Shown here piece after piece: positions 1 to 64,000 of a DNA stretch of 64,000 bases; the stretch's first letter is position 1, and each line of letters begins with the position of its first letter. Source of the DNA: the human T2T-CHM13v2.0 reference genome, Homo sapiens. The notes beneath the pieces are model-generated. The model was not told the origin of the DNA and did not search any database. It saw nothing but the letters and a program-made list of their open reading frames with translations. Made by a program: the position numbers and the translations under genes. The stretch is from the NCBI RefSeq assembly GCF_009914755.1, contig NC_060940.1; one strand, 5' to 3'.

Positions 1-1479
1 CAGGGAACCACCCATGCCCGAACCACCACAGCTGGTACAGGCTACTTGTGGCCTAGACTTAGGTGAGTAGGAGGGGGGTATTTGAAGATCCAAGAATTCC
101 AGGTCTTGGAATCTGAAGTGAAAACTTCAGATCGCGGATCCAGAGGTTTTCTAGAATGTCCATTATGGCTGAAGTGAGGAGATACGAAGGCTGCAGAGGT
201 AGCGGTGGTAGGGGAAATGTTGAGGGACACACGGGGGTCTGGCACCCTTCCCCATTGACGAGAAGCACTGTGTTTTTCTCTTTTTGTATATTAGGATATT
301 GCAAGCCAAGTCCTTAGGACAAAAGTTTTCTTGACTTACATATAAAGAACATTTGTAAAATGCTGATAAGCCTCCTATCCTTCCAAGCCCACTGAGTGGC
401 TTGGAATTCAATTTCTGCTTGAATATTTGCAGGTCTAGAAGTCTCCATAGTCTTAAAAGCAGCCAATACCACTCTCACACAAGTGTGACTCTTGAGAACA
501 GTCTTCTTGTGTCATATCAAGAGACTTTTCTGTAGCTTGTAGAGTCCAGTCCTTTTTATGTGCTCTGCAGTCTCACAGAAAAACCCATTTTCTATAGTTA
601 CACTAATTAACACTTACCAAGCACCTGCGATTGGGCCACTGCCCTCCTCAACCCACTCTCCCACATATAGATTTTATTAGGTGGAGATTAGCGAGGCTCA
701 GTGGTTTAGGACAGAGGCCACACTGATGGTGTGTAATGGGGCGACAGTCAAGGTGGGTCTCACTCAAAATTCCATGCTGGCTCCTATGCAGACCAAAGGG
801 TTATGAGGAGGAGTGTGATGGCTGCTCTGATCTTCAGGGCCCTGTGAATGCTCAGGCTGAGATGCACGAGCTTCTGTGCCCTGCCTCTGGACCCTAGCAT
901 TCATCTACCCATCCCTCCTCTTCTCACCCCAGTGCCCACCCATGACCGAGCACATTCCTAGATACTCCATGACTATGTGCTGCCAAAGTAACTAAATGCA
1001 GAGGCTAGGAAATTCCTCAAGGTGCCTTCTACTGCCATGCAAGAGTTCTCAGGTATTTAATTTATAAAATCTACCTAATCAACTGCCCATAAGTATGTTT
1101 TGAAAAATGAAAAACACCACGTAGAGGAAACACTAGGTATCTGTCCCCTACTCATTTCTCCAGCCTGGCCTCCTTCCCTGTTCTCACTTCCTTCCTGTGC
1201 GCCTTCCTCCCCAGGATCTTGCCTCATCTTGGAACAGAACTTAGTCTTTCACCTCTTTCATGGTGGTCTTGGCATGGACCTTTCCCCCTGGTTAGACACT
1301 TCTCGTCTGACTTCATTTTTACTTGCTACTCGGTGGTCATCCACCCCTTCTTCAGTGAGGCTTTATCTTTCTTTCCAGTGTCAAGTAAGCACCCATATGT
1401 GTCATCTTATGGCATTCTGTACTATTCCCTTCTTTGTGTATAATAATTCTATGTATATACTGAACATCTATAGCCTCCA

Positions 1480-1600
1480 CTAGGAAAATCTCAGAAGGAA
1501 TGATGGTGTCTCTTCTTATCACGGGGTTCCCAGCATCTAGTACATAATATGTGCTCAATAAATATGTATTAAGTGGGCAAATACATGAGTGAATAAAAAT
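1480..1600 (+). mobile_element. L2 LINE 3' end fragment
   Basis: cccagcatctagtacataatatgtgctcaataaatatgtatt...tgagtgaat resembles the L2 3' terminus. Confidence 0.6.
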
Positions 1601-2150
1601 AAATGCATGGTTGTTTAATATATGAGCAATTCCAGAGTATAAAGTAAATATTTAAATGTTCACATCCGTGTCAACAGCTCATTCTTCTGCTCTATCCAGA
1701 CAGCCCCATGAGGTTGACTGTGTTCCTTTCTTCACTTGCCAATATGCCTCTATCTACAGACCATGTTTGCACCTCTAGGATGAATAAAGGACTTCTAGGA
1801 AAGTTGTGTTACAACCACAGATCCCATTTCCAGACCATTGCAGGTATATGGGACACAGCACCATTAAACTGAATGCAGTTGGTTTTGAAAAAACTTGAAA
1901 TTTCTTCAAAGGTCCATCTGCATACATAAGAAAGCTCAGCCAAAGTCTACACATCCCTCTATATGCAATTAATACATTTATATTCCCATGCAGTTCCCAA
2001 TGTAGTCACATTGCCTGGGCAACAATAAAACATCACTTGCTGAGGCCACTGAATTCTGTCATGCATCCATCAATGATTCATTCTTCCTTCAATCTTTATT
2101 TTCTTATTCATTGCCTTCTTCAGTCCTTCAGTTAGACCCTGGCATTCAGG

Positions 2151-2199
2151 ATCCATCCATCCATCCATCCATCATCCATTCACCCATCCATCCATCCAC
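2151..2199. repeat. (CCAT)n microsatellite, imperfect
   Basis: Visible atccatccatcc repeats. Confidence 0.9.
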
Positions 2200-3113
2200 C
2201 AATTTGCATTTCTAGGCATCTGACCTTTTCTTAAGACCCAACTTAGCTACCCCGGGATCTACAGGGATGGGGAATCTGAGAATTCATAGCCTAGCACTGA
2301 GGGTCCATATCAAATTAGAAGTAAAGCAGACAGCCAAGAAGAATGGAAAAGGTTCCTCCTTGTCTACTCACTCACTGTATGTCAGGATTCCACATGCCTG
2401 GCTAGGCCTCCTTATCACATCAGCTGACACCTGGATGCAATGATCTCACATACATATTTCTCCAGGCCAGACCTGTTTGGTGCACTCCACACAGATCATC
2501 GAAACTGCCTACCTTGACATATTTCCTACTTGCTAATTCAAAATTGGATTTCTCAGAATGGCTAAGATGAACCCTTGATCGTCAGTCCAATTCATTCTCT
2601 TCCAGGATTTGTTCACTTACCAATGACTCTGTTTCTACACCAAAAACATAGGGATCAGTCTTGCCTTCCACCTTCCTTCACAACCACCAATCCATCATAT
2701 TTTACAACTTCGATATTTTTCCCATCCTAGCATCATCACCGTAGTCCAACTCCCATCATCTTTCACTTGGACAATGTTTATTAAATTGCATGTGCTTGGG
2801 CTGCTCCAAATCTGTCTTAACAACGTTGTTTTCAAACACAGATCTCACCAGGTGACCCACCTTCTGCTTGAGAACTTTTTGTGGCTTCCCTCCCATCGCT
2901 CTTAAGGGTGAGGTAAAGGCTACAAGGCTGACATGAGCTGGCCCAGAGTATCTCCCTCATCTCTTTTTGTCCCTACCCTCCCTGCCTAGCCCTGCATGTT
3001 CCCATCACACCAACCATACTCATGCTAACAAATATATTTCCTCTTGCTAAAAAAAAGCTCTGCCATGCCACCCCCCATAGACCAAGTACATTCATCTTTT
3101 CTCCCCCACCCCC

Positions 3114-3398
3114 TTTTTTTTTTTAGAGACAGGGTCTCACTCTGTCACCAGGCTGGAGTGAAGTGGCAAGATTTTGGCTCAATGCAGCCTCAACTTCCCA
3201 GGCTCAAGTGATCCTCCCACCTCAGCCTCCCAAGCAGCTGGGACCAAAGATATGTACCACCACACCTAACTATTTTTTATTATTTGTAGAGACAAAGCCT
3301 TGCCTTGCTGTGTTGCCCAGGCTGGTCCTGAACTCCTGGGCTCCCACCTTGGCCTCCCAAAGTGCTGGGATTACAGGTGTGAGCCACCATTCCTGGCC
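3114..3398 (-). mobile_element. Alu SINE (AluJ-like)
   Basis: T-run, gagacagggtctcactctgtc...ctcccaaagtgctgggattacaggtgtgagccacc; flanking cttttctcc at 3096-3104 and 3399-3407 is a probable TSD. Confidence 0.93.
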
Positions 3399-3476
3399 CT
3401 TTTCTCCTTCATTAGCTCTCAGCATGTCTTTCATCAGGACACTCTTCCCTGATTTCCTCATCTGGGGACCAGGGAG

Positions 3477-3927
3477 TGCGTTTGTTTTGTCCACCCAGAA
3501 GATGCTGTCAATAGTCCATATCCCTATAAACTAGCCCAGAGGCACCTCATAGCCAGCCCCCACTACATCTCTCTCCCTGATGTCTCTCTGGCTGTGGGGA
3601 AATGCTTGACTCACATAGGACAGGCTGGGAGTGTTAGGGAGTCAATAAACCGAAGCACTTCTCAACCAATGAGCCATGAGGGCTGGGCCTTGCCCACAGT
3701 GAGGCAATTCTCAGGCGTGTCCCATATAGTCTTAGGAACCCAGCAGGGCTGAGTCTCTGTTGCCCACAGCATTAATTATCTCTATGACATAACTTTCACT
3801 GGCTTTCTTCAATTACTTGTCTCACTTCTCCACTCCCTCATTGTGCTCCCTGAAATCACCTCCCAAATAAACGTTTGTACTCACACCCTTGTCTAAGGGC
3901 CTATTAGGGGAAAGAAAAAGTAAGACA
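3477..3927 (+). mobile_element. ERVL solo LTR, LTR16-like
   Basis: 3' end cacctcccaaataaacgtttgtactcacacccttgtctaaggg...taagaca matches the LTR16-type terminus. Confidence 0.65.
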
Positions 3928-4939
3928 TTTTCACAGGAAAGGCTCACTTCTTCCAGATCACTAAATCCATCCGTGATTATGTGTTTATTACTGCAAATCT
4001 TCGATAACTGTCTGCCTTTCTCTTTAGGCTATTAGTTTCATGAGAACAAGGTTCCCGGCTATTTTTTGTTCTTCATCGATTTCCTGGTGCCCACCTCAAT
4101 ACCCAGCACATAGCAGGTGCTCAATGAATCTTTCTCCAATACAAATAAAATGATACATCAAGCTGTGTCTCCAGCACTGGAAATAAAACTATTATGATTT
4201 AATCACCACCCTTAAGAGGCTCGTATTGTAGGAGAAGCAAATTGAAATATTCATAGTATACTCTCATTGAAATTAATGTCACTCATTAGCATTGGATTTT
4301 ATGAGATCTGAGGAAAAAGTACTTCGCCCACCTAAAAGGAGATCAGTAAGGGAAGAGATCCCAAAGCCTCATCCCAAAAGGCACACACCCCAAGAGAAGA
4401 AGGCTTCCACACAAAGATTCCGTAGAACTGTTGAGAGAAAGTAGAATAAATGCATTTGCTGTATGGGCTTGATACTTGAGAAAGTTATAAAAACCTCTAA
4501 CTCAGAGGCTCAGAACCAGACTAATCATATTGTAGTAAATATTAATAATGGAAATTAAATAGCAGATGCATCAGTAACAGTGTACACATGGAGTGTGAGC
4601 ACTCAGATGTGGTTTGTTCTAAAAATTAGGCTGATCTAAAAATACTCTTTGCGGAGGTGCTCTCATTTTCCAGAAGCAGTGATTAGGGCAGCAGGGGGCT
4701 TGGCCCAGGAAGTTTCCTGTCTGCCAAGGTTTTGGCAGCCCCCAGGGGGGCCGAGGAGTCTTGTTCAGGAGTGGCTGCCTCACAGAGCCTGTGAGTTCTG
4801 AACTCTGCTTCTGTCTTTCAAGACCTGTACCTACAATTCTCAGTGAACTGTTTTCATTTGTAAATGTACTCAACGCTGGAAGGAATTTGCCAAATTGTCT
4901 ATCACCTGTCATCATTTAGTGGAATCCAAGTTTGTCTTT

Positions 4940-5360
4940 TGTCTTATGGTGGAGCTGAGTGCTGTAACCAATAACCCCAGAACCTCAGTGGCTTAACATA
5001 CTAAAAGTATATTATTTCTGGCTCATGTAAAGTGGAATTGGATGTTTGACATGGGGCCTTCCACAGCTCTGATTCAGAGACAAAGACCTTTTCAGTCTGG
5101 TGGCTCCTCAGTCCTCTTGGGTCTCAGAGTCCTTGTTGGATGCTGTGCCTCTTTCCAGCAGATGGGAAGAGGCTCTTAGGTGGCAAAGGAGGTCGTTCAG
5201 GCTGGGTCTGGGAGGTTTGCTGGTTTCGCTCACATGCATTAGTCATAACTCAGCTCCAAGCCCCATTTACATGCAGAAGAGCCTGAGAAACAAGGTCCGG
5301 CTGTGTTCCCAGGCAGAAAAGGAAACAGGGTCTTCTTGTAAAGACTGAGAGGTCTCTCCC
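4940..5360 (-). mobile_element. Old MaLR/ERVL LTR (MLT1- or LTR33-like)
   Basis: gctgtaaccaataaccccagaacctcagtggcttaacatac...tatttctggctcatg is a typical reverse LTR end. Confidence 0.55.
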
Positions 5361-5695
5361 ATACTTTTCAAGACATGTTTAGAAAGGACGGGGCCATGGG
5401 AAGGTAACCGCAGATGGCATTCCCTATCTGGTGCATGGAATGCAGCCCGCCCTTATCTGTCTCGATGAGATCATCTTTTCCACTTTTCAACTGACACAAA
5501 GGAGCTGGGTCTGTTGGACCTAGTGACCTGGAATTCCACAAGTGTTGATATTTGGACTTCCTGGATAATATGTATCCAGATCACCTTTTTACTTCAGGAA
5601 ATATAAGGTCCAAAAATCAGTGATGTTCAAGAAATGGGCTTCCTACTAGGCAAATAAGTAACTTTAGTTCTTGGAAAAATTACTTAATTTCAGGT

Positions 5696-5699
<4 letters not shown>

Positions 5700-5742
<43 letters not shown>
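5700..5742. repeat. (TG)21 microsatellite
   Basis: Perfect dinucleotide run. Confidence 0.97.
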
Positions 5743-5744
<2 letters not shown>

Positions 5745-5904
5745 CCAAAAGGCTTTGGAAGAGGTGATGTCGAGGCATAGCAAATGAGAACTCATCCCCA
5801 TTATCTATGTCCTAGAATAGCCCTAGATTAGAGTTACAGGAGCTGAATTTATTTTCTCTTTATTAAGAACAGAGTTGAAATTCTGAGCTCAGCAACCATA
5901 TTGG

Positions 5905-6055
5905 GTTGTTATTATAATCATCTCCATTTTAAAGGTGAGTAAACCAACACTGAGAGGCATTAGGGATTTTCCCCTAAGTTATATAGTGACTAAGTGGTGG
6001 AGATAGGACTGAAACCCCAAAAATCCAATATGGGAGCCAGACTTAACAGTACACT
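5905..6055 (-). mobile_element. MIR SINE fragment
   Basis: catctccattttaaaggtgagtaaacc...taagtggtggagataggactgaaacccc is the reverse MIR core. Confidence 0.6.
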
Positions 6056-6961
6056 TTCCCAAGCATCTTCGAGGAATTTGTATTGCAGGAAAAATATTGC
6101 TTTCTAAAATGCATGTAACTCATTTGTAAACATTATATATTACTGCCTGAAAATTTAGAATAAAGCAGAATAAATGAAAATCAATAGTCCTTTACCCAAC
6201 CACAACCATGGTTGAAATCTTAGCAAAAATTGGAACAAATAATATTTATTACTTTTTAACCATTCCATTCCCCATACCTCATCTTCAGAAAGTTTTCTTA
6301 CAAAATTACTAATTCTGGCCAGTCCTTTCTGCTTCTGAATAACCCTCAATATCTTCTCTAACCTTGGACTTACAGAAGCCAAACCAACCTCAGGGTAAGT
6401 CCAGACTTTGTTTTTATTGGAAAGTCTATTTTTCACTCCAAAATAACAATTTTGGCAACTACAAAATCAGAGCTGCTGCTGCTTATGATAGACCAACTTC
6501 AGAACCAGTAGTGTGGCCAATAAGAATGTGCTAGTGATGTGGCAGTTCTCTGGAAGAGACCAATGTCACAGCAAACTGGATGCTCTGAGCACTGTCTCCA
6601 AACATTGTGACACCTCTTCTTCCTGACTTGCCACAGAGATCATTGAGAAGCACTTTAGATAGAGTTCAATACATACGTCCATGAATGCCTCCAATCTTAA
6701 CGGATGTGTTTTTTGCACAAAGTACCATGACAGGCATGAAGGATAAGACACAGATAAAATTGTATCTCATGATGTACCTTCCATCTGGAATCTGGGAAAT
6801 GAGCAATGGGAACACAGTCCTTGGTTGTTAATGTGGTATTTGTTCCTCTTAGGCATGGGAGGTAAAAGGGGCACATCAATATCACCATTTTACCAAGAAG
6901 GAAACTGAGGCTGTAAGGCATTTAGTGTCTTACTGAGGGCAAAGCAAAGGTAGAAACTAGT

Positions 6962-7951
6962 TGTTATGGTTTGAGTGTGTCTCCTCCAAAATCAAGGTGC
7001 TGAAACTTAATGGCCAATGTGATCGCATTAAGAGGAAGGGGGACCTTTAAGAGGTGATTAGGCCATGAAGGATCCACCATCATGAATGGAATGTAGGCCC
7101 TTATAAAAGATGCTTCATACAGCCTTCAGCTGTCTCCCCTTTTCACCTTCTGCACCCAGAGGATGCAGATACAGGCACCATCTTGGAAGCAGACAGCAAC
7201 TCTCAGCAGACAACCAAACCACTGGTGTCCTAATCTTGGACTTTCCAGACTCCAGAATGATGAGAAAGAAGTTTCTGTTCTTTATAAATTACCTGTCTCA
7301 GGTACTTTGTTACAGCAGTGTTCTGTGTGGGAAACACGCGAGGGGAGAAGAAAAGACACACACAATACCTCTAAGGGTAAACAATCTTTATCCCATATAA
7401 ATAGCAATGCTGATATAATAAGCAAATGATATAGTAAGTAGATTGATATAATAAGCAGACTGATATAATAAGCAGATTGATATAATAAGCAAATTGTGAT
7501 GGGAAGGGGAGAAGGAAAAAGATATTTACACTCACCAGAGTGTGGAGGATTCACCACCAGACTGGGAAGCAACAGCCTGGGCACCATAGTCGGCCACTCG
7601 TCTGTGCACAGACGAGGAGAGGTCTCATGAAGCTTCAGTGCAGTCTAGGACCCTAGCTCTTTTTGTAACAAGTTGTTTGACATGAGGCCCAGTCATGAGG
7701 GTCCCTCACGACTGGGCTCAAGGAACACAAAAAGGTCAACTTGTTTTTGTAATTGTCTGTTGTTTTCAATAACTAATATATAGGAATAGATTGAAATAGA
7801 GATTACTCCGACACAGCAATGGATGAACACCTCAAAGGGCCCACACTACTTGTTCTGAGACTTGGTGACCATTGTTTGTGTCCATGTTCAATTGAGTTCA
7901 CATTTAATATTTAACTTTTCCTCCACAAGCAGCACAAAATAGATGAAGACA
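6962..7951 (+). mobile_element. MaLR solo LTR (MST/MLT1A-like), split by a younger LTR
   Basis: Starts tgttatggtttgagtgtgtctcctccaaaa, contains taagaggtgattaggccatgaagg, resumes at 7928 and ends gaagaca; near-TSD ctagt/gtagt. Confidence 0.8.
7319..7927 (-). mobile_element. Solo ERV LTR, LTR18-like
   Basis: TG...CA termini and perfect 5-bp TSD AGCAG (7314-7318, 7928-7932); reverse start TGTGGAGGAAAAGTTAAATATTAAAT recalled as LTR18; family name less certain than the LTR call. Confidence 0.75.
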
Positions 7952-8305
7952 GTAGTAAATCCAGGACTCAAACATAAGTTTGTGATTTATAATGTAGACA
8001 AAGGCATTGTAAGGAGTTACAAGTGGTCATTTAGACATATCCTAGAGTACTCTAAGATCATCCTAACCAATATTACTTTCCTATCATAAGGGTTATACCA
8101 CTTGCATGGAGGATCATGATGACAGTCACCTGTCAGGATTTTCTTCCATTTATAAGTCCACGAAAAGCCTATGTTTTCTCTGCCTCTGAAATTGTGCATT
8201 AAAGTCTCAATCTGTGCTTGGCACTTGACAGGTACTCAGTATAAATCATATATCCTTGCAATTATCGACCCCATGATTACCAAATTACCTATGTGTCAAG
8301 TAGAA

Positions 8306-8331
8306 AGGAGGAAAGAGAAAGAAGAAAGAAA

Positions 8332-8383
<52 letters not shown>

Positions 8384-8440
8384 AAAAGAAAGAAAGAAAG
8401 AAAGAAAGAAAAAGAAAGGAGGGATGGAGGGGAGAGAGAA
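8306..8440. repeat. (GAAA)n polypurine microsatellite
   Basis: Visible aaagaaagaaag array. Confidence 0.95.
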
Positions 8441-10469
8441 ATAAATTATTTTATTTTTCTGGTTCCTGAGACATTTCCATAAGTTATTAGAAAAAAAAGA
8501 TCAATTTACTAGTAAAATAAAATGTAAATCTTTGCAAAAATTTTCTGTAACCTCCGCAGGTTTAAAAAGGAACCTTTGTTCTTTGTTTCGCTCCTAATGA
8601 TGATTGCCCTTAAGTCTTGGGCTGATGTTTTTAAACCAGGAATTGATTTGAATTGGATAGGAGATAACCAACATTGAACACAAGGTAAGCATTAAGATGA
8701 GTTTTTTTTTCTTGGTCATATCGTGTGTGTATAAATTACCTTCAGCACAGAGAGTTTTATTATCAATCATTTGAGCCAATAAATGTCTCATTAAATCTAA
8801 TTTTCACTTATGGAGTACGCAATTGTCATTATATAAATATTATTTAATTACATAATGGCTCAACTATTAAGAAATCTGTATTTAACTGATATTTGAACCA
8901 TATTCATAAAATGCTCTATTCTAGGAACTATTTGAGAATTCCATAATATTTTGATTAAAGACGGTAGTACTTTACTGATTGTATTTGGATAAGCCATGTT
9001 GTCTTTATAATAAGGTGTGTTGATATTAAAAAATGATTAAACATTTTCAAGGGAAGAGCTGCTTCAACTTCACCCACCTTTCATCTTCATATTATGAATT
9101 ATACATTATTCTTTCACTTCTATATCCTCAATCCTTTTTTCTTTGTAGGCAATTATACAGTGACCCATCCATATAGCTCATGAGATTTCTCAATTTTTTA
9201 TGAATGTTCGTAAATATGGAGGAAATGAGTGCCAAATTTATAACCGGTTGGACCATATTAATCTTTTTTTGTTGTTGTTGGAGGGATGGCTATAGTTATC
9301 ACATTGCACTGTTTGAATTTAAGAGAAAATTATTTTAGGGCAGTATGGGGAGTGAAAGATGTTTAAATCTAGAAAGTCCCTTTAGCCAAGTATGTGACAA
9401 GCACCATGTAAGTGGAAGAATTTGGAAGCCTAACTTGAATACTTCTTTGTTTTATTTCCTGAGAGATGATAGGAGACTCGGGGTCCAGAACATGATGAAT
9501 GTTGGCTGTCAGATGAAGGCGAAGGGAGATGGAACTGGGCTGGGTCAAGTTTAGGGAACTTACCTTTGGAAGATGTCTGTGTTATGGGGGCATGCGACAC
9601 TCAAATTTAGTCTTATCCTAATGTAAATATCCAAGGGCTATTCTCATGACAGTGGAATTCAGGGAATGGTTACACTTGAGATGCAGCTCGTGCCAGAGTG
9701 GCCTGAAGCCTGTCTCAGGCAGGAGGCAGGGATAAGAGCATACGGTCTTCCCAACTATGGCAGGACATAACCCATAATAGAGTGTGAGCTCAACCAGGAC
9801 AAAGCCCTTTTTCATTCTTGGTTATCTCCATAGTGCCCAGGACAGACTCTATAACACTAGATCTGTAGAAACATTTGCCAAACTGTGGATGGAGAGAAGA
9901 TGCAGTCAATGTCAGGGCACAAAGAGTGTATCAGTTTTGTGGGCTTGGATATGGCACATGGTTGGGGACCTGAGGCAGACTCCTAAGGATAAGCCAGTTG
10001 TGTGGATGGTTCTAGAGTTAAAAGGAAGTGTCTTAGAATAGGGGAAGGTGCATGATGATCAGAGCTCACTCAAGGGGCAACGGGTACCAATCTTCAGTGG
10101 GTTGTGTGTCTACCATTCTCATTGACTCATTCAACAAACATCTATGGGGCACTGGCTTTCAGCCAAATACTATGTGAAATGTTGGGACACACAAATAAAA
10201 TGTCATGATTCCTGGTTTGGAAGAACTTTTGCCTTAGTGGAGAGAAAGACCTCCTAACACCACACACTGTAAGTCAGCAAAGGCTTAATGGTTGTGTATG
10301 GCAGGGTATTGGCAAGACTGCCTCCAGGATGGTGGTCCAGATATCTTGTATTTGAGAAAGCCATATGCTCTCTGATGCTTCCAGAGAGCCCCAGATCCTC
10401 CTCAGCAGCAGGGCTTGAACATTCTAGAAACTCCAAATTATACTGAAGGTGTTGGTATTTTATTTCTTT

Positions 10470-10710
10470 TTGGTAAACATTTGAATTGGCTCAGGCACTA
10501 TGCCAAGGGCTTTGCAAATATTTATTCATATAATCAATCCTCACAATAATATGGAGGAATAAATTCTAGCATTTCCATTTGACAAATGAGGAGGCAAGAT
10601 TTCAGCATTTAAGTCATTTGCCCAAGATCCCACAAGTAGTGTTTGGGGGGATCCTACACTTGAACTCAGAAAGTTTCACTCTAAAATCCATAATCTTGAA
10701 CTCTACACTG
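10470..10710 (-). mobile_element. MIR SINE
   Basis: aatcctcacaataat...ttccatttgacaaatgaggaggcaagat...aagtcatttgcccaagatcccaca. Confidence 0.7.
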
Positions 10711-12714
10711 TGGAGTGCACAGTTATGACTTCAGAGAAGGGGGAGCTCAGCATGAGGTAGAGCTAGTAAAGGCTGTACATGAACGGAGTGAGCATCTTGT
10801 GGAAAATGTAGACTTGAGTTAAGCTCACATGTGAAGAAAAGCCAGTGTAGTCTGAATCCTCAGCGGGGTGAAGGTGTGAATTCAGGACTCTACTGGTTCA
10901 GTTGAGAGCTATTTATTCAGCATCTGCAAAGCATGGCAAGCCAGTCTTACACAAATGCTGATTATAAGGTAATGAGCAAGGGGAGACGTGGCTTTCCCCT
11001 GCCCAGAGCTCCCAAGCTAGTGAGAGCTTCAAACAAGTCAATAAATGATTCCTACAGGAGCCATTAGGGCAAGTTCAGAACACTGTGGGGACGCCTAAGA
11101 AGAAGGGCTCCTAACCTCTGAGACAAGGCTGGTCAAAGGAGGCTTTCTAGAAAGAGTACAATATGAAGATAATGGCATTGGAAGAGTCTAAAACGAGTTG
11201 GGGAGAATGCTCTAGAAAGTTAGCAAAGCCAATAGAGGCTGGCATTGAGATGCTCTCATTTAAAGAATCCTAAAAAAGGCAGCAATTGAACAGGATAGAG
11301 GGTTCAGAGAGACCCACACTTCTCCCCTATTCCTGTTCCTGGTGCTCAGAGTAGAAGCATAAGGTACCCTAGGGAACAAAGTCTTAGTAATTGCCTCTAG
11401 GAATAATATTATTGGTCACACTGGGTTCCTTAAACCCAATTCAACTTTGCCCCTATATCAGCAATTTAGTAGGTTTAACTACATTGCTTTTCTGTTCCAA
11501 TCTGCTTTGTGAAGTGCTTAAGAAAAGGCCCTTTATAACTCTCTATAATAATAAATTATGAACAACAAAAAAAGGGGCAGCAGCGTCGCCCTCCTGTTCC
11601 TCCAAGGGGAAAGCTGAGCCTAATTCATATATTCTGCTCTGTCTGGCTATCTGGTGGAAATAAAAGATTGATGCGAACTTTACTGTGTAAAATTTGGGGT
11701 CTTTTCATCCAGACGAGAAGACAATTGAATATTATAAAAACATGCAGCACACTTGAAGAGAACTTATTTTATTCAAGCACTAAGAACCTTCACCCTGAGA
11801 GAAACTGCTTTCTGTAAAAATAAATAAATTAATATATGCCTGCATGAGAAATAGATTTCTCTGATAGTTTTTTAATCTGAGAATCTTGCAGCTGAGAAGT
11901 CCAACTGCTTCATTTTAAAAGTGCAGAAACAAATAACCCTTGGGTTGGTAAGTAGCTCACCTAAGATCACGCAAACATAGATGGACAAACTCAACCCAGA
12001 CAATTTGACTCTGGAATCTCCTTTGGAAACCACAATGCCAGGTTATCTCTCACCTTTGAGGCCATGCTGAAAAGTCTGCCCTGAGATGTCCCAGAGCACA
12101 TAGAAAAGAGGGAGCACTAACACCCCAGCCTAGCTGGCTGAGTCCACCGCAGAGAAGGGGCCAGAAGAAATTGAAAATAGCTCTGATGGGAAGTTGTCCT
12201 GAGACTGTCCCATTGAGGTTCATCCCTAATTGCTGCGCATATGATAAATGAACACTGGTGTGTCTGGTTAATGTGACATGGGAAGGGATGAGGCTGCCAA
12301 CCTCCGAGGGTCAATGTTCATTATGGTGCCCAACCCAATCCATTCAGTCTGGACCACTAGCACGTGGTGTCCAGTCCTGACGCTGTTTGCAAGTTCACTG
12401 AGAAAGCAGAAAGTAGAGCTGGCTCAAAAGAAGTCTACGTGATAAAAACCTATCTTGACTCTACCCCAGGAATAAATCATGACATCACCCATTAGAAAAA
12501 TATATATATATTTAGATTATGACAATAATTTTTAAAACTTTAGAAGATGAATCAAAAAAACAAGCTAAACCCTAACATAATCTCAAAGTTACATTAAGAA
12601 AAGCAGATTCTCTAAAGCATGGATATGGGAGGTAATGACCGCACTCTACTCTTCTTAGGATAAGCAACAATCATCAGTAGTATTACTTTTAATATTAACC
12701 AACTTATTATCATC

Positions 12715-12925
12715 ATTTACCATTCTTTTTAGAATCAGGCACTCTGCCAAGCATTTCAGATGTATTGATTCCTAATCTGATCAATCTGCACAACCTCAGT
12801 ATGAGATGAATGTTTTTATCCTCATTTTCCAAATAAAGAAAACAGAGCTTGGTTGGTATTTCCAAAGCCACATGACTGCTAAATACAGAAGTACGGGGTT
12901 CAGAGTTGGTTAACTTTGAGGCTCA
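12715..12925 (-). mobile_element. MIR SINE
   Basis: caggcactctgccaagcattt...ttttatcctcattttccaaataaagaaaacagag. Confidence 0.65.
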
Positions 12926-13761
12926 CTTACATCGTCAATGACCTAAGCTCTTTCCACCTTTCCACTTCACCATCCCCAGTGGGTTAGCCTGTCCCATAAT
13001 GGCTGCTGCAATCCCAGGCATTAAAAGCAGAGGGTGATGTCTTGAGGCAGAAATCAGTCATTTTTCCTTTCCTCCATGGGTCTCTTATTAAAAATAAGAA
13101 AGGCCTTTTAGTACAACTACCTTCATATCTCATTGAACAGAAGTGAATCCCGAAAAAGTCATCCCAGTGGGGATATATTTTAAAGCCCTCTGGATGATTC
13201 TTCTGTGCAATCTGGACAGACAAGCACTGGCCAAGACTAATTTAGATTCACCTGCTGGGCCTAAGATGAGTACAGCCACTCCTGGGGCACAGGGTGCCAG
13301 ACAATGACCAACACTTGGGTCATGCTGGCAAGGAAGAAGGGTGTGGCTCCCCAGTCTGGCATAGTTAGGCATGGGCAAAACGAAGTGTGGGATAACCAGG
13401 CATGGGGAAACGACTATTCCATGGGGAGCTTACATGTCAGGTAGAGTCTCCTTTTGGCCACACTGCTTTTTGAGAAAATCCTCTTTCTATGCACAAGCCT
13501 CCAAGGTTCTGGGTTTTGTGCTAGCAAGGGAGTGATTACAAAAGCATTCTCAAATCATAGGAATTCCTGTTGTATTTTGGGAACTGTTGCTACATGGCAG
13601 GAGGAGGATGGCTTTTTCATCTCAGAGGAGTTCACTGGGCAGAAAGAAGAATAAATCGCCAAGTTATTCTATTTCAAAACCTTTTCTAAGGCATTTATCT
13701 AAGGCAAGTGTAAAACACTTAGATACAGATTGTTTTTAGGGATCAAAATTTAACCAGATAA

Positions 13762-14023
13762 TTTCTCTCCTTTTCTTCCTTTCTACCTCCTTTTCTTTCT
13801 TCCTTCTTCCTCTCTTCTCCACTCCCTCCTCCCTTTGTTCCTTCCTTCCTTTCTTCCTTTCCTTCTTTCCTTCCTCCCTCCTTTCTACCTCCTTTTCTTT
13901 CTTCCTTCTTCCTCCCTTCCTCACTCCCTCCTTCCTTTTTCTTTCCTTCCTTTCTTCCCTTTCTTCTTTCCTTCCTTTCTCCCTCCCTCTCTCTCACCCT
14001 TTCTTCTCCTCTCCCCTTCTCTT
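13762..14023. repeat. CT-rich polypyrimidine low-complexity tract
   Basis: About 260 bp of almost pure C/T; internal ~50-bp duplication (13779 and 13881). Confidence 0.92.
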
Positions 14024-14492
14024 TATAATGGTGAACTGAGTCAGGTGGGTCTTTCTGCTATGGACTGACAGTTCTCCCTCTCCGTCTCTACTGGGGTACC
14101 AACATCACACATCACAGTTTAATGTATATTATTTTTGCCAGCCTCTCAGTTCCACAAAGACAGACACTGTTATTCTTGTTTTACTCAATGTCTCTAGAGG
14201 TTAACACAATGCATGGCCCACACAAGGCACTCACTGTCCAGTTGACAAGGACCTGTTCAGTCTTCTACAGCACAGCTTTGATGGGAGAGGCCACCAGCCT
14301 AGGGTGAGGATGTTGAAGCTGCTATAGAAGCTGAGACTGCAGCACATCAGCGATTAGATGAACCTCTTAAAATAGCACTGTGGAAGGGGATGTGGGTCAC
14401 TGCCTACTTGGTATTGCCTTTGGAAGTAGAAATGGAATATAATGTGGACTCCTACTGGGAGTGCCTCCTGCCCTGTTCATGTCTGTCCATAA

Positions 14493-14664
14493 CAGTGGTT
14501 CTCAAAATTGCATCAGAATCAGCTGCAAGGTTTGTCGAAACACAGATTGTACCCCTCTTCCCATTTCTGACTCACCAGGTCCAGGATGGGGACTGAGAAT
14601 TTGCATATATAACAAGTTCTCAGGTGAAGCTCATGCTGGTAGCCTGACATTTTCAAAACCACTG
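14493..14664 (+). mobile_element. MER5A hAT DNA transposon
   Basis: TIRs cagtggttctcaaa...ttcaaaaccactg; 8-bp degenerate TSD gtccataa/ctctataa. Confidence 0.85.
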
Positions 14665-15589
14665 CTCTATAACATGCCCTGGAGTTTATCTCAAGAATTC
14701 ACAAAGACTCCTTAGGGATTACTGGGAACCGCTAAGTCCAAATCTGTCTCTGAAAGGAGACCAACAACAATTTGCTGGATCTCTGAATGGACATCAAGTC
14801 TAGGGGCTGTTGCAGCTCTCAGGGACAGCCCTTCCTCATGAGTGGGTCTGGGGAGAACTATGACCAAAGAGGTTAGCAGAAGAGTCTGGAAGCACGGGCT
14901 CCTCCTCTGTGGGGTCAGGGTTGTAATTTACACAAATGGTCACCCAGCGGAGACTCAGCATTGGAAATGGTCACAGTCACTCCACAATCTTCACCATCAA
15001 AGCATTTTCAACATAGGTCCAGCTCCCTCCTGAAAACTAAGACACACTCCCTGTGGAGCCTCTTTCTCTCTCCTGGGTCGTGCATGTCAATGTTTGAGTC
15101 CTCCTTGGCCTGATCAGGTTTTTCCTCTGTGCTTAACAATAGGGTATGCATTTGAAGAAAAAAAAAAAAAAGGCAGGAATTATCACACCCTGCTGGATTT
15201 CTGAGCTAAAAATACATTCTCCCCATTGTGGAGAAACTTGAAGCCAAAAACATCCAGGGCAACAACATTGACTGTCTCTCTCCAGCACTAGTGACTCCCT
15301 AAAATTGTGCTTAATTATTTCAGAGAAATAGCATGGCATGAAATTTAGGGGTTTCTGCAATGTGAGAGAAATTCCAGTGTGGTTTTGGCAGCTGCCAATC
15401 ACAAAGGTATCCAGTCCAGGAGTCAAGGGCGCATCAGCTCCAACACCTATGAGGTCTGTGACATTGAGCAGGTTCTCTCTCCTCTCTGAACCCTGGGTTT
15501 CTCATCAGCAAGCTGGGTGAACTTGCAGTCAGTCTTTAGGGCCAATGTGACAACTCCATGAGAAAGCATTTGTGAAAAGAGCCCTTCCT

Positions 15590-16010
15590 TTAGAGTAGAG
15601 GAACCACCTGGAGCTGAGGAGGACATTGTGGAGGAGAAGAGATAAGAGCTCTGCCATGAAGGATGGATGGGGCACTGGGATGCCGAGAGGAGAGGTGAGT
15701 GATTACTGACCAAAGCAAGAGGCTGGAGAAAGGTTTGCAAACTCAGTAAGATGAGTGAGATTTCAGGGAGAGAGAAAAATATGCAGCTTGAGATGTAATA
15801 TGGACAGTTATCTGTAGCTGATGGAGCCTCACCAGAAGCTTTTGAACAGGGAGGGACATTAGAGTTGTATTTTAGAAAACGTGAAAAAGATAGAAATAGC
15901 CTAGAAGCCAGAAGTCCAGGGAGGAGAATTTGGCAAAATAGTAAGAAACACATCAGGGCAGTGGGGATGCAAGATATTTTAGAGGGACAGGAAAACAGGC
16001 CTATTCCTGA
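15590..16010 (-). mobile_element. L2 fragment
   Basis: gaagcttttgaacagggagggacattagagttgtattttagaaa is a typical reverse L2 motif. Confidence 0.55.
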
Positions 16011-16834
16011 TTAGAAATGATTTGCAATTAGCATATGCAAGTGAAGTCTTCTTTTCCCTGTGGCTGTCTCTTCCTGGAGCCGGCCTGCCCCTCGTCAAAC
16101 ACGGGGCTTTAAATCAGCGTCGGCCCCACCTCAGTCTTGTCCCTTCCATCCCCCTTGTCACCCCTCACTGTTTTGGCCTATTGTTTCCATCCAGGCCTGA
16201 GCCCAGAGCCCAGGCTCACCCTGCCAACCACAGCCAAGGAAAAAGGAAATCCAAAAGGGAGAAAACCGCAGAGTTTTCTGTTTTCTTCTGCAGGAGAAAG
16301 CAAGGTTATTTTTGGCCCCTTTCAGTACAAATCAGATTTTTTTTCTTTCTCGAAGCCCAGTGTCTGGTAGGCTTCAGGCAGGGGAGTGGAAATGAGAGCC
16401 CACACTTTGAATACCTTTGCATTTTTGCTCTGTGTCAGTTCTGTTTGTCTTCCTCCGCCTGGCTGTCTCCCGTGTCTCCGGATTGTTGACTTCTCTCAAA
16501 TGCTGCTCTTAAGCCAAAGAAAGTAAAACCAGGACCTCATGTTCAAGGATGGGGTGCTTTGGTCAGAGGAAAAGAAAGGATAGAAAAGAAACCATCCCCC
16601 ACTCTGGATCTGGCTGTGTAGCTCAAAGTACAGCCCCACTTTCAGTTCTTATTATTACCCTGGGGATAGAACTGGCCCCTGGGTCAGGTAAGACCCTGGA
16701 CTCCCTGGGAGTCACACAGCTGGTAGGGCACTGCCAGAATGGAAGCCACGCTCTTCAACCCTAGGGTCATCTTTTCCTCAGAGTTCTCTTCTGCCTCCTT
16801 GGTGGGTTATAAAGTTTGTCAGCGTCCACTGAGC

Positions 16835-17050
16835 CAGTGGAATCAGGAGCTATGAATCCAAGCTTAATTGTCAGACTGCTCGGGTGGGTTAGAATCCCGA
16901 CTGCACAAGTTATTGAAATTTCATAAACCTCAGTTTTCCTGATCTGTAAAATGGGCATATTAACAGTAAATTATTGCGTTGATTTGAGTGTTAAATGAGA
17001 TGATCCACATGGAGACTTTGGGAACTGCCTGCAGCATGTTTAGTGAGCAG
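16835..17050 (+). mobile_element. MIR SINE
   Basis: cctcagttttcctgatctgtaaaatgggcatattaacagta...ttaaatgagatgatccacat. Confidence 0.75.
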
Positions 17051-17927
17051 GTGTGAGTGTGTGAGCGCTTGTGTGCACGTGTGAAAGCCACAATGACATT
17101 TTCACCCAGTGGTCACCCAGTTTTGTGACCCACACATTGTATTTTGAGGGAGTTGAAAATTAGTTTCCATCCTTTTCTTAGAAGATTCTTTCATTTCTTT
17201 TTCTCCTTCTTTCCCAATGGAATATTTCACTTAAGGCAGTTCAAGATAATGTAACCTGAAAGAATGTAGCATACAGCAATTGGGAAGATTTTTCTATTTA
17301 ATTCCACACATCATGTTGCCTATTTTTAGTCAGAGTCACTTGTAGGTGCTATTTGCAACTCTTTTTTTCTTTAATTATCTTTAAAGCTTTACGCTTTAAA
17401 ACATAACACAGGCATGTGCACTCACAAACATATATACACACCACCTTGATGACACTGTCTAACATTATCTTTTCTGATATCTAGTTCATCATTTTAAAAG
17501 AAAATGTTGCTGTTTGCTATATAGGAGGTCTTTCAGAAGTTCCCAATCCTGCTAACGCTAAATAACAATTGATATTCTAATGATAAATACACACTCTTGA
17601 ATAAGTGCCTGCTACGGTTTGGGAACCTGCTTACATTATCACCAGTATTTACAAAACCCTGAAATCTATCCTCATTTTTTAAGAAAAGCAAGGCATGGGG
17701 AGTAAAGGATGGAAGTCACTCAGCTGAGATAAATAAGCAGGGCTGACAATGGAAGCCATGCCTATCTGGTTTCAAAAGCAGTGCTCTTACTGTTATGCTA
17801 AGATGCTTCTCCTTCAAGACAAGAGGGCTGTCCGAATTGTGCCCTCTGTATCCCCAGTGCTTGACACATATTTGTTCAATATTTGCAAATATTTGTTGAA
17901 CACCTGCATAAACAGACTAGTGTGCAT

Positions 17928-17980
17928 GCACACACACACACACACGCACACACACACATAAGCACACAAGCACACACACA
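17928..17980. repeat. (CA)n imperfect microsatellite
   Basis: Visible run. Confidence 0.9.
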
Positions 17981-18679
17981 GATTGTTGTGGCTGTTTTTA
18001 TGACACATATGGCTCCACACTCAGGCTTTTGTGATCATGGAGAGAGGAACAGAGGGAGGCATTGTGCTCAGGAGTCCCTGATCCTGAAGCTTTGCAAGGA
18101 GAAAGGTCTCAAAGAGCACAGGAGGCAACAGCTTTCTGAGGCACCTGGCCCCACAGAGACGTTCCAATCCTGCCTGGTTTTCATGTTGCAGAGACCACAG
18201 GGCATCCTGGAACTCATCTCCTTCTTTGAATATGAACGAATTAATTACCGCTGAAATAAACAAATAGCTGGTACCTATTCACTGGTGTCCTAAATCAAAT
18301 ATTCCCAATTTTCCTGGACTGCAGAATAGCATGCACGAAGCACCAACTTTCTCATGATGGCTCACACTTGTCACGTTGATCCCATTAGCACTGACTGCAC
18401 TGTCAGGAGAAACATGTGGGTCTGACTCTTCCGGCTTCCTTGGGACCTCTTGCCCTGATTAATGGTGGTCTGGTAAATGCATTTGACACCAGTCATAGGA
18501 AAACTTGTTTTTTTCTGGTCAGTTTAGGCTTTCTGAAGGGGTACACACTGTACAGAAATTAAGAACACTTATACCTAAGAATGTATTTGTGTGCGTGTTT
18601 GTGTGTGTATTGAAATGGGCCTTTCTATGAGCCCACTGTTTCATTCATTCATTGAATGAAGAGATTACTTCTCCCAGGA

Positions 18680-18965
18680 AAGTGTTTCCCAAACTTATCT
18701 CTGGGAAACATTGTTTCTGTGGTCTGCTAATAAATTAGATTAGAACAAAATAAAAGAAAAGAACATTCCTTAGTTAAATAATTTGGGGAATTTCTGGAAT
18801 AAACAAAGTTAAGCAAGTTTTTTAACATAGAATTTCTGAGTATTTTAGAGGCTAATGTACGTCGTGACTGTGAAAAAGATAAATATGATATATTATAATT
18901 AACATACTCTTTGGCAACAGGGTGTTTTCTTCCCCAAGAACCTCCCAGAGAATGAATGTACTGTA
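18680..18965. mobile_element. hAT-Charlie element, MER103C-like (a similar copy at about 26140-26430)
   Basis: agtgtttcccaaac end; aaataatttgggga...taaacaaagttaagcaagtttt...gctaatgtacgtcgtga. Confidence 0.55.
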
Positions 18966-20613
18966 CCACAATTAGAGGAAAAGAACTTCCATAGAGGAAA
19001 AGTAAGTGTACCCTAGTCCTTTATCAAAGCTTTTACACAGATGCAAGAATTTCCAGGTGACACAACACAGGTCAGTATAAAAGGACTCAATGTGCAGATA
19101 CTCTTTCTTTTCAACAGCAGCTCTCTGTATGAATTCCTCCACAACAAGCTCATATTATCCCCATGGGCTCCACGTAGGTCTCTGCTGTGCCTTCAGATCA
19201 GCTACCTTGAGAGAGGCCTGGGACTGTCTAACCTCATGGATGGGTGGGCATTCCAGGCTTTAAGGAGCAGACGGACATTTGGGCATCCTGACTCGAATGA
19301 GTTGGCATTTTCTGCAGCCACAAAGCTCATCAAATATAGTCCCTTCACATGCTAGTTGTAAAAAGTAGGAAGTTACAACTAATGCTATGAGCCGAGTGAC
19401 TTGAGCCACACAGCTATCGGGCCCACCCAGGAATCAAGACAGGAGAGATCTGGGCCAAGTTTATTTTTCTTTTCCCTTGGAGTGTGATAGCTGGAGAAGC
19501 AGACTGCACAGGAAGTAATGCAGACACATGTGGGCCCCGAGAGTGTGGGGTTCACAGTCCATCAAGAAACCAGCCAGGCTTGACGCGTCATCCCTCCGCA
19601 CTTACTCAGACATAAGGAGGTTTACATTCCCACTGGTCTTAGAGAACAGAGAATGGACTCGGAAAAGAAAAACGTGGCCAGGAAAGATGCTAGGGCTGGA
19701 GCCCAAAAGGTTGAGGTTTGTCCAAATTGTCAAAGAAAAGGTAAAACAATGGGGACTGTGGTATAACATAAGAAATAAAGGGCATGGAACTGACTCTCCT
19801 TGACCTTAAATAAGACTCCTCACCTCCATGAACCTCAGTCTCCTTATTTTCATATCGAAGATTAAAAATTCAGCTGCCTTTATTGATAAGGATTATATTC
19901 ACCCAGAGTTGTGATAATTAAATGATGATCCACATATAAATTGTCATATATGTTGTTATATAATTTGTACATAATATGTATTATTACATGTATAAGTAAT
20001 ATTCTATGCTTATTATATTTATATTTGCTGTATGAATAACTACAGTGGAAAGCACAACAGAATGAGACTCAGGAAGCTAAACCTTGTGTGTTAACTTGCT
20101 CCATCAGAAGCCAGTTGGAGTGGTCAGATAAATTACGGTACATCCATCAAATGGAGTTTTTTGTAGCTGTGAAAAATGGGATATATCAGTACATCTCAGC
20201 AAGGAAAACCTTTCCAAGACAGACCACTAGGAGGAAAAGCAATGTGTAGGGCCATAAGAAAGTAAAGTATGGACCTTTTTTCATACAGAAAAGCATTAAA
20301 TATAAATATGTACATGTATAAAATGTAAAAGAAAACAAAAACAGATCCTAGCTATGCATACAAATGCGCATGTCCTTTTTGGATATGTATACATTTTCTA
20401 GAGAAAAATACATTGAGTACCTACAAGAGTGGAATTAGGCAAAAGAAAAAGGAAAAAGGGGCTTTCCATCTTATTTTATACTTTATTTCATCTTTCCACT
20501 TTATTGTATATTTATCTACATTCTTTGTATGATTACAATGTGTATGTGTGTGCGTGCATGTGTGTGTATGTATGTGCAATTCAACAACAGAAATAAAATG
20601 AATTTGAGTTAAA

Positions 20614-20615
<2 letters not shown>

Positions 20616-20662
<47 letters not shown>
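20616..20662. repeat. (AC)23 microsatellite
   Basis: Perfect dinucleotide run. Confidence 0.97.
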
Positions 20663-20665
<3 letters not shown>

Positions 20666-21126
20666 CAAAGGCTGGCCAGACCCGGAGCTTTGAGCTTCTT
20701 CCTCTGTGTTCTAGGACAGCCCAGCAGACATGGTTGTTTTTCTAGGTGGGAATAATTTCATTTTCTTGCCCTAAATACTGGGCAAAGCCCATATCCAGCT
20801 CAAAGTCGACAGACCTGGTTCAGGGGAGAACAGTTTCACCACCCCCACCCCTGCGACAGATTTTGCTGTTTTTATGCGTGGGCACAGAGGTGGGCATGTT
20901 TGGAGAGTTGTGAAGAGGAACTGAACATGTCCTTCAGAAAGGGGAGGAGCTGATAGTGCCTAATGAGGAGCTTGGTGTGGCATAGCACTGAAGTTTTAAA
21001 TGCTTTAAAGTAAAACCAGAAATAAATTTAATTTCAAGTAAAATGCTGATATAATCCCTGTATAGAAGCTGGAATCTTTTGAGTGAATAGACGCTAATTT
21101 GGGGGACTGTCTTTTCCTTCACTGGC

Positions 21127-21596
21127 TGTAATGTGTGGAACGGTGACCCCCAGAAGGATTTGTCTGTGCCTTAACACTCCTAACCTACAAACATGACTAT
21201 ATTTGGGAAAATAGGCTTTGCAGATGTAATTAAGTTAAGAATCTCAAGATGAGCTCATTCCCGGGTTATCTGGACAGACCTTAAATCCAATGACAAGTGT
21301 TTTTATAAGACATTTGTAAGAGACAGAAGAGAAGACACAGAAACAAAGGAGAAGGCTGTATGCAGACAGAGGCAGAGACTGGTGTGATGTAGCCACAAGC
21401 CAAGGAATGCCTGGAGTCACCAAAAGCTGGAAGAGGCAAGGATGAATCCCCCCTAGAGCCTTGGGGAGGAGAATCCCCCTGATGACACCTTGATCTCAGA
21501 CTTCTGGCCTCTAAAACAGGGAGAGAATAAATTACTTTTGTCTGAAGTCATCAAGTTTGTAGTAATTGATTATAGCAGCTCTAGGATGCTAATACT
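21127..21596 (+). mobile_element. MaLR solo LTR, MLT1C/D-like
   Basis: tttgcagatgtaattaagttaagaatctcaagatgag...gccacaagccaaggaatgcctggagtcaccaaaagctggaagaggcaagga...ctaatac. Confidence 0.85.
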
Positions 21597-21699
21597 CTTA
21601 CCAAAGTGGCCTGGGTTGCTTTGGATTAATTCCCAGCGAAAGGGGAAGATCTAAGGATACAGGAAAGGGAAAGATAGACTTCTACTCCACACCCAGAAT

Positions 21700-21990
21700 G
21701 CCTGTAACCACACCATGCCAAACCTTCAGACAGGCCCTGGGCCCTGATCTTCCTTCTCTAAATAGCTTCTCCCAGTGCACTCTATTGGAATATTCTGCTC
21801 TATTTTTCTGCATGGGCCTGTCATGACCCATAATTATGTTATGTATTTGACTTCTTTTTTTATAGTGACTATGTTCCCCGAGGAATGGGAGCTCCATGAG
21901 GGCAGGGGCCTCCCAGTCTGGCCACCTCTGAATGCAGCCCACAGAACAGTGCTTTGTATGTGGGGCACTGAGATGATCTCTGTGGAAGAA
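21700..21990 (+). mobile_element. L2 3' fragment
   Basis: gaatgggagctccatgagggcagggg...cagaacagtgctttgtatgtggggcactga. Confidence 0.6.
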
Positions 21991-23831
21991 GTGAGGAGTG
22001 ATGCTCTGGGCCCTGAGAGGGAAGCAGAGAGACCCCACACGCAGACCCAGCCCCGACCAAACACTCAGGCCAAGCAGGAGGATATAGCAAGTGCTGGGGA
22101 AGCTGTAGCACAGGTCAGAAATGTTAAAAGAAAGTGGCAAGAAGTTGTAAGAAAGGAGTGGGGACTCTGAAGAAAAATGAAGAGGAAGGGACAGATGTGA
22201 GGACACTACAGGGAGGACCCAGGAAGACCAGGCCAGCAGCAGTGCTATGTGTGCTGGGGATGAAAGAGGGCACAGAGGCTTCAAGCTGGGAGCTGGCCCA
22301 AGTTCATGTCAAAGGCACTAGGCCCACCTGCCCCAGAAACCAGCTTCCTCAGCTCCCAGGAGAGTTGTCTGCATGACTTTTCCTCCTTTACAAGTACCCA
22401 AAGCTCATAGTTAAATTAGTTATTAGAGCTATGCATTAAATTATATGATATTATATGCTAAGTACTATTCCTAAGAAAATTTTTAATAATTTCAATAATT
22501 CATATGATAGGATAATTCCCTTTTTACAAGTGAGAAAATTGAGGCTCATATTGAAGTGGTCTCAGAACAGGCAACTAGGGGAATCAAGATTTAACCCCAA
22601 ATCGATTGACCTCAAAGCCTGTGCTTTCACTCTGGTCTGTGTAGCTTGCTATTGCAAAGAGTTTCATGATTTCTAGAGTAGTGCACACTCAGGACTCTCA
22701 TTTGACCTGAGAATTTTGGAGAATCCAGGTCAGAGGCCCCTCACCCAATTTTGGAGAACAGAAAGCTGAGGGTTCAAGAAATGCAGGGGTCTTCCCCAAG
22801 GCACTGCATCTGAGGAGCTGCAGACCTGGGATGAAGAACATCAGTGTTCCATACTTACAGTCCTTTGCTTAGGATTTCAATCTGAACTGTGTCAATATAC
22901 AAATGCAAGATGAGAGCAGTGGGAACAGGAAGCAATAGGGACTGGGGTGCAATTTGCTCCAGATCTGATGCCAGCTGACCAGGACTGTTCCCCAGGGCCC
23001 AGGTCAGTGGGCAGTGATCCAGCACATCCATCCCCAAAAGTGGCTTCCAGAAAAAATCTTACTCCCTAGAAGGGGTTGGCTGCATCCATCTTGTAGGACA
23101 ATAAGCTATTTTCACCAGAGAGCTACAAGGCATAAATTTAGATTTCAGAACATTTTTTATGAACCAACATGATGGCCTCTGGACACCTCTTTACAAAGCC
23201 ATAAAGAGTCAGACAGCCCTTTCCAGAAACTGCACATCCACCTGTGTCCCAGATACAGCTGACAGCCTACAGCCACATGGCAGGAAGGGCCTCCCTTTGT
23301 TTGTTGGAAAAAAGAAAGGAATCAATGGCCAGTGCTCTTAATGCAACCGTGGGCGCCCTGTCTGTCTGTTTTGCTCTACCATCTCTTTCCTTGTGCCCTG
23401 TTACCAGGTCAAATCCTGGGATGCAGAACAAATCCTAAAAAAGGCCTACCTGGGTTCTGCCCTCAGCCCCTGCTCAGTGCCCATCTTCCTGCCTGTCTTC
23501 CCTGGCTCTCTGGGCTCCCCTCTACCACAGGGCCTTTGCATGCTGCCACTCTCCCTGCCATGTGTGCCTAGGTAAGCCCTAATGTTCTCAGACCCCAGTC
23601 AGCCCTGCCTCCCACCATCTAAGTCAGACTCTTTAGTTATATTTTCCTAGAACTATATTTATTTTCTTCTGAGCATTTACCTCAGTTTGACAGGGTTTGT
23701 GTAATTATTTGATTAGAATCTGTACCCCACCCTAACTCCCCTGCAATCTTCATGAACACAAAGAATGTGCTTCCATTGCATGCTCAGAGCCTGAGAAGAT
23801 GTCTAGTCCATATTCAGTTGTAAGAAAATAC

Positions 23832-24220
23832 TGTTAAATTAAATTTAGCCTAAAGCTGCATCTTTACATATTTTAAGTTCAGTCTGCAGATCTCTTCTTA
23901 CATGGTGAACTGTAACCTAAACAGTTGTAACCTACTCTTATACCAATCACTGAGTTTTGGTCAATCAAAGGTAGCCAACTGTTCAAACTAGGGTCAAATA
24001 AGGCAAACACCAAGCCATGACTGACCCAGCTATTTCTGTACCTCACTCTCATTTTCTGCACATTGCTTTCCTTTTCCTGCCCATAAATGTTCTTCCACCG
24101 CATAGTGGGGCTGGAGTTTCTCTGAATGTATTCAGGTTCTGGGGCTGCCTAATTCATGAGTTGTTCTTTGCTCAATTAAACTCTGTTAAATTTAATTTGT
24201 CTAAGATTTTTCCTTTAACA
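23832..24220 (+). mobile_element. ERV1 solo LTR, MER57-like, inserted in an L2 tail
   Basis: tgttaaattaaatttagcctaaagctgc...ctctgttaaatttaatttgtctaagatttttcctttaaca; the L2 TGAA tail resumes at about 24230. Confidence 0.8.
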
Positions 24221-24308
24221 ACAGTTACCAAATAAATAAATGCATGAATGAATAAATAAGTGAATCGATGAATAAATAAATGAATGGACAACAAACAATT
24301 GCTTAGTG

Positions 24309-24533
24309 TAGTGGCTCTCTACCAGGGGAGATTTTGCCCCACTGTGTACTTGGCAATGTTGTAAAACGTTTTAGTTTGTCAGAACTGGGAGAGGTGGTGG
24401 TAGTGCTACTGGTTTCTAGTGGATAGAGGTCATGGATGCTGCTAAACTTCCTACAGTGCACCAAACAGTCCTTCCTGCCATCCTCCCAGCAAGGAATTAT
24501 CTCGCCCAAATCATGCTGAGGTTATAAAATTCT
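24309..24533 (+). mobile_element. MER20 hAT DNA transposon
   Basis: gattttgccccac...ttggcaatgtt...gtgctactggtttctagtggatagaggtcatggatgctgctaaac. Confidence 0.8.
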
Positions 24534-24534
24534 G

Positions 24535-25344
24535 TGTATTTGTTCCCTAGAGCTGCGTAACAAAACACCAGAAACCGGGTGTCTTAAAACAACAGAACTT
24601 TATCCCCTCAAAGTTCTAGAAGCCAGAAATCCAAAATCAGTGTGTTGTCAGGGTTGGTTCCTTCTAAACCCTGTGAAGCAGAATCTATTCCACAGCTCTC
24701 TGCTGGCTTCTGCTGTTTGTTGGCAATCGTATTGGTCCATTCTTATGCTGCTAATAAAGACAAACGCGAGACTGGGTAATTTATAAAGGAAAGAGGTTTA
24801 ATGGACTCACAGTTCCACATGGCTGAGGAGGCCTCACAATCATGGCTGAAGGCAAATGAGGAGAAAAGTCACATCTTACATGGCAGCAGGCAAGACAGCA
24901 TGTGCAGGGGAATTCCCCTTTATAAAACCTTCAGATTTCATGAGACTGACCCACTATCAGTAGAACAGTAAAGGGGAAACCACCCCCATGATTCGATTAT
25001 CTCCACCTGGCTCCACCCTTGACACTTGGGGATTACTACAATTCAAGGTGAGATTTGGGTGAGGACACAGCCAAACCACATCAGCCATCTTTGGCATTCC
25101 TTGGCTCACAGCTGCATCACTCCAATCACTGCCTCTGCCTTCACATGGCTGCCTTCCCCATTCGTCTCTGTGCAAAGCCTCCTCTTCTTATAAGTTATTA
25201 GTCACGGAGTTTAGGTCCCACCCTAATAAACTCATCTTAACTAACTACAAGGCAGAGAACCTATTTCCGAATAAGATCACCTTCATAGGTACTGGTCTTA
25301 GAATTTGAACATATCTTTCTAGGAGACACAACTCAACCTGCCAC
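24535..25344 (-). mobile_element. MLT1B/C-like MaLR LTR, split by THE1
   Basis: tgtatttgttccctagagctgcgtaacaaaacacca...ttaaaacaacagaa; resumes after 25083 and ends caactcaacctgccaca. Confidence 0.8.
24728..25083 (-). mobile_element. THE1 solo LTR (THE1B/C-like)
   Basis: gctgctaataaagac...gagactgggtaatttataaaggaaagaggtttaatggactcacagttccacatggctg...gacacagccaaaccacatca; TSD gcaat/gccat. Confidence 0.9.
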
Positions 25345-27807
25345 ACTCTGGTTTAGTGGAAAGTCAATCATATTCAAACCCCTCCCCTCAAAAACGAAAA
25401 AAAAAGGCAAAGAAACTTGTTTTTTCTCTTCTCCTCTCACATCCCCCCATTGTCCTGTCACTCAGCCAGATGCCTGGTTGGCTCCTCAGCCTTCCTTCCA
25501 CCCTACCTCTCATCCAATCTGTCGGTCACCTGTACCTTGTCAGTTCCCTACTTTCAAAATATTTGAGAAATCTGCATTCTCTTCTATATCAGGAGCATCG
25601 TATCAAGTGGGTTATGTACATTTAATCCTCACACCAATCCCATAAGCTAGGTATTGTTATTATTGCCTTCATTTACACATAATGAAATCAGGGATAAAGT
25701 GCCCAAGGTTATACACCTTGTAGGTGACAGAACCCGGTCATCTGATTCTACGGCCCACACATAACCCCCGTTCTCTGGGGGGCTTCCTCGTCCTCGGGTT
25801 GAAGGCCCAGTTCTCTCATTTACTCCTCTGTCAGGAACTCTGCCCTGTGCTCTCAGAATGTGAGGGACTTGCCTCCACCACAGTCCTTTGCTCTCAGCAT
25901 CTTTACTGTTTGTTTACATTCCTCTCTCCCTTCTAGACTATGAGGGCTTTCAGGGAAGATACGATGTTTATTTCATCTCTGTATCCCAAGCCCAATACCT
26001 GCCCTGGAGCCTGACACTCACAACCAGTCAATGTCAGTTGAGTAAATGAATGCATTCATAGCTTCAACAATCTAGACTAGAGACATCCCCTTTGTTTATA
26101 CTAGAATTTTCCAGGTTACACTGCAATAAATGCAATACAGCACTATGGCTCTGTCAGAAGAGATCAGAAAGTGAAACAATTTTTTAAAGAAAGAAAAAGA
26201 TTCCATAGTCAAATTACCCTGGACAACTCTAGATTAACCAACACTAAAGACGTTTCCTTCCTGCTGGAAAAGCTCTGTGAACAGAGCTTTAAATATTCTA
26301 ATTTGCTTTTAGACTTTTTGGAAGACAGGTGGTCATCCAGGTATGCAGAATTCTTTTATTAATCAAGAACACTTTTTAAAACTTTATTTGAAAGATCTCA
26401 AGAAATACCAACCATAGTTAGAGTATGCTGGGGTGCACCGTGGCCCCTCCTGGACAAAGAGGCCTCCCTCAAGGTTAAGAGGTGTAGGGGCTTCCCTCTG
26501 GAGCTGGAGATGCCATCACTGGCTAGCTAGGATGATTCTTCTCTCCCGCAGATCTCAGATCTGCACCCACCATGTTCCTGCGACACTTTCATTTTTGTTT
26601 TTGGTTGATTTTCCCACTCTCATTAGAGCCTGTATTCCCTGTTTCCGTCCTGAGCTGAAAATGAAAGTGGATGGCCTAAAGCTCTCTGAACCTCATTAAC
26701 CTCCACATTATCTCAGGGAAATTATGCCAATTATCACACCGGGGCTCAGGATTGAAAAGCTACCATGTCTGAGCCGACGGTGATGGATGCTACCAATTTA
26801 GAGAGAGGAGGGGCAGCTCTTCATGTGGTGAAAGAATCATTTGTTTTGCCAAGAGAAGCTTTCCTGTGGCAGACACAGAGTGTGGCTCTGACAGGGAAGT
26901 GCTCCTGGCATCCTTTTGTAAGCGACCCATTCTGAGCACAATTTTAAAAAAATAGCATGTGTTGGTTAAGCTTGCTTTTTTATTGTCTTAATACAGAGAA
27001 GTATAGAGAAGAAGAAAAAAAAAAATCTAAACATATAAAAATGGCCCGTAATCCCCCTACCCAGTGATTTCTGTTGACCTTTAAAACCAATCAAAATAAA
27101 AGTAATACAATATAGGTAGGTCTAGACAATTCAAAGAGTTCAGTAAGTAACAAAGTTAAAGTAAATATCTTCCACTTCCTTTTCCAAGTCCAATCTCTTA
27201 ACAACCAATAGAGTTTTGTGGTTCCTTTAGAAACATTCTAACAGTGGAACATCAGGGCTGAGAGCTGTGGCTCTCAGATATGAGGGGACATGAAAGTCAC
27301 CTGGATTTGCTAAACGGAAGGTGGCCTGGCATCTGCCTCAGAGATTCTGATTCAGCTTGTCTGGTAGGGAGTTTCTCAGGTCACGCTAAATCCCTGCTTT
27401 CTTCCCAGCTGTGTGATTTTGAACAAGTTACTCAGCCTCATTTTGCCTTGTTTTTTTTATTTTTTATTTTATTTTTCCATAAAATGGGGCTAATAAGAGA
27501 GTTGTCAGAATTAAATGAATTAAAATGATAAAAAGGCTCTGCATATTAAGAACCATGTAATTTTGCTATTTAGCATATACCAGCCTGTAAATATGTATCC
27601 AACTACCATTTATGCTTTTTAATGTTAGTTAACAAAAGGATAATTTTATAAACACTTCAGTACTATGTTCACAATAATTTTTCATATATTTACATACAGA
27701 TCTATTTAGTCTTTGTGCTTAACATGAAATCATAGTTTAGATGTATTTTCTGGAAGACATGCTAGTCTTCTGTTAAGTGACCACACTAATTGTTTATTCT
27801 TTATATT

Positions 27808-28226
27808 GTTTTATTTTTTATTTTTATCTTTTATTTGCAGTTCAGGCATACATGTACAAGTTTGTTATAGATAAAGTGCGTGTCATGGGTTTGGTGTACA
27901 GATTATTTCATCACTCATGTAATAAGCATAGTACCTGATAAGCAGTTTTTTGATCCTCACCCTCCTCCCACTCTCCACCCTCAAGTAGAGTCTGGTGTCT
28001 GTTTTTCCCTTCTTTGATGCCCATATATACTCAATTTTTAGCTCCCACTTATAAGTGAGAACATGTGGTATTTGGTTTTCAGTTCCTGTATTAATTTGCT
28101 TAGGATAATGGTCTCCAGCTTCATCCATGCTGCTGCTAAGGACATAATCTCATTCCTTTTTCTGGCTTCATAATATTCTATGGTATATATGGACCATATT
28201 TGCTTTATCCAGTCTACCGTTGATGT
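27808..28226 (-). mobile_element. 5'-truncated L1 (L1PA15/16-like) 3' end
   Basis: T-rich tail, then gatcctcaccctcctcccactctccaccctcaagtag and tagctcccacttataagtgagaacatgtggtatttgg. Confidence 0.85.
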
Positions 28227-29403
28227 ACCAATTGTTTCCAGGTACTAGCTAATCTAAGAAGTGCAGCAAGGGATATCTTGCATATATCTGACATATATCT
28301 GTGAGTATATTCAGAGTTGAAAAATTCAAAGTTAAATACACATTTTGGGGAAGGCTACTTTTGTTTCTAAGCCTGGGGCTGCCAAAAATCCTGATGGGAC
28401 CTACAGGCAGATGATGTTTTCCCCATGGAGTTTGTGGTCTTCATCTTTAAAATGAGGGTGAGAAAGCAAGCAAACAATGTTGGCATACTGAGTCATATGT
28501 TCATAGCAGGAAGCAAGAAGCTGAGGATCTAGAATCAGTTAAAGTGTGCTCCCCATACACAAGGAACCCTGGTCCTCAAGGGACCCAGAGTTCCTCGTGT
28601 ATCCCGGCAAACAGATGTACTGTAGGCACAGTAATAGAGTAATGCAGGAAGATAAAAGATTGCACAAAAAGGGAGTGAGGTGGGTAGAAGGGATCAGGAA
28701 AGGCTTCAGGGGAAAGGAGTGGATGTGTTTTGCAAAGTGAGTAGGAATCACAGGATGATTAAGAGGGAAAGGCATTTCAGAGAGAAAAACCAGCATGTAC
28801 AAGAGCCCAGAGGCTTGGTAGCACCTAACACAGCACCTAATATAAGATGGGCACTCACAGGGCGTTAGTGTTAGTTGAATACAGTCTTGGCCCTCGAGGG
28901 GTGTATGACACAGAGAAAGCTAGTGTCTTAGCCTCTCTTTGATCCAACTAAAGACCAAGAATCTCTTCAGACAGGGCTGCCACATCCTAACGTGAGATTT
29001 TAGGTTCGTGAATAGTTTAGTACCTTTTTGATGAATTCACATAATCAAAGGGAAGATTTGCCCTCTTATACCTCTAAAATCACCAGGTTGGAATATAAAT
29101 GTAGAAAAAACTTTCAGATAGACCTTGGCCTTGCCTGCAACATCTACACCCTTGGTGCAAGCCCCAGGATTCTGAGTGCAAATTGGTCATAGCCACTTCC
29201 TTCTACCAAGATTTCATTCCCTGGGGGACAACCAGTGGACATCACTTTAGCTCCCACTGCCAGCTCAGAAAGTCTGTTAATACCATCAATTGAAACCATG
29301 TAAACACACAAAGCCTTTCAGTTGAAACATTTCAATCTTGCAAGCTTTTTGCTCAAATGGTAGAAGAAAGGAAAACATGAATCTGAACTCTAGGGGACAT
29401 TTG

Positions 29404-29461
29404 ATACTGGTTGTTTCAAGGGACAGAGTGCAATACTGGTTGTTTCAAGGGACAGAGTGCA
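29404..29461. repeat. Perfect 29-bp tandem duplication
   Basis: atactggttgtttcaagggacagagtgca x2 (29404-29432, 29433-29461). Confidence 0.97.
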
Positions 29462-30764
29462 CTGAGCTAGGCTGCTTTTCAAATATTTCCAAGGATGCAT
29501 TGGAACACTTCACATCAGAAAGGTGATGTTTTATTGTTACAGTTTGCAGTTGGTTTCAGACAAGGGCCATAGTGAGTCCACAATATGGTCCACTGTCATG
29601 GAATAAAAGCAGCAGATATAGTCTTCAAGTTGACCCCAAAACATTCCCAAGCCAACACCTCCTTCAAAGGAAGCTGGGAAAGAAGGTCTTTAAGATGCTC
29701 TAATTAACCTGCTCCATAATCAGTTTCCTGATCGATAACAAGCCAGTATGCCCTTCTGACCGTGCAGTTTCCCCAGATAGATTTAAAGGGGAAAAGACTG
29801 ACTTGAGTCCAAACTCTGCCACATTCTAGCCATGCAACTTAGAGAAAGTGAGCCAACCATACTGAGCCCCAGTTTCCCTCTCTATAACATGTTGATAATG
29901 TTGGGAGAATTAAACAGTAGCATTTGTGGAAAGGTCCAGCTCAGAGGCTCAATCATAGACAATTTCCACAGTGCCCTCAATGTTACTGGAAAAAAGAATT
30001 ACCTTATGTCATTTTTAGAGGTGGGATAGCCTACAAGCTTGTCCCTTAACTATGAGTTTCACTGATGTTCTGCCATATGTACTAATAAGAGGTGGGAAAA
30101 ATAAAGTGACAGAATTAGTTAGGACTTTATTTTCCAGTTAAGGCTATACCCAACTTGAGCTGGCTTAAGAAAAAATGCAGGTGATATATTAGAAATAGTG
30201 AATCTTCATAAAATGATGGGATGAAAATTGCAACTGAGCCTAGGGAAGGGCCTGGAAACCAGGACAGAAAGTCATAAGTAAACCTGATAAATGGCTGTCT
30301 GCAATTTATACTCCTGCTTGGTCTTGATTCATCGTTTCTCCTCTGTTTCCTAACAGCATTTCTCTGCTCCCAATTCTCATGGTAGAATATATGGCCCCAC
30401 AACTCCTGTCTTCACCTGCTAGAGGACCAGTCAGAACTCAAGACCATCAATACTTAGAAAATAGAAGCTGATTCTTCCAGCGTGAGGCTACACTCGCTCT
30501 AATCAGCAGGTGGATAGAGCCACAGAGCATAAAAATGGCTATTAGGGGAATCTTGTGCATCATGGTTATAAGGTAGAAAGACTCTAAGTTGAAAGGACAG
30601 ATTGATAATTTTAGGAGAGAGGAAAAGAGAAGAGGTGTACCTTCAGTAGTTGACTAAATGTTGCTCAGTTCCTGCTCTCTATAAAGTAGTGTTGAAGGCA
30701 CAGAGGTATACATCTGGCTTTGGAGAAGTTACAATTTTATCTATTTTTTTCTTCTTTGTCATTT

Positions 30765-31575
<811 letters not shown>

Positions 31576-31596
31576 TGAGAAAGTTGGACTAGATCA

Positions 31597-31935
31597 ATAG
31601 TTCCTAACCTTGGCTTATTATTTAAATGACATGGGAAGCTTTTTAAAAGCTCAATATACAGGCACCACCACCAGATAGAATAAATCTGAATCTCTGGCTA
31701 TGGGACTCTGGGTATCAATATTTTAAAAAATGTCTTTAGATGATTCCAGTCTTTAGCTAAGGTTCATAACCAGTGAACACGATCAGTTATTCTCAAATGA
31801 ATCACCTCAATCTAGCTAACATAAAGATGGTGACATAATAGGTTACAGATGGGGCATGGAATTCTGCATTGCTAACAAGCTCCTAGGTTTTATCAATGCT
31901 GCTGATCCATGGATTATCCTTCCAGTAGCAAAGCA
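31597..31935. mobile_element. Two adjacent MER5-family hAT remnants (MER5B-like, then MER5A-like)
   Basis: aaatctgaatctctggctatgggac...ttttaaaaa; gaattctgcattgctaacaagctcctagg...atgctgctgatccatgga. Confidence 0.6.
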
Positions 31936-34589
31936 CTAAGGTATTCCTGCATCCCAGTCTAGTCCTGAGATTCTAAGAGAGGGAATATTTACTTGACAAA
32001 TATTTATTATCTATACCAAACCTTGTGTTACATGCTGCGGCCAAGAAAGCCAGTAAGTTTCTGCCACAAAGAGGTTAATATGTAGCCCTCACGGCTTGAG
32101 AGAAGCCCAAGGAAATATTCTGTGGATAACATTTTTTTTTTCAGAGTTGTGTTTAGAAGTCTATTTATTAGGAATTTTTGTTTGTATTCTTTTTGTTTTG
32201 TTTTGTTTGTAAGAAAACATTCTTACTGAAAAGGCAACTGGCTTTCCTGTGAGAATGAAAGCCTGCTCAAGTCTGAGACTCAGGCAGTTTGGCATGGAAA
32301 GAAGGAAGTGATAACACCTAGAAATTTAGCGTAATGCGAGCAAAACACGAAGTCTGTGATGAAGAGAGTTTGGCCCTGGGCACAAAGGGCAACATAGAAC
32401 CTATAGCTGGTGAAAAAATAATGATATTTATGATGACAGATAGAGAGAGAAAGAAGGAGATATTATGGATGGATGATGGCTGAATGAAGAGATAGATAGA
32501 TACATACATACATACATAGACACACAGAAAAATAGATAAAGGTTCCGTGAAAGAATCTGCTTGTCTCCCAACGGATTCAATAATGAATGATCAAGCTCAC
32601 TCTACAAAAATCATGAATATGTTTCAGGACATAGTTAAAATTTCTATTAATAACAGAACCAAAGTTGATCCAGTGCTTATGGTGTAAGTCTGTTATGTTT
32701 CATTAAGCTATTCTATGTGTAGAAAGCCAGGAATCCACATGTATACCTTGTTCCAAATCACAGAGTATGCATTCACATAGTGTGGGGAGGGGGAGGCCAT
32801 AATAAATTGCCATCCTTGCATTCATCAAATATTCTCTGAGTGCCTACTATGTGCCAGGAACTGAATTTGATCAAAGTTTCCACATTGCCACTTTAGAGAT
32901 TATTCATATGCCATTATCTTTTGAAGCCAAGTTCAAGATGTTTTGCTCTGCATGGTTACATGTAATACTCACGAAAACCTGTTACATAGAAGTCAATGTG
33001 GGAAGCTGTTGATGTTGATGCTGGTGATGATGAGTGTAGTGGTGATGGTGATGGTGGTACTGATGGTGGTGGTGTTGCGATATATCTTCTACTTAAGACA
33101 TTTTTTAAACTGACTCCAAAACGTGGAGAGACCATAGAAAGTTCCACTGTTGGTAAGTTCTTACCAAACTGGGGCAAGAAGTCAGGTGGCCAGACTATAA
33201 CTTCAGCTTCCTGTCCATTCCACCAAGGAATAACTAGAATATTAGGTAGTTTCTAAAGTTTAGTTTTTAGTTGGCCATGGTAAACACATGTGAGAAGATG
33301 AGCAAAAAACTCAGGTTCTGCAACGTACTATGGTTTCATGACTAAGAAGAGAGAGGCTTTAAAATGGCAACTCCTAAAGTTTTACTGATTTTTCATTTCT
33401 AGCTTGCATTCTTTTCTTCTGGCAAGGCTGGCTGGAACAAGAATCAGTCATAAAGGAAATGTTTCACTCTGCCTCACAAGTGCATTTCTGTGCCAAAGTT
33501 AGCTCCTACCTTTATAGTTAATACACATAAAAAGAGAATATTTAGACAGGCACTTCACAAACGTGTGGTTAGCTTAGGAAGTCAGAAGATTATAACTGCC
33601 CCCAAGAAAATGTCGTGCCTTTCAAACAGCTTCAATCCAACTGGCCTTGCAGCATCCCATCTGGTCACACTCCAACCCCTCTCCACTCTGCAGCCAGAGT
33701 GAGTCTTTACAAAATGTAAATATGATTGCATCTCTCCAGGGCCCAACATTCTCAATGGCTCCCTGTCATCTGCAGAAGAATCCTCATGCTCCCTAGTCTT
33801 GCAGACAACACCTTTTGGGGTTTGGTCATGGTTAACCATTCTAGCTTTATTTTTCTTCCCACCTTTTGGCCTTCTATGATGTGCTTGGGCAAAAGCAAGT
33901 CACATGTAGCTGAAGTCCGCATTAAAGACCACTCTGCCAGCCCAGGCAATATAGTGAAACCCACTCTCTACAAAAAACAACAAAAACAAAACAAAACAAA
34001 CAAAAAAAACACTTTGTTTTTTTTTCAAATTAGCCAGGCGTATTGGCACTTGCCTGTAGACCCAGCTACTTGGGCAACTGTCTCATAAAAAAAAAATTAC
34101 CTCTCTTGGTGATGCTTCTAGGCCTCCTAGGTCCCTTTGCAAGAATGCTGTATCTGCCTTCACCCTGTCTTCACCCCACAAACTGTTACTCACCCTTAAG
34201 GACTCACCCTACCCAAAAACACTTGCTTGCTAGACCAGCGTCAGATGAGAATAGGGGAGCCACCTTTATGCCTAATTCTATCAGAGTGTGCCATAAACCA
34301 TGAATTTTTTAAAAAGCAAAATCCACTCATCATCATCATTAATCACCACCACCACTTCAAAGAATCATTGAGAGCCTACTAAGTTCCAGCCACTGTTCTA
34401 ATCACTGTACATGTATTATCACATTTAATATCTGTGATATTCTATGAGATCTGACATTAAATAAGTTAACACACACACAAATAAAGGCACAAACTATCTA
34501 AGTATAGCAGTGCCTGGCACATAGTAAACATTGCAATAATTTGTTGCTCAACAATTTGTAAAGCTAAGTTAGTAACTATTTGTTCAGTT

Positions 34590-36205
34590 CTTTTTTAAAA
34601 AACATGGGCTTTATTTTTAGAGTAGTTTTAAATTCACACAAAAAAGTTGAGAAGATAATACAGGAAGTCCCCATGTACCCTGCACCCATTGTTCCCTATG
34701 CCTATCCCACATTAGCATCACATCTTTGTAACAATTAATGAACCACCATTTATACATTATTAGTAACTAAACTCAATAATTTGTTCAGATTTTCTCAGTT
34801 TTTGCCTGATATTCCTTTTCTGCTTCAGGATCTAACATAGGATATCAATGTACACTTATTTTGACGCCTTCTTAGGCTCTTTTGGGATGTGAAATTTTGT
34901 CAGACTTTGCTTGCTTTTGATGACCTTGACAGTTGTGGGGAAGAATAGTTGGGCATTTTGCATGATCCACTATAGTGATTTGATGTTTTTCTCATGACTG
35001 GAGTAGGGTTATGGGTCTTGGTGAGAAGACCCAAATGGTAAAGTACCATTTCATCAAGTTATGACCATTGATGTTGGCCTTGATCACCTGACTGAGGTAG
35101 TACTTGTCAGGTTTTTCCACCAAAACATACATTTTCCCTTTTCTCATATCGTAGACCTTGGAAGACAGTGATGCTTCCCCTCCTTGAGGGTAGAGTATAT
35201 AGATAAATTATTTGGAATTCTTCTACATGGGAGATTTGTCTCCTCTCCTCCATTTTTTAATGTATTCAATCATGTATTTAGATAAGTATGAACTCATGGA
35301 CATTTATTTTATTCTTTGTGTTTTCATCCAACACTAGTTAATTTTATTGCTCAAACTGTTCCAGCATTGGCCCCTGGGAGCTCTTTCAGTTGGCTCCTGT
35401 ACTCCTTTGACATAATCCCATCCATGTGAGCTTTTTTTAATATGATCACTTCCTGACTTTCTGCTCCAGGCTCATCTTGCATATTTCCTGCCCTGGTCCT
35501 AGAGTTAGCCACTTCCACAAGTCCTGGTTTGTTTTATTGGAGAATGGTATTAGAAACCAAGATCTAGTGCCAGCTGTGCCCATTGTTATTGGAGGGCTTT
35601 TGTTTTGAAGACTTGCTTGACTGAACAAAACAAACAAAAATATATGTATATGTGTGTATGTATATATGTAGGTATGTGTTGTAATTCCTGCATATACATA
35701 TACACATACCTATAAATATTTCAACCTGTAATTGTCTGTATGTGTATTAAACTAAACATGAGTAGCTGATGTCTCCAACTCTAATCCATTATCACATGGA
35801 TCATTCTAGCCTCCTACCCTTGCTTATCTGTAAATTTCCATTCCAACAGCAAGAAACCTAGCTCCCACCACCTGCCATCTATTTACTTAATTATTCAACT
35901 CCAGTATGCATGCATAGCAATACTAGAATTCTTAACCTATTCCCCTATGAAAAACAACTTTATCAATATTAGTACAGTGCTTATATGCAGTTTATTTTGC
36001 CCTTAATCTCACAGACTCTACTGATCTCCAAAGTCACTTAGGTCAGCACCTTTTCCTTCCACCCTCTTCAGTGAGATTGGTTTATACATTTGTAATACAG
36101 TTATATTTGCTTGTCACCATCTGCCTTCCTTCCTGGGATTCCCCTGATTTCCTAAATGATTTTTTATGTGCATACATTAAGGTTAATGCTTTGTGTGGTA
36201 CGGTT
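34590..36205 (-). mobile_element. Old L1 (L1MC/L1MD-like) 3' region
   Basis: ctttatttttagagtagttttaaattcacacaaaaaagttgagaaga; ttttattggagaatggtattagaaaccaagatct. Confidence 0.75.
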
Positions 36206-37272
36206 CTATTATTCATTCATTTTTCATCATCTATTTATTCCCCATTCATTTATTGTTTATAACACTATTTCACACACACATACACAGAAGTTAAATTAAC
36301 TGACATTTAGAAAATGACCCTAACATAGCATTTAAAGTCAAACAGAAAGATCAGAGTCTACAGAGAGGAAGGGAAAGGTAACCATATCAGAGCTTAGCAT
36401 GAGACAATTACTGCAGTAAAGAATTGAGGTTAGCTCAGAGTCCCTTGGCTGCCAAACTGATGGAAAGAAGCATAGCAGCATCCTAGAACAAATAGTTCCT
36501 ATTCTGGACCTAAACACTAAGTGGCAGTTATAAGGGAGGAAGGTAAGATGGGACTAAGTAAGACTGACTTTGGCTGAACCTGCAGACTTCTAGGGAGAAC
36601 GTGTTTAGGCTTGACCCTTAAGTCCATAGAAAGTTGCATTTCAAATTTCCTGTGGTTGTTCCAGAAATTCTCTCCCAGAAGTCCAGGACAGTACAGAGAT
36701 TCACTGCCAGCTTGCCAGCTTTGGGAATAAGCCTTCATCCTTACCATCATCATGAGGAACACTTAAACATTTATGCTACATTTACATTTACAAAATGCTC
36801 TTGTATTTTCTTCTTCTTTTCATTCTCATGTCCACCTGAGGAGTCTGTTGTCAAGTATATGGTCATTCTCATTTTATAGATGAGTAAGCTGAGGGTCAGA
36901 GAGGGCTTGATTTTCTGGAGACACACAATAAAGACAAGCAACTCAATTCTAGAATCTGGATTCCTCTCCCCTCTTCTCCCAGAGCAGCTCATGCCACTGC
37001 CACTCCTTGACTACTTTGAGGACAGCAACCAAAATACAAGTAATCTCAGGTGGCAATCAGAAGTTATGCATTTGAAATTCATTTGACTCCACTGAGAATC
37101 CATATTAAAGGACCTGAGATTCCAACATGGACTTTAAAATTCTGCAAAAGTGTCATTTCCAATGTCATTTCAAAGTGCTGCAAAGTGGCCTGTGGCCTTC
37201 TCTGGAAAAAGTAAAGCAGATGTTTTGTTTTGCTTTCCCCAGTCATTCTTAGGTATCGATGTTTTCACATTA

Positions 37273-37566
<294 letters not shown>

Positions 37567-38395
37567 TAATGTCATTCTTAAATTATCTAGAAACTAAGAA
37601 ACAAAGGATAAAAGCTTCTGCACAGTCAGAGAAGGCAATGTTCATTCTGTTCCCTCTTTATTTGCACATACTTATTCAGGTTTTTCACTCTTATTTTACA
37701 CAGAACTCAAATGTCTGTAATTACCTGATATTCAAACCCACAGCATATTAGAAACAGTAACTGGAAAGAGAGAAGAGTGGGTACACGAACAATTAGGCAT
37801 AAGGATTTAAAACACGAAACCATCTAGAAACATTTAGTTCAGGGGCAAAGTGTCTTTGTGCACCTCAGTTTCCCCTAACAGCTTTAGTTTATTTAAGCAG
37901 AGCAGCATAATCTGTGCTCATAAAGATATTTCCAAATTATTTTTTAAATCCAAATAATGTTGTGTATACTGCACTTGAAATAGTGGCAATAGTTTTTTCT
38001 GTTTGTGTGCTTGTTTGCTTGCTTTTAAAATATTTTTCATTCAAAACAGTCAAAATAAAATAAGTAATTGCTTCAGTGTTTAAAGCGCAGAAGCCTTGGA
38101 TCTATGGAAAGTAAGAGTACCCAGTATAACTCATTAACTCAATAAACATTTACTGTGTAAAAATTGTACATCAGGAACCGTGGATGGAGAAATAAATAAT
38201 ATTGATCCCTGTCTTCAGGAAGCTCAACATTTAATTTGAGAATATGTCCCCAGGGATCTGCATTGCTGAGATTTTTATGGTATAAAAGGATGATGGTTAA
38301 ATCCTTCCTGTTCTACGAGTCTTAGGACTCCCAGAGGTGAGCACCACTGAATCAAAGCCTTGAAGTTTGAGAAGAAGCAACAGGATTCATATATT

Positions 38396-38770
38396 AAGGA
38401 AAGAAGGAAGGAAGGAAGAAAACAGGGAAGGAAGAAGGGAGGAAGGAAGGAAGGAAGGAAGGAAGGAAGGAAGGAAGGAAGGAAGGGAGGGAGGGAGGGA
38501 GGAAGGAAGGAAGGGAGGGAGGGAGGGAGGAAGGAAGGAAGGAAGGTAGGTAGGTCTTGGAGTCAGAGAAGTTGGTACATCCCCCATCTCTGCTACTAAC
38601 TTTCTGATTGACTTTATAAACCAGTCAATTTTTCTGGGTCTCATCAAATTTTTCAGAAGGAAGGAAAGAAGAAAGGAAGGAAGGAAAGAAGGAAGGAGGG
38701 AGGGAGGGAGGGAGGGAGGGAGGGAGGAAGGAAGGAAGGAAGGAAGGAAGGAAGGAAGGAAGGAAGGAAA
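38396..38770. repeat. Bipartite GGAA/GGGA microsatellite with a ~100-bp unique insert
   Basis: (GGAA)11 at 38441-38484 and (GGAA)11 at 38726-38769 flank the insert at 38553-38654. Confidence 0.95.
38553..38654 (+). repeat. Direct duplicate, copy 1 (partner 40015-40120)
   Basis: Manual alignment: 9 substitutions and one 4-bp indel over about 105 bp. Confidence 0.93.
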
Positions 38771-40014
38771 GGGGAAAACTGAAAAAGGTTGGCCAGACCG
38801 AACTGGAAGCTGGAGGGTAAAGAAATCCCCTGGTGCAGATGGTAGAGGTCAGGCACAGAGCAGAGTGAAAACAGAGCACGTCTGGAGAGGCAAATAGAAC
38901 ATGTTCATTCCTGCCACACTGATCCATTCCAACATGGAGTCCACTTTGCTCAGGATCAAAGGACATTTTCCCATTAGCATCAGAAGTGGTCTCATGATCC
39001 TTCTCAGCAAGCCCTCCAGGCAGAGTAGAGTCATTGGTTAAAATTGGACCGTAAGTTGGGCCATATTTCCCATCCTTGCCCAACACAGTCTTGAACCTTC
39101 TTTCATATTCTTTTTTCGTTGGTTTGATTGTCTTGATTTTAGTAATGCCTTATCACTTTTTGAAAGGTGATTTTAACTTGTGTTTGCTGAAACCACCATA
39201 TTGATAATGCTTTGTGGATATAAAATATCCAGAGAGACAGAAACATTGTCATGAAAAAAAAAGCACTGGACTTTGTTTTAGAAATCTCCGTATCTTACTA
39301 ACGAGATTGGCTGATCTTGGACAAGTCATGTGCTTCATGGGAGCCTAAGATCTAACCTATGTGTAGTAGGAATGATGAAGTTACCTCCCAGAACACCAAG
39401 GATGTTAACTTTTACAAGGGAAAAATACAAAAAAAAAAAAAAAAAAAAAAAAAGGTGCTGCATGATTCATAAGAAAGTAGTGATTTTTTAGTTTAGTTAT
39501 TATTTTTTAATAAGGCATCATAAAGAGGTGAAGAGATCAAGCTGTAGGTTAGAAAACAAGGCTTTGAAACTTGGCTCTGGAACTTCCTAGCTGGGTGACA
39601 ATGAGCAAATGTCATAATCTTTCCAAACCTCAGTTTCCTTATCTACAAATGGGAATGACTGCAGCACCCACCTCACAGGCTACTTGTTTCATGATATTCA
39701 ATGAGGATAACCAAAAGCATTAATTATTACTGCCTTGTTATGGCTGCAGAGGATGCCTTCAGAGCAGGGAGCAAGTCCATACGTTATTCACTAATTTGAT
39801 AGCATTTATTGTGCCTTGTCAGGGTCTAAGATTTATGATTTAGCTGGAGACAGACATCAACAGGCCTTTCTACTTCTCCTGAGACCACAGCCATAAACAA
39901 AATTAAACTCCTGAGTGCTGTTCCCTCCAAACATTTCTCCTCAATTTTGTTTGCCCAAGTTTCAGAGACCATTACTTCAGTCATGATTTTCAATGTGAGC
40001 TGATTGAAATCACT

Positions 40015-40120
40015 GGTCTTGGAGTCAGAGAGGTTGGTGCATCCATCCCCCATCTGTGCTGCTAACTTTCTTATTGACTCTATAAACCAGTAAATTTCTC
40101 TGGATCTCATCAAATTTTTC
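40015..40120 (+). repeat. Direct duplicate, copy 2 (partner 38553-38654)
   Basis: ggtcttggagtcagagaggttggtg...ctcatcaaatttttc, followed by a GA-rich tract as in copy 1. Confidence 0.93.
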
Positions 40121-40167
40121 TGAGGAGAGAAACGAAGGAAGGAAGGCAGGGAGGGAGGGAGGGAAGC

Positions 40168-40825
40168 ATTGATTTACACCAGACAACCCACTAAAAGTTT
40201 TCATTTTATAATAACTGTAACACCATCAACCATTCTTTGAAAGCACATCTGTTGGCTTCCAGAGTTTCTTCATCACTCTTAGACGTGGAAGGTGTTTAAC
40301 AAGCTCAAAAAGACACACAAATATCAAGCACCTACTCTGTGACTGGCATCAGATCTATATTTAATACACTTTGGGTATTTTCTGAAACAAAGATGATTTT
40401 CCATAACCAATTCCCAAACCAAGAACATGCATGCATCTGTGTCCGGCAGAGTGGAAGTAATGAACATGAATGCCACCTTTGTTAAATTCTGAAATGGACC
40501 TAAAGGTGCCCGAATTCTATATAAAGTCATATTGCTAAGCTTTGATTCATACCTAATTTCCTCAAATGGGAAGGGTGGAGGATTAGTTGAATGAAGGGCT
40601 GCTGTAGAAAGAGCAACACATGTCTTCTTGGCGAATGTCTGCTTTTCTTCCAGTTATTAGAGTTAATGCCAGCACAGGAAGGGAGCAGCAGGGGCCAGAG
40701 TTGTTTTTCCCCTTAGAGCAACAGGGAGAATGTACTGCAGATAAGAGTCACCCGAGTGTTTGGCTTTTGGAAATGGAATTAGAATTGCTGTATACATGTC
40801 AACTGGATCTGGGAAGCCTGACAAT
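40168..40825 (+). repeat. Inverted duplication, left arm (~655 bp)
   Basis: Reverse complement of 44060-44717; manual count about 30 substitutions and two 2-bp indels (~95%); the ORF track shows mirror peptides on opposite strands. Confidence 0.97.
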
Positions 40826-42218
40826 TCTTCTCCCTGCCCCCATCTCTTAATTCTGATTACTGCCAGACTGAGACCTATCTATCAGTTCTGAACGTTAAGT
40901 GCAAGAAAGGTTTCATTGTGAGGGGAGAGTTGGGGGGAACTGGCCTTATTTTACCAGGAGAAGGCTATTATCTTGCAACAGCTGTTTATAGTTAACTGCA
41001 GCCCATACTTAAAGCCTGAATGTTAGAGCCTTATTTAGTGCCTGTGGATTTGTGGTGAACAGAGTCAGGCTTAACTCTTTCTTCCCCACGTTGCTAATGA
41101 TAGAAATGAGGTGGAGGGGATCTGCAAACAAAGAGGGTGACACGGAAGAGGGCTGGAGCATGGAAGCAGGGCAAGCAGTTATTTCAAATGAGGGTGACTA
41201 CTGAGGTTTTACTGCATGTTAGGGATGCATGGAGCATGTTGCATGCATTATTTCCATTAATTTTGACCATCAGCACTCTGATATTGATATGATTCCACCT
41301 ATTTCACAGGGGAGAAAAAGGAGGCTTAAGCAAGAACGCCAGGATTCAAGTCCAGAAGAATTCAACTGCAGAACCAAAGCTCATAAACCCTAGATATGTA
41401 TCTTGTTAATTCAGAAGCTTTAACTGAGGATATTCAAGATGGCCTGCACTGTGCTGGCCTAGCTATCATGGATAGAGGGTTTCCACCCCACAGGACCCTT
41501 AGGCTGGCCAGAAAGGTAAGCGAATACAGTTGATACACTGAGGATGGAGAAAGGCAGTGAAAACCACATAAACTTCTCACTCTAGGGGAAACAGAGTAGA
41601 TCAGAACTCAGAGGAATTTAGGGAGGGTGGCAGAATTTATACAAACGAAGCTCATTTCAAGAAGAGAACACAGCTGCTGAAATACATACATACATACACA
41701 CACATACATACACATGTATATACGTACATGCATTGCAGAGAGAAACACTCAGAATTGTTTCAGAGAGGGCTGGGAGGGGTAAGCAGGGCCCGAGCCCCAG
41801 GAGCACTCTGGCTGCCCCTGCACAAACTTAGACTTGATTTCTACAGGTGACAAGCAACAAGGTGGTCAGAGCTACATTTTAGAAAGGTCACTCTGGCTGC
41901 AGGGGCAACAAGGTTGTGGAGGTGGCAAAAGATGTCAAGAAAAGTCAGTACATTCTATGACAACCCAGGGAAAGGAAAAAAAGGCCAGAACTATAGAAGT
42001 GGGCAGTTGGGAATGGAATCAAGAGATGTGTTGCAGGTAGAACAAGTAGAAATGTGTTCATTTCTTTGCCTCTCTAAAGACTAAAGAGAGGTTAAATTTT
42101 CCAGCAGGAAGTTGGAAGGAGCATTGCTCAAACCACTAACCCAACCCCAAATGATATACATTCCTGAGGGTTACAATGCTAACCAGTGGTGTTGGGGGTG
42201 GCAGTGAGACTGCACCAG

Positions 42219-42245
42219 CACACACACACACACACACACACACAC
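42219..42245. repeat. (CA)13 microsatellite
   Basis: Visible run. Confidence 0.95.
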
Positions 42246-43163
42246 TTTCATTTACTCAAAACGTCTGGAATTTTTGCTCTCCTCTTTGTTTGACTCCAAC
42301 ATCTTTTCTGATGACAAAGAAAACCAAAGATTTTGAAATCCATTGTTGAGCACAAAGAGAGGCGGAGTAAGAGGGTTGTGGGGGAAAAGTTGGCCGACTC
42401 TGAACTTTATACCCTGCCTTGGTACCCAACAATTCGCAGTGGGAGAGAGAGTAGCTTGCCAAAGAGCTCTGTGTGACTGGGCTAAGCTAGAAGAATATGT
42501 AAAGTTCAAGATGAAAAGACAGCCCTCACAGCTGAAAACAGAGCTGGGAGCTAACAGAGCTTGGGAAAGGAGACTTCACAAAGAAAAGTGCTTATCTGCA
42601 AACTCGTTTCTCTGCAGCAAACGCTCCCAGGACCTCTGGCAAAAGGAATTCCTGGACACAGGCCTTTCCACTGAGCTTTTAGTGATCTGTGGTTAATTAC
42701 TTCTCGCCAGGCTCTCTTCTACAGCCAATCCATGGGGCAACCTGCAGAGGCCTGGGGTAGAGGTTTTGCCATTTTAATTCCAACATTCAACAAAGTTAAA
42801 GTTTTACAACTGCAGAACTGGGAAGAACCTTACTTCTCCTTCTACTCAGAATTCCTAATTTTTGCTGGAGTGGTGGGTCAGACAATACAGGGAGAAAGGC
42901 CAGGCTGCCTGTGAGACAGCAGCATCTGCTGCCTGCAGGGGGCTGGGGATACCAGCAAGGGGTGTCTCTCCTGCTGTAAGGAAGTCCAGGAGAATCTGAC
43001 GGTCACTCAGCAAAAAGGGCTGTTCTGGTCTGCCCCAGGGCATTCTTGCAATTGAGCCACAGATTTGCTACCATTGGCCAAATGGACTAAGGCTTCTTCC
43101 AGCACTGCATCCTGGACTCGCATGATTTTACATCAAAACAAAACAAGTTTCCTGAAAAGAAGG

Positions 43164-43618
43164 TGTTTTAGACAGGGTTCTCCAGAGAAACAGAAAAGCA
43201 TGTCTATTCTATCTATCTAGCTATCTACCTATGTATCAATACTATCAAGAGATTTTTTAAAAATTGGCTCCTGAGGCTACAGGGGACAGCAGGTCTGAAA
43301 TTTATAAGCCAGGCCAGCCCATTCAGGTCAGAGTGGATGTTGCAGTCTTGAGTCCAAATTCCACAGCGCAGCAAGATGGAAACTTAGGCAGGGTTTTTAA
43401 TTTTGCAGTCTTGAGAATTCATTCATCAGGGAACTTCTGTCTTTGCTTTTAAGGTCTTTAACTGATTGGATGAGGCCCACCCACATCTCTTAAAGTCTAC
43501 TGATTTAAATGTCGATCACACTGTTAAAATACCTTCACAGAAAAATTTAGACTAGCATTTGACCAAACGAGCAGGCACCATAGCCTAACCAAGTTGACAC
43601 ATAAAACTTACCATCATA
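43164..43618 (-). mobile_element. MLT2 (ERVL) solo LTR
   Basis: cagggttctccagagaaacagaa...aactgattggatgaggcccacccacat...ccaagttgacacataaaacttaccatca; perfect 5-bp TSD GAAGG (43159-43163, 43619-43623). Confidence 0.88.
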
Positions 43619-44059
43619 GAAGGTATTACAACAGTGTGTAAAGCAAGACAAAAGTCTATATATTGTGGAATATATAACTGGCAAAGGATTGAGATTAATA
43701 CAGGACCATGCATTTTATTGTACTCAAAACCATTTCAGATAACTGAATTTCCTACACACTAGAGAGAATAATGACCCCCCACCTAACTCAAAGATTCCCA
43801 GTCCCCTGCCCCACTTGCAGTCCCCACCAACACACCCACTAGAGGCCTATTCCTCCAGGAGTCCGGGGTCCCTATCAACCTCCCTTGGACCTCAGACAGT
43901 GGGCAGCACTGACCAGTGACATACACCAAGTGGGGATGTCCTCCAGCCTGGGAGACCCTGTGTGCTAGGGATAAAGTCGCTGCCTTCAAATTTTTGTCTT
44001 TTCTTCCCTAACTAGGGTTTAACTCAGGCCATTCTACATCTACCTGCACCCCCACCCCT

Positions 44060-44717
44060 ATTTTCAGCCTTCCCAGATCAAGCTGACATGTATACAGCAA
44101 TTCTATTTTCATTTCCAAAAGCCAAACACCCGGGTGAGTCTTATCTCTGGTACATTCTCCCTGTTGCTCTAAGGGGAAAAACAACTCTGGCCCCTGCTGC
44201 TCCCTTCCTGTGCTGGCACTAACTCTAATAACTGGAAAAAAAGCAGACATTTGCCAAGAAGACATATGTGTTGCTCTTTCTACAGCAGCCCTTCATTCAA
44301 CTAATCCTCCACCCTTCCCATTTGAGGAAATTAGGTATGAATCAAAGCTTAGCAATATGACTTTATATAGAATTTGGGTGCATTTAGGTCCATTTCAGAA
44401 TTTAGCAAAGGTGGCATTCATGTTCATTACTTCCACTCTGCCGGACACAGATGCATGCATGTTCTTGGTTTGGGAATTGGTTATGGAAAATCATCTTTCT
44501 TTCAGAAAATACCCAAAGTGAATTAAATATAGATCTGATGCCAGGCACAGAGTAGGTGCTTAATATTTGTGTGTCTTTTTGAGCTCGTTAAACCCCTTAC
44601 AAGTCTAAGAGAGATGAAGAAACTCTGGAAGCCAACAGATGTGCTTTCAAAGAATGGTTGATGGTGTTATAGTTATTAAAATGAAAACTTTTAGTGGGTT
44701 GTCTAGTGTAAATGAAC
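44060..44717 (-). repeat. Inverted duplication, right arm (~655 bp)
   Basis: Reverse complement of 40168-40825. Confidence 0.97.
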
Positions 44718-44940
44718 CTTCCTTCTTCCTTCCTTTCTTTCTCCCTCCCTCTGTCCTTTCCTCCCTCCTTTCCTCCCTTCCTTCCTTTCTTCCTTCTTGT
44801 ATTTTATTGATTACAATAACTCAAAACTTTTAGTGGGTTGTCTGGTGTAAATGAATCTTCCTTCCTTTCTTTCTTCCTTCCTTCTTCCCTCCCTCCCTCT
44901 CTCCCTTTCTTCCTTCCTTCCTTCCCTCTTTCTTTCCTTT
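44718..44940. repeat. Bipartite TTCC/TCCC microsatellite containing a ~35-bp re-copy of the arm end
   Basis: aaaacttttagtgggttgtct(a/g)gtgtaaatgaa at 44684-44716 and again at 44823-44855, each followed by TTCC repeats. Confidence 0.93.
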
Positions 44941-45073
44941 CTATTAGCTATTTTTTTCTGATGTGGTCATGTATTTGACCACGAGGAGAATTCCAATGCA
45001 TTTCAAAAAGCATAAGTTACACAAAACTTCTTGTTTTGCCACTATAAAACAAAATTAGAAATTAAGAAGCAGC

Positions 45074-45240
45074 AGCCAGGTGTGGTGGCTCACACCTGTA
45101 ATCCCAGCACTTTGGGAGGCTGAGGGGGGTGGATAGCTTAAAGCCAAGAGTTCAAGACTACCTGGGCAACATGGCAAATCCTCATCTCCACCAAAATTAC
45201 AAAAATTATTTAGTCTCATGACCGTGTTTCAAAAAAAAAA
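45074..45240 (+). mobile_element. Alu remnant (left arm; right arm almost entirely missing)
   Basis: gccaggtgtggtggctcacacctgtaatcccagcactttgggaggc...aaaattacaaaaatta, then gaccgtgtttc and an A-run. Confidence 0.85.
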
Positions 45241-45424
45241 TTAAAAAGCAAAACAAAACATATGAGATAACAAATACATATATAGCGATTTTTCCTGATG
45301 CACTCCCTCCCTCCACTGCCCTCCTTCCCCCAATTGTGGGTTTTTATGTTCCTTCTTATTTTAAACCAAGAGATAACAAAAGGGAAAAACATTTTAGGGA
45401 GACATAAATTCAAAAAAAAAAGTC

Positions 45425-46453
45425 GCTGGAGCCAAGATGGCCGAATAGGAACAGCTCCAGTCTACAGCTCCCAGAGTGAGCGATGCAGAAGACGGGTGAT
45501 TTCTGCATTTCCATCTGAGGTACCGGGTTCTTCTCACTAGGGAGTGCCAGACAGTAGGCGCAGGACAGTGGGTGCAGCACACCCTACGCAAGCGGAAGAA
45601 GGACGAGGCATTGCCTCAGGAAGCGCAAGGAGTCAGGGAGTTCCCTTTCCTAGTCAAAGAAAGGGGTGACAGACGGCACCTGGAAAATCGGGTCACTCCC
45701 ACCCCAATACTGCGCTTTTCTGACGAGCTTAAAAAACGGCACACCAGGAGATTATATCCCGCACCTGGCTCAGAGGGTCCTATGCCCACGCAGTCTCGCT
45801 GACTGCTAGCACAGCAGTCTGAGATCAAACTGCAAGGCGGCAGCAAGGCTGGGGGAGGGGCGCCCACCATTGCCCAGGCTTGCTTAGGTAAACAAAGCAG
45901 CCGGGAAGCTCGAACTGGGTGGAGCCCACCACAGCTCAAGGAGGCCTGCCTGCCTCTGTAGGCTCCACCTCTGGGGGCAGGGCACAGACAAACAAAAAGA
46001 CAGCAGTAACCTCTGCAGACTTAAATGTCCCTGTTTGACAGCTTTGAAGAGAGCAGTGGTTCTCCCAGCACGCAGCTGGAGATCTGAGAAGGGGCAGACT
46101 GCTTCCTCAAGTGGGTCCCTGACCCCTGACCCCCGAGCAGCCTAACTGGGAGGCACCCCCAAGTAGGGGCAGACTGACACCTCACACAGCCGGGTACTCC
46201 TCTGAGACAAACCTTCCAGAGGAACGATCACACAGCAGCATTCGCAGTTCACGAAAATCCGCTGTTCTGCAGCCACTGCTGCTGGTACCCAGGCAAACAG
46301 GGTCTGGAGTGGACCTCTAGCAAACTCCAACAGACCTGCAGCTGAGGGTCCTGTCTGTTAGAAGGAAAACTAACAAACAGAAAGGACATCCACACCTAAA
46401 ACCCATCTGTACATCACCATCATCAAAGACCAAAAGTAGATAAAACCACAAAG
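45425..46453 (+). promoter_or_regulatory. L1 5'UTR: internal sense promoter with YY1 site, plus antisense promoter region
   Basis: YY1 motif AAGATGGCCG at 45434-45443; CpG-rich UTR; sense and antisense promoter activity is known for primate L1 5'UTRs but is not shown for this copy. Confidence 0.75.
45616..45870 (-). CDS. L1 ORF0 (antisense ORF), open, 84 aa
   Basis: ATG at 45870-45868 gives MVGAPPPALLPPCSLISDCCASSQRD...GVTRFSRC, matching ORF0 (MAGAPPPASLPPCSLISDCCAS...); expression unknown. Confidence 0.6.
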   Translation of the reverse strand: MVGAPPPALLPPCSLISDCCASSQRDCVGIGPSEPGAGYNLLVCRFLSSSEKRSIGVGVTRFSRCRLSPLSLTRKGNSLTPCAS

Positions 46454-47470
46454 ATGGGGAAAAAACAGAGCAGAAAAACTGGAAACTCTAAAAAGCAGAG
46501 CGCCTCTCCTCCTCCAAAGGAACTCAGCTCCTCACCAGCAACGGAACAAAGCTGGATGGAGAATGACTTTGACAAGTTGAGAGAAGAAGGCTTCAGATGA
46601 TCAAACTACTCCGAGCTACAGGAGGAAATTCAAACCAAAAGCAAAGAAGTTTAAAACTTTGAAAAAAATTTAGACAAATGTATAACTAGAATAACCAATA
46701 TAGAGAAGTGCTTAAAGGAGCTGATGGAGCTAAAAGCCAAGGCTTGAGAACTACGTGAAGAATGCAGAAGCCTCAGGAGCCGAAGCGATCAACTGGAAGA
46801 AAGGGTATCAGTGATGGAAGATGAAATGAATGAAATGAAGTGAGAAGGGAAGTTTAGAGAAAAAAGAATAAAAAGAAAGGAACAAAGCCTCCAAGAAATA
46901 TGGGACTATGTGAAAAGCCCAAATCTACGTCTGATTGGTGTACCTGAAAGTGATGGGGAGAATGGAACCAAGTTGGAAAACACTCTTCAGGATATTATCC
47001 GGGAGAACTTCCCTAATCTAGCAAGGCAGGCCAACGTTCAGATTGAGGAAATACAGAGAACGCCACAAAGATACTCCTCGAGAAGAGCAACTCCAAGACA
47101 CATAATTGTCAGATTCACCAAAGTGGAAATGAAGGAAAAAATGTTAAGGGCAGCCAGAGAGAAAGGTCGGGTTACCCACAAAGGGACGCCCATCAGACTA
47201 ACAGTGGATCTCTCGGCAGAAACTCTACAAGCCAGAAGACAGTGGGGACCAATATTCAACATTCTTAAAGAAAAGAATTTTCAACCCAGAATTTCATATC
47301 CAGCCAAACTAAGCTTCATAAGTGAAGGAAAAATAAAATACTTTACAGACAAGCAAATGCTGAGAGATTTTGCCACCACCAGGCCTGCCCTAAAAGAGCT
47401 CCTGAAGGAAGCATTAAACATGGCAAGGAACAACCGGTACCACCCACTGCAAAAACATACCAAATTGTAA
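46454..47470 (+). pseudogene. L1 ORF1p, disrupted
   Basis: ATG GGG AAA AAA CAG start, 1017-bp frame kept; premature stops at 46598, 46652, 46745 and 46841 (three look like CGA>TGA); C-terminal part NLRLIGVPE...RISYPAKLSF intact. Confidence 0.95.
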
Positions 47471-47533
47471 AGACCGTCGAGACTAGGAAGAAACTGCATC
47501 AACTAATGAGCAAAATAACCAGCTAACATCATA

Positions 47534-51357
<3,824 letters not shown>

Positions 51358-53525
51358 ACAATGAGAACACATGGACACAGGAAGGGGAACATCACACTCT
51401 GGGGACTGTTGTGGGGTCGGGAGAGGGGGGAGGGATAGCTTTAGGAGATATACCTAATGCTAAGTGATGAGTTAATGGGTGCATCACACCAGCATGGCAC
51501 CTGTATACATATGTAACTAACCTGCACATTGTGCACATGTACCCTAAAACTTAAAGTATAATAATAATATTTAAAAAATAAAAATAAAAAAGTCAAGGAG
51601 TTTAAAATATCTTATTCTAAAAAATAATATGCCACTGTCTCATATTCTTTTACACCCATTTTGGCCTTAATGTCAGCTCACCTAAGAGGAAGACTACCCC
51701 CTTGGGTTAGGAGTAAACATTCATACTGGGCTTTTCCAGCCCTCTAGTTAGTGTATTCAGGCCCTGCTTTCTCTACTTGCCTAAGAAGCAGTTATATTTG
51801 TAAAGACAGAGGTGGAAGTTTATGGTGTAAGGTCTTCACTCAGGTAAAGGGTATTTCCTTTACAAATTCATCTTCTTTTTCATGAATGCCCCCAAGAGAA
51901 TGTCATCTACCCCCACAGAATTCAGTAAAACATAGCTAAAAAATTGAAGTGAGTGACCCCACTAGACCTTTAATAAGAATCACTCTTGACAGGATGAGAA
52001 TAAAAACCAAAAGCACTGGAGTTGTTGGGTGCTGGTAGTAACACTTCAGATTGAGAGGGTCATGCAATTATGCCAGCACCACAGTAAATATTCATACACA
52101 GGCCTCAGTGACATGGCATATTTCAGTGCCTTAAGACCTAAGTAGGGCCAGAATCTAACTTACCTCTGAGGTTGCCAATGCATGAAATTCCTCATATGTC
52201 TTCTGATGGACATGACCTGTCCTCAAGGCTCCCCTCAAACCTGCACCTTTCCTTTTAGCATTCCTTGCCACTGCGGCAAGTAAATTGCTGGTTTAATTAT
52301 TTACTTAATGTCTTTCTCCTCTGTTGGATGGTGACTTCTGTAAAGTCAAGGACTGTCTTGTGTAATGCTTGGCACGACATTGAGTAAATAAGTGCTCCAT
52401 GAACATCCATTCCGTGAATGAATGTACCAACCAACCCACCACAGCCAGGGTCCTACATCCCTCAGGTGTGAATGACCAGATATTTTCATCCATACAACTA
52501 TGTCCACTTGCAGATACCATAGACATAAATAAAACCCGAGTGTTTAAAATACTTTTCCTTTCTGCAATTGGGGTATTCACATTGATAAATTGTTCCATGC
52601 TCTCAGGAATATTAAGAGGCTGCCATTTATATAACACCACTTTCTACCACCACTACTTCTTAGGAGACTATTTTTAAAAAAGAAATAACTGTCAGTGTGT
52701 GCATGATTTTCAACTACACATCTTTTATTCTTCAAAACTTGAAGAAAAGCTGCTGTGTTTGTGTTTCTTTTACATTTAGTTTGGTCTTTCACAGCAAAGG
52801 TGCCCAGAAGCCTGTTTAAGTGAGACATTGTTCAAAGCCCTCTATAATTTTATCCCCCTCTGCCAATTTTCCTTCCTCTTTTCTCACCACTTCCTACCAT
52901 GCCCTAAACGCCCCAGCCCACCATTGCACGAAGGTATACACAGAGGGGTGGTAACCAGGCATCAGATCTTGAGGAAGATCCTGAGAACACACAGAGAATA
53001 ACACAAATATAGTCGCAGCCCTCATGGGTTTATACTTTATTGAGGAAGGCAAGAATTAAGAAAGTACTTTGAGTTTGATGAAAGTTAACAAAGAGGGCTT
53101 TAAGACTATATTAGGAGCATACATAAAATAACTGGAGTCTAGTGTACCAGGACAGGTCAACTTGAGAACATGACACTTGAGCTGAGAATTAAAGGAATCA
53201 GTAGCAGCCAGGCAAGTGAGCAGTGTTGGGTTGAGGACACTTTGTAGGCAGTGGGAAGGGTGTTTAAGAAGACCCAATGTTCAGAAGGAACATGCTGGAT
53301 TAAAGAAAATGAAAGAAGCCAGAACACCGGCAGAAGGGAAAGAGTTATCCTAACCCAACACACGTACAATTTCATTCATCTCCATTTTTTCTCTCTTGCT
53401 GTTCCCCTTGGTCTTAAATGCTGTTCTCCTTCTTCTCAATCTATTACATGCTTAATTCAACATTTATTTATATTCTGAGAGTTTTACCAACATCTCCCCT
53501 GTTGGAACATCTACCACCATGACTC

Positions 53526-53838
53526 GTTTTTTGTGTGTGTGACAGGGTGACAGGGTCTTTCTCTCACCCAGGCTACAGTGCAGTGGTGTGAACTCAGTTC
53601 ACTGAAGCCTTGATCTCATAGGCTCCAGTGATGCTCCCACTTCAACCTCTAGGTATCTGGGACTACATTTATGTGCCACCACACCCAGCTATTTTGTTGT
53701 TGTTGTTGTTGTTGTTGTTTGTAGAGATGGAGCTTCACCATGTTGCCCAGGCTGGTCTCAAACTCCTGGGCTCAAGTATCTACCAGCCTCGGCCTCCCAC
53801 AGTGCTGGGATTACAGGCATGAGCCTCCACACCCAGTC
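53526..53838 (-). mobile_element. Alu SINE (AluJ-like) with (TTG)n linker
   Basis: cccaggctacagtgcagtggtg...ttcaccatgttgcccaggctggtctcaaactcctgggctcaag...gtgctgggattacaggcatgagc. Confidence 0.9.
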
Positions 53839-54596
53839 CCCCAAAATTCTTTATGCAAACTTTTACCATGGTGCCCATCTATTTGTAGTTCTACTCTATT
53901 ACTGTGCCCTCTACATTGTAGTAACTCCCATACACCTTATTCCCTGGGCTCACATCGCGGCCGATGCAAAGAGAAACTCAATGCTGTTTCCAAAGTGAAT
54001 TGAATTGAATTGTTTGATACAGCAACATTCAATGTGGACAATATTCTAGAAGGCTTTCAGTCCACAATCCCACCTAATACGGGAACACATTCTTCCGTAT
54101 TTCTGACAAGGCTTTCCAGCTAATTATTGTCCCCATAAAAGCCCACATAGGGCAAAGAATGTAAGCTTCAGCGTTTGGAAATATCTTTAAAAGAACATAT
54201 TGAGAAAAAGGCTTAACTCGGGTAAGAAGATTAATAGACTGAGCTTAAAAGTCATTAAAAAGATGTAAAGGAGGAATAAAGTTTGAATAAACAAAGCCAT
54301 GTCTAATGAAACTTTTTTTTTATATCAAAGGCAAGTTATGAGCAGTGGGACTGACATTGGGTTTATAAACATCATAAAGTGTCATGGATAGTGTGAGTGG
54401 GAAAACCTGTCACAGAAGGATGCAAGGCAAAAATTAGGTCAGCACTGAAGATCTTAGGACATTCTAGAGTTGCTCTCAATGTGGGTTCCTAGACTCAGTA
54501 ACTGAGCTCCCCGCTTATTTCTCTAATCCAGCTTGCACTTCTTTAGCAGGTCCTGGCCTCTGGGTCCTTATACCAGATGCTCAAAGGTATATGTGA

Positions 54597-54893
<297 letters not shown>

Positions 54894-55999
54894 AAAGGTA
54901 TATGTGAGATAATAATAATGATTATAACAAGAAACACAACTGCAGCAACAACAAAAATAATGCATTATTTAAAAAAAAAAAACTCTTCACCTCTGTGAAC
55001 TGCCCTTCCCTCTTTGTAAAATGCAGATAATAATGTTCACCCTCCATAGGTCACAGAGTTGTCCTATAGACAGTATACCCACATAAAGGGTCATTGAAAA
55101 TAGAGGCATCATGTCATAGCAGAAAAACATTGGTGTTCACTCAGGTAAACATGAAGCAAACCTGATTGTTATACTCATTCGTTTATTCAATCATGCATGC
55201 ATTCCTTAATCAGCAAATGTTCGTTTCATTACTTAGTTTTGAAAACCCAGTAACTATCATGAATAATACATCATACTTTCTACTTCCCACCAAGCATGCT
55301 TTATGAAGTTGCCAAGATGAGTAAATTTGATGGCAAGTCAAGGTATACAGTCTTTTGATTTAGAGCTTGTATTTGGAATCTCAGTTTGTTTGCTGTTTTC
55401 ATAGCACGTAGTATGAAGAGCTTTTTCTCCTCCACGTGGCTGGCACAGGGCTCTTGTTGGATCTGCCTTCAACTCTAGACTGTAGTCGTCTATTTTTTAT
55501 GGTGTCCCCTGGAGCCACCCAGTAGGAATTTTGGCTTTGGCAAATAGTTTATATTTTATCTTAGGCTATGCCTTCCAAATGGCCAGGATTTCATCCAACA
55601 GTGTTTGTGAAATATGGTAACAAACAATCAGAAATTTAACTTTATTTATGTGGACACCATAATAGACCTTGAGAACATAATGTTAAGCAAAGAAGGCCCA
55701 GCCAGCACCAGCATCTGCCTTTCTGTAGCTTAATATCTATAAGGGAAGACAATATGTCATGCAAGTAATCATAAGAAAGTGTGAAGAGTGTTAAAATAGA
55801 GGAAGAAGAGGAAAATGTGCAAACATACAGCAGAAAGAGACCTAACTCAGTTTAAGGGTCCATGACATTTAAAGAGATCTTTATGAAAGTGCAACCTTAA
55901 GTGATTCAAAGGCAGAGGTGAGGGTAGGCGAGGAAGTAGTGAGGACAGAGGAAAGTCCCATTCTCACAGTAAGTTGGCATTTTAATGCTGGCATCTAAA

Positions 56000-56215
56000 G
56001 CATAGTGGTTCAAATCATACCTCTGTTCCTTACTAACTCTATGAATCTGGACAAGTCACATAACCTTACTGTTCCTCAACTTCTTTATTTGTAAAATGTG
56101 AAAATACAATACCCAAACTTGTTGCATTATTGTGATCCTCAAACAAATTCATACATAAAAAGCTCTTAGAAACATGCACGGCTCATAGCGAGAGCTACAT
56201 AAATGTCGGCAGTTA
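56000..56215 (+). mobile_element. MIR SINE
   Basis: ggttcaaatcatacctctgttccttactaactctatgaatctggacaagtcacataacc...ttgtaaaatg. Confidence 0.7.
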
Positions 56216-57518
56216 TATTTTTACTACTGCTACTATTGCTAGCTATGTCATTCCAAGAGATGCAGCTAAACTCCCAGAGCTTCAAGGTCATCATCCATAA
56301 AATGGGAATACTAATACCTACATTATAAGGAGATTATTAACGAGAATGATAAATGCAAAATACGTGCGTCTGATAGGCATCCTATAGATGCTCAGTAAAT
56401 ACTATCGGGTATTAATAGCAATAGCCTAAACTTCATGGAATGCCTTGACCTTGGCCCTGACCTACTATTTACAAGTGATCTATGTGTATAAATACTGACT
56501 AGTCTTTCTTGTCTAGGTTTGGCTAAGGCAACAAAGCTCAGGTAGAGGACAGGTCAGGTGTGCTACTGCCACCCTAACACAAAGATGGGCCACCATTCAT
56601 AAGTCTTAAGCAAAGTCCAACACTATCTAATGATAATACATTCCCTTTATAAGTTATTTAATGATGGTGCTTCCGATATCCCTGACCCTGGAGAGTTTTC
56701 CATGTCTCTTGCTCTGAGTGTCACATTCAATGGGGAAAAGGTCAGCAACAAAAAGGAGATGAGAACAACTAGGAAACTCTTGTGCCACCACCTGTCAAAG
56801 AGAGACTCAATGACCTTTCAGTGGCTTCCCTTGGGCTCCCCTTGATGTAAGTCCAAGAGGCAGAAGACTGAGCTGCTCTTGGGAAAAAGGATCCATCACC
56901 CAGCCATTTCCCCAGGTCCATTAAAAGTCTGACACCATTAATCTGCACTACTTTACTTTTCATTATGTAGAACTGTGCCTTGATCAAAAGTCCCCTTGTG
57001 TAGCAGCCTGATTCATTACCAATAGCTGTGGGCCACACACCAGAAATTCATAATCAGCTGACATTATCTACCCAGATCATTCCCCGGATTTGAAAAGCTC
57101 CTCGTGTCTATCATTATGAAGAGGCAGCCACACGGGATACAATCTGCAAACAGGTCTGAGGGTTAACACAATGGAATGCCCTTTGAACAAGGTTCCAGTT
57201 AAGGAATGAACTCCTATCTCCCTTGTACATGTTTGGGTCACCTACTTTCTGAGAACTCACCCACATGAACCCTACATGGGAACTAAGAATCCTACAATTT
57301 GGAGACAAAGAGGACCTAGGATAGGTAGACACAAGCTCAAGACACCAAGATGCTATCTCTGGGACACAAAGCCCCTGGTAAAAGATGAGATACTTCTAGT
57401 TCAAGCTTACATGTTTCTAAGTTTGGGGCCCTTTCTCCAACATCCAAATTTTCCTTTACCATTCACTTGATGTGTGATCTTAGTCCAATCACTTGCATTC
57501 CATTCTCAGTTTTATTTT

Positions 57519-57830
<312 letters not shown>

Positions 57831-57837
57831 TCTCAGT

Positions 57838-58907
57838 TTTATTTTTTTCCTTTATTTGTACAAATGTATAGGGCACATGTGAAATTTTGTTACACATCTA
57901 AAATGCATAGTAATCAAATCAGGGTATTCAGAGTGTTCTTCACCCAAGTGTAATACATTTTTGTTAAGTATAATCATTCTACTCTGCTATCAAACATTGA
58001 ATTTATTCCTTCTATCTTACTGTATACAGTGTTTGTGCCCTTTAACCCACTTCTCTTCATCCTCCCTCCTCACCCTCATCACCCTTTCCACTCTATTTTA
58101 TCTACCTTTCTACTCTCTACCTCCATGTGATTAGGATTTGTAGCTCCTACACATAAATGAGAACATGCAATATTTTTATACGGGCATGCCTGGCTTATTT
58201 CACTTAAGATAATGACCTCCAGTTCCCTTCATGCGGCTACAAATGACTTGATTTCATTCTTTTTTTTTTTTTTTAATTTCACTTTAAGTTCTCGGATACA
58301 TGTGCAGAATGTGCAGGTTTGTTAACGTAGGTATACGTGAGCCATGGTGGTTTGCTGCACCTATCAACCAATCATCTAGATTTTAAGCCCCTCATGAATT
58401 AGGTATTTGTCCTAATGCTCTCACTTTTCTTGCCCTCCACCCCCCGGCAGGCCCCGTTGTGTGATATTCCCCTCCCTGTGTCCATTTGTTCTCATTGTTC
58501 AACTCCCACTGATGAGTGAGAACATTTGGTGTTTGGTTTTCTGTTCCTGTGTTAGTTTGCTGAGAATGATGGCTTCCAGCTTCATCCATAACCCTGCAAA
58601 GGTCATGAACTCATTCTATTTTATGGCTGCATAGTATTCCACAGTATATATGTGCCATATTTTCTTTATCCAGTCTATCACTGATGGGCATTTGGGTTGT
58701 TTCCAAGTCTTTGGTATTGTAAATACTGCTACAATAAACATACGTGTGCATGTGTCTTTACAAAGGATTTCATTCTTTTTTATAGCCATATGGCATTCCA
58801 TTTTGTGTATATACCACATTTTTTAATCCATGCATCCACTGATGGACACTCAGGTTGATTCTTTCTCTTTGCTATTGTGAGTAGTGCTGCAATAAACATG
58901 GGAGTGC
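57838..58907 (-). mobile_element. L1MA-like 3' end, split by a younger L1
   Basis: tttgtacaaatgtatagggcacatgtgaaattttgttac...; resumes at 58766 and ends gctgcaataaacatgggagtgc. Confidence 0.8.
58266..58765 (-). mobile_element. 5'-truncated L1PA (L1PA7/8-like)
   Basis: actttaagttctcggatacatgtgcagaatgtgcaggtttgtt...; TSD gatttcattctttttt (58250-58265, 58766-58781). Confidence 0.88.
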
Positions 58908-60802
58908 TTTATTCTACCTCTGTCTCTTGCAGGAGTGATCTGTATTAAATAAAAGACTGTGAGTAGAAATGTGTTATGACTGTGTGTCTGTTCTATGGGC
59001 AATAACCTTTCAGTTGACTACCAACATTTTTTGCAAGAAATGGGAACCTAACAAAGCAGTTAATATTAATCAAACGATTAGCTACCTAATTCCCTGAGAG
59101 ATAATTAGGTGCCAGATAATGTGTGGCAGGTGCTTTGTAAGCATCATAACAGTTTCAAACAGTCACAGCCATATAGTGTCATCATGGAAGTTGAGTAAAT
59201 TAATAAATATAAAATGTTTTAAACATATAATAGTAAGGCCTTAATAAATGATATCCATTAACATCCATTAATGCTATCACTGGAATCCTTACTAAACATG
59301 CCTTAAAAATAGTACTTTTGTCATTGTTCAAACATCTGACAAGGGGATCATTTTCTCCTGGAACCCTCTATTGCAATTCTAGACCACTCTGGCTGTTGGG
59401 TTGATCTGCCATGACTTAGACTAGAATCTGCATCTTCCCAGTTCCAAGCCACTATTTCTACATTTGCCCCCTAGTCACATAGAAGTCTACCTCCTTTCAT
59501 AAGGAAAAATACCTGGAATTACTTAAAGAGAGTGATCCTTGTCTTGTCAAGATTTTTATTTTCTAGGCTAAAAAAAAGACATGTCTTTCAGTTGGATCTG
59601 GTGTGACTTGACTCCAACTTTGTTTCTGAACTTATCATTTAACTCTGAGTATTACCCACATCTCTTGGATTCACATGGAGGAAACAGTGGAGAACAAGCC
59701 AAATAACTTTTCTGGCTAATAAAGCAAAAGAGGGAGCCGGCAATAAGCAGATACCTGGGTATGTTCCTCCCAGATTAAACAGATGTTATTGTTTTGCTCA
59801 TTTGCTTCAATTTTCTTTTAAGGAATAAACAGCACAGTATGGCTAAAACCCTACCACAATATTCCTTTGCTTCTCTATCCCTCCCCAGAGATGACCTAAT
59901 ACCTGGAAGTGGATATGAAACTTTTTGTGAGAGTTTTTCCATTTGTGTACATATGGATGTCTCCACAAATAATATGTAGGATTGTTTTGAACATTTAAAA
60001 TGTAAATAAATGCTTTCATGCTGTGCATACCATTTTACACCTTACTGTTTGTACTTCACATTACAGAGATTTATCTATGTTGATACACATACTAATTCAT
60101 TTTAATTGTTGCATAGCAATCCACTGTGTGAGTTGCCCACAGTCTATTTACTCAATCCCATTATAAGTAAGACCACTTACCTGTAGGTTAATTAGACTGA
60201 TTCCGATTTTTTTGAAATTGCAATTTTACAAATACATATATATGTATGTATACACATACATATATGTACATACATGTTTATATACACTTGTAAACACTCT
60301 CATGCACGTATACATATCTATGTATCACTTTCACATATATCTGTAAGTAGAATAGCTGTGTCATAAAATATGTACATATACAGCAATATTCGATATTGAC
60401 AAATTGTTCTCCCATCACTATGCCAGTTTATCACCACCAACAATGTATCAAATTTTGTGCATGACCTCAAAAAATTTAATAAAATGTAAAGCAAAGAAAT
60501 TATATAGGTCACACTCCCTAGTCATAATGCAATAAGTTAGAATCATTACAAAGAAAAAGCAAAAGTCAAAATTACTTGAAAATCAGGAAACATATTCTTA
60601 AATAACTGAATTATAAACCCAGGAAGCAATGAATAGGTAAACACTCACATAGCAAAACCGATGGAACTTAACTGACAGCTGAATTCAGAGGAAAACTTAT
60701 GGCCAGCAAATTAATACAGAGATTAAAAATGTATTGATTTCAGAATTATGGGACAAGGAAAAATTAAGAAAAGTAATATTCACCTTAATAAATGAGAAAA
60801 TA

Positions 60803-61118
<316 letters not shown>

Positions 61119-62373
61119 AGAAAATAATGGAACAAAATAAAACAAAAGAAAAGAGAACTTAATAAAGTCTACAGTTAATAAAATTTTGAAGGTAGCAATG
61201 ACAATGAAATCCAAGAATTATTTCCTTGAAAAGACCAATAAAATAGACAAATTAGGAGTTTTAGAGGGAAGAGGTAGAGAGAGGAGAGAGAGAGTCAAGA
61301 TTATAAGAAAAAAGATACACTATAGGCAGAAAGAAGACTAAAGAATTAAGGGAATCATATATACAACTTTATGGAATTGATTTGAAAACTTAAAGGAGAT
61401 GAATGACTTCCAAGAAAAATATAAATTACCAAAATTAACCCAGGAAGATAAAAATAGAATAGTTATCGCTATATCAGCTTAGGTAATTTGGAAAGGTAAC
61501 TTAAAATTTATCATTAAAAAAGGCAACAAAACAGATAGGTCAAAGTTAACTTTCATTCATGTGACATTTACAAAATGGATGATTCAAATGTTATATAAGC
61601 TAGTTCAGGCCATAGAAAAAATGGAAAACTAGCTAGTTTTATATGCAGCCAGCAAAATACCAATATCTGATGAAGATAGTATAAAAATGCAGAGCACTTT
61701 CACTTATGAGAATATAAGCACAAATATCAAATCAAATGTTGACTAATTGAACCAGTGATATACTAAAGACAAACATATGTGAGCAACTGCAAAAGTGGCA
61801 AAGGCTTATTTCAATTCATTGGGGAAAAAAATAGATTAATTCAAAATAGTTTTGGCACAACTGGCTATCCATCTGGAAGAAAAGAAATAAATGTTTAAGA
61901 CTATATACAAAATACTTATAAATACACTCACATCTTCAATGTAAAAACATATATATACAGGAATACACACACAAAATATAGGGTCCTGCAGGGAACATGT
62001 CTTGATCAAACCTGAGAACTGAGAAATGTTGAAATAAAATGTAAACACATTTGTTCAGGTAAAATATTTTACAGCACAATATAGTATACCGAATGTTAAT
62101 ATAAAAATAATATTTCCCAAATGACTTAATGACTTTGCAATGCAGATGACACTGGGCTTATATTATAATACTTAAAGTAAACTGACATAATGAGAAAAAA
62201 GAGGCCCCAATGGAAAAATGAGCAAAGTTATGAATAACACACAGGAGAACAAATCAAAAGGGCTCACAAACATTTATATATACCCACATTCAGAACCAGA
62301 GGCATGCAAAATAATAGTGAAATAATAATTTACACCTATGGTAATTTTTTAAAATTTAAAACCAGCCATTGTT

Positions 62374-62990
62374 AGCCAGGCACAGTGGCTCACACCTGAA
62401 ATCCCAGTACTTTGGGAGGTCAAGGCAGGAGGACTGCTTGAGGCCAGGAGTTTGAAACTAGCATGGGCAACATAGCAAGACCTTATCTCTCCAAAATATT
62501 AAAAATAAAAAAATAAGCTGGGTGCAGTAGCTCATGCCTGTAATCCCAGCACTCTGGGAGGCTGAGGTGGGCAGATGACTTGAGGTCAGGAGTTTGAGAC
62601 CAGCCTGGTGAACATGGGAAAACCCCGTCTCTACTAAAAATATAAAAATTAGCCAGGTGTAGTGGTGGGTGCCTGTAATCCCAGCTACTTGAGGGGCTAA
62701 GGCACAAGAATTGCTTGAACCCAGGAGGTGGAGGTTGCAATGAGCTGAGATCACATCACTGCACTCCAGCATGGGCAACAGAGTAAGACTCCATCTCAAA
62801 AAATAAAAAAATAAAAACCTGTGTGGTGACATGCACCTGCAGTCCTAGCTACTTGGGAGGCTGAGGCTAAAGGAGTCCTTGAGCCTAAGAGTTAAAGGTT
62901 ACAGTGAACTATGATCGTGCCAGGGCACTTTGGCCTAGGTGACACAGTGAAACTCTCTCTCTTTAAAAAAATAAAAATTTAAATTTAAAA
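62374..62990 (+). mobile_element. AluJ-like element split at its central A-rich linker
   Basis: Left arm 62374-62515, right arm 62816-62990; flanks agccattgtt/agccattttt. Confidence 0.85.
62516..62815 (+). mobile_element. AluS nested inside the AluJ linker
   Basis: Complete dimer flanked by aaaaataaaaaaataa on both sides. Confidence 0.9.
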
Positions 62991-63624
62991 ATTTTTTAAA
63001 AGCCATTTTTTCGCAGGGATACAAGAAAATGGGTACTCTCGCATATTACTTGTAGAAATCAGAATTGTTAATTTCTCTTATGAACAACCTAGCAAAATGT
63101 ATTAAGCCTAGAAATACACATACTCTTCAACCCAGCAATACTGATCCTGGATCTATTCCATAGAAATAATAACTGTTTGAGGAAGGAGATGGATATTCTA
63201 ATTATCCTGATTTTCTCACTATATATTGTACCTGTGTATCAAAATATCACATGTACCTTGTAAATATGCATAATTATTATGTACCAATAAAAATGCAATT
63301 AAACAATTAAAAGAGTCTCCAATGAGGGATGATATATATGTGATCATATTTTTGAATATTACTTTATATTAATATATTTGGAATAAAAGTGAATAGATGA
63401 TAACACACCCACATAGAGACTTACATGAAGGCATATAGACATATTAACATTATATAATTGTCTCCAGAAGGCAATGATACAGTACAGTTGTCTGCATATT
63501 GCTTTGCTGATTTAACAGTACCTGATGGATATCTCAGCAAATTAAAGGGTGTACCTCTAACTAATTCTAGTTAATTCTTCAGGTTATTTTTTGATGTAGG
63601 AGCCTAATAATTTGACCCAACATT

Positions 63625-64000
63625 TCCCCAGACTCAGACAGTTTCACTAACAAATTTTACCAAACACTCAAAGAGTTCATATCAACCTTGACCCACTCTT
63701 CAAAAAATTGGATGGGAGGGAATGTTTTATAACTCATCCTATGAGGCCAGTATTACCTTGTTACTAAAACCGAATAAAACATAGAAAAATTGTAGACTAA
63801 TATCTCTTATGAATATAAATGCAAAATCTTAAACAAATACCAGCAAACCAAAGCTAGTAACATACGCAGACACAAAATTTTACAGCATGACCAAGTGGGA
63901 TTTCTCACAAAAATGCAAGTTTGGTTTAACATCTGAAAACTCAGTTAATGCAATTCAGCTTATTAATGGAATGCAGGACAAAAACCATATGTTCACCTCA
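63625..64000 (+). mobile_element. Old L1M ORF2 fragment (runs off the window)
   Basis: aactcatcctatgaggccagtattaccttg...aatatctcttatgaatataaatgcaaaatc...catgaccaagtgggattt. Confidence 0.8.

What the first reader, a model, noticed from the sequence alone, without database searches (positions are those of the whole stretch)
40168..44717. ~655-bp inverted duplication of mostly unique DNA around a 3.2-kb spacer: candidate flippable segment
Seen: 40168-40825 is the reverse complement of 44060-44717 at about 95% identity (manual count about 30 substitutions and two 2-bp indels; longest perfect stretch about 40513-40620). The arms are not a recognisable transposon pair; they hold only a short L2-tail remnant. 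Established: closely spaced inverted repeats mediate recurrent NAHR inversions and gene conversion. Inference: the spacer 40826-44059, which includes an MLT2 LTR, may be inversion-polymorphic or inverted between primate species.
Basis: partly seen in the sequence, partly recalled or inferred. Interest (0 to 1): 0.8.

Follow-up and report, generated by a model that had tools for sequence, protein, structure and literature searches.

The report
Small old inverted duplication, LINC00922 intron
Two 0.66-kb copies of otherwise unique DNA face each other across 3.2 kb inside an intron of a human non-coding RNA gene; the duplication is real and old, but nothing available shows that the piece between them flips, so it looks like an ordinary neutral relic.

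Summary
Window 40165-40825 is the reverse complement of 44060-44716. There are 31 substitutions and two 2-bp indels over 655 aligned bases (95.3% identity, K2P 0.049). The longest perfect run is 107 bp. The arm has only these two full copies in the whole T2T genome, so it is a local duplication, not a transposon family.

Both arms abut GGAA-type microsatellites on their outer side. The right side also carries a third, 34-bp partial copy and a second array. The inner ends are sharp and lie in unique DNA.

The flipping idea is not supported for common human variation. The T2T-based inversion callset from 41 genomes has no chr16 row between 54.4 and 81.25 Mb, although it holds calls as small as 495 bp. 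Four other supplements also gave nothing here. Only 6 of 319 untested inverted duplication pairs of 1-50 kb were polymorphic in 54 people. Orientation in other primates could not be tested.

Best reading: a neutral, roughly 15-30 Myr old inverted duplication, too short for the 1-kb segmental-duplication cut-off. Interest is low.

The parts
40015..40135 (+). Left outer flank. Together with the array that follows, it is an older direct duplicate of 38553-38701.
   Evidence: blastn: 40015-40164 vs 38553-38701, direct, 83% over 153 columns
40136..40164 (+). Short GGAA/GGGA-type microsatellite abutting the outer end of the left arm
   Evidence: TRF period 4, 7.2 copies; sequence read; BLAST homology with the right side runs into it
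40165..40825 (+). Left arm of the inverted duplication
   Evidence: unique in the genome apart from the right arm
40826..44059 (.). 3234-bp spacer. Mostly single-copy DNA with small microsatellites: a (CA) run at 42219-42245 and TCTA at 43203-43246.
   Evidence: whole-genome search; TRF; both ends unique
43248..43629 (.). Old dispersed repeat inside the spacer.
   Evidence: query positions 2423-2804 of the spacer match all 39 other scored places on many chromosomes at 67-81% identity; 1522 first-look candidates, 40 scored including the query's own place
44060..44716 (-). Right arm of the inverted duplication
   Evidence: (95% identity, E 2.9e-297)
44717..44796 (-). CCTT-type array (GGAA on the arm's own strand) abutting the outer end of the right arm
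   Evidence: TRF period 4, 20 copies; sequence read
44797..44822 (.). 26-bp filler of undetermined origin between the two right-hand arrays
   Evidence: sequence read; its best local matches to the left flank and arm are reached by 203 of 500 and 118 of 500 shuffles
44823..44856 (-). Third, partial copy: 34 bp of the arm's outer end
   Evidence: 97% identical to 40168-40201. With its array it is a direct repeat of 44684-44798 (82% over 115 columns).
44857..44939 (-). Second CCTT-type array, beyond the partial copy
   Evidence: TRF period 4, 20.8 copies

Best explanation
This is a small, old, lineage-specific inverted duplication of single-copy DNA in an intron of LINC00922, at T2T chr16:71,340,165-71,344,716. 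A piece of about 0.66-0.69 kb, comprising a GGAA microsatellite plus unique sequence, was copied once in reverse orientation 3.2 kb away. The two copies have since drifted apart to 4.9% divergence. Inferred mechanism of origin: a break- or replication-associated template switch (fold-back or templated insertion). Its outer junction formed in purine-rich GGAA arrays that lie in opposite orientation on the two sides. It left a 'stutter' of a 34-bp partial copy plus a second array. Its inner junction was a non-homologous join. Inferred present state: a neutral, decaying inverted repeat. It could in principle support non-allelic homologous recombination, but only poorly, because no perfect tract exceeds 107 bp. 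It is not a common inversion polymorphism in humans. No function is expected. If the intron is transcribed through, it can form a long RNA stem as a by-product.
For: Shown:
- The genome holds exactly two full copies, both local.
- Identity is 95.3%, K2P is 0.049, and the longest perfect run is 107 bp.
- Differences are spread nearly evenly along the arms: P = 0.08 for the longest gap, P = 0.04 for the emptiest 340-bp window, P = 0.10 for the densest 90-bp window. There is therefore no clear sign of recent gene conversion or exchange.
- Both outer ends lie at GGAA-type arrays. A 34-bp extra copy with a second array lies on the right.
- The left flank plus its array has an older direct paralogue 1.46 kb upstream (83%). 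This makes the left copy the likelier original.
- The inner ends are sharp and lie in unique DNA.
- No Rfam family reaches its gathering score, and none of the 13 weak matches lies in the arms.
- 8 of the 29 open frames of 60 aa or more were scanned; there were 0 Pfam hits at the cut-off and only two chance-level matches.
- The T2T-based inversion callset has no chr16 row between 54,414,611 and 81,251,607, yet it lists PAV calls of 495-1263 bp on the same chromosome (number-prefix search empty).
- Published base rate: 6 of 319 (1.9%) untested inverted duplication pairs of 1-50 kb were polymorphic in 54 people.

Inferred:
- The age of roughly 15-30 Myr comes from K = 0.049 and neutral primate rates recalled from memory.
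- The template-switch mechanism and its details are inferred from the anatomy.
Against: - The mechanism of origin is not demonstrated. No significant microhomology or shared sequence was found at the inner junction (96 of 1000 shuffles reach the best direct match). The 26-bp filler has no identifiable source.
- The transition:transversion count of 16:15 is lower than I would expect for neutral human DNA, though the sample is small.
- The absence of inversion calls is negative evidence from catalogues that miss some small or rare inversions. 37 polymorphic inversions were missed by the 2022 study, and 56.8% of those were of low frequency and/or small.
- Validated human inversions exist with repeats as short as 140 bp, so arm length alone does not exclude flipping.
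- No primate genome was compared, so neither the age nor the constancy of orientation has been tested.
Confidence: 0.62

Rival explanations
1. Flippable segment. Recombination between the arms inverts the 3.2-kb spacer, so the locus is a rare human inversion polymorphism and/or differs in orientation between primate species.
For: The architecture is right: an inverted pair at 95% identity, 3.2 kb apart. Repeat-flanked inversions recur in humans and apes (Aguado 2014, passages seen). Validated cases have repeats down to 140 bp. Just after the duplication the arms were nearly identical, so early flips are plausible (inference).
Against: There is no call at this place in the 41-genome T2T callset. 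The held parts of the supplements of HGSVC3 (cut when stored), Giner-Delgado 2019 (12 of 14 files), a human-macaque inversion table and a 2026 benchmark also gave nothing. The searches by hg38, hg19 and hg18 numbers rest on coordinates I estimated from memory. The base rate is 1.9% for longer pairs. The longest perfect tract is 107 bp, and I recall that efficient homologous exchange in mammals needs about 200 bp or more. There is no clear clustering of differences that would mark an exchange.
Confidence: 0.2
2. Footprint of an ancient inversion made by staggered breaks. The spacer was inverted once, and the stretch between two staggered nicks at one breakpoint was filled in on both sides. In this model the inverted duplication is the result of an inversion, not its cause. 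The model is recalled from work on Drosophila inversions and not from any call.
For: The layout fits the model: one duplicated block at both ends of a segment, in inverted orientation, with sharp inner ends. The messy right outer junction would be a novel join in this model too.
Against: Nothing in a single haplotype separates this from a templated insertion. No dispersed repeat spans either inner boundary to show which arm-spacer join is ancestral. The 34-bp extra copy with its second array is more typical of repeated template switching (inference).
Confidence: 0.12
3. Terminal inverted repeats of one mobile element, or two copies of a young transposon family.
For: Only the inverted symmetry itself.
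Against: The genome holds just two full copies of the arm, both at this locus. The spacer ends are also single-copy. No transposase-like or other Pfam domain was found in the 8 of 29 open frames scanned.
Confidence: 0.01
4. Functional RNA hairpin. When the LINC00922 intron is transcribed (minus strand), the arms pair into a stem of about 626 bp that is edited by ADAR or processed into small RNAs, with a regulatory or innate-immune effect.
For: Predicted duplex of the two arms as RNA: -1130 kcal/mol, with 626 of 657 and 626 of 661 bases paired. According to the hub's gene table the window lies wholly within LINC00922 and holds none of its exons.
Against: No expression or editing data were available. 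No known RNA family lies in the arms. The arms diverge at a near-neutral level with no sign of compensatory constraint. Introns with inverted repeats are common (general knowledge).
Confidence: 0.05

Closest known systems
Inverted segmental duplications (low-copy repeats) that flank NAHR inversions, e.g. the HsInv series of Aguado 2014 and Giner-Delgado 2019
   Same: A pair of inverted copies of non-transposon DNA at over 90% identity, a few kb apart, in one chromosome arm.
   Different: The arms are 0.66-0.69 kb, below the 1-kb cut-off of the duplication track (definition seen). The repeats in Table 1 of Aguado 2014 are 2.7-24 kb. No second orientation has been seen here.
Inverted duplications made by fold-back or serial template switching (MMBIR/FoSTeS type; the DUP-TRP/INV-DUP literature, of which only a search listing was seen)
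   Same: An inverted copy close to its source, one junction in repetitive homologous sequence, and a short extra partial copy that looks like a stutter.
   Different: This is an old, fixed, sub-kb event and not a pathogenic rearrangement of tens to hundreds of kb. Microhomology at the inner junction was not demonstrable.
Inverted duplications flanking inversions formed by staggered breaks (recalled from Drosophila comparative genomics)
   Same: One block duplicated in inverted orientation at the two ends of a segment.
   Different: No outgroup was available to show that the segment between the arms was inverted when the duplication arose.

Membership tests
Segmental duplication (UCSC track definition as quoted) | At least 90% identity between the copies | tested here: met
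   95.3% over 655 aligned bases
Segmental duplication (UCSC track definition as quoted) | At least 1 kb long | tested here: not met
   661 and 657 bp of unique sequence; about 690 bp with the microsatellite
Segmental duplication (UCSC track definition as quoted) | Not made entirely of transposable elements or simple repeats | tested here: met
   Only two copies genome-wide
Repeat-mediated (NAHR) polymorphic inversion | Inverted repeats at both ends of the segment | tested here: met
Repeat-mediated (NAHR) polymorphic inversion | Both orientations observed in a population | tested here: not met
   No row for this place in the T2T-based callset of 41 genomes. Nothing in four further supplements. 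These are catalogues only; no reads or assemblies were examined.
Repeat-mediated (NAHR) polymorphic inversion | Exchange of paralogous variants between the arms, which maps the breakpoints inside the repeats | not testable with these tools
   This needs a second haplotype or an outgroup. Within the one haplotype the differences show no clear tract structure.
Transposable element with terminal inverted repeats, or a young repeat family | Multiple dispersed copies in the genome | tested here: not met
   Two full copies, both local
Template-switch (fold-back / MMBIR-type) inverted duplication | Microhomology or homology at the junctions | tested here: inconclusive
   The outer junction lies in GGAA-type arrays present on both sides. 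At the inner junction nothing stands above chance.
Staggered-break inversion footprint | An outgroup without the duplication carries the segment in the opposite orientation | not testable with these tools
   No primate genome was on hand

The most novel reading that the evidence does not exclude
The spacer has flipped at least once, either between ape lineages or as a rare human allele. That would make this a toggling locus driven by repeats shorter than the 1-kb segmental-duplication cut-off, and so invisible to screens that start from the duplication track. A possible by-product is that the same arms give the LINC00922 primary transcript one of the longer non-Alu double-stranded RNA stems in the genome (626 predicted pairs).
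Probability: 0.2. Interest if true: 0.35.

Novelty: new member of a known kind. Interest (0 to 1): 0.15.

Why it matters
It matters little in itself. The locus lies in a gene-poor stretch and in an intron. The hub's table lists no functional element, and I found no RNA family or protein domain.

Its modest value is as an example of a class that standard screens skip. The large 2026 survey drew its untested candidates from inverted duplications of 1-50 kb, so inverted duplications under 1 kb were left out. If such pairs do flip, the count of potentially toggling sites in the human genome is understated.

The GGAA arrays at both outer ends, together with the stutter copy, also make this a tidy case for the idea that purine-rich microsatellites seed template switching.

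Tried and rejected
1. Transposon pair: rejected. The genome holds only two full copies.
2. Using an old repeat that spans an arm-spacer boundary to tell the original arm from the copy, or to reveal a past flip: no dispersed repeat was found at either inner boundary.
3. Source of the 26-bp filler at 44797-44822: its best matches to the left flank and arm, on either strand, are at chance level (203 of 500 and 118 of 500 shuffles reach them).
4. Microhomology or shared sequence at the spacer ends and beyond the microsatellites: not above chance (96 of 1000, 601 of 1000, 104 of 500 and 110 of 500 shuffles).
5. Gene-conversion tracts: only marginal unevenness (P = 0.04-0.10).
6. Known RNA families: none in the arms. 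There are only Alu-like SRP matches at 37280-37555 and 45075-45188 and weak microRNA-like matches in a microsatellite, all below gathering scores.
7. Coding remnants: 8 of the 29 open frames of 60 aa or more were scanned. None gave a Pfam hit at the cut-off.
8. Literature:
- There is no 'chr16' in the main text of Aguado 2014, Giner-Delgado 2019 or Moreira-Pinhal 2026.
- Phrase searches across table cells do not work. One search failed on a row known to exist, so says nothing.
- The Cell 2022 and Nat Genet 2020 inversion papers are not held.
- Supplemental Table S1 of the 2026 survey was not looked at.
- The search for LINC00922 with a chr16 coordinate found no paper.
- The search was too loose to say anything.
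9. Earlier findings of this scan were not open.
10. Naming the repeat families (L2, MLT2): no repeat library was available.
Full report
**What is there.**
- The repeat finder reports two adjoining inverted pairs: 40206-40621/44266-44681 (416 nt, 96%) and 40616-40825/44060-44269 (210 nt, 93%).
- A global alignment of 40165-40825 with the reverse complement of 44060-44716 has 31 substitutions (16 transitions, 15 transversions, 4 in CpG context) and two 2-bp indels over 655 aligned bases. That is 95.3% identity and a Kimura distance of 0.049.
- The longest perfect runs are 107 bp (40513-40619), 93, 69 and 57 bp.
- It is the only self-match of at least 150 bp and 88% identity in the 64-kb window.

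**Not a transposon.**
A search of the window's own complete genome with the left arm found the arm itself, the right arm (95%, E = 2.9e-297) and one 34-bp piece at 44823-44856. It found nothing else.

**The spacer.**
- The spacer (40826-44059) is also mostly single-copy.
- The only dispersed repeat seen is 43248-43629. It matches all 39 other scored places on many chromosomes at 67-81% identity, out of 1522 first-look candidates.
The names MLT2 and L2 could not be checked because no repeat library was on hand.

**Anatomy of the ends.**
- Both arms end outward at purine-rich GGAA-type microsatellites: 40136-40164 on the left and 44717-44796 (read as CCTT on the plus strand) on the right. BLAST carries the homology into them (40136-40825 vs 44060-44746).
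- Beyond the right-hand array lie a 26-bp filler (44797-44822), a third partial copy of the arm's outermost 34 bp (44823-44856, 97% to 40168-40201) and a second array (44857-44939).
- Together, 44823-44934 is a direct repeat of 44684-44798 (82%).
- At the two sites where the full arms differ within those 34 bp (40171 and 40180), the partial copy agrees once with each arm. It therefore looks as old as the duplication itself.
- On the left, the flank plus its array (40015-40164) has an older direct paralogue at 38553-38701 (83%). This makes the left copy the likelier original.
- The inner ends are sharp at 40825 and 44060 and lie in unique DNA.
- I found no significant microhomology or shared sequence at the inner junction or beyond the arrays, and no source for the 26-bp filler.

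**How it most likely arose (inference).**
- An inverted copy sits close to its source. One junction is buried in arrays that lie in opposite orientation on the two sides. A short stutter copy lies beside it, and the other junction is a clean non-homologous join.
- This pattern fits a break- or replication-associated template switch (fold-back or templated insertion).
- A rival I cannot exclude is the staggered-break model, in which the duplication is the by-product of a single ancient inversion of the spacer. Only an outgroup can separate the two.
- With K = 0.049 and neutral primate rates that I recall (about 1e-9 per site per year), the copies have diverged for roughly 15-30 Myr. That places the origin somewhere around the early ape lineage. 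This figure is an estimate and not a measurement.

**Does it flip?**
Nothing I could reach shows that it does, and several things speak against a common human polymorphism.
- In the supplementary callset of Porubsky et al. 2023 (Genome Biol 24:100) I read part 5 of 14 of file 1. The callset covers 41 genomes according to the abstract and is made against T2T-CHM13 v1.0 (methods passage).
- Its chr16 rows jump from 54,414,611 to 81,251,607, with nothing near 71.34 Mb. The same sheet lists PAV calls of 495, 812, 1112 and 1263 bp on chr16.
- One row starts at 91.2 Mb, beyond the length of chr16 in GRCh38 as I recall it. The sheet must therefore be in T2T coordinates.
- A number-prefix search of both of that paper's files was empty.
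- The held supplements of four other papers gave only unrelated hits or none:
  - HGSVC3 (one file, cut when stored).
  - Giner-Delgado 2019 (12 of 14 files).
  - A human-macaque inversion table.
  - A 2026 inversion benchmark.
- Those searches used hg38, hg19 and hg18 positions that I estimated from recalled LINC00922 coordinates, so they are weaker than the T2T check.
- In the main text of Moreira-Pinhal et al. 2026 (sections and passages read), 6 of 319 (1.9%) previously untested inverted duplication pairs of 1-50 kb were polymorphic in 54 people. This pair is shorter than any of those.
- Against my reading, the same paper notes validated inversions with repeats as short as 140 bp. It also reports 37 polymorphic inversions that the 2022 catalogue missed, 56.8% of which were of low frequency and/or small. 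A rare allele is therefore not excluded.
- Within the single haplotype, the differences between the arms are spread almost evenly (P = 0.04-0.10 for three clustering statistics). There is no clear mark of recent exchange or conversion.
- Orientation in other primates could not be tested.

**Other readings.**
- No Rfam family reaches its gathering score in 37000-48000, and none of the 13 weak matches lies in the arms.
- 8 of the 29 open frames of 60 aa or more were scanned against Pfam. None gave a hit at the cut-off.
- The window lies inside LINC00922 (minus strand) without any of its exons, according to the hub's table. The intron RNA could therefore fold the arms into a long stem: the predicted duplex is -1130 kcal/mol with 626 pairs.
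- That is a physical consequence of the repeat and not evidence of a role. No expression or editing data were at hand.

**Verdict.**
It is a genuine local inverted duplication of unique DNA, but flipping remains an untested possibility. It is unlikely as a common human variant, and I give about one chance in five that it has flipped somewhere among primates or exists as a rare human allele.
- The structure is an ordinary member of a known kind: a small inverted low-copy repeat below the 1-kb duplication cut-off.
- It is of low interest unless primate or long-read data show toggling.

Noticed in passing
window 38396-38554, 38656-38769 and 38553-38701 vs 40015-40164: Two long GGAA/AAGG arrays lie 1.4-1.8 kb left of the arm. 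The 100-bp unique piece between them, plus the start of the second array, is an 83% direct duplicate of the left arm's outer flank plus its array. The locus has therefore been duplicated around such microsatellites more than once.
   Followed up: partly
window 37280-37555 (-) and 45075-45188 (+): Alu-like fragments lie in opposite orientation on either side of the whole structure. They give SRP RNA matches below the gathering score, and 45088-45208 is 80% identical, inverted, to 37428-37548. They form a second, outer inverted pair about 7.5 kb apart.
   Followed up: no
window 8302-8424 and 13786-14024: Further long purine- or pyrimidine-only tracts of the same GGAA/GAAA type lie elsewhere in the window. 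Such arrays recur across this part of the LINC00922 intron.
   Followed up: no
window 41682-41715 and 42219-42245: Small microsatellites lie in the spacer: an ACAT/ACAC-rich tract that draws weak microRNA-family matches far below gathering scores, and a perfect (CA) run of 13.5 units. The latter could serve as a polymorphic marker for phasing the spacer.
   Followed up: no
window 40165-40825 vs 44060-44716: The transition:transversion count between the arms is 16:15, lower than the roughly 2:1 I recall for neutral human DNA. The sample is small and I have no explanation.
   Followed up: no

What the first reader, a model, noticed from the sequence alone, without database searches (positions are those of the whole stretch)
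40168..46000. L1 antisense promoter aimed into the inverted repeat: candidate long hairpin-RNA locus
Seen: the full-length L1 begins about 700 bp right of the right arm in + orientation, so its antisense direction runs leftward through the right arm, spacer and left arm. Established: primate L1 5'UTRs have an antisense promoter that drives transcripts into upstream flanks, and long dsRNA stems are substrates for ADAR, Dicer and the MDA5/PKR sensors. Inference: a ~5.8-kb minus-strand transcript would fold into a ~650-bp, ~95% paired, non-Alu stem, expressed only when this L1 is derepressed (germ line, embryo, tumours). Caveat: minus-strand AATAAA hexamers at 44803-44808 and 43714-43719 could end transcription before the stem forms. 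This is my best candidate for an undescribed system here, and it is a hypothesis only.
Basis: inference. Interest (0 to 1): 0.7.

Follow-up and report, generated by a model that had tools for sequence, protein, structure and literature searches.

The report
Intronic inverted duplication beside old L1
A one-off inverted duplication next to an old, dead L1 element could fold into a roughly 650-base-pair RNA hairpin, but it sits inside an intron of a long non-coding RNA gene read on the same strand, so it is most likely an ordinary intronic hairpin and not a new L1-switched system.

Summary
Arms at 40136-40825 and 44060-44746 are inverted copies (93.4% with gaps; 95.3% over the 655 unique columns), 3234 nt apart. 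In the whole CHM13 genome they occur only at this locus, so they are not a transposon family. As minus-strand RNA they cofold at -1155 kcal/mol, with 651 of 687 nt paired, and the stem survives in the MFE of the full 4.7-kb RNA. A full-length L1 lies on the + strand from about 45428 to 51592. Its 5'UTR is collinear with other copies and it is L1PA3-or-older grade. Both ORFs are broken.

Its antisense promoter would point through the repeat.

No tool here sees RNA. The claim "expressed only when this L1 is derepressed" conflicts with the annotation: the window lies in an intron of LINC00922, which is transcribed on the same minus strand from about 25 kb upstream. Either promoter would leave the hairpin intronic and nuclear.

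The arms have no homolog elsewhere to target. The stem falls just under the published ">300 bp, >96%" class of near-perfect dsRNA. I rate it a new member of a known kind, of low to moderate interest.

The parts
40136..40825 (.). Left arm of the inverted duplication. 40136-40168 is the (GGAA)n end; the unique part is 40169-40825.
   Evidence: unique in the genome
40826..44059 (.). Spacer or loop, 3234 nt. Single-copy except for one ancient interspersed repeat at about 43248-43629.
   Evidence: 39 non-self hits listed, all within query 2418-2799, at 67-81% identity; 1522 first-look candidates, 40 scored
44060..44746 (.). Right arm of the inverted duplication. The unique part is 44060-44716, followed by a (TTCC)n end.
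44684..44934 (.). Tandem duplication of the outer 34 nt of the right arm plus its (TTCC)n tract (44684-44798 ~ 44823-44934, 82%). The minus-strand AATAAA at 44803-44808 lies between the two copies.
45075..45208 (+). Alu-monomer-like fragment between the right arm and the L1.
   Evidence: Sub-threshold Rfam SRP match, 42.6 bits against a gathering score of 70; Alu-like matches within the window and across the genome
45428..51592 (+). Full-length L1, L1PA3-or-older grade. The 5'UTR is 1026 nt, up to the ORF1 ATG at 46454. ORF1 has an in-frame stop at codon 49. ORF2 is fragmented; the longest ATG-started frame is 612 aa. A short flanking direct repeat looks like a target-site duplication.
45828..46028 (-). 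Expected antisense-promoter zone (L1 positions about 400-600). It is placed by homology only; no activity data.
   Evidence: Position taken from Criscione 2016 passages ('within the first 600 bp') and from recall of Speek 2001. The region is collinear with 39 other copies at 94-95%.
45616..45870 (-). Open 84-aa antisense frame in the L1 5'UTR, at the place where ORF0 is described.
   Evidence: no Pfam family; ORF0 description from Criscione 2016 passages

Best explanation
The locus is a locus-specific, non-transposon inverted duplication of about 690 bp. If the arms have not been homogenised it is roughly 11-24 million years old. It lies in an intron of LINC00922, about 26-30 kb downstream of that gene's annotated start.

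About 700 bp to its right is an old, coding-dead, full-length L1 inserted antisense to the host gene. Any minus-strand RNA that spans both arms will fold into a stem of about 650 bp with a 3.2-kb loop.

The most likely source of that RNA is the LINC00922 primary transcript. The L1 antisense promoter is at most a secondary, alternative start. It would give the usual L1-to-host-gene chimeric isoform, with the hairpin still in the intron.

The expected fate is nuclear: ADAR editing of the arms at most, then removal with the intron. No dedicated function is expected.

Shown here: the repeat, its uniqueness in the genome, the fold, the L1 anatomy and the poly(A) hexamers.

Inferred: transcription, folding in vivo, editing and intron fate.
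For: - Repeat and fold. Arms are 95.3% identical over 655 unique columns. Cofold is -1155 kcal/mol, against -330 to -348 for 5 shuffles of the left arm. There are 651 pairs in 29 helices, six of them 30 bp or longer, the longest 108 bp. In the MFE of the 4711-nt minus-strand RNA, 630 of the 665 pairs spanning more than 3000 nt are arm-to-arm.
- Not a transposon. The arm is found at two places in 3.1 Gb. An open frame in the arm has no other genomic match and no Pfam family.
- Host gene. The hub annotation gives LINC00922 on the minus strand, spanning -222983..70608, with none of 10 exons in the window.
- Typical ASP geometry. The Criscione 2016 abstract and passages describe ASP transcripts as alternative genic transcripts, sense to the gene, starting downstream of its TSS and spliced to its exons. 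The title of Pinson 2022 says deregulation of L1 chimeric transcripts follows that of the host locus (listing).
- Fate of intronic stems. Barak 2020 passages say most ADAR activity is on intron-intron pairs that never reach the cytoplasm. Nat Genet 2025 passages say intronic repeats are almost excluded from immunogenic dsRNAs.
- No sign of selection on termination. There are 5 minus-strand poly(A) hexamers in 40100-45900, against 4.6 +/- 2.0 in shuffles.
Against: - No expression, CAGE, editing or small-RNA data could be consulted, so transcription from either promoter is unverified.
- Only one RefSeq isoform was listed. Other isoforms might carry exons in this region.
- The stem is longer and better paired than a typical inverted Alu pair, and Barak 2020 reports depletion of such structures even in pre-mRNA. 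Its survival is therefore mildly unexpected.
- The L1 keeps a collinear 5'UTR, the sequence at the published YY1 position and an open ORF0-like frame. ASP activity cannot be excluded.
Confidence: 0.62

Rival explanations
1. When this L1 is derepressed, its antisense promoter makes a minus-strand RNA of about 5.8 kb that runs through both arms. It folds into the long stem and acts as a derepression-specific substrate for ADAR, Dicer or dsRNA sensors.
For: - The geometry is right.
- The 5'UTR is full-length and collinear with 39 other copies at 94-95%.
- L1PA2-8 elements show antisense starts in the same region as L1HS (Criscione 2016 passages).
- The first poly(A) hexamer downstream, at 44803-44808, is followed by a pure purine tract with no U, so it may be weak.
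- No AATAAA or ATTAAA hexamer lies inside the right arm.
- The stem forms in the MFE.
Against: - The same strand is already transcribed as a LINC00922 intron (hub annotation), so the hairpin is not specific to L1 derepression.
- LINC00922 is absent from the 10 supplement files of Criscione 2016 and the 3 of Pinson 2022. Loci may be listed there under other names or coordinates.
- No strong 5' splice-site motif lies in the first 2.2 kb of the path, of the six patterns scanned. Four poly(A) hexamers precede the left arm and a fifth, with a GU-rich downstream stretch, lies inside it.
- The 5'UTR is CpG-decayed, with 28 CpG in 903 nt and observed/expected 0.38.
- The product would be unspliced or intronic, hence nuclear and out of reach of the cytoplasmic sensors.
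Confidence: 0.15
2. An hpRNA or endo-siRNA locus of the mouse-oocyte or Drosophila type. The stem is diced into small RNAs that silence a gene in trans.
For: A long, well-paired hairpin with helices up to 108 bp.
Against: - The arms have no other homologous place in the genome by DNA search.
- An arm open frame likewise has no other match (3 matches, all at this locus; 33 candidates scored). There is therefore no extended trans target.
- From general knowledge, human somatic Dicer handles long dsRNA poorly.
- The stem is intronic.
Confidence: 0.03
3. A DNA-level feature. The inverted repeat, with its flanking (GGAA)n/(TTCC)n tracts, acts through cruciform or H-DNA formation as a site of replication stalling or rearrangement, and has no RNA role.
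For: - The local history is rearrangement-prone. There is an inverted duplication bounded by (GGAA)n, a tandem duplication at 44684-44934, and an older direct repeat 38553-38701 ~ 40015-40164 at 83%.
Against: From general knowledge, a 3.2-kb spacer makes cruciform extrusion very unlikely. The roughly 5% divergence shows the structure has been stably inherited for millions of years.
Confidence: 0.08

Closest known systems
Long inverted duplicated sequences in pre-RNAs (Barak et al. 2020, Genome Biol; dsRNAscan preprint 2025)
   Same: Two inverted copies within one transcription unit, longer than 300 bp, predicted to form an intramolecular dsRNA. It is intronic, like the edited KLHDC1-intron example those authors show.
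   Different: The arms are 94.6-95.3% identical and 94.8% paired, just under the '>96%' class (197 human cases in RefSeq transcripts; 2,018 genome-wide). The arms are single-copy sequence, whereas dsRNAscan says most long, highly paired cases form between inverted LINEs and over 90% of all predicted dsRNAs are repetitive.
L1 antisense-promoter chimeric transcripts (Speek 2001, recalled; Criscione et al. 2016)
   Same: A full-length L1PA with a homologous 5'UTR, antisense to a host gene and downstream of its TSS. This is the configuration reported as typical.
   Different: No transcript evidence for this copy. The name LINC00922 appears in 0 of 10 supplement files. The reported products are spliced to host exons and would not retain the hairpin.
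Immunogenic inverted-repeat dsRNAs (IR-Alu; IR-ERV in the MRPL19 3'UTR; Nat Genet 2025)
   Same: A long intramolecular stem made of inverted copies.
   Different: Those lie in exons or 3'UTRs and reach the cytoplasm, and intronic ones are almost excluded. This one is intronic and is not made of repeats.
Mouse-oocyte and Drosophila hpRNA loci (recalled: Watanabe 2008, Tam 2008, Okamura 2008)
   Same: A long hairpin from a local inverted duplication.
   Different: Those are gene- or pseudogene-derived and have trans targets. These arms match nothing else in the genome.

Membership tests
Long intramolecular dsRNA / inverted duplicated sequence in a pre-RNA | Inverted self-match longer than 300 bp | tested here: met
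   690/687-nt arms, E=0; 651 bp paired
Long intramolecular dsRNA / inverted duplicated sequence in a pre-RNA | Both arms within one annotated transcription unit on one strand | tested here: met
   Hub annotation: LINC00922 on the minus strand spans the whole window, with no exon in it
Long intramolecular dsRNA / inverted duplicated sequence in a pre-RNA | 'Nearly perfect' subclass: more than 96% identity or pairing | tested here: not met
   93.4% with gaps, 94.6% and 95.3% without, 94.8% of nt paired.
Long intramolecular dsRNA / inverted duplicated sequence in a pre-RNA | Both arms expressed, with A-to-I editing clusters | not testable with these tools
   No RNA-seq or editing database was available. 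LINC00922 is absent from the Barak 2020 supplements (3 chr16 rows, 2 seen, at 57.5 and 27.9 Mb, third not seen) and from the Nat Genet 2025 supplements.
L1 antisense-promoter (ASP) transcript locus | L1HS/L1PA2-8 element retaining the first ~600 bp of the 5'UTR | tested here: met
   The 973-nt 5' end aligns end to end with 39 other copies at 94-95%. The 5'UTR is 1026 nt, which fits retention of the 129-bp element of L1PA3/4 (Larson 2018 passages).
L1 antisense-promoter (ASP) transcript locus | Mapped antisense TSS in the 5'UTR (EST, CAGE or long read) | not testable with these tools
   No such data here. The name is not found in 0 of 10 and 0 of 3 supplement files.
L1 antisense-promoter (ASP) transcript locus | Transcript continues or splices into the upstream flank | not testable with these tools
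   Sequence only: five poly(A) hexamers on the path, and the first strong 5'ss-like motif is 2.3 kb downstream
hpRNA / endo-siRNA locus | Homology of the arms to a target gene elsewhere | tested here: not met
   DNA search: 2 places, both at this locus. Protein-level search: 3 matches, all at this locus.
hpRNA / endo-siRNA locus | 21-23-nt small RNAs from the arms | not testable with these tools
   No small-RNA data
Inverted pair of transposon copies (IR-Alu, IR-L1, IR-ERV) or transposon with long terminal inverted repeats | Arms belong to a multi-copy family | tested here: not met
   Only 2 first-look candidates in 3.1 Gb. The same tool finds repeats of about 70% identity for the spacer and 6324 candidates for the L1.

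The most novel reading that the evidence does not exclude
The pairing of an L1PA antisense promoter with a single-copy, roughly 650-bp near-perfect inverted duplication works as a derepression alarm. When KZFP/TRIM28 or DNA-methylation control of this L1 fails, ASP read-through yields a retained, unspliced hairpin RNA. This RNA escapes to the cytoplasm or is heavily edited, and feeds the ADAR1-MDA5/PKR axis independently of Alu pairs.
Probability: 0.04. Interest if true: 0.65.

Novelty: new member of a known kind. Interest (0 to 1): 0.25.

Why it matters
If the stem forms in vivo, it would be one of the longer and better-paired non-repeat intramolecular dsRNAs in a transcribed human locus. Being single-copy, its reads map uniquely. 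That would make it a clean reporter for nuclear ADAR activity, for intron-derived dsRNA, or for read-through from one individual L1 antisense promoter.

LINC00922 is reported as raised in several cancers (search listing only), so an intronic hairpin could become visible when splicing or intron turnover is disturbed.

As it stands, nothing sets it apart from the many neutral intronic inverted repeats.

Tried and rejected
- Transposon origin of the arms: rejected. The arm occurs at two places only.
- Gene or pseudogene origin of the arms: rejected. A 127-aa frame is open in the right arm, and its counterpart in the left arm is open for 109 aa. Neither has a Pfam family, and the 127-aa frame has no other genomic match.
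- Known RNA family in 38000-47000: 4 matches, all below gathering score. They are an Alu-like SRP match, two miRNA-model matches that overlap a low-complexity AC-rich tract at 41684-41738, and a weak SCARNA7 match at 23 bits against 65.
- A 174-aa stop-free minus-strand frame at 38625-39149 looked protein-like. Its first 86 aa have no Pfam hit, no PDB hit and no other genomic copy. Dropped.
- Selection on termination signals: none seen.
- Literature link between LINC00922 and the L1 antisense promoter: 0 papers. LINC00922 with 'retrotransposon': 7 papers, judged unrelated from listed titles and abstract openings alone (mostly crotonylation, sirtuin or epigenetics reviews). 'LINE-1 / antisense promoter / hairpin RNA / inverted repeat / endo-siRNA': 16 papers, 12 listed, none describing an ASP feeding a flanking unique inverted repeat, judged from titles and abstracts only.
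They could bear on whether this locus is already listed.
- The exact L1 subfamily could not be assigned, because no repeat library was available.
Full report
**1. The observation**

The inverted repeat is real.
- The repeat finder reports two abutting arm pairs: 40206-40621/44266-44681 (416 nt, 96%) and 40616-40825/44060-44269 (210 nt, 93%).
- blastn joins them into 40136-40825 against 44746-44060, 93.35% over 692 columns, E=0.
- A local alignment gives 661 matches and 38 mismatches (20 transitions, 18 transversions, 5 in CpG context) and six gaps of 1-7 nt. Four of the gaps lie in the microsatellite ends.
- Over the unique part (40169-40825) there are 31 mismatches in 655 columns, which is 95.3%. 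The spacer is 3234 nt.

Both arms end outwardly in (GGAA)n/(TTCC)n. On the right, the last 34 nt of the arm plus its tract are duplicated in tandem (44684-44798 ~ 44823-44934, 82%).

Three minus-strand ATTAAA sites were not listed, at 43396, 42773 and 40360. The last is inside the left arm and is followed by a GU-rich stretch.

**2. What the arms are**

A search of the whole 3.1-Gb assembly with the left arm finds only itself, the right arm (95%), and the 34-nt echo (2 first-look candidates, both scored).

The tool does see old repeats. The spacer query returned hits of 67-81% identity, all to one interspersed repeat at about 43248-43629 (1522 candidates, 40 scored). The L1 query returned 6324 candidates.

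The arms are therefore single-copy sequence duplicated once, locally and in inverted orientation. They are not Alu, L1, ERV or a transposon with long terminal repeats.

A 127-aa open frame in the right arm, and its 109-aa counterpart in the left, have no Pfam family. The 127-aa frame has no other genomic match. Rfam finds nothing above gathering score in 38000-47000.

A Jukes-Cantor distance of 0.049 puts the duplication at 11-24 Myr, for rates of 2.2 to 1.0 x 10^-9 per site per year and assuming no gene conversion (the rates are general knowledge).

**3. The L1**

Extent:
- The element starts at about 45428, and its poly(A) ends at about 51592.
- A short flanking direct repeat is consistent with a target-site duplication.

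Coding state:
- ORF1 starts at 46454, so the 5'UTR is 1026 nt.
- ORF1 has an in-frame stop at codon 49 (read).
- Only six ATG-started frames of 100 aa or more remain, the longest 612 aa.

5'UTR and subfamily:
- The first 973 nt align end to end with 39 other genomic copies at 94-95% (40 of 6324 candidates scored). No part of the 5'UTR, including the antisense-promoter zone, is deleted.
- The 5'UTR length fits retention of the 129-bp element. According to passages of Larson et al. 2018, this element carries the ZNF93 site in L1PA3/L1PA4 and is lost in L1PA2/L1PA1.
- I therefore call it L1PA3-or-older. No repeat library was available to name the subfamily.
- CpG is decayed: 28 in 903 nt, observed/expected 0.38.

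Antisense frame:
- An 84-aa antisense frame (45870-45616) is open where ORF0 is described (Criscione passages).

**4. The fold**

As minus-strand RNA the arms cofold at -1155.1 kcal/mol. Five shuffles of the left arm give -330 to -348. There are 651 of 687 nt in intermolecular pairs, 9 of them G-U, forming 29 helices. Six helices are 30 bp or longer, and the longest are 108, 102 and 93 bp.

The MFE of the whole 4711-nt minus-strand RNA (44810 to 40100) is -2176 kcal/mol. It has 665 pairs spanning more than 3000 nt, 630 of them arm-to-arm.

The plus strand folds equally well, at -1166 kcal/mol. These are thermodynamic predictions and say nothing about co-transcriptional kinetics.

**5. Where the RNA would come from**

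The hub annotation places the window inside LINC00922, on the minus strand, spanning -222983..70608, with none of the 10 exons of NR_174971.1 in the window. The arms thus lie in an intron, 26-30 kb downstream of the annotated start. They are in the same orientation as any transcript from the L1 antisense promoter.

A minus-strand RNA spanning both arms therefore needs no L1 derepression.

The configuration is the textbook one for ASP chimeras. The Criscione 2016 abstract and passages describe them as alternative genic transcripts, sense to the gene, starting downstream of its TSS and spliced to its exons. L1PA2-8 elements initiate in the same first 600 bp as L1HS.

If this ASP fires, the expected mature product is an alternative LINC00922 isoform, with the hairpin left in the intron.

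On the path from about 45900 leftwards:
- the first poly(A) hexamer, at 44803-44808, is followed by pure purine with no U;
- four more hexamers follow;
- their number, 5 in 5.8 kb, equals the shuffle expectation of 4.6 +/- 2.0;
- of six strong 5' splice-site patterns scanned, the first match lies 2.3 kb downstream.

Read-through is neither favoured nor excluded by the sequence.

**6. Comparison with what is known**

- Barak et al. 2020 (passages) catalogued inverted duplicated sequences in pre-RNAs. They report 197 human cases over 300 bp and over 96% identity within RefSeq transcripts. Few are expressed, and most ADAR activity falls on intron-intron pairs that never leave the nucleus.
- The dsRNAscan preprint (section 10 read) counts about 1 million predicted dsRNAs over 300 bp. 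Only 2,018 of them are also more than 96% paired; most of those lie between inverted LINEs and 88% are intergenic.
- The Nat Genet 2025 study (passages) finds immunogenic dsRNAs almost free of intronic repeats.

This stem is long. At 94.6-95.3% identity and 94.8% pairing it falls just below the 'nearly perfect' class. It is unusual mainly in being non-repetitive.

The name LINC00922 occurs in none of the supplement files searched: 0 of 10, 0 of 3, 0 of 2 and 0 of 3. The locus may be listed there by coordinates. In Barak's table I saw 2 of the 3 chr16 rows, at 57.5 and 27.9 Mb, and not the third.

Full-text searches gave 0 papers joining LINC00922 with 'L1 antisense promoter'. Seven papers join it with 'retrotransposon'; from their listed titles and abstract openings alone they look unrelated.

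**7. Verdict**

Its distinctive claims do not. Derepression-only expression, access to Dicer and the cytoplasmic sensors, and the status of an undescribed system are unsupported or contradicted by the host-gene context.

The best reading, at about 0.6, is a neutral intronic inverted duplication that at most becomes an ADAR-edited nuclear stem when LINC00922 is transcribed, or less likely when the L1 ASP fires.

It is a new member of a known kind. Its single-copy arms make it an easy locus to test with existing stranded RNA-seq, CAGE and editing data, none of which I could reach.

Noticed in passing
window 45616-45870 (-): An open 84-aa antisense frame in the L1 5'UTR, at the position described for ORF0. 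It has no Pfam family.
   Followed up: partly
window 44684-44934: The outer 34 nt of the right arm plus its (TTCC)n tract are tandemly duplicated (82%). A 24-nt AT-rich linker between the copies carries the minus-strand AATAAA.
   Followed up: partly
window 38553-38701 and 40015-40164: An older direct repeat (83%) of a roughly 100-nt unit followed by (GGAA)n. The second copy abuts the left arm, so the left arm may be the parental copy. The right arm lacks this unit.
   Followed up: partly
window 44966-45284: A 320-nt stretch that includes an Alu-monomer-like piece has a single 84% paralogue on contig C2 (85973347-85973677). This match is longer than the Alu-only matches elsewhere.
   Followed up: no
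window 43248-43629: An ancient interspersed repeat in the spacer, 67-81% identical to many genomic copies. Its family was not named because no repeat library was available.
   Followed up: no
window 38625-39149 (-): A 174-aa stop-free frame whose first 86 aa look protein-like. It has no Pfam hit, no PDB hit and no other genomic match.
   Followed up: yes
window 44138-44521 (+) and 40324-40653 (-): The same reading frame stays open in both arms, 127 aa and 109 aa. It has no family and no homolog, so this is probably chance.
   Followed up: yes
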